64,000 nucleotides of DNA from Amoebidium appalachense (lineage: Eukaryota; Protista; Ichthyosporea). How positions within the stretch are numbered: the stretch's first letter is position 1; each line of letters starts with the position of its first letter. Both the position numbers and the translations under genes were made by a program. The notes under the pieces were generated by a model, which saw only the letters and a program-made list of their open reading frames with translations, ran no database searches and had not been told where the DNA came from. Of this stretch, positions 1 to 64,000 are shown piece after piece. The stretch covers positions 8,925,962 to 8,989,961 of the forward strand of contig CAVNZM010000007.1 in NCBI GenBank assembly GCA_963693365.1. The letters are read 5' to 3'.

Positions 1-1862
1 CTGTCGTCTAAAATAGCAAGAGCGAGATTGGTGCGCTGTCGCTCGTATGGGCTGGGAAAGCATACCTTGGCTGTGAGTTTTGGGGCTAATGTGACCAAGA
101 GATCCACCTGGGAAAAGTGAATGGAGCGAAAGTGGTTAAAATCGGCACAGCCCCCAGGAACAACACCACGCGGAAAGTTCTCGTCGAAGAAATCAGGAAA
201 ATAGAATTTGGTTGCGGCTAGCCAATTGTTGCGTATAGTCTTGCAGAGGTGGTTGGTATCGTGAAGAAGAAACAAAGGATAACCGTCCAAAAAGGGGTGA
301 GGAATACGAACTGGAAGGCCCTTTTTCGTGTCGACCCCGGCCTCCCGAGCGAGGGCATAAAAAGAGCTGCTGTTTGTTCTATTTCCGTCGGCGACAATTA
401 TTATGGGAAGAAAGCCCGCGCGCACCGCTAGTTGAATGCTACTCTTGGTCCCCTCCTTGAGGAAATTTGCGTCCTGGCCCTGCACCGGGTATAGAAGGAG
501 TGTTTCCCGAAATTTTCCTCGAATAGAAGAAAGGTAGAATGACTGGACTTGCTTGGCCGATTCCGTTTGTTTGTTAACAGCTGCACCAACAAGGATACCC
601 CAGCAAAAATCGGTGGAATTGGTCATGTGGATCTCGTCGGACTGTATCATGCAAAGCAACTCGTGCGGTTCACACTGCTGTTTGCGTGTTGAAAGGTATA
701 AGAGGTTGGCACCGTCCGGAGAAAGGGCGGCGGTTGGAGAAAGACCGTTGGTTTTGCGATCTAGTGTGCGATCGTCCGGAAGTACTAGAAAGCCGCTGCG
801 GGATAGTGCACGGTAGGCCGTGTGTGATCGTGAGCGTAGCTCGAGGGAAAATAAAAACGTGTTGGTTTCGTACCTCCGGTTGTTCTTTGGGACTGAAAAC
901 AAACGGAGCTGTTCGCAGATGAACCCGAAAAAGCGTGCCTCCTGCTCGCATTCGTCCGACTCCGCTTCCTCGACTAGCTCCCGGAGATGTTGCTCCAGAA
1001 ATTCTCTGGCAAGCGCTAGAGGAGGGCGCGGCAGCACCGCCTTTATCTGCTCACGCTCGCTCCCAATGCCTACTGTCGTTGGCTTTGCTGAGTTGGCCTT
1101 CTCCTTGCACGAATGAAGTAACTGGTACAACTCGGACCACCGAGATATAGAATGTGACGTGTGCGAGTCAATCGAAACCGAATAAGATGTAGCCCCAAAC
1201 ACAGACGGTGTGTGCACAACAGGCACTGCAGAAAGGTTATGATCAACAGTTACCACTGCCCCCACAAAGGGAAAGGGCACCCCGCCGGGAAATGACGGGG
1301 TAACTGTTGTCAGCAGTACCGCTTGTATGCTTTCACTGCTCGCTTGTGTGACTTGCCAGAGCCCCAGCGTGCCTACGCTATTTAGACGGTCTAAGAAGTT
1401 GTCGCACAACTCGCTGAACGAGTGTATGGTGTCAAGTTGTTCTAGCCGGGCCTTCTCAGCCTCTTCCTGGAGCTTTGCTCGTTTGTTTTGCTCTTCTCGT
1501 CTATCCTCTGGGTTTCTCCTGGGTGTCTTTTCCTCTATGACTATATTCAGTTCTGTGTTGAAAATGCAAGGAATCTGATTCTCTTTGCACCTCGGGTGGG
1601 AATGTTTAATAAACCGAGATATATCTGTTTTAGGATCTTTGTAGTCAAAACCTAGGTCAAGTTGTTCGGGCCTAAAATGTTTGATACAAATACCTATACA
1701 GCTTGTGTTACTATTTACCGTTAAGTCTTGGCGTTTGCAGAAACTGACCCACTTGTGAAAACGCTCCGGCTCTTTAGTTTTGTTAGGAAAAGCAAAACAA
1801 GATGCACTCTCGTGCCCTTTGTAATTAGTTGTGCAGCCGTAGACAGCACAAGATCTTGGCAT
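1..1862 (-). CDS. THAP-domain P-element superfamily (THAP9-like) transposase; 3' end runs off the window
   Basis: Manual translation from ATG at 1862 stays open to the window edge (>620 aa). N-terminal THAP finger MPRSCAVYGC...FPNK...KW...ICIKHF...QIPCIF, then RRYETNTFLFSLELRSRSHTAYRALSRSGFLVLP, catalytic-region motifs CMIQSDEIHM, IIVADGNRTN, LHDTNHLCKTIRNNW and APKLTAKVCFPSPYERQRTNLAL. Not in the ORF track because no stop lies inside the window. Confidence 0.92.
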   Translation of the reverse strand, partial: MPRSCAVYGCTTNYKGHESASCFAFPNKTKEPERFHKWVSFCKRQDLTVNSNTSCIGICIKHFRPEQLDLGFDYKDPKTDISRFIKHSHPRCKENQIPCIFNTELNIVIEEKTPRRNPEDRREEQNKRAKLQEEAEKARLEQLDTIHSFSELCDNFLDRLNSVGTLGLWQVTQASSESIQAVLLTTVTPSFPGGVPFPFVGAVVTVDHNLSAVPVVHTPSVFGATSYSVSIDSHTSHSISRWSELYQLLHSCKEKANSAKPTTVGIGSEREQIKAVLPRPPLALAREFLEQHLRELVEEAESDECEQEARFFGFICEQLRLFSVPKNNRRYETNTFLFSLELRSRSHTAYRALSRSGFLVLPDDRTLDRKTNGLSPTAALSPDGANLLYLSTRKQQCEPHELLCMIQSDEIHMTNSTDFCWGILVGAAVNKQTESAKQVQSFYLSSIRGKFRETLLLYPVQGQDANFLKEGTKSSIQLAVRAGFLPIIIVADGNRTNSSSFYALAREAGVDTKKGLPVRIPHPFLDGYPLFLLHDTNHLCKTIRNNWLAATKFYFPDFFDENFPRGVVPGGCADFNHFRSIHFSQVDLLVTLAPKLTAKVCFPSPYERQRTNLALAILDD

Positions 1863-2481
1863 CTGCGTAGCGGCTGGGCGTGGCCAAAGTGGCACTGCCC
1901 AGCCTTTTTTATATATAATGCAGGAGCACTTCACGTAAAGTGGTGGCAAAGAAATAGTTACTTTTCCACGTGTAGCAGCAACACAAGCGGCCGGCACACA
2001 GCCCCCTAGATCACAACGAGAGATCGATGGGGATTGATGAAATAATTGTACTTACGTCAACTTAAAGTCTTAACCCCTTAAAATAACTCCCTAAAATATT
2101 TTAAAAGCCAACAAAAACGGCATAAACCATTTACATGTTACATAAATAAGCGCTTTGACGTATTTGTTATTTCATAAAGCTATTAAAACAGACTAGATAC
2201 TAATATTGTTGGTTTTGCCTTATCCTTAATGTTGGTACCCCACAATTTCCCGAGTATACAAAGAACACCAAAAGCCCGCCATTTGCTGTATTGTCCAATC
2301 ACAAAATGGCAGTCAAAAACCTCCTATCCAATCGAAATCGCCTTTACTGGGTTTCGCGCGTTCCTCAGTTGGCCAATCATTTCGCTGATCTCGGCTGGAA
2401 GCTAACCCTACTCTTGATGACATCATCTCTCATATGTGACGACCCCGTGCCTCGGCCCGGTGTGGTATTTAGGAGGCCTTG
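1..2481 (-). mobile_element. P-element DNA transposon, 5' part; 5' boundary tentative
   Basis: Contains the transposase ORF. Unique sequence ends at ~2481, reading CAAGGCCTCCTAAATACC on the minus strand, before a (GT)n tract. The partner TIR is outside the window, so the boundary is unverified. Confidence 0.5.
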
Positions 2482-2614
2482 GTGTGTGTGCATGTCTGTG
2501 TGCATCGTGTGTGTTGTGTGTGTGTGGGCGTGCATGTCTGTGCATGTGTGCATGTGCTCGGTGGAGAGGGAAGGGGAAGGGGGGGATTCGTGTCCGTGCA
2601 TGTGTGCATGTGTG

Positions 2615-2661
<47 letters not shown>

Positions 2662-2734
2662 ATGTATGTGTGTGTGTATGTGCTCAGTTGAGAGGGAAGG
2701 GGAGGGGGGGGTGCACCGTGTGTGTGCATGTGGG

Positions 2735-3470
2735 CATGTTAATGCAAAGTACACACGGGGGAGTCCGTAGAATTTTTTTCCCGACGGAGGGGGGGGGGGA
2801 CGTGATCGGGGAATTTCAGTGTTTTCTCCAGTCCCGCATGCAACATACCAGCCTTCGTATTCAAAAAACCCAAACACCATTTCCTTTAGCAAGTAGCTGA
2901 CTTTCTCACCACCAAACGTAGATGGGGGTGGGGGGGAGTGCCCACGTTCACCCACACATCCCCACGGGCATTTGCCAGCCCATCAAGGGGGGTCCAAGAG
3001 GGGGGGGGGGGGGGGGGGGGGGGGGGAGGGGGGGTGATTCTATAGTGTGCATGTGGAGGGAAAAAACGTGCAAAAACCCTCAGAATGGACGGATTTCGAT
3101 GCAGTTTTTTTTTGTTTTCCCAATGGGAAGGTATGTTAATGCAAAGTACACACGGGGGAGTCCGTAGGATTTTTTCCCGACGGAGGGGGGAACGTGATCG
3201 GGGAATTTCAAGACGAAAAATCTAAAATCTCAATATCTGCCAAAACCCTCCGAATGGACGGGGGGGGGGGGGGGGGGGGGGGGGGGGGAAGGGGGGGGGG
3301 GGGGGGGAGGCATCAAACGTGATGGCTCACACACCCCCACTGAAATTTGCTGGCCCCATAGGTGGGGTCCATGGGGGGGGGGGGTCATTGTATAGTGTGC
3401 TTTTTTTTTGTGGGGGGGGGGGGGGGGGGGGTTACACATTGGGTGGTTATTTCCAAGGCAATGGCAACGT

Positions 3471-3480
<10 letters not shown>
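2735..3480. repeat. Degenerate direct duplication, ~400-bp period
   Basis: TGTTAATGCAAAGTACACACGGGGGAGTCCGTAG...CGTGATCGGGGAATTTCA occurs at ~2737-2818 and ~3134-3210; AAAACCCTCxGAATGGACGG is also present twice. Confidence 0.7.
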
Positions 3481-3505
<25 letters not shown>

Positions 3506-4592
3506 TCCCCGGCGGGCCCGCCGCTGCGCTGCGGAAGATTACTCTGATCCACTCGAATCCTTTTGTCCCAAACACAGGCTTGCAGGATAAGAAAGGCCTG
3601 CACCTTGCAAAGCTGGATGCCTATTTGCATCAGAAGGGAACTTCGACCCCAGCCCCAGGCTTGAAGGACGTGGCAATTGCCTAAAGTTCCTGCCGCTACA
3701 GCTGCAGTTGTTCCTAGCGGGCTTAACGCCTGCTGAAGCACGGGGGACTCCACGGGGGGATCTGCCTCTTCCAGTGAAAAGAAAAATATTCCCATACAAC
3801 AGCTGCTATATTCGACTGCAAGAAGGTGAGGAGGGAGTGTATCTTAGGGTGGTGGGGTGTAAGGAGTTTTATGGTCGGCGATCCGCACTGCAGTTTCAGG
3901 TATGGTTGGCGTATTTATTCAGGACGTACTGACAAAATAGTAAGTATAGCTCTAGTATAGCGTGATGATATTCTTAGGAGCTTCCTAAGGTATGCGATAT
4001 ATATCTTTGCGTTTTTTTGCGTTTTTTTTTTTTTTTCTTTTTTTTTATTTAATTTTTTTTATTTTTTAATGTGTTTATTTAAGGTAAATTCCACGCACCG
4101 GCCACTTGCTCCGCGCAGGCATTGCACCGTTTGCCAAGGTATCTCGCCTAATTTATAGGTACCTTAAATATTATTATAACTAAAACTTCTGTATTTGGCA
4201 GTTGAATGCCCCAGTTTTACTTACATTAGACGGATCATGATTGTAATGATAACAGTGCTTCGGATTCTGGTTTGCACCCCTCCAGTAAATCTTTGTTTCC
4301 ATTGGCTATCAACGCCTCGCGCGCACCTGCGCGACGCCTTCATGTTTCATGTTTCAATAAAAGCGTACCTTGTGACGCCTTCATTGTGAATGCAGTGTGA
4401 AATTCGATCCTAAAAAACAACCAATCAAAAACTTTGGAGTGATCTATCCCACAATCAAATGTGAAATCCTTTTTCCGGCCGTATATATTGAGCTAACCCG
4501 CGCATCATGGATCGTGGTCCTGGGTAATCGGCGTTGACCGGGTGGTGAAGACGCCGTGGCTGAGGATTGCGATACGTGCTTTGCTTTTCTAT

Positions 4593-5561
4593 CCCAGGGA
4601 ACACTTAAAGATCATCTAAATCGATCCCATTAAAGCCTTAAAGAGGTCCTAAAGTAATCCTAACACAATACCTAATTGCAACTCTGAACATCTTTAAGCT
4701 ACCCCAAATAGGGCGTGAAGATCGCAGAAAGGTATCACCAATACTTGCCTAAGATTGCGTTAGCATATCACATGCACAGGCATGGCCTGTCTTGAAGATA
4801 TAATTTGGATGGCCAATAGCGATACAAAAGAACTCTCCAAAGATCTCCTTAGATGATCCACTGCCTAGCTGTGATATATCCTGACGACATTCTAACGCAA
4901 TCAGTTCGTTTCGCAAATGTTGCATGGCCATACGGGATTAAGAGAGGATAAAGATTGTACTAAGATCTCCGCAGTACATCTTTAACATATCTCTACGCCC
5001 ATCCCACGAGCGCCTTGCGTCAACTTACTTGCGTGTATAATGCATCTTACACACATCTATATTATTAATATGTATCGGTATCTCTCATAGACATCCTGTA
5101 GAATGAGTGCAGACGTCTTTAGGACATCTGTTAACTACCCCATGTTCCGGGATGATAAAAATATGTCCTCAATCCGTCCAAGATATCTTTAAGACGTAAA
5201 AGACATGAAAACCCGAAAGACGTCTTTCATATATCTCGTATGCATCCGCAACCCATCAGACAATTTAATGGGGGGTTAAGGACATCCGGACTTGTGCTGA
5301 TGGGTATAAGTGCACTTCCAGGTGTCTGTATGACATCTTGTCAGACGACTTTACTACGTCTTGCAGATGTCCACTGTCTTGAATCCGTGCCAGACGTATT
5401 TAATATATATGGGATGTGTTTCAGACGCCTTGCCATCCTGAAATTCCGGGTTATCCTAAACCCGTCCTAAGCTATCTTTTAGATATATTAACGACGATAG
5501 GACGTCCTAAAGTCGTACAAGACAGGTTTCGGATGGGGGGTGATCTTTGCTGATGTTCCCT
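4593..5561. mobile_element. Non-autonomous TIR element, CACTA/EnSpm-like (CCCAG-type end) with internal short palindromic repeats
   Basis: Left end CCCAGGGAACACTTAAAGATCATC (4593-4616) imperfectly matches the reverse complement of 5539-5561 (AGGGAACATCAGCAAAGATCACC). Interior has many AGACGTCT/AGATATCT/GGACGTCC/GACATCT palindrome variants and no coding capacity. The terminal GGG of the right TIR is missing. Confidence 0.55.
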
Positions 5562-5579
5562 TCCACCCTGCGCATAGTG

Positions 5580-8500
5580 TGCAATCACTCTTGTCTGTAA
5601 ATGGCAGCCCGGCTGCAAGGTGCTGTTAACAAATCTGACTGAAAAGCATGTGTATTTGAAGCCTGGTACCCAGGTGGCAGCACTAGAGCCATTGGTTGAG
5701 GGTGATATGCTCACTGTTTTGGTCGATGTGTCCGGGTCCCCAGCTGCAGAGAAGACTGGTGTGGAGGCCGTTGGGTCAGACTCACCGTCAGGCTCTGTTG
5801 GTGGACAAGTGTTTGCTGCTGCTGCGCCGGCGGCTGCAGACAAACCTCCGACGGGTGGAGCCACAGTGGGGGGATCAGGGACCACTGGGGCTACTGGGGA
5901 CAACATTATTATTGGTGAGGGTGGCCGCGTACACGCTAGTGTGCCTGCACGTGTGTACAGGCAGGGGCGCGCGCGCACGGAGACTGTGCAGCCGTGGCTG
6001 TCAAAGAAGAAGGCCAGAGGCCGACTTGCTTTTGCAGCTAGGGCCAGGCACCCAGGGTCGCAGGCGCCTGGTGCTCCAGCCCCTACCAGCACTAGTAATG
6101 TTGCAGGTCCCGGGCAGGGGCAGGTTTCCTCTCCTCAAAACGAACATGTGCATTCCGATCGGAATCTCGAGTTCTCATTGGCTGAGGGTACCTTCGGGCC
6201 GGCCGCTTCATCCTCTGAGGGAGGAGTTGGGCCGTGGCATATAAGGGAGGACACTCAGGCCTGGGGCAGTGTGAGGGAGTATGTGCCGGGGATACTGAAG
6301 CATCTGGCCCAGGGGAAGAGACTGATGTGCAGTGTGCAGGGGCCCGCCATGCACGAGGTCAGTCTGGTGGTAGTCAGCCGGGCGCACCAGGAGCCAATCA
6401 GATTGCAGCAGGGGTGAGCCACGTGCCCACAGCCTCTGCATCTGATGCCGACTCAGGGGGCACCGAGGATGAATTACCACCGGGCGTGGAGGACCCAGAG
6501 ACTATCCCCCTTCCTGATCTGACACCTGCGGAGAGCAAGAGATTCGCTAAGCGCATTCGGAGGTTGCTTAGCAGATGGAAGCACGTGTTTTCTGCACACG
6601 AGCATGACTATGGCAAGTCCAATGTGGCAACGCTGAAGATAGAGTTAACCACAAATGAACCACAGTATCGGCCTCCATACAAAATTCCACACCATATCCG
6701 GGATCAAGTGTGGAAGCAACTTCAAGTATGGTTGGCTGGGGGGGTCATTGAGCCGTCCACCTCTCCCTACTCTGCACCCATGGTCTTAGTGCGTAAAAAG
6801 GATGGGAGCGTAAGAGTGTGCCTGGATTTTCGGAAAATAAATTCATGCACTGTGAGGGATGGCTACCCCCTACCCCGCATAGACACTTCTCTCGATGTGT
6901 TGCGTGGGGCGCGCTGGTTCAATGTGTTTGACCTCTATGGCGGCTATCACCAAATTGAGGTGGATCCAGAAACACGGCCTAAGTTAGCTTTTACTACGCC
7001 GTGGGGTCACTATCAGTTTTGTCGCGCACCCTTTGGGGTTACGAATATGCCGTCTGTATTCAGCCGCGCCATGAATACCGTATTCGCGGGCATGCTGTGG
7101 GTTCATTTGCTTGTGTATATCGATGACCTTCTTCTGTTCACCCCGGATTTGGAAAGTCACTTAACCCTCTTAGAAGAAGTTTTCAGGCGGCTGTCCGCGG
7201 CTGGTCTAAAGCTAAAGGGGTCCAAGTGCCACTTTTTCCGGACAGAGGTGGCGTATTTAGGCCATCGTGTGGGCAGAGATGGTATTAAGGTTGATGACGG
7301 GAAAATCGCTGTGATACGCGATAAGCAGGCACCCACTTCTGTGTCCGAATTAAGGAGTGATTTGGGTCTGTTTTCGTATTACAGAAGGTTTGTTCCGAAT
7401 ATGAGTGACCTGGCCGAGCCGCTAACGCGCATGTTGGGTGATAGCCCACAGGATAAGCAGTTGCGCAAAAAGATTCACGGGAATGAGCCCCCCACATCTA
7501 GTGCGCGACGGAAGCGGAATGGCACGGCCAAGGAGAAGGCTAGGCAAGCCCGTACTGCTGCAGCAGATGAAAGCACAGAGGTTATTGGGCAAGCCGAATC
7601 AGAGGTTGTGGTGAGCGCACCGGGCGAGAATATTCATGCGAATATTCCAGCGAATAATTCGCGCACACGTGCGAATACGCGCAAACATGTCTATTTTGTG
7701 TGGGGTGAGGAGCAGCAACGTGCATTTGATGCCCTAAAGCATGCTCTCACACATGCCCCCGTGTTGGCTCATCCAAACTTCGACAAGCCTTTCATTGTGG
7801 ACTCCGATGCTAGCAATGTGGCGCTTGGTGCGGTGCTGTCGCAGGTGGGAGATGACGGGCAGGAGCACCCCGTTGCTTATGCCTCCCGCACGCTCAGTAA
7901 GAGCGAGCGCAATTATTCCGCCACCAAGAGAGAGGGTTTGGGCATCTATTGGGCTGTGTGCAAAGCCTTTCATCAGTATACCTACGGGAAGCCATTTATT
8001 TTGCGCACAGACCATTCTTCGCTGACTTCCATATATGGTAACGGGGATGCCCCCGAGCCCATTGTTGCTGGCTGGCAGATGGCCCTGTCTGCATACACCT
8101 ATGACATCCACCATCGTGCTAAGAAGGACCACAGCAATGCAGACGGCATTTCACGGCCTTCCAGCGCGAATTTGGTGCCCAGCGAAGATGATCCGGATCT
8201 GACTTTTCCTTCGCTGATTGGGTGTGTGCACGGAGATGACCACAGTGATTTTGTGCCAGACACCGTTGTGTTTCCTGCGCTCGTGGTGACGCGTGGGCGG
8301 GCACGTGCGGACGGTGGTGCTGATGCACCCACCCACAAACCCGCGTCAGCGGCGCGCACACAGAAGCGCAAGCGCACGTCAGGGGTTAAGGGTGGACCGG
8401 GGGAGGGTGCGCATGCCACTGCAGACCCCACCCCCACCCCCCCTCTGGCTGAGCATATCTCTGATGCTGCACGTGATCATACCCATGGGTTGAAGGTGAA

Positions 8501-10156
8501 TACTTCCCGCGAGTTACGCGCGCTTACTATCCCACAGTTGCCGGGTATGCCTACTGTGGAGGAAATTAAGGCGGCGCAAAATGCAGATCCGTTTTTGTGC
8601 AGTATTCGTGATTACCTCAGCAACCCCACCGCGCCGGCACAGGTGGATGGAAGTGTTGCTTTAGAGGCAAGCAGATGCACGGTTTATAAGGGGGTGGTGT
8701 ATGTGTGGACACCGGAGCAGCGTGCGACTCGTCGCCCTTCGCTGCTGCCACAGGTCTGGGTCCCCGAGTCTTTAAGGGCACAGATTCTTGCGGCTTGCCA
8801 CGATGCCCCCACAGCCGGGCATCTTGATGCCCAGCGCACGTTTCATCGCATTTGGTCTTCGTTTTGGTGGCCGGGGATGTGGCATCAGGTCGTGCGGTAT
8901 GTGAATTCGTGCGATAGGTGCCAGCGGCGCAAAACGCCACGCTTGCAGGGCCGCTTGCCCGTGCAGCGCGGTTTCGCACCGCAGTACCCCTTTCAGTATG
9001 TGGCCATGGATGTGACCGTCTTGCCACCAGCGAAGAGCGGGAAGCAGTATATCCTTGTGTTCATAGACATGTTCACACGGTGGGCTGAGTTGGTGATGTT
9101 CGATCATCCACCCACCGCAGAGGATATCGCTAATGCTTTCCACGACTATGTTTTCGCGCGACACGGACCACCCGAGTTTGTGCTGTCGGATAATGGGTCG
9201 AATATTTCTGCGCAGCTGGTTAAGGATGTGTTAACCCTCCTAACTAGTCGCCAGATCCTCGCGTCACCCTACTCCCCCCAGACAAATGGGCTGGTTGAAC
9301 GGTTCAATCGCACCCTTAAGAGTATTCTTGCGCAAGTGGCTGCACTGATAAGTTAACGGAGTGGGACACGTTTTTGCCCCAGGTGCTGTTTGCCTACCAC
9401 ACGGCTATGCACTCCGCACTGGGCGACAGTTCTTTCTTCCTTTCGTATGGCCGGGACCCCCGTGACCCCTTTGTGGAGAAACTGGGCCCCGAGTACAGCG
9501 GCGCCACTAAGGAGCATCGGTATGCACTCTGGGAGCGATTGACCTATGCGCGCGATGTGGTTCGTGCACGTATGGTTACCGAGCAAGATCGGCACCGCAA
9601 ATCAGCCAATCAGAAGGCGCGGCCTGTTCCCGATTTGGCAGATTTGGTGCTCAAGCTCGACAACACCCTTAACAACAAGAAGGTGGTTGATGGTGATGGT
9701 AACCAGCTGTATGAGGCTGCTAGCCTACGGGACAAGTGGGTGGGGCCCTACCGGGTTTTGCGCAAAGTCGCGCCACTTACCTACGATATTCAGCAGGTGG
9801 GGACACAGGATGTGGAGCGTTCGCACGCTCGTTTCCTTAAACCCTATGTACCCCGCACGGATGGACCTCCTACCCCACTACCTGAGTCCCGTGTGGCAGG
9901 TGACGCTGTGACCGCGGAAGTGGCCAAGATTATTGACCATAAATGGGAAAATGGTCGCGCCCTCTACAAAGTTCGCTGGAAGGGGTTTAAGGCCACCGAT
10001 GATTCGTGGGAGTCACATGCAAACTTGTCTGAGTCGGCCTCGGGTGCCTTAGCTGATTATTTGCAGCAAGTGATTCGGCCCCCCAGTGAGGAGCCAATCA
10101 AAAATCAGCGCAAGGACACCCAACAGCATGTGCGCAAACGCAGACGTAAAGGTTGA
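5580..10156 (+). pseudogene. pol: Gypsy pol (post-protease linker, RT, RNase H, integrase, chromodomain) with at least two frameshifts
   Basis: ORF 5620: VLLTNLTEKHVYLKPGTQVAALEP linker. ORF 6234-9356: SPYSAPMVLVRKKDGSVRVCLDFRKIN, YIDDLL, DSDASNVALGAVL, HHCC (CHDAPTAGH...CDRCQ), AMDV, LSDNG, NGLVERFNRTL. After a frameshift at ~9350, ORF 9374-10156: VLFAYHT, KWVGPYRV and chromodomain VAKIIDHKWENGRALYKVRWKGFKATDDSWE. Confidence 0.93.
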
Positions 10157-10226
10157 TCCCCCTTAAGGGCAGGGCATGTGGGCACTCGGTGCAGTTGCCC
10201 TTCGTTGCCCCTAGGGAGGGGGGGGG

Positions 10227-10851
10227 TGTAGACATGGTTGTGTACATTCACGTGCACACCGTGCTGTTCCCCCACAACCAGTCTACGTGCCTTTGTGTCT
10301 TCTCGCCAGAGGCTGGAATAGAGCCTCGGAAGCAGCTACCAATCGGCTGCATCACTTTTAGCTGTATTCCTTATCAGGGCAGTTGCTCTGCACTTTAAGT
10401 ATGCAGTTAGGAGCGATGCAAAGAACGTGAACACTTTGCCAGCATGTATCTTAGGTGTACGGCACACACTGTGTGCCGTAGACACTTTATTGGGCACTAG
10501 ACATACACATGTAGCACTGTAGTATAACTTGAAGCTAGATTATGATCACCCAGGAGAAGCTCATGTACTCATGTATATGTCATGTACTTTATTTTAAGTA
10601 GGGCCACATGCCTATTGGCTGTCGCCTTACAAAAGTATGCGAGCAGTGCTCTCCGGACCGGCGGAAACCAAGGGACTATAAAAGGCTGGCACATTCCAGA
10701 CTTGGGTCACTTGGGCGGGGCTGTGTGTCCGAGTAAACGTTACACTAGTCGTGCGGTGTCAGACTAGCTGTAGCACCCGCTTTCTTGTCTCTATAATACG
10801 TGCTTCTCCTAGCCTGCATATGTTAACTAGGGCATAGTATTAGTGTATACA
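10227..10851 (+). repeat. 3' LTR of the Gypsy element (~625 bp)
   Basis: Starts TG directly after the polypurine tract AGGGAGGGGGGGGG. Ends GTATACA, an imperfect inverted match to the start TGTAGAC. TATAAAA lies at ~10677. Confidence 0.75.
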
Positions 10852-10997
10852 CACCCTGGTTTTCCACATGGAATTCCGGATATTCACATGGAATTCCGGA
10901 TCAGATCGCAGATCATTCTAGATCTTGCCGGTGGTGATGGTGGTGGCTTTGTAGTGTGTCTGTGGGTACCCGTGTGTGCCAGTGTGTGGGGAGGGAG

Positions 10998-11043
<46 letters not shown>

Positions 11044-11091
11044 TATAGCATGGGGTAATTTTGCACTTTTTTGTCCGAGCTAAGCGGATAC

Positions 11092-11322
11092 TCGTGGTGA
11101 CGTCATGCGTGGCATATGTTTCCGGCCCGGCTGTGCGAGCTGTGACGTCATACTTGGCGTGGAATAGTCCACAGGTGTATCTGTGCAAGTTGCCTGGAAG
11201 TCTATGGTCGAATATTTCATGTTCCTTTTATGATCAGAGTACCTCGTCCCATTACCATGCCAGCTCCACACATGCCTAGTCGAGCATGAGCTCCTTGTCG
11301 CACAGTAGTACTTGCGGCAACC
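11092..11322 (+). repeat. Left arm of an inverted repeat pair (TGACGTCA-rich)
   Basis: Three blocks match the reverse complement of 14128-14173, 13905-13940 and 13833-13900. Confidence 0.8.
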
Positions 11323-11810
11323 GGGGCTAACTCCCCCCTGGGTTGGGAATGGGCGGCTTGAGAAAAAATTCCACCGCATCTCAAATATCCTGTATACACG
11401 ATATTGAGGAGGGGGGAAATGTGCATCCCCCTGGTTGAGGGGGTTCGATGTCCGATATGGAGGTCCTTCATTTTCCATCTCTGACGTCATAATCCCCTTT
11501 CATTTTCCATGCACACATATAAAGACATAGCATGATATTTATTACATAATATCCGTAATAAATGCATACGATAGCATGATATTTTACTTTTTAAAATATA
11601 TGATTTCACCTTAAAGTTTTAAAACCCACTTCGGACTGGGTTTCCATGCTTTTCCATGCGAACATCTGGAGTGCTGGCCCGAAAAGCGACCCGTCGACCC
11701 TTGCCTGCGAACATACATGATCATCAGTTTGCCCAATCGCTCGCCCATTTTCATTTGCAGGAAGGAGGCCTTGCTCTAGTCTACCAAGAAGTCCGAGTCG
11801 TCAGAGAAAA

Positions 11811-12224
11811 ATGACAATCCACTGGGCGCAACGGTTTTTTCAGGCCTTCACCGACAATGCAGCAAATATTACCGCAGCGGTGGCCCTGTTTGGGACGTTC
11901 GGGGCTACGTTGCATTACGTTGAGGTAAACCGTCAGCGCACTGCAGTTCTGGAGGAAAAGATCAGCAAGACTCAAGCGGTCTTGGAGGTAGCTCTAAAGG
12001 AAAAGATCAGCAAGACTCAGGCGGTCTTCGAGGTTGAGCTGCGTAGCAAGGAAAAGGAAATGGCTGCCCAGAGGGAGTTGTTTGAGCACAAGCTGGAGAT
12101 ACAGGAGCAGAAGCACCAGAGGGAGGTGGAAGCCTCAGCCAAGGCGTTTACGTGGGATGTTCTGGTGAAGACCGGCCTGTCTGCAGACTACCCTTTCCAG
12201 CCCCATCCCAAGGCCGGGCAGTAG
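11811..12224 (+). CDS. Hypothetical single-TM plus coiled-coil protein (137 aa)
   Basis: Hydrophobic ITAAVALFGTFGATLHYV, then an E/K/Q-rich helix with an internal 45-bp duplication (EEKISKTQAVLEVAL/KEKISKTQAVFEVEL). Coding-like codon usage; possible acceptor ttgcag at 11760. Confidence 0.65.
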   Translation: MTIHWAQRFFQAFTDNAANITAAVALFGTFGATLHYVEVNRQRTAVLEEKISKTQAVLEVALKEKISKTQAVFEVELRSKEKEMAAQRELFEHKLEIQEQKHQREVEASAKAFTWDVLVKTGLSADYPFQPHPKAGQ

Positions 12225-13832
12225 ATGCTTGGTCAGAGGTCCTCGTAAGAAGTTGTTATGGTTGAGTTACTTCCGGCGTCTTTGAGCCTGGGCATGCAGC
12301 AAACTCGTTTTAGATATATTTGTTCGCTGTTAGGAAACTGATTTTTTGAAGGTTGTTTATGAGTTGTGGCATAGGTTGATGATGTACAAGTCCAGTTGTA
12401 AGACATGCAAAGTGGATATGAGTGAAGGTCAGTGAAAGCGCTTGCAGGGCCCAGGTGGCAATAGCTAGCCGTTTATTTGAGTGAAGCAAGGGACACCGTT
12501 TGTTTTGAATTTTTAGTCGGAGCCGTAAGCTGCTCTATCGAATGACCTACACTATCGACACTTCACCCTTGCTGACGACCACATCAATACATAAGGCTGG
12601 AATGACCTTTCTCTCAAGTTGACTACGCACTTAAATGCCATGCAGACGCAGAAGCCTTCCCAAGAGATCGTGGCCCTGGTGATGCCGTCTTAGGGTCTCG
12701 CCGCTGCAGCTCGGCGGCAGTTGATTTGATTTCTGCCCGTTCTACTCCTCTCTTCTACCCCCTCGTTATCCATTCCGGGTGCCAGGGTGCCAAGATGTCC
12801 TGATGTGTTCATACACACTTGACATCTTAAAGCTAGCTATACTGTGCAATGATAAGCATGGCTCATCACAGAAGCACAGAAGCCATGCCCCGCGCTTAGT
12901 TGGATTCCTGTGTGGGTCTATCAGCTTTATACCAAAAAATGACAGTGTTGTCAATCATTTGCAAAAACTGGCATTAAGCCTTAGCATTCATAGGTCATAT
13001 TAAGGACGTGTCACAAAGGTTTTCAACAACTATAGGGAACGAGGAACAGAGATTGTTGGGCAAATATAATATAAAAGATATATAATAATAGAATCTAAAA
13101 ACGAATGTGAATCTCTCGATAGCTCACTTCTGTAGATAGTGCGCAAATAGGAGATATACGAGAAGGGACGGCGAGTGGGTTGGTGGGTGGTTCGAAAGTA
13201 GAGAGAAAGTGTGTGAAAGCGTGTGTGTGAGGTGAGCCAGAGTACGAAATAGTTGTGGTTCCGAGGAGAGAAGGGAGATAAAAAAGTCATGGGGGGTGAT
13301 AGGGGAGGGAGGGGAGAAAAAGCAAATTCATGCATGTGTGTGTGTGGTTGAGCATGAATGAGGGGGTATCAAGTAAGCAAGCACGGAATCGGGGGGATAG
13401 TAAGAGGCAAAAGGAAAAGGGTGGTCGAATCTCTTAAGAGTAAGCACGTGTTGAACAAGAGAGAGGGGACAGCAAGAGTATGGTTGATGTTTGTTAGCAA
13501 GTGAATGGCAGGGGTAAGTGTTTGTGCATGTGTGTGTGTACTATCCGCATCGCTTTCATGGAATCGAAGCTTCAGCTTGACTTAGTCATCAGGACAAACT
13601 TGAACAGCATGCTCGTTAACAACTGTCTCGATCAAGGTCTCGACAAGCTCTTTGTCAGCCAGCCCTGTTATTTCAGGACTCATTAAGAGTCAACGGGCGA
13701 AATAGACTAGGCCAAACAGCATCTATGTGATCACGAGCTGCCATAGCTTCAGTACTGATTATTTTGTTTTGTACACCATGTCCGGAAAAAACTCTTGTCG
13801 AACCCCAAAAGAAGTGCAAAATTAGTTACTTT

Positions 13833-14173
13833 GGGTTGCCGCAAGTGCTACTTACGACAAAGAGCTCATGCTCGACTAGGCATGTGTGGAGGTAATGGGA
13901 CTGGACTCTTCCACGCCAAGTATGACGTCACAGCTCGCAGGCGAATGGGTCCCCTTGGGCTGTAAAGCGCTTCGCTCGTCTGTCTAAGCTCCACAAGCTA
14001 CTGAAAAACTTCAATGGCTAGCATAAGGGAAAATAGGGTTAAAGGGTATAGGTCAAAAAACGTCCTCGTCATCTATTTTGCTCTTCTACGACTCTGCTGT
14101 CTTAATTAAGCTTACGTCAGCCAAGTCAGCACAGCCGGGCCGGAAACATTTGTCACGCATGACGTCACCACGA
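13833..14173 (-). repeat. Right arm of the inverted repeat pair, with a ~190-bp interruption
   Basis: Reverse-complement identity to 11092-11322, e.g. CACAGCCGGGCCGGAAACAT...CGCATGACGTCACCACGA and GAGCTCATGCTCGACTAGGCATGTGTGGAG. Confidence 0.8.
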
Positions 14174-14645
14174 TGTTCCCTACATGTTTTCATCCTCCTC
14201 CTCGTCCTCCACATGTACAGGCAACCACGCGTTAGCCTGTGTTTGTGCCTCGAGTTGGGGAAAACTCAGAAAAAGAACCCCAAAACGCCCGGGTTTCTCT
14301 ATTATCGAATTGTTTCCCCCCCCCTCTGACATGGGAAACTCGTAAAACCAAACCAAAAACACAGTTTTTTTTTTTTATACTCCCTACATGTTTCACTCTC
14401 CTAAACGCCGATAAATCCAGGAGATTCGGAAAACTCAACCAAAAACACCACGTATTGGATGTTCCCTGCATTATTTCATACACGGAGATACGGCAAACTA
14501 AACCAAAAACACCGTCCCTACATGTTTTCATCCTCCTCGTCCTCCACCGGAAGCCACATGTTGCTTTGTGTCTGTTCCTGTCTCTTGCGCCTGCCCATCT
14601 TCCTCCACACGAGCAGACCCAGCACACCCACGCCAAACCCACCAA

Positions 14646-17528
<2,883 letters not shown>

Positions 17529-17577
17529 CTATCAGAACAACATGAATCACATTTTTATAAGCGAGGGATACAACCGG

Positions 17578-17618
<41 letters not shown>

Positions 17619-17821
17619 CGCGTGTGTGTGCGGCTGTGGGTGTGCGTGCGTGCGCTTACTTGCATGTGTGCCTGTGTGCATTTTAGGAAGGGGAGTGGGG
17701 GGGCCGGGGGGGAGGGGGAGGGGGGGGGGGTCTGTGGAAAATCGTTGCAGAAAGAGAACATAATCCCCTAATCCCCTGATAGTCTGACAGCGTACATAGT
17801 CTGTTTACAACTGTTGTTCCT

Positions 17822-20135
17822 TCAGAGCTGGGTGGGGTTAGGGGGTGGGATGGAGGACAGAGGGTAGTAGCAGGTGCTGAGGTTCCGTCGTGCCTCCCCC
17901 GTGTGGTTGCTGTGTCGTAGGCGCTCGATGGTCGTGCTGACACTGGAGGTGATGGCCGTGAAGTGGCCCAGCTTCTGGGAGTGGGCCAAGTACATGGTGC
18001 ACAGCTTGGAGGGGGGCAGGGCCATGCTCAGGTCCCCGTACCGGCGTAGCACTTTGGCCCCGCTGTCCATGTCCACCACCACCAGCCGCAGGCGGGTGAC
18101 TGACTCAGGCTGCTCGGCAATGGCTGTATTGAGGGCATCCACGGCTGTCCCCAGCTCATCCACCGTCAGGCCGTCCTCTGCAGGCACAGGCAGGTCGTAC
18201 TTGGTCCACAGCACTCGGGTTGCCCTCACCAATCTCCGCAGGTAACGGTCTTGGTGGTGGCTCCTTGGATCTGTGGGGGGGAGTAGCAGGTTGCACACCC
18301 CACAGCCGGAAGATCTCGACACCCCCAGGGTCGTGTTGCCGGCCCCCAACACCTCCTCCGGGGTCAGCAGGTGGCACAGCACGTGGTGGTCCTTGCGATC
18401 CATGAGGTTGCCCCCCTTGCCCAGCACCTTGCGTGTGTGCTCGGTGGGCAGGCTGGCCTGCTCGTTGCCATTGGCTGCCTTCTTCACCCACATCACCATG
18501 CTGTACAACAGGCACAGCTGGGCACAGTTGGGGCCGTAGGCAAAGCCGTGCAGCTGCTGGTGGTCGAGGGCCCTCTCCCCGGTCACCTGTGGGTCGTCGG
18601 TGCTGCAGGCAGCCTGCACGAGGGCGGTCACATCCACCACGGCCTTGGCCTCCACCAGATCCTGCAGCCACCGTGCATTCACCCCCGTGGTGGTGGACAG
18701 GGACCCGCAGGCCCCCCTCCTCACCATGTCCTTGGGTCGGGCCACCGTCAGATGCACGGTGGATCTGTTGGAGTACACTGGTACTCCCGGCTAGCAATGT
18801 CTGTTAGAGAAAGTTTCTGAGCAATTGAATAATTGTTTCAACACTCACTCGAGTGCATAGAGCTTTTGTTTACGGTCATATTCATATATGGTAGTTATAT
18901 GTTTGAGCCAAAACTGTACCAATGACGAGCTTCACTAGCAACGTGCTAATTGTGCTCATTAATTAATATTCCCGGTTCAGATGATGTCATGTCTATATTT
19001 GCCACAGGATTCTATTCTTAGAGTGGTAGTGTGCTTTATTCCCGGATATTCTCAGAATATTTTTAGTTGTGTGAAGTAAGATTTACGTTTAACTGCAATT
19101 GGTGTGTTAAACACGTTTATTTGTGTGCTTTAGTGCAAGTTAACTAGCCACTCAACGTGCACAGTTAACTTTTATATCTTTAACGACTTGTTTTCATTGT
19201 GCTCTCTTTTCGGCCATGCTGTACATGGCCCACCACCAGGGTGCACACGAGGCCACCATGAGGTGGCCAACGACTATATAAAGCAGTGCCTCCCATGTCA
19301 CAAACATGGGAAGCAGAACGTTTGATTTACACTTTTCTACTGTCGTTTTCAGTGCACAAAACACATAGACTAGTTACCCATCATACACGACACTATGTCT
19401 GACAACTTACAGTTGCAGCAACTAGTCCAACTACTGGAGCAGAGGTTGGCCTCACAAGATGCAATCATTTCTGACTTACAGAAGGAACAACGTGCACTAG
19501 AACTAGTTTCTATGAACACAATGTCCAACAGGATCTGCCGTCCATGAAGGTCTCGGCTGCACTCTGGGTGCGTTGCCGTATGTTCTCCATCAGCTTGAGC
19601 ACCACGGCGTTGACATCACCATTGAACACCTCCATGGGGCCGGCAGTAAACACACGACGGTTGGTCACGTCGGCGTTGGGGTTGCCATCATCCCCCACCT
19701 GGTTGTCCACACCGTTGGCCTGCACGTGCAGGCTGATGATACGCACAATCAGCATGTCCCCCGCCTGCACATCTGCACGGGCCATGGCATCGAACAGCAT
19801 GGCTGCAAAAAACTGGGGGAACTCAGTCACGTCAAGGGTGCGCAGGGGTTGGTACTCGAGGGTGTGGCCACGCACACCCAGTCCCCGTGCCTGCATGTCA
19901 TCTACACGGGAACGCAGTCGCCAGTTGCCCTCGGCCGGCATGGCAATGATCTGGGGGTCATCGGGGTGATTGATGGGGGCGGGGGCGGGGGGCTGGCCGG
20001 GGAGGGGGTGGGGGTGGGGGGTGGTGGGGCCAACATGGCCTGCAGGAAGGGGTGGGCCTGCAGGACCTGCTGCGGGTCGGCATCCAGTGCCCGCAACAGA
20101 TCATCTTCAAACTCTTCCTGGCTCTCGCTGAACAT
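17822..20135 (-). pseudogene. N-terminal terminal-protein/OTU-like region of a protein-primed DNA polymerase B; interrupted and truncated before the exonuclease/polymerase domains
   Basis: ORFs 19510-19941 and 17822-18778 join in frame once the solo LTR and one TSD copy are removed (...LMENIRQRTQSAAETFMDGRS|TVHLTVARP...). Downstream: GPNCAQLCLLY, GLTVDEL, LRLVVVD...YG, MYLAHSQKLGHFTAITS. The upstream 20135 ORF joins through a frameshift in a C-rich run. Confidence 0.65.
18766..19530 (+). mobile_element. Solo LTR (Ty1/copia-like), 765 bp, 5-bp TSD GGATC
   Basis: TGTTGGA...TCCAACA termini; GGATC at 18761-18765 and 19531-19535; TATATAAA at ~19275; ORF from ATG 19395 open through the LTR end. 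Confidence 0.9.
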
Positions 20136-20424
20136 CTTGAATGGTAACCTTAGATCTCAGGCTGTAATCTTATAAATCTCAAGTATCAATCTAATCGATG
20201 GTTGCTAGCCTGGCTGTGCCAGAGCAATGCCTCAATAAAAAACAGCATGCAAAATAACGTCTCTGTGCCTGTGTCTATTAAATCTCAAAGCCCAGTGAAA
20301 TCTCAAAAGCAAAAATCTCTCCAAATCTCACGAAGCAGTACGCAAAAACAACAAGTCTGTGCGCGTGTCTGGCCGCCGCCGGCCGGCCGCCTCTGTTTAC
20401 CAAAAACAATGAGCCATTCGCGGT

Positions 20425-20600
20425 CCTATTGGTCAGTTTCGGGATGGAATGTACAGATTTCGGCTTACGCGTTCTGATTGGTCAGTGTTCCGGCAAATTT
20501 GCTTTTTCGCCTCTTAATTCCCATTGGGCGACTATTTCCATTGGTCAGTTTCCCATTGAATTCAGGATTCGAATTCCCATTGGTCAGTTTTCGCCGGAAT
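20425..20600 (-). promoter_or_regulatory. Array of CCAAT-box repeats (ATTGGTCAGT on + strand) upstream of the pPolB-like ORF
   Basis: ATTGGTCAGT at ~20428, 20477, 20540 and 20579, plus ATTGGG at ~20523. Confidence 0.4.
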
Positions 20601-22691
20601 TCAGAATTCTCGCATTCCTTGGATCCGCAGCACCTGTACGTGTGCGCATCACATGTACGCGCACACGTACGCGTACACGTGTTCCGCCCTCTCTATTTAA
20701 TTTTTTAATTAAAACCACGTGCGCTGCACGTGTTTTGCACACACACAGTGTGTGCACGTGCTCCTGTACATATATCCACCCATATCTCATATCCCATGTC
20801 GCGATATACACAGATATCACACACCTCATATCCACCTATGCCATATCTTTGGGGGCTGCGGGACCGTGTGGATGTGACGTCACACCTGTGACGTCACATC
20901 CACGGGGTGCCGCACCCCCATATGTAGTACTATAAAACTTTTTTACGGCCAACTTTCGAACATGGACTTCCGCTATTGGCCTGCCAGTGCGCCCCACCTC
21001 GCGAGGCGGCCGTGGCGCTGAGAGAGTTCGACGATTTTCAGGGAGTAACTGCGCTGCGCACTTTGTTTCGTACTCGGTTAAGTGCCTCCCTTAATTAGTA
21101 TGTTTGGATTGTCGTCTGCTGTTTGTCGTATGGAGGAATTGTCTCTTCGTTTTTGTTTTCGTTTAGTTCGGATACCTGATGGTCACCCTCTTTATGCTTT
21201 CTTTCCCCCCCCATCTCTCCATCCCTCTTCCCCCCGATTCACCAACGCCACTTCTGAATGTCCTCAGCCTACCGTCTTTCAACCTGATCCTTCCTCTCGC
21301 TATCTCACTCCCTCGAGCTCTTTCTTTTTTCTTCCTGTTTTTTCTGCCTTTTCGAGTTATTACCTAATTTATGACGCAGTATAAGTTTCTTTCTCGTTCT
21401 GATAGAGAAATCAAAGGTAAAACTCAGTCGGCATGTGTTATGTTCCTTTAGGCAACACCTGTAACTGATCATTTAATTCGCTTTTTGGGAGCTTTGGCAG
21501 GTCCTGATACATTTCTCCTGCTGTACGTATCATACCACCCTTAGGCTAGTAGATAAGTCTGTATGGTGCTCTGATGTTGATATTGCCTGGGAAGTTGTGC
21601 AGTAGCGTTGTAATTCTTGTTTCCATCGCCGCTGGTGCCACTTTTGTGCTGAACTTTTTAATTGAAAGCATGTTGATAGCTGTGAGTTTTTATGTCGCGT
21701 TTTACCTCTTTCCCTAGTACGGGTGTCTGCTTCACTGGCTGGCAATGTGAACACTTGAGACTTTTTGTTGAATAATTATTCTGTTGGTCGTCACATTGAG
21801 TATTTATATCATTTTCACACAGACTGTTCAGGTATCTCAGTATGCACTTGCAATTGTTACTGGATAACTCGTGAAGTTTTTATTGTCTTCAGAATCTCAG
21901 TATGCCGTGCATACTTGCATGTCTTTCCGTCGAATAAATCCATCAAAAGAAAAGGAAAAAAGTTTTCACAAGTATTTCAGTTATTTTTGCGAAATTTGGA
22001 TTTCTGAAAAAAGTTTTACGGAAAAGTCGACTGCGCTGAGCACGTAGAACACCTTATTTTTGTTTTAGCACCCCTCCTTCATTCTTTTCCAAAGAAGCGC
22101 CAATTTAGGGTCATTTAATAAAAATCTAAATTTTCAAACCAAAATTTCAAAATGTTCCTGTGGCGGCACCGGGCACTGGTCCGGGTGCATTTGAAGTGGA
22201 CACTGTCAAGACGGACACTTTGACGTGTCCATTTCTGAAATATCTCAATTATATGGGGAGGGACGACCCCTTGGATCCGGGTGGCTACCGATGCTAGCCT
22301 CTGCTTACCCATAATATGTAATAGGGGTGTCATATACAACGATGGCGCTCATTGTTGCCTAGCATGTACATATGTCACTGGCTGCATTTGATTGGCTGCG
22401 CTGGAAAACGCAGTAGGCCGTCGAATGTGGCTGGGCCTCGACCGGCAGTGCCCACGCAATAAAAGTGTGTAAACCCCATTTTGGGATCTGAAATTGGAGG
22501 GGTTTACGCTGTTTACTCGAGGCAAAGAGAACCAGTCTCAGGTATGGGGGGGGGCTTTGCTCGGAATATCCCCTCAGCGGTATATCATGATCACGTACAT
22601 AGATGTCGGGTGGTGACTATATATCAGGGTTTACTTTCTCTACGAGACACCATAAAGACTACAAGGAGAAATCAATTAGTTGGGGTTCCCC

Positions 22692-22741
<50 letters not shown>

Positions 22742-22773
22742 GGGCTCCCCTTGGGACACTCGGTATCAGCTGG

Positions 22774-22848
<75 letters not shown>

Positions 22849-25474
22849 TGTGTGTGTGTGCGCGTGCGCTATAATTTTGTAGTGATGTGTTTCTCAAGCC
22901 AATCAATACATCTAATAAACAGGTCGTAGTTACGCGTGTTTAGTATAAAATCAAGGATGTTGTAATTTACAGGTAGGCTATCTTTCTGGGTGTCTGTTGT
23001 GAATGTGACGTGTGTGTGTTGCGGTATTAAAACTACATTTGGCGATACATGACCGGTTAAACTGGTGTGTGTGTGTGTTGTTTGGGCATGCAAATGATGC
23101 CACCTTATACTTATTAGATCTCCACTGTATAGCACGTGTACAGTAAAAGCGTGGTAATTGATCAATAATACCATCAGCTAGAGAAAGACCAGTTCTACAG
23201 GAAGGTAATATGTATTTAGGTGTTATACATTTGCGAGTGCCATATTTGGCAATATGGTTGAGGCGGTCAATTGGAGGGCTTCAGAGTTCCGGCACCATAC
23301 CCTGACCTACCCATAGTGTTATTCGCTTTCACAATCGCCTTCTGGTAGATATACAGGACGTTGTGGGGGCAAGAGGGGGGGGGGGGGGCAAGAGGAAGTA
23401 GATCACTGCACACGAGCTTCATAGACACCCACATTGACTACGTATAAGTTGGAATATAGGTTGTCTCACAGCTCACGTGCACCAGCCACGACGGGTTTGG
23501 CCCTGACTGGCCATCACTAACCCTTCCTTGTGCCTGCGAGCTTGACTCGGCGACCACAAAAGACCGTGATCATAGTGCTCAACGACCACATTCCACAACT
23601 GCTAGCGATGGGTAAACCAATCACATTGATGGTGCCTGGAGGACCAATCATTTTCTGATGGGCTATTCGGGCTGGACAGGGGCACGCAACGGGATGCGTA
23701 TTCACACATCGAATAGATGGATTTTAAACCTCAAAAAAGGGAGGGAAAGAATTTGACGGTTTTCTTATTATTTTTTATCTATGGGCTTATTCGCTTCTAA
23801 CCTGTGAAGTGTGAACCTTATGTGATCATACTGAGCCGCGCTCGGCAGTGAGCCGGCACCACGCGCGCACACATGGACTGGTTAGATCATCCTGTGAACT
23901 GATTGGCTCCGTGCGCATCATAGAATAAATTATGATAAACAAAAGGATCTTTTGATTCTTGCGGTTTCATTTTTTCCCATTTTCAAAAACTGCCACTGTA
24001 CAGATATAGACGAAAAAGGAATTAGGAGGCCAAAACATGCACGCCGGATGTTTTACTATATAACGTCGTCCATTGCAAGCATTTGCAGCTTGTCATTGTC
24101 CGGCGAGTGTATTGTGGCCCTAATCCCCCAAGAGCTCCCATTGGGACTACCAAAGTTTGAAGAATTTTTTCGAGAAGTCACTTACAGTCTACAGATACAT
24201 TTGTAGTATGGCTAACTTACAAAGTATGCACCATACAGACGCTGTAAAAAGCAAGCTCTTAGTAAGTCTGCTTTGGCTATAGCAAAAAAATTGATTCTAT
24301 TTTTTTCTTTTATTCAAACCCCGCTCTTAGAAGTTCAATGAAAGCTTCACCGCACTGAAATGGAAGAGAAACTTTGCCGGCATAAATCTTAAAAAATTCT
24401 TACACCAAACAACGCCCCACAAGAAAAGGTTTGGGAGAAATCGTGGCCAGTAAATTTTGGGACAAAGCTTCAAATCTTAGCTCTTGATGATTCGTGGAGG
24501 ATCATCGCTGTGATGTTCCGTTTAGTCCCTGCATTCCGGGGTGCTTTTGGCATTTTAGCTCAGTGAGTCAGTAGTGCAAGGCGCGGATTTGAAGTGGCCC
24601 TTTTTTGGCCAACAGAGGCTTACAGAGCTAATCAACAAAGTACAAAGTGGTCCTTTTATACAAATTAAGTATTTTTTATCATTTTAACTCACTACTACAT
24701 CTTTTGAAACAAATTTACATATCATAGTGTGACCAAATGAGAATCAGTTCCAGCAGATAACCGTTTCTCGCGGGCTGATAACAATTCGGCGAAATAGCCT
24801 TCTTCCGTCATCGTTGGTAAGCCAATAGAATGTGTTTCTTACATGATTGGATTACAGGGCCCAGGCAACAAGGTACTATGATCAACTTGCCTCCTAATCT
24901 CCCGGACCTGGAAACTGGTGCGTCACAAATTAAGCTGAATTCCGGGCCAGGCTTACCTTCAGCCTGACCCGAAATGATCATCGATTCCAGCCTGTTCCGA
25001 AAATAGCATCAAAAATGAGAGGCCAGTTCCGAAAATAGTAACAGGCTGGTTTTGGCGGGCAAATTGGCCAATCGCATCGTTCGTAGCTAACTGTTGTTTA
25101 CGTTTTGAGGCCTCGAGCTCAGACTGTTGTTTTAGTGCTTACTGGACAAAAACCAAACGAATGCCAACATCCTTGGCTCTTAAACATCGTTAAGCTACGT
25201 ATTTAGCTATTCTAAAATGGGGTATAAAGGTGTCTATCTAGAACAGTGTGTATGGTTGCCAGTCCAACTACGCAACTACGCCTTCGGGCAGAAAAGGCAC
25301 TGTGCCGGAGTGTAAAGCCGAAGGATGCTTCTGAGCAACCACGTTCAAAATGGGTGGCGGGTTATATTTACACTAAGATAAGGAGTCTTGAATTAAGAAA
25401 CCCACCACACGGAAGGAACGGGGGGGGGGGGGGGGAGAATAATAGGAAGCAACTCAAACCCACTTGTGTTCACA

Positions 25475-25509
<35 letters not shown>

Positions 25510-26866
25510 GCCACCACCACCACCACCACCACAACCACGCATCCTGACAATTGGGGGGGGGTGCCTGGTTGGCTAGGCTTTGTGCTTCCCCATTTACCCC
25601 CTTTGCACAGTAACTGTGTGGTTTCCCGGTGTCTACCGCTCCACCCATCACTAGAGGTTGCTCCCCTCCCCACGAACACACACACACTCACAGTACTAAT
25701 AAATAATAGTCTCTGCTCCCTCCCGACCTTTTTCCTGCCCATCTAGCAACTCCTTTCGAAAATGAAAGATTGCCAAACCAAGTATGTACACTCTAAACAT
25801 GGCTTTTTATGCTTAGAAAGAGAGAGGGAGGGAGGGAGGGAGGGAGAGAGATCTAGAGTGAGAGCGAGAGGGAGCGAGAGAGAGCTCTCACGGTGTGTGT
25901 GTGGGTGGGTGAGTATGTGTGTGTGTGGTTTTGGGGCGGATGTGGGGTGTGCGTCTTTTTAAGGCCTTTTGTGTATATGCGTGCGTGCGTGTGTGACTGT
26001 GTACATGTTTGGGTGTGTTCGTGTTTATGTGTCCACTGTGCCGAAGCAGGAGTCTGAAGTTGTGTTAAGCAGCTCTTTCTCTCCCTCGGCTCTTTGCTCG
26101 GCGAAGGAGTGAGAGCGGGTATATTGGGTGTTTGTATGTGTGTGTGCGTGTGTGTGTGTGTGTGCCAGTGTTCCTCCCTCGGCCTCCCCCCCCCCCCCCC
26201 CCCCCCCCCTCAGCCCCCCTTCTCCTCTTACGCCATACCCACCATCGCCACCCATACCACTGCAACCCAGCTGGTTGGCACACGCAACCACATTAGCTCC
26301 ACAGCTGAAACATAAATATATATTTATGCATGTATGTGTGCTTGTGTGTATAACATAATTATGTGTGGCGGTTTTAGTCATGTTTCTTCTCGCGGGCCAG
26401 CGAGCCTTGGAGAGCTTCGCGTGTTGGCGTCGATAGCCTTTGCCGCACTTTGATCGATCCAAACCAGCCTGTTCCATATTTTAGATTCCGATTCGAACCC
26501 TGCAGTTTCCAGGCCCGGGAGATTAGGTGGCCTAAGTGCTCCCACCACATTGAAACTTGCATGCGGCGTTTATCTTCCACTCCTCCAGTGTATTTACACC
26601 TTTCACACTTCAACGCCAGTCACGCCCCACTCACCCGTGCTGCACAAAGCTCGTGAGAACATAGAATGAGTGCTTTTCTTCAAAGGAGTAAACGGTGGTG
26701 GCTGCAAGTAGCAATACTGTAACACTTGAGCAAGTGATTCCATGTGACTTGTGCATGGAGTTGTCACTTGTTCATAAAATACCATAGCACAGAGTGGTTA
26801 GTTTTTGCAGAGGGCACTCAGTTCACATACAGCACAAAACACGAGAATCGTTCCAAGTTATCCAAA

Positions 26867-27541
26867 ATGAAGTTTGGGTTTCCACAATCAATGGGATCCC
26901 TCTCCCAAGGGTCTACGCAAGATACCTGTACCCACACCAAGGTAGCACAAGAAGAGGTAACCACTTCGAGCCTTCCCAAAGTGAAGCGCATCGTCAAGCT
27001 TGAAAAAGGACCAACACAGAGATTTGGTGCTAGTGTGTGCGGGCGAGGGAAATCCGTTTACGTCACCTGGGTAGTCACTGGAACCCCTGCTTTTCGCGCC
27101 GGGCTACAACCTGGCGACAAGATTGCGTGCGTAAACGGGTTCATGGTGGATGAGGCGTCTTGTGTGCAGAAGGCAAGAACTGTGCTGGACATGTTAACCT
27201 ACAGCGAGAAGCTCAAGGTGAAGATATGCGAGGCCCCACTCAGCAGTATCCATATAATCTCACTGGCCGGCACGACCATGCCCCGCCTTCCCATATTAAA
27301 CGGCGTAGTCCAGTTGGCAAGTGATACACCAGAAGCGGTTGCTTGGGCCAAGGCTGGGCTTAAACATAGCACGGTGGTGACGGCAATCAATGGCAAGGAT
27401 GTGATAGGATTGAGCGACTCAAAAGTCAGCCAGAAAATAGCCAGAAAGCTCAAGAAGTACAGAACGGTAGAGTTGACTTGTATTCCTGGTTGGCTGGGTG
27501 TTGAGTTGATCACGGAGAAAAAGCGCCGCTGCAATATGTAA
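26867..27541 (+). CDS. Syntenin-like tandem-PDZ protein, intronless
   Basis: PDZ1: RIVKLEKG...FGASV...VYVTWVVTGTPAFRAGLQPGDKIACVNG. Linker CEAP. PDZ2: AKAGLKHSTVVTAINGKDVIGLSDSKV...VELTCIP. This arrangement is typical of syntenin. Confidence 0.8.
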   Translation: MKFGFPQSMGSLSQGSTQDTCTHTKVAQEEVTTSSLPKVKRIVKLEKGPTQRFGASVCGRGKSVYVTWVVTGTPAFRAGLQPGDKIACVNGFMVDEASCVQKARTVLDMLTYSEKLKVKICEAPLSSIHIISLAGTTMPRLPILNGVVQLASDTPEAVAWAKAGLKHSTVVTAINGKDVIGLSDSKVSQKIARKLKKYRTVELTCIPGWLGVELITEKKRRCNM

Positions 27542-30500
27542 GGGTGATACGGCGGCCTAGATTAATCTGATATGCAGATGTGCACGGCTATTGTATAGCC
27601 CGAGACCTATTTTTTTGTACAGATGTGGCCACACAACTGCGCTGTGCGTGGATGATGAGGCACCAAGTTGTTAGATATTGTGAGCTGATAGGTCCATCAA
27701 GTTGTATGATATTTCATAAGTGCACTGTTATCTGCGCTCGATTCGTGAAGAACGAACTTTTCTGCAGAGACCAATGGGCTTCGCCTTTTGTAAAGTGTAG
27801 GCTTCTTCCTGTTAGTAATGTATACGAACACGTATGAGACGAGCATACGGCGCATAATGAACACCACAGTCGTCCAGGATAAACAAGCTTGCACATAATC
27901 TTCAAGACAATCGTATTTTGCTACCTACCAGGATGTCAAGGGTCCACTTCTCGTACTTACTGGGTGGACCTGGCCGAGTGTTTTCCACAATTAACCGTTA
28001 AGCCTCTCTGCCTCGTGGTTCGATGAAATCACCATCAAGATCAACTTCATCCCCCCTTCCCCTCCCCCCCTCCCCCCCCACCGGAAATGGATTGCTCTCC
28101 TCCCAGCTCCTCCCCCGCCCTCTTCCCTGCAGCTGGGTTGCCTACTTTGCCGCCCACCCCTCGGCCTGTGGCTCAGAAGTTCGCTGCACTCCTGCCTAGG
28201 TTCACCATATCATGATCCTTCGGGACACCGTTTTGTGCGTGCAACTACTGGGCATCCAGATCCTGGCGTGTGAGTTTTTTGATAGCCGTGTGTGCTTGCA
28301 CAACAGTTTGTGTACCGGTACCCGTGCATTTTAAAGTTGTGCCATTATCAGCGTTTCTGCGAACGTTGACAATACTAATGAATATACATACATGTGCTTG
28401 TGAGCAAGTAAAGGGACCGGAACGGATGCCGCTTATTTTCGGTCATTTCAGATCCCCTATCCCTGTCCCCGGTAGTTCAGAAACTTAAACCCAGTTTTGT
28501 TCGTCTTCCCTGACCTTGGAGCTTTTCGACGGTCGTGTGGAAGTGTGCTATCCTTCATCCAGAGCACACGCAAGGTACCCATCCTCATCCACGGAGACTA
28601 GACCCAGTGCCTCAGATCCGGGCAGTTCTCTCGCAACTCTTTGTATTCCTGGACAGCATACTGTCTGGTCCACTCCTAAATAGGCTGAACCCGTTTACGA
28701 TTTCTGACACCTAACTATCATGAAAATTCTTGAACAGCCTGATTATCTTGTTCATTTCGGCCATGATGAAACAGCTCTTGAGCAAGAAACAAGTTCCCAA
28801 GCTCCTATCTTACGTCCGAACCACGACTAGGTTGTAGGTTCGCCACCTCACCTCAGGTATGTCACGATGAGGCTGTTCCACGGAATTCTCACATCCTACA
28901 GTATTCCAATTAAATAAGGGGAAGACACTTTCAAAACACTGAAGTTGTTGTTTTTTCACAGGGAGTTGATCACAAGCACATGACCCGTGTATAAATGTAC
29001 AGGTTGGTTATGTACATGCAGGCCTCATGCACACCACAAGTAACAACCTGAGCCTGCAAAAAAAAAACATGCATATATGAAGACTCCTTTTCCTGCACAG
29101 CGCGGCTCAGCGGCGGCTAGGTGACGTCACCAGTGACGACATCAGTGGGCTGCACGCTTGCTATTGGTGGATCTAAAGCAACCAGCCACCACAGCATTTT
29201 ATGATTGGCTCAGAGAGCACCACTTTAGATCGTACGTCTCACAGCCTGATAGGCTTGCTGAGTGACTGCCTGAGTCGTGCTGACGGAAAGTTTTTCGCTA
29301 ATGTTGGCTCTTTGACTGAGTGAAGTTGTGTTGTTTTTGGCAGGAGAAGCATTAGGAAACATTGAGCTCTGTAGTGTACGTGCACCTAAACTGTTTAGAA
29401 GGACGAAAGATCTCGAATGATACGGCGTTCCGAAAGATCTGCCCCGGAGTGTTGTAGGCACATTAACAGATCGCTGGTCCGCACAAAATCACTGCCACAG
29501 TTTTTGTGATAGCAAACTACAGTGGTAAATGCTACAGCACGTAAGCACAAAATAGTGACCAATTTTTTCCCATTACGGTCACGCTTTAAATCTATCGAGC
29601 CTGAAAGTAACTGCCCTTTTTGTTGTAACCATTGCTTGTTATCCATGGATGCATCAACTTGCTACGGTCCTTGGATCTAGAACAACGGGGGGGCAAAAAC
29701 TCAAACTTTGAATACACTATAGAGTTGAAAAAATGGCTAAGAATTCCGATCCTTTCCCTGATTTAAGTGACTTTATCTCGACATTGGAGAGTCATCGTGT
29801 TGCTGGCGGCAATTCAGGAGCTGACTGCCCCGATAGGTGAGTGGTCAGACTTAGGCCCAGTTGTTTACGCTCTCATATGGCACATGTGCAGTGCGCATTT
29901 GGGATTTCGCTATTTTCTTGGGGAAATAGGGAGATTTATACTTCAGCATAGTTGTTTCTATTTTTGAAAAAACCACTTACCTATTCTATATTGCGTGCCA
30001 ATTACGTGGATGCAAGGACACACCTGGAAGATGGTGTTGTCTGTGTGCAATTGTGGTTGGATGTCCACATTCAAAAGACTGTGTCATATAGACGCAGTTA
30101 TAAAAATGACATGTTAACCTGTTCTCTGATATATACTGTTTTTGTCGCTTACGAGAGCATGGTGGATGATCTAGGCTTTTGAATTTCCAAGTACTCTGAT
30201 CTTGAAGACCCTTGAATATCTTGGAATTGCTTCAGTAACTGCTAAAGACATGCCTTGTTCAGTGTTGTTGGTTACGTGCCCGCAATCTATGTTGTTTATT
30301 TCCCCTTCCCCGCCCTCTCCTCCCCCTCCCCCCCCTCCCCCCCCCCCCCCCCCCCCCCACACCACACACACACACACACTCCCCTCCACCTCCTTCCCCT
30401 ACCCCATTCGCGGTTAGACAGACACAGGCACGGGGCACGGACGCGCACGCGTACGCACACACACACACACACACACACAACACAAACACACACTCACATA

Positions 30501-30700
30501 CGTATCGCACGCACGCACACACACCTATACATACAATATGCACACTATCACGCGCACGCACACATGCGCAGATACCACACACCACCACCCTACCTATTTC
30601 TTTGTTGACGCTTAATTAGTGAATCTGCATGTATTCGATGTTATGAATATACCTATGTTGGGGAGTGGGGCCGGGGGTGTCGGAGGGGCCGGGGGAGGAG

Positions 30701-30740
<40 letters not shown>

Positions 30741-31207
30741 ATACACTTCTTAAAAAAATTTATTTTTATTGTGTTTTTTTTTTTTGGGGGGGGGGGGGGG
30801 ATTTGACTCTAGGGGAGACGGGGTCAGGGAGGGGGGGCCTAGAAGTACGGAGATCATTTAGAGTTGATAATGGAAGCTAGCACACCAACGGCTTTTTCTT
30901 TGCCAATCATCAACATTTATGGCTCATTCAACCTCCCTCCTCCCCCCCCCTCCCCCCCCCCCCCCCCCCCCCCCCCCCTGGCCCGCACCTACACACAAAC
31001 ACACAACCACACAGCCCTATCAATAGCCCCAAAAGAGCAAAAACTTTTGCGGGACTCTCTAGAAAGCCGAGCAAGCTTGGCCAATCAAATGGAACGGGAT
31101 CCAGCCTATACAAGGCAGCCCCCCTGTCTAGTGTGTGTGCCGAGGAACAAACACTGCCACCAACCATCACTAGAACAAACTCGCTAAAACATACATTCTC
31201 AACGTCT

Positions 31208-32534
31208 ATGGCGAAAATGGCGTCGTTGCCGGGAACGGAATACGCGAGAAAGAACACCGGAAACGGTTTTTCGAGAAAAAACACCGGTGCGGACTCCACA
31301 GCTGGTACGGATGGATACGATAGCAACTCGTTAGACTCCGATCCAACAGAGAAAACGGGATATTACGGTAAAAATGCCTGCGGTCAGCCGTCTGGTTTGT
31401 CACATGCGGCAGGGGAGATATTGCTCACACATAGCCACCTCCACACACGTGCGTCCGAGCACACATGGGAAATGGGTAAGGTACAGACACATGACGTCAT
31501 CGTGATGGGGGTGCCTGCCCAGCTTACTGCTGATCTCGTGGTGCAGTATGTGGGTGAGTGCCCCCGTGTTTTTTGGATTTCCTTTGATAGGAGCAGCGGA
31601 TGTGGGTGAAGAATAAAAGGGAAAAAGGTTGGGGGAGAGAAAGAGGGGTTGTGATTAGGGAGTGAATGAGGAAAGGTGTGGGGATGGGGGGCAGAGGAGG
31701 GTTGTGGGGGTTTTTTTGCCTTTTTTTTTTTTTTCGGGGGAGGGGGGGTGATGGGGAAACTGGGGAAACTGGGGAAGGTAATCGTGCGGCGAGGTTGGGA
31801 AGGGGAGATATAGGAGGTGATTTTTGAAGCAGTTGAGAGTGGTTGTGCCGCTAACTTATGTTTTGTGTTTGGCAAAAAGGTCGTGTGATGGCAGCCAAGC
31901 GTGAAGATGTGCTAGACCCGCAGGGCCTAGTGGTCATGCAGAGATACACAAAGCCCCTCGTGTTGACTAGAGAGAATGACCAGGTGGGTGGCTACGGTGT
32001 GCTTGCTGGGGCCATTTGAGGGGGAGAGGAGGGAGGAGCGGGGGGGGGGGGGGGGGGGGGGGGGGAGGGGGGGGGGGGGGGGGCAAGTTGTGAATGGGGT
32101 GCTTGTGTGGTTAGTATGTGGCATGTTGTATAAGGGAGTGGGGTGCAGGGTTTTGTCTCTTGGAAATCGCAATATTTCACTTTACTGGTTACCTCTTAGG
32201 CATTATAATTTACCCCCCCCCCCCCCCCCCCCCCCCCCCCACCCCCACCCCTCCCCCCCTCGCTTCTCCCCCTGTTCTGAACTCTCTCTACCCCCCCCCC
32301 CCCCCTCCTCCCGCCCTTTAATCTACTAAGGTGGACAACAGCAAACAAGCGGATGAATGCATTTGATCAATTCCTTCCCCCCCTCCCTCCTCCCCCCCGC
32401 CCCCCAAAAAACCAAAAAAAAAAAAAAAGCATCACCACCACCACCACCACTACCTTTGCACCATACAGACACACTAGCGCACACCCCACACCCAGCCCAA
32501 TGCCCCATTATATTCCTCACATCCCCTGCTAGGC

Positions 32535-32614
<80 letters not shown>

Positions 32615-33400
32615 TCTCTCTCTATATATATATCCTCTCCTCTCCCTCTCTCTATCCCTCCCCTCCGCCTCCCCCCCCCCCGAGGTACCACCACACACGC
32701 ACCACGTACCATTCTCACCATGTGTTTTTCGTTTACAGAGCACACAAGCCGTTGAGGTTGTAGTCTGGCACGTGCCCAACCCCCTAGACACAGACCAGTG
32801 GGGCAGGGTTGCAGCAAGAAGCAATGCACAACACCTATTGCTGTGTTTTGAGGCCGGAGATATTCCGAGCTTGAGAAGGGCTGTTGCTCAGTGGCAGCAG
32901 GCAGGCACCCACCTGTCTAGATGTAGTGTGATGTTGGTGGGGTTGGTGCCTGTGGGTGGGGAGGTGCCTGAGAGCACACAGGAGTGGGTGAGGTTGGTGG
33001 ATGCAGCTATGACAGTGACAAAGGTGGGTGGCTGGGGGGGGGGGGGGGGGGGGGTATGACATGCTCTGCTGGGGGGGGGGGGGGGGGGGATATGACATGC
33101 TCTGCTGTGGGGGGGGGGGGGGGGGGGGACTAGTAAGAAGGGAGTGTGTGTGTGTGGGGGGGGGGGGGGGGGGGGGGGGGGTATAGGCGTGTGTGCATGC
33201 ATGTTGGGGCCTATGTTTGTTTGATTTCCGGCAGTATTCAGGTGGCTGGGCAGAAGCACACGCCATGTAGATATGACCGGTAGTTGTGGAATAGAGGGTT
33301 TGTGTGTGTTCGGGGCGGGGGACGGGGGGAAGAGGGTGGGGGGGGCGGGGGGAAGGGGGGGGGGGGCAAGGGATCGAGGAAGAGTGAGAGTGGTGGTGGT

Positions 33401-33437
<37 letters not shown>

Positions 33438-33928
33438 GGGGGGGGGGGGGGGGGAAAGGGAGGACCGTGCCCAGGGAAGTGTGAGGAGACTGTCGGACAC
33501 TGAGTTTCGAAGATAATATGACAGGAGTGGAAAGAACGGGGGAGCCTGAGGGAGGGTGGGGGGAGGGGGTGGGGGGAGCAACGAGGAAAGGGAGGGGAAG
33601 GGAGGGGGGGAGGAGGAGGGGGGGGGGCGGAAGGGGTGAGGGAAGGGGGGCGGGGGAGGGGGGAAGGAGGATAGAGGGATGCAAGTTGAAAGAGTACACA
33701 TGTCGGTTTCTGACACCAATATGTGCGGGTTAACTCATTCAGGCATGGGATTACGTGGAGGGTGAGTTCAACACACCAGCTGAACCTTTCACTGCGGCAC
33801 TTTTTGGACAAAGGAACAAACAGCAGCTGGCAAAAAAGACAAGCAGAGATATGGGGAATGGACTGAAGAGGGTTTTGTCAGAGTTGAAACGTGATCTGAC
33901 GGAGCAATTGTTGATGAAAAGATCGTGA
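31208..33928 (+). CDS. Ras-superfamily (Rho/Rab-like) fold protein with degenerate G motifs (pseudo-GTPase), 5 exons
   Basis: Phase-consistent exons 31208-31553, 31880-31983, 32739-33023, 33743-33761 and 33824-33928 give DVIVMGVPAQLTADLV...YTKPLVL...VEVVVWHVP...AQHLLLCFEAGDIPSLRRAVAQW...SVMLVGL...YVEAAGKK...GNGLKRVLSEL. The start codon and last intron are less certain. Confidence 0.7.
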
Positions 33929-34822
33929 TGTGGGTGTGCACATGCATGTATGATGTAGGAATGTGCACGTGTTTTTAAGAAGTTTTAAGATGCAGGATAA
34001 GGGGGGGCAGATGTGTTAATGGGTTATTGGGCATGTGGATGATTTCTGCTGAGTCAATCTCAAGAAGGAGAAGTTGTATAAGCAAAAGAGAAGCGAGCGG
34101 CGCTTTAGTAAAAGAATAATTCCAAATTGATGATTGCAATCATCGTAATCCATAAGCTCAAGCTTGTGAACGTGGCGTATGATTAGCCTGCGCGGCGCAA
34201 ATATTAATAGGCAAATTAACGAAATAATGGTTATGCATGCGATTCATGTGAGTTTTTGATTGATGACGTATGGGGTGTACAGGTAGACTTGGTCCTGTGT
34301 GAATGTCCACAAAAAGACATGGTTGGCAGTTTTTGTGTGTGTGGTGGGGGGGGAGGGAGAAGGGGGGGGGGAGGGGGGGGGGGGGGGGGGGGGGCATGGG
34401 TGGGTAGGCGGGCGGGTGGGGGGACACGTAGCAATATCTAAGAACAAGACCCGGGATGATTCAAAAAAAGGTGAATTATGAGCGGAATACTCGGTTCTCA
34501 ACAAGATATGTCTGGGGAAATGGACATAATAAATCGTACGCTCTCACACGTACATGATGCACTGGCGGAAAGAGGCGTGCTGTGCTCTTTCCCCCCCCCC
34601 CCCCCCCCCCCCCCCCACCACACACACACACACACACACACACACCCCGCTAACGTTGTTAATCAAACTTGGCCTTGTCGCTAAGAAAAGCAACAATCAC
34701 GTATACACCTGTAGGGGCACCTACAGACACCCATCTATTAAAGTTTGCATGTGTGAATGTGCGCAACTTGCAAACCCTGAGCATCCCCGGTCATCGTGAA
34801 TTCGAAACGGTTCCATAGGCAG

Positions 34823-34860
<38 letters not shown>

Positions 34861-34912
34861 ACCCACCCCCCTGCACGGCCCCCGGGAGCTCCCCCTTCCT
34901 CGAGATCTTTCT

Positions 34913-34948
<36 letters not shown>

Positions 34949-36017
34949 TTTAAAAACGATCCCCTTTAAAAAACGATTCAAAAAACGGACACTGGAGAAA
35001 GGAAAAGGAAAAAAGAAAGAAGGCAAGAAAGCCTTTGAAACACACAAAAAAAGGTCTCAGGAAGAAAATATATGCTATTTTAGAGTCAGATCTAAGCCGC
35101 CAGTCACGCACTGAATCCACTGTGGCCAGTCATGATGATGGCTGTGTTCCGTGCGTGTTTGTCTTTGCCAATGTGTCACGTGCATTCAGTTTTCACATAT
35201 ATCCCCCCCCCCCCCCCCCCCCCCACTTTTTTTTTTTTTTTTTTTTTTTTTTTGCCATTCTGTTTCTTCTTGTTTCCGTTCTTACCGAGTCCCTTTGTTT
35301 CCATTCTTCTTTTTTTTTTTTTTGTCGCTACGGGGGATCTGCGGTGGCGGGTGTGGGGGTGTGGTGATTGGGGGGGGGGGGGGGGGGGGGGAGGAGAGGG
35401 GCGGTTGGTGTGGGATGGGAGCCGGTGGAAATGTATCTCCGAATTAGGGCATACACTAATTTTATTAAATATTTTCATGTAACCCTCATGTTCCTAATAG
35501 GACGATCGACAAAACTACTGCACGTATGCATGAACCAATTCGTGCATCCCCCCCCCCCCCCCCCCCCCCACCCGATCGTCAAGCCAAAAGAAAACAATCA
35601 CAAACACACCACTAAATCTACATAGGAACTATATCCAAACAATATGAATAATTCATCGAATCATCACACTCATTCACACATTCGCAAATGTTATATTGTC
35701 TGTGTGTGCCTCGAACATAGATACCAACTCGTGCACTCAACATAGGTCAACCCTTTCCCCGATTTCACGCACCTAGGAAAACAACAGGATACAAAAGAAA
35801 AAGAAAATAAAATAAAAGAAAAATGAAGGGAGGGAAATGCAATAAATCGGAGAATAAGATAAATCGCGCTAAAATTTTGAATTGAGGCAAAGGACTCGAC
35901 ATAGGCAACGTAAGCTACACCCCTGCCATCCCCTTTATAATCATCCATTCCATGCCTATTGCCTATTTAAATGAATTAAAACAAAACACTAAATGATATA
36001 TATAAAATCATGACTGG

Positions 36018-43716
<7,699 letters not shown>

Positions 43717-46700
43717 CGTGGGCCAAAAACCTACGCCAAAGCCTTATTCAAAATTTGTAAATGATGGCAATATGCCTTTTTTTTTAAGGCTCTGTGTAAT
43801 TTCAGTGTCGGGTTATGTGACCTGCACCTTAAAATATTTACTGGCAGGGAAGCAAGAAACGGAGACTCGATAATGCTCAGAGCTACACTGCAGTCGGCAT
43901 GAAACGTAGATCTCAAACCATGTCTTCTGACGGCGTAGGTGGAAGCCACAGTCCCTTTTGCGTGGCTTTGGGCACTTTCGGTGCCGTGCCAATGAACAGA
44001 AATAAATTCAGTCAGTACCTTACCCATAAAACGATAAGTGCACAACACCCTACCCAGACCCAATAGCCTACCTACAAAGTGTGCACATTTGCTGGCTAAT
44101 AAATAGCCGAACTCGCGTTTTCCCCAAATATCGTCGTTTTGCTAGGCAGCCACCTATCTCCTGGTTCCACCGAATTTGCTTTCCAATCACTGCCAATGCT
44201 AGTGCTTATCTTCTTAATACAGCCATGACAATTCCGTCACACAGAGTCCGGGTGGTCGGACAAACCGGGACACCCAGCGCGGCCCGTTGTGGCCAAAAGT
44301 TTGCAGTACGGTGGCGCCCCGGAGCCAAATTAGGTGATAAGCTGACGTCATGAAACCTTCAAGAGTTAGGAAAAGGATGTAAAAAAAAGTATCAAGAGTA
44401 ATTGCTATAGACTATGAAATGCATTGGTGCGCGATCAGCCAATCATTCGATGCGCTTTTTGGTGATCACGGGTCATGCGGCATGATCGCAGAGCAGATGC
44501 TTCGCAAGCTCTATTTAGAGACTAGCCAATTCTCGGTTCTGCGTGCCCCCTGGCGGAAGACCAATGCACCCCTATCTTACATCAGATACCCTTACTTGTG
44601 CCATCCCTGGCGGGGGCACGCCTTACGGGTCTGAAGCCTTTGGCACGCACACACACACGCACAAACACCTGTAAACAGTCACACAGTGACAGTGGCATAA
44701 CGCATGAACGTTCACATACACATCACAAACACGCGCACGTCATGTACACTTGCACGCACCACGCATACATGTGCACAAACACACACACACAAACAGGTTA
44801 GTCTTCATGCAACTCACAACAGAGGGCCAAGCAACCGACGCGCACTAGCTGCTGCTGTTTATGTACGTACGTCATAGTGTTGCTCCGAGAAAACTTCTGT
44901 TTTGTACACGTCTGTTTGTTTCCGTAGCTACACTGCAGCTGCGGAAAAGGTGTGTTATTATTATATTCTGCCTTTTTTAGTGAAAAGTTCGTGCGTACTT
45001 ACGCTTTCGTAAGCATTACCAATGATATTGCTATGCAAAGCGGCCTTTTCCAAGGCACCCATGGTGCTCACACATTTACTTTCAGAAGAGAAGACGTAAG
45101 CGGTCTGAACTATGAATGTTTTTTTTTTCTGAATGATGATCAGAAGCATTGGAACAACGCGTTGAACTTCTCAAGCTTGTATGCAAGTACAGAACGTAGC
45201 TTGACCAAACAACTCGTTTAGAACACAAGGTGAGGGTGCGGTTGGAAGGCAGAGTTGCGGGGACCTTTGAGCGGGAAGAATTACTGCGTTTGTGTTCTGA
45301 AAACAGTCTCATTGAGGAAAGATCCGAACTTGAGAATCTGCACACAATCGCTGATTCTTTTTGGGAAGAGGGACTTCAACAGTACCTTTCCACTGTAATC
45401 GCGCGACCAATGGTGCAAGTCGAAGTACTTCCAAATGTACAGGAAAACGGAGGGAATGGTAGGAAGGCAAGCACTGGCTTTATAGACGCACTTGCGCGTG
45501 ACGTACAGATTCTGAACAACAAAATAGCAGTTTGGAAAGAAGTCAGTACCGGAAATCTAAGGCTTCGGTTCCACACGAAGGATTCTCCGCTTTGGCCACA
45601 AAATGGACTTCCCGTAGTATGCCTGCACTGTAATCGGATTTTGCGACTGTTTGGGCTTTTTGGTACCATGGATATCCTGCAAACTTGTATTTCTTTGTCT
45701 TCATTTCATACGTCGTATTTGTGGTCTTGTCTCGTAGTTTTTCCTTTTCATGTTGCAAAAGATACCAACATCCAGGGATGCTCATCTTTTTTCCCTCCTT
45801 GCCTCTTCTACTTGTGTCCTGCAGCACCAACTTCCATTGGCATATACATCATTTATGTGCCATACTGAGTCTCTTAGCTTCAGGCACTTTTGTAACACAT
45901 AAAGGATATACTAGACATTATCACCAATATGTTTTCATGTACTAGTGGTCATGTGGACCAACCAACAAACGGAATTTTCATAGATTTAGGCAACGGGGAG
46001 CTTATGCATGCCGTACAGGCAGAGCCTCAGTATATCAAAAGCACGCTCAATCTGGGGTGACAGGTCTATTAAGCTGTCAGTTGCCAAATAAAGCTATTCA
46101 CATCTCTAATACCATTGGAACAGAACGCATCTCAAAACTAACCATGTTTGGCGCAAATAACTCTAATACTATTGGTTGATAATTGTCATAGATGACAATA
46201 TGACATAGCCTACTCAGTGAGTCAGTCTGCACGTGCACATGGGTGTACGTGTGGTGTGTCTGTGTGTGTGCGCGCGCGTGTGAATAGACAAGCGCTATAG
46301 TATTCGGAAATCTTCACACACGCCCCGTACCGTGTTCGCAGTTACGAGACAAATACCCAGTTACGTAGTGCATGTGGCTGCTTGTGGTGTAAAACACACG
46401 CCAACTAGGGATCTATCGATAGGTCTCCCACCAGGCGAAACCAACAAGGGCTTTTCCCGGCCCTTCCGAGGATCCGTGCATGGTCACTAGCGCACTCAGC
46501 TGCCTTAGAAAGGTCTTTGTCTAATTTTTGCTTTTTTTTTTTGTTTGGGGGGGGGGGGGGGGGGGGGGGGTCTTTTCTTTGGGTTTTGTCCCCCCGTCCT
46601 CATAACCGTCCGTTATTTGAAAGTTGACACACGTTTAGAGGAGAAGCTTTGAATTCAAGCCTGGGATATGAGGTATATTGTGTGGTAAAAATCAGAACAG

Positions 46701-46860
46701 AGTGGTGCATTGGGTCGCTTCTGTGTCATCCCTGAAACGGAGGGGAGGCGGGGGGGGGGGGGGGGGGGGGGAGAGGAGGGGGGGGGGGGGGGGGGGGGGG
46801 GGGGAGGGGCTCGGCTTGGGTTCCTTAGCCCTGTACATCAATGAGTTATATTTTTCCTAA

Positions 46861-56755
<9,895 letters not shown>

Positions 56756-57142
56756 TTTTAGTTTTTAAACTGTGTATAGCTGGTTTATTTCCATATTTTG
56801 AAAATTAGAAATGGAAGCCGGAGTTGAAGCTGAAGGGGGTGGGGTGGGGTGGGGAGGAGGAGGAGGGGGGGGGGGGGGGGGGGGGGGGGGGAGGGGGTTC
56901 CGAATGGGTGGCTGGCATGCGGTGGGCTGAATGTGTTTGTCTGGTTGTTTGGTTTGTCGAAAGGGGATATCATTTTGAACTTGTTTGTATAGGTTTGTGA
57001 ATGTTAGTAATAATTCGATAGGAGTGGCTGTGTAGGACCTGGTCCAGATACGTGGGACTAATGGCGAGATGAAGAAATTTTCGATTCGCCGTGTGTGTTT
57101 TTTTTTTTTTTTTTTTTTTTTTCCCCAAAGAGACGGAGATGG

Positions 57143-57194
<52 letters not shown>

Positions 57195-57461
57195 GGCAAC
57201 ACCAATGCTTATGGCCTGTGGGACGACAGTTGTTCATTACTAGAAGCAACGTACGGGGTTGATGGTATGAATGTCCAATGCACGTACGTACTATGGTGCA
57301 GAGAGTTTTTTTCTCCCCCCCCCCCATGCCACAGTGTACCAGGGTAATAAATGGTACACACACGCCCATGTGTCCGTCCTTGAACACAAACGGTGTTGTG
57401 CTGTAGTGGTGGTGGTGATGTTTGGCTCCCCCCCCCCCCCCCCCCCCCCCCCAAAACACAC

Positions 57462-57650
57462 ACACCCACACAAACAGTGCAAACTCCCGTCTATCCCAAT
57501 CCCCCCCCCCCCCCCCCCTCCCCCAACACCCACACCCACACAAACAGTGCAAACTCCCGTCTATCCCAATCCCCCCCCCCCCCCCCCCCCCCCTCCCCCA
57601 ACACACACACCCACACAAACAGTGCAAACTCCCGTCTATCCCAATCTCCC
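57462..57650. repeat. Three-copy tandem repeat (~70 bp) with variable poly-C
   Basis: CACACCCACACAAACAGTGCAAACTCCCGTCTATCCCAATC occurs three times. Confidence 0.9.
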
Positions 57651-57731
57651 CCCCCTCCCCCCCCCCCCCCCTTCCCCCGGGCCCGCCAAAAAAAAAAAAA
57701 AGAAAAAAAAAACGAAAAGAAACACTCACAT

Positions 57732-57770
<39 letters not shown>

Positions 57771-57925
57771 GTCACGTGAGCAACCATGCCCAACATGTGA
57801 AGCACAACCGTCTAGTTGACGTCCATTTTTTTTTTCACTCAGCACATCCGCCCGTGCTTAACACCCGCTAGTAGACTTGCAGTGAAGTCGTGCAGGTACA
57901 TGTACATGCCATGGTGGTTTGGGGC

Positions 57926-57956
<31 letters not shown>

Positions 57957-58061
57957 GTGGTGGTGGTTGGGGGGGGGAGGGGGGGGAGGGGGGGGGGGAG
58001 GGGGGGGTTTGAATATTTAATTAATGCGTCAAAAGTACGAAGTACACAAGAACAAACGGAT

Positions 58062-58690
58062 AACACGAGGCAGAATGCAAGCCATACATAAAGAGTATGC
58101 ATAATAAGCAGAGCCCATCCTCAGGGGGGGCCCACGTCATCCACAGTACCCGAATTTCGACCTATTCACCTCGTCAACGAAACCCAACTCAGATACTGTT
58201 TCACTTGAACATGGGTAGGTCACCCGTCTTGATCAGAGACGAGCAGGGTTGCTTATGCAGGCAAGGGGCAGTGGGAAAGGCCGGGGGTTAAAGTTGCAGC
58301 AGTAAGCAGAAGCGAGAAAAATGTAGATAGGAACTCAGGAGACGGGGCTTCTAGGAAGCTCCCCCGTCGCTACCTAAGTCGATACTTCCCTGGCTAACAT
58401 ACTACACCAGCTGAAAAGAATTAAGTCCCGAAGGCCGCAGAATTCGCAATCAGAGGGGAAAATATGAGATTTGACCCACGCCGCAGGGTAGTAACACGCT
58501 TACTAGGGCGGAACTTTAAAGTCTTCGAACGGAAAGCTATGCCCCCGGATGTCAGCCGGAAATATGGTATCACCCATGGCTTTGGGCTTGAAAAAAGCCA
58601 AATCGATAGTCCGAGTTATATGTTACGCCGGCGGGTAACACGCCGCATGGGTTCCAAGGGAGCTGTCGCCAACAGAGCGGTGTGTGCATG
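58062..58690. repeat. Dispersed repeat, probable longer copy (possible retroelement 3' end on the minus strand)
   Basis: First ~115 bp match 36353-36472. The rest is non-microsatellite sequence with a hairpin GACGGGGCTTCTAGGAAGCTCCCCCGTC; the right boundary is uncertain. Confidence 0.4.
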
Positions 58691-59089
58691 CGTGCGCGTA
58701 ACACAATGTGTGAAGTGTGTCTATAGCTATGAGAGGGGGTATGCAGAAGTGGACAGATGAAGTGTGTGGAGGGAAAAACAGTAGGAAGAAAAATAGACAC
58801 CGGTGGGGTGGGGGGGAAGGGGAGGGGGGAAGGGGAGGGGGGTTGTGAGCTTGTGAACTATGCAATGATGTAATGTACAAGCTTATTACGAATTGATAGG
58901 TTCGTGGCTGCACGGCGATTAGTGTAAGGAACAGGCAACTCGGAGCTGTTGACACGACAGAATGCGGCTTTGAAGCTGTTATCTTTCTCGTCTTCTTTGT
59001 TTTTTTTTTTCCTTTTTTTTTTTTTCTCCCTTCCCCTCCCCCCTCCGCCCTCCTCCTCCCCCCCCCCCCCCCCCCCCCCCCCCGCCGTG

Positions 59090-59120
<31 letters not shown>

Positions 59121-59389
59121 AGGGGCAGATTTTAAGGGTTTATCCATTTTGTGTTTAATTGTAAACGTATGTACAATTCATTCTTGGACTTGCCCTGTAC
59201 AGCAAAAAATCCTTTCATCTCTCTACTCCCATTCAACTTAATTACCTACATGCCTTAGATCCAACTACTAGTAACTGAACTTTTATCACTTCACGTACGA
59301 CACAACTGTACAAAACTTGATGACATAGCGAGTGCAAGATTCTATGTATATGCATACGTATGTAGATACATTATCCGCACATGTTATGG

Positions 59390-63965
<4,576 letters not shown>

Positions 63966-64000
63966 TCACTGTGTATGTCTAAATGTTAGATATCCTCTAC

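What the first reader, a model, noticed from the sequence alone, without database searches (positions are those of the whole stretch)
17822..20931. Endogenous Polinton/adintovirus end encoding a divergent terminal-protein/OTU module of pPolB
Seen: an AGTACTA terminus with hairpins, then a reconstructable ~500-aa ORF. Known: Polinton/adintovirus pPolBs have an N-terminal TP region (..IE..QS..F..) and an OTU-like Cys-His protease domain ahead of the exonuclease. Here the candidates are ENIRQRTQSAAETF, NCAQLCL (Cys) and GHFTAITS (His). An extra HHVLCH...CGVC...HH segment between them may bind metal. Inference: the relic of a divergent integrating DNA virus that is invisible as two unrelated ORFs in the track.
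Basis: partly seen in the sequence, partly recalled or inferred. Interest (0 to 1): 0.8.

Follow-up and report, generated by a model that had tools for sequence, protein, structure and literature searches.

The report
Broken end of a Polinton virus
This stretch is likely the broken, cut-off end of a Polinton-type DNA virus lodged in a eukaryote's genome, keeping only the front third of its polymerase gene (a predicted DNA-priming domain and a predicted protease), split by a retrotransposon remnant; it is an ordinary kind of relic from an unusually divergent lineage.

Summary
The observation largely holds. On the minus strand three coding pieces (about 510 codons) run inward from a hairpin-bearing end near 20928. 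They are split by a frame change at a G-run and by a 765-bp solo LTR with a 5-bp target duplication. Direct searches found no relative. A profile from 43 Polinton-type polymerases did: read through with X at the LTR, the pieces score 15.7 bits (0 of 1000 shuffles, 0 of 2529 unrelated ORFs reach that), terminal-protein part first, OTU part second. The catalytic Cys and His align with residues invariant in all 43, and an alignment-guided model has the OTU fold. Corrections: the likely catalytic Cys is the second one in NCAQLCL; the 'AGTACTA' end is insecure, as its outer bases also fit the neighbouring repeat. Public runs hold LTR-free copies. Paired terminal repeats, target duplication, integrase and capsid genes could not be tested (no genome held). 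Metal binding by the insertion is untested, and long insertions there are common in another polymerase group. Verdict: new, divergent member of a known kind; modest interest.

The parts
20852..20931 (-). Element end: 68-nt terminal hairpin (20852-20919) holding two TGACGTCA palindromes; true last base somewhere in 20927-20931
   Evidence: boundary
20140..20851 (-). Subterminal non-coding DNA with further hairpins and five CCAAT boxes (ATTGG on + at 20428, 20477, 20523, 20540, 20579); likely promoter and part of a terminal repeat (inferred)
   Evidence: window background 0.18 ATTGG per 200 bp
19971..20135 (-). Piece A: start codon and acidic N-terminus, ending in a G-run (Pro-rich on the minus strand) where the frame changes
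   Evidence: G-run not covered by contigs
19531..19970 (-). Piece B: most of a predicted terminal-protein domain; candidate linking Ser at 19563-19561
   Evidence: opposite Ser/Thr/Tyr in 37 of 43 references; Asp of AGDML opposite Asp in 38 of 43
18766..19530 (.). 765-bp solo LTR, with GGATC duplicated at 18761-18765 and 19531-19535
   Evidence: LTR-free joint 18760>19531 in 3 of 3 DNA runs laid, and the LTR in other contexts
17867..18763 (-). Piece C: last strand of the terminal-protein domain, linker, predicted vOTU protease (Cys 18514-18512, His 17965-17963), first Cys of a likely zinc knuckle
18254..18478 (-). Insertion inside the vOTU with HHVLCH, CGVC and HH; same codon bias as the rest of the gene; metal binding untested
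   Evidence: model confidence 42-72 by block
17822..17866 (-). Break: the last 14 codons and the stop likely are not part of the original gene; a repeat end abuts at 17822
   Evidence: loose ends before 17867 and behind 17822 in run X5

Best explanation
This is likely the dead, cut-off end of an integrated Polinton (Maverick)-type DNA virus, keeping one terminus, its likely promoter and the first third of the protein-primed polymerase gene, which is split by a solo LTR. In the intact element (inferred from the family, PMC11161782) the N-terminal domain would be the terminal protein: its Ser would take the first nucleotide and prime copying from the element's end; the OTU-like Cys-His protease next to it would cut the terminal protein off the polymerase; zinc knuckles, exonuclease and palm would follow. 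Shown here: coding pieces, their order, the LTR insertion, the hairpin, the conserved Cys, His and Ser positions, LTR-free copies in public runs. Inferred: that the missing part was a polymerase, that the end is one of a pair of terminal repeats, and all enzyme activities. This copy cannot make a polymerase.
For: Profile of the TP+vOTU region of 43 pPolBs from Polinton-type loci (two example loci carry rve integrase or A32 ATPase genes): read-through with X scores 15.7 bits, P 5.5e-7, 0 of 1000 shuffles (max 2.8); pieces C and B rank 1 and 2 of 565 window ORFs; the TP-only profile ranks B first and the OTU-only profile ranks C first. 0 of 2529 non-polymerase ORFs reach 15.7 bits (max 8.3). Cys and His invariant in 44 of 44 rows. 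The reference alignment, without the window's protein, hits yeast OTU1 at E 3.4e-6. Model with mean pLDDT 69.8; the top 26 VIA rows are OTU-type deubiquitinases, best 3by4 Z 8.2, rmsd 3.6, 125 aligned. Gene reads inward from an end 0.8 kb away. One contig in run X5 goes on differently at 17867 and, read by eye in frame, has a second Cys completing a CxxC as in 43 of 43 references.
Against: The signal is weak: leave-one-out scores of ten references are 54-263 bits, single pieces score only 6-9 bits with E 0.07-1 within the window, and hhalign probabilities are 35% or less. It was the third reference set tried and the profile was narrowed afterwards; profiles from 29 and from 112 other pPolBs did not beat shuffles. 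The OTU model was guided by OTU-bearing rows; the unguided model was poor (pLDDT 39) and gave no significant match. Foldseek E-values stay above 0.01 even for the guided model. The Asp three residues before the Cys (37 of 43 references) is Ala, and His+2 is Thr where references have Asp, His or Ala. No polymerase core, integrase, capsid gene or second terminal repeat lies in the window.
Confidence: 0.85

Rival explanations
1. The same TP-vOTU module, but from a cousin of Polintons: a Polinton-like virus or transpoviron with a Tlr1-type palm-helicase fusion, a mavirus-like virophage, or a linear plasmid.
For: PMC11161782 (passages) reports TP and vOTU in all of these. The diagnostic downstream domains are missing from the window. 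Other pPolB groups score up to 12.7-26.2 bits on the same profile, the range of the window's protein.
Against: Only the Polinton-type profile detects the pieces (against 82). A CxxC appears to follow the His as in the Polinton-type references.
Confidence: 0.08
2. A short non-autonomous element or a host-kept gene that always ended after the vOTU, making a stand-alone terminal-protein/protease.
For: Piece C is open for 313 codons to a stop at 17822; the junction at 17867 is spanned by a contig in run X5 (record 25).
Against: The LTR sits inside the terminal-protein domain; another copy goes on differently at 17867, in the middle of a CxxC; the 16 listed differences from other copies in piece C fall 4/7/5 on codon positions 1/2/3, as in neutral decay (only 40 of 154 rows were shown).
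Confidence: 0.04
3. An unrelated transposon or host gene whose motifs resemble TP and OTU by chance.
For: No hit in Pfam, NCBIfam, PHROGs, PDB sequences, the ESM Atlas or 1.84 billion protein representatives.
Against: Two separate pieces match two adjacent domains in the right order, above all shuffles and all 2529 control ORFs.
Confidence: 0.03

Closest known systems
Polinton/Maverick pPolB, TP-vOTU-EXO-PALM (PMC11161782; passages and section 6 read)
   Same: Order TP then vOTU; Ser between the second helix and last strand of TP; Cys in the first helix and His in the fourth strand of vOTU; CxxC after the His.
   Different: 11-20% identity to the 43 references over the vOTU; Cys-His spacing 183 against 92-149; Ala for the Asp before the Cys; everything after the vOTU is lost here.
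Adintoviruses (PMC8502044, passages), including those endogenised in the protist Amoebidium (PMC11244446, passages and supplement legends)
   Same: OTU-bearing PolB; integration into host DNA; truncated, decaying copies beside complete ones are described.
   Different: Alpha/Beta class rests on the polymerase core, absent here; integrase and capsid genes not seen; the host of this window was not established.
Long-insertion pPolBs (P0041-P0159, unnamed metagenomic group)
   Same: Large insertion between the vOTU Cys and His (spacing 148-232, median 174, n = 112); HxxAIT-like His motif.
   Different: No significant sequence match; only 5 of 112 have a CxxC in the insertion.
Cellular and viral OTU deubiquitinases (yeast OTU1 3by4, OTUD2 4boz, nairovirus vOTU)
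   Same: Predicted fold and Cys-His pair.
   Different: 10-18% identity among the top ten rows; likely role is self-processing of a polymerase, not shown to act on ubiquitin.

Membership tests
Polinton/Maverick | pPolB with N-terminal terminal-protein domain and hydroxyl linking residue | tested here: met
   TP profile ranks piece B first of 565 ORFs (5.1 bits, weak alone); Ser opposite Ser/Thr/Tyr in 37 of 43. The TP fold itself was not modelled.
Polinton/Maverick | vOTU domain with catalytic Cys and His after the TP | tested here: met
Polinton/Maverick | Exonuclease and palm domains after the vOTU | tested here: inconclusive
   This copy breaks at about 17867; no longer copy could be read.
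Polinton/Maverick | rve integrase, packaging ATPase, protease, major and minor capsid genes | not testable with these tools
   No genome held; none seen among the window's ORFs.
Polinton/Maverick | Pair of terminal inverted repeats of 100-1500 bp | not testable with these tools
   No second copy in the window; no genome held.
Polinton/Maverick | 5-8 bp (usually 6 bp) target-site duplication | not testable with these tools
   The other end is lost.
Polinton/Maverick | 5'-AGT-type terminus (recalled; one reference contig, L219, begins AGTAGT) | tested here: inconclusive
   AGTACT if the end is 20931, ACTACA if 20928; favour 20928-20929.
Adintovirus (Alpha or Beta) | OTU-bearing PolB of the PF03175 or divergent class, with integrase and virion genes | tested here: inconclusive
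   OTU met; class and gene set need the missing part.
OTU protease (active) | Asp three residues before the catalytic Cys, as in most references | tested here: not met
   Ala here; Asp in 37 of 43, other residues in 6 of 43.
Solo LTR | TG..CA ends, 4-6 bp target duplication, no internal genes, empty site elsewhere | tested here: met
   criteria from PMC8969392 passages

The most novel reading that the evidence does not exclude
A Polinton lineage with no detectable relative among 1.84 billion protein representatives, still present as many copies in its host, whose self-processing vOTU carries a zinc-binding insertion and a changed oxyanion pocket, and whose ends carry a long hairpin with two CRE-like sites instead of the usual simple repeat.
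Probability: 0.25. Interest if true: 0.5.

Novelty: new member of a known kind. Interest (0 to 1): 0.3.

Why it matters
It shows that a Polinton lineage can be invisible to Pfam, HMMER over 1.84 billion proteins and a protein language model, yet recognisable by the TP-vOTU order. Intact copies would add a far outgroup for the proposal that the vOTU cuts the terminal protein off the polymerase, which PMC11161782 puts forward as a hypothesis. The relic itself is ordinary: decayed copies of such viruses are described in protist genomes.

Tried and rejected
Direct searches of piece C or B: Pfam, NCBIfam, PHROGs, PDB sequences, longer proteins in the 5.8-billion set (10; 0 of 6178 candidates), 1.84 billion representatives (21; piece C only), ESM Atlas (13, 37), phage records (38), viral and metagenome contigs (12, 26, 27): nothing. 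L001 is a chance hit in a bacterial phage. A 17-nt terminus pattern gave three chance matches in viral contigs. Unguided AlphaFold model: pLDDT 39; Foldseek and VIA gave no significant match, though several OTU-bearing proteins sat among the weak rows. Profiles from 29 and 112 other pPolBs did not beat shuffles. Pairwise BLAST against one Polinton-type pPolB: nothing. A wider 59-sequence profile that included the polymerase core scored lower (1.4 bits, still 0 of 500 shuffles). Rfam: none in 17400-22200. No RNA holder listed. Read depth was not used as copy number. The insert is not a copy of DNA elsewhere in the window, so not shown to belong to the gypsy element at 5.5-10.2 kb. Paper searches for an AGTAGT terminus (one unrelated paper) and for a zinc-finger insertion in a Polinton OTU (0 papers) gave nothing. 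Earlier findings of this scan: none. Supplements of PMC8502044 were listed, not read; they may hold closer relatives.

Full report
What is in the sequence. The window is from an intron-rich eukaryote full of simple repeats; no genome is held and I did not establish the host. On the minus strand there are three coding pieces: A from the ATG at 20135 into a G-run at 19971-20031, B (19510-20100) in another frame, and C (17822-18790). Together they hold about 510 codons. All three show strong codon-position bias (GC3 0.74-0.85, GC2 0.26-0.47), the insert and upstream DNA do not, and piece C has the strongest bias of 229 window ORFs. Between B and C lies a 765-bp insert, 18766-19530, with TG..CA ends, a 7-bp terminal inverted match and a GGATC duplication: a solo LTR by the criteria in PMC8969392 (passages).

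Other copies. Twenty public runs under three organism labels hold part of the stretch. In 3 of 3 DNA runs laid, contigs join 18760 to 19531, so LTR-free copies exist, and single sites differ in up to 14 contigs of one run, so the element is a family. The LTR also occurs in other contexts. One contig in run X5 leaves the window's sequence at 17867; read by eye in frame it has a second Cys that completes a CxxC. This marks 17867 as the likely break. No contig covers the G-run, so the frame change may be real or an assembly slip.

The end. A 68-nt hairpin (arms 20852-20884 and 20887-20919, 88% complementary) lies about 10 bases inside the end; 20630-20931 folds far better than its shuffles (z -9.2, 0 of 100). 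It holds two TGACGTCA palindromes, and five CCAAT boxes lie 290-450 bp before the ATG (the labels CRE and CCAAT are recalled). Copies of the right-hand repeat elsewhere match from 20928 on, and two related ends leave the window at 20928-20929. No second copy of the end lies in the window.

What the protein is. Every direct search failed (the one hit is a chance match). An unguided model was poor and matched nothing significantly. I therefore collected reference polymerases by walking from phage PRD1. Profiles from the first two groups (29 and 112 proteins) did not score the pieces above shuffles. The third group did: 43 pPolBs with a whole N-terminus, taken from 86 Polinton-type loci; the other 43 loci had no single ORF with enough N-terminus. 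Example loci carry rve integrase and A32 ATPase genes. With the profile narrowed to TP+vOTU, B and C read through with X at the LTR score 15.7 bits (P 5.5e-7; 0 of 1000 shuffles, max 2.8), with B on the TP part and C on the vOTU part. C and B rank 1 and 2 of 565 window ORFs. None of 2529 non-polymerase ORFs reaches 15.7 bits (max 8.3). The signal is real but weak: ten references score 54-263 bits when left out, hhalign probabilities are 35% or less, and this was the third set tried.

Residues. In the alignment the second Cys of NCAQLCL and the His of GHFTAITS fall in columns invariant in all 44 rows. The reference rows alone hit yeast OTU1 at E 3.4e-6. The Ser of TQS faces Ser, Thr or Tyr in 37 of 43 references, and the Asp of AGDML faces Asp in 38 of 43; PMC11161782 (section 6) places the linking residue there, between the second helix and the last strand. 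That last strand lies at the start of piece C, so the LTR splits the TP domain. Against activity: the Asp three residues before the Cys (37 of 43) is Ala here. A model folded with the 43 rows has mean pLDDT 69.8, above 80 in the strands; the top 26 VIA rows are OTU-type deubiquitinases (best 3by4, Z 8.2, rmsd 3.6, 125 aligned), and Foldseek lists OTUs at E 0.04 and weaker. This model was guided by OTU rows and is not independent evidence.

The insertion. Cys-His spacing is 183, against 92-149 in the 43 references. The extra segment has the gene's own codon bias and holds HHVLCH, CGVC and HH. Metal binding is possible but untested. Long insertions here are not unusual: spacing is 148-232 in 112 pPolBs of the second group, 5 of which have a CxxC there.

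How it likely worked. By the family's proposed mechanism (PMC11161782, passages), the TP Ser primes copying from the element's end, the vOTU cuts the TP off, and an rve integrase puts the element into the host. Here only one end and the first third of the polymerase gene remain; an LTR element then landed in the TP and was reduced to a solo LTR (order of events inferred). Rivals are a cousin with the same module (Tlr1-type PLV, mavirus-like virophage, linear plasmid; 0.08), a short stand-alone element (0.04) and chance (0.03).

Comparison and verdict. It works like the N-terminus of a Polinton pPolB. Membership of Polintons or adintoviruses is likely but rests on two of the defining features; paired terminal repeats of 100-1500 bp and 5-8 bp duplications (bioRxiv 2023.08.22.554363, passages), integrase and capsid genes could not be tested. 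OTU-bearing PolB is described for adintoviruses (PMC8502044, passages), and truncated, decaying copies in a protist are described (PMC11244446, passages). PMC12721341 (passages) only restates the TP-vOTU background. So this is a new, very divergent member of a known kind. Interest 0.3.

Noticed in passing
window 5578-10156 (+): Ty3/gypsy-type retrotransposon pol (RT, RNase H, integrase) followed in another frame by a chromodomain-bearing ORF.
   Followed up: partly
window 20471-20860: In all five DNA runs from studies P1 and P2 that were laid (X1, X2, X3, X5, X8) contigs read to 20860 and go back to 20471, so some copies seem to repeat about 390 bp of the subterminal DNA; another variant replaces 20552-20609.
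   Followed up: no
window 20884-20929: A contig of run X13 holds only the outer arm of the terminal hairpin, from the loop outward, joined to other DNA; the hairpin loop also differs in a contig of X5. The hairpin may be a break-prone site.
   Followed up: no
window 20928-21400: A different, very abundant repeat starts right at the element's end and has another left context elsewhere; the element seems to have landed in it.
   Followed up: partly
window 17738-17822: End of another repeat: nine contigs of run X5 match up to 17822 and then differ from each other.
   Followed up: no
window 26738-27541 (+): Uninterrupted 267-codon ORF with PDZ matches; syntenin-like by recall.
   Followed up: no
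window 11721-12224 (+): 167-codon ORF with a hydrophobic stretch and a charged, coiled-coil-like tail, with codon bias but no significant Pfam match.
   Followed up: no
window 46861-52376 (+) and 59393-61095 (-): Exons of intron-rich host genes: dihydrouridine synthase-like and pectinacetylesterase-like.
   Followed up: no
P0041-P0159: A large unnamed group of long pPolBs (mostly 1400-1980 aa) whose vOTU carries an insertion that raises the Cys-His spacing to a median of 174 residues.
   Followed up: partly
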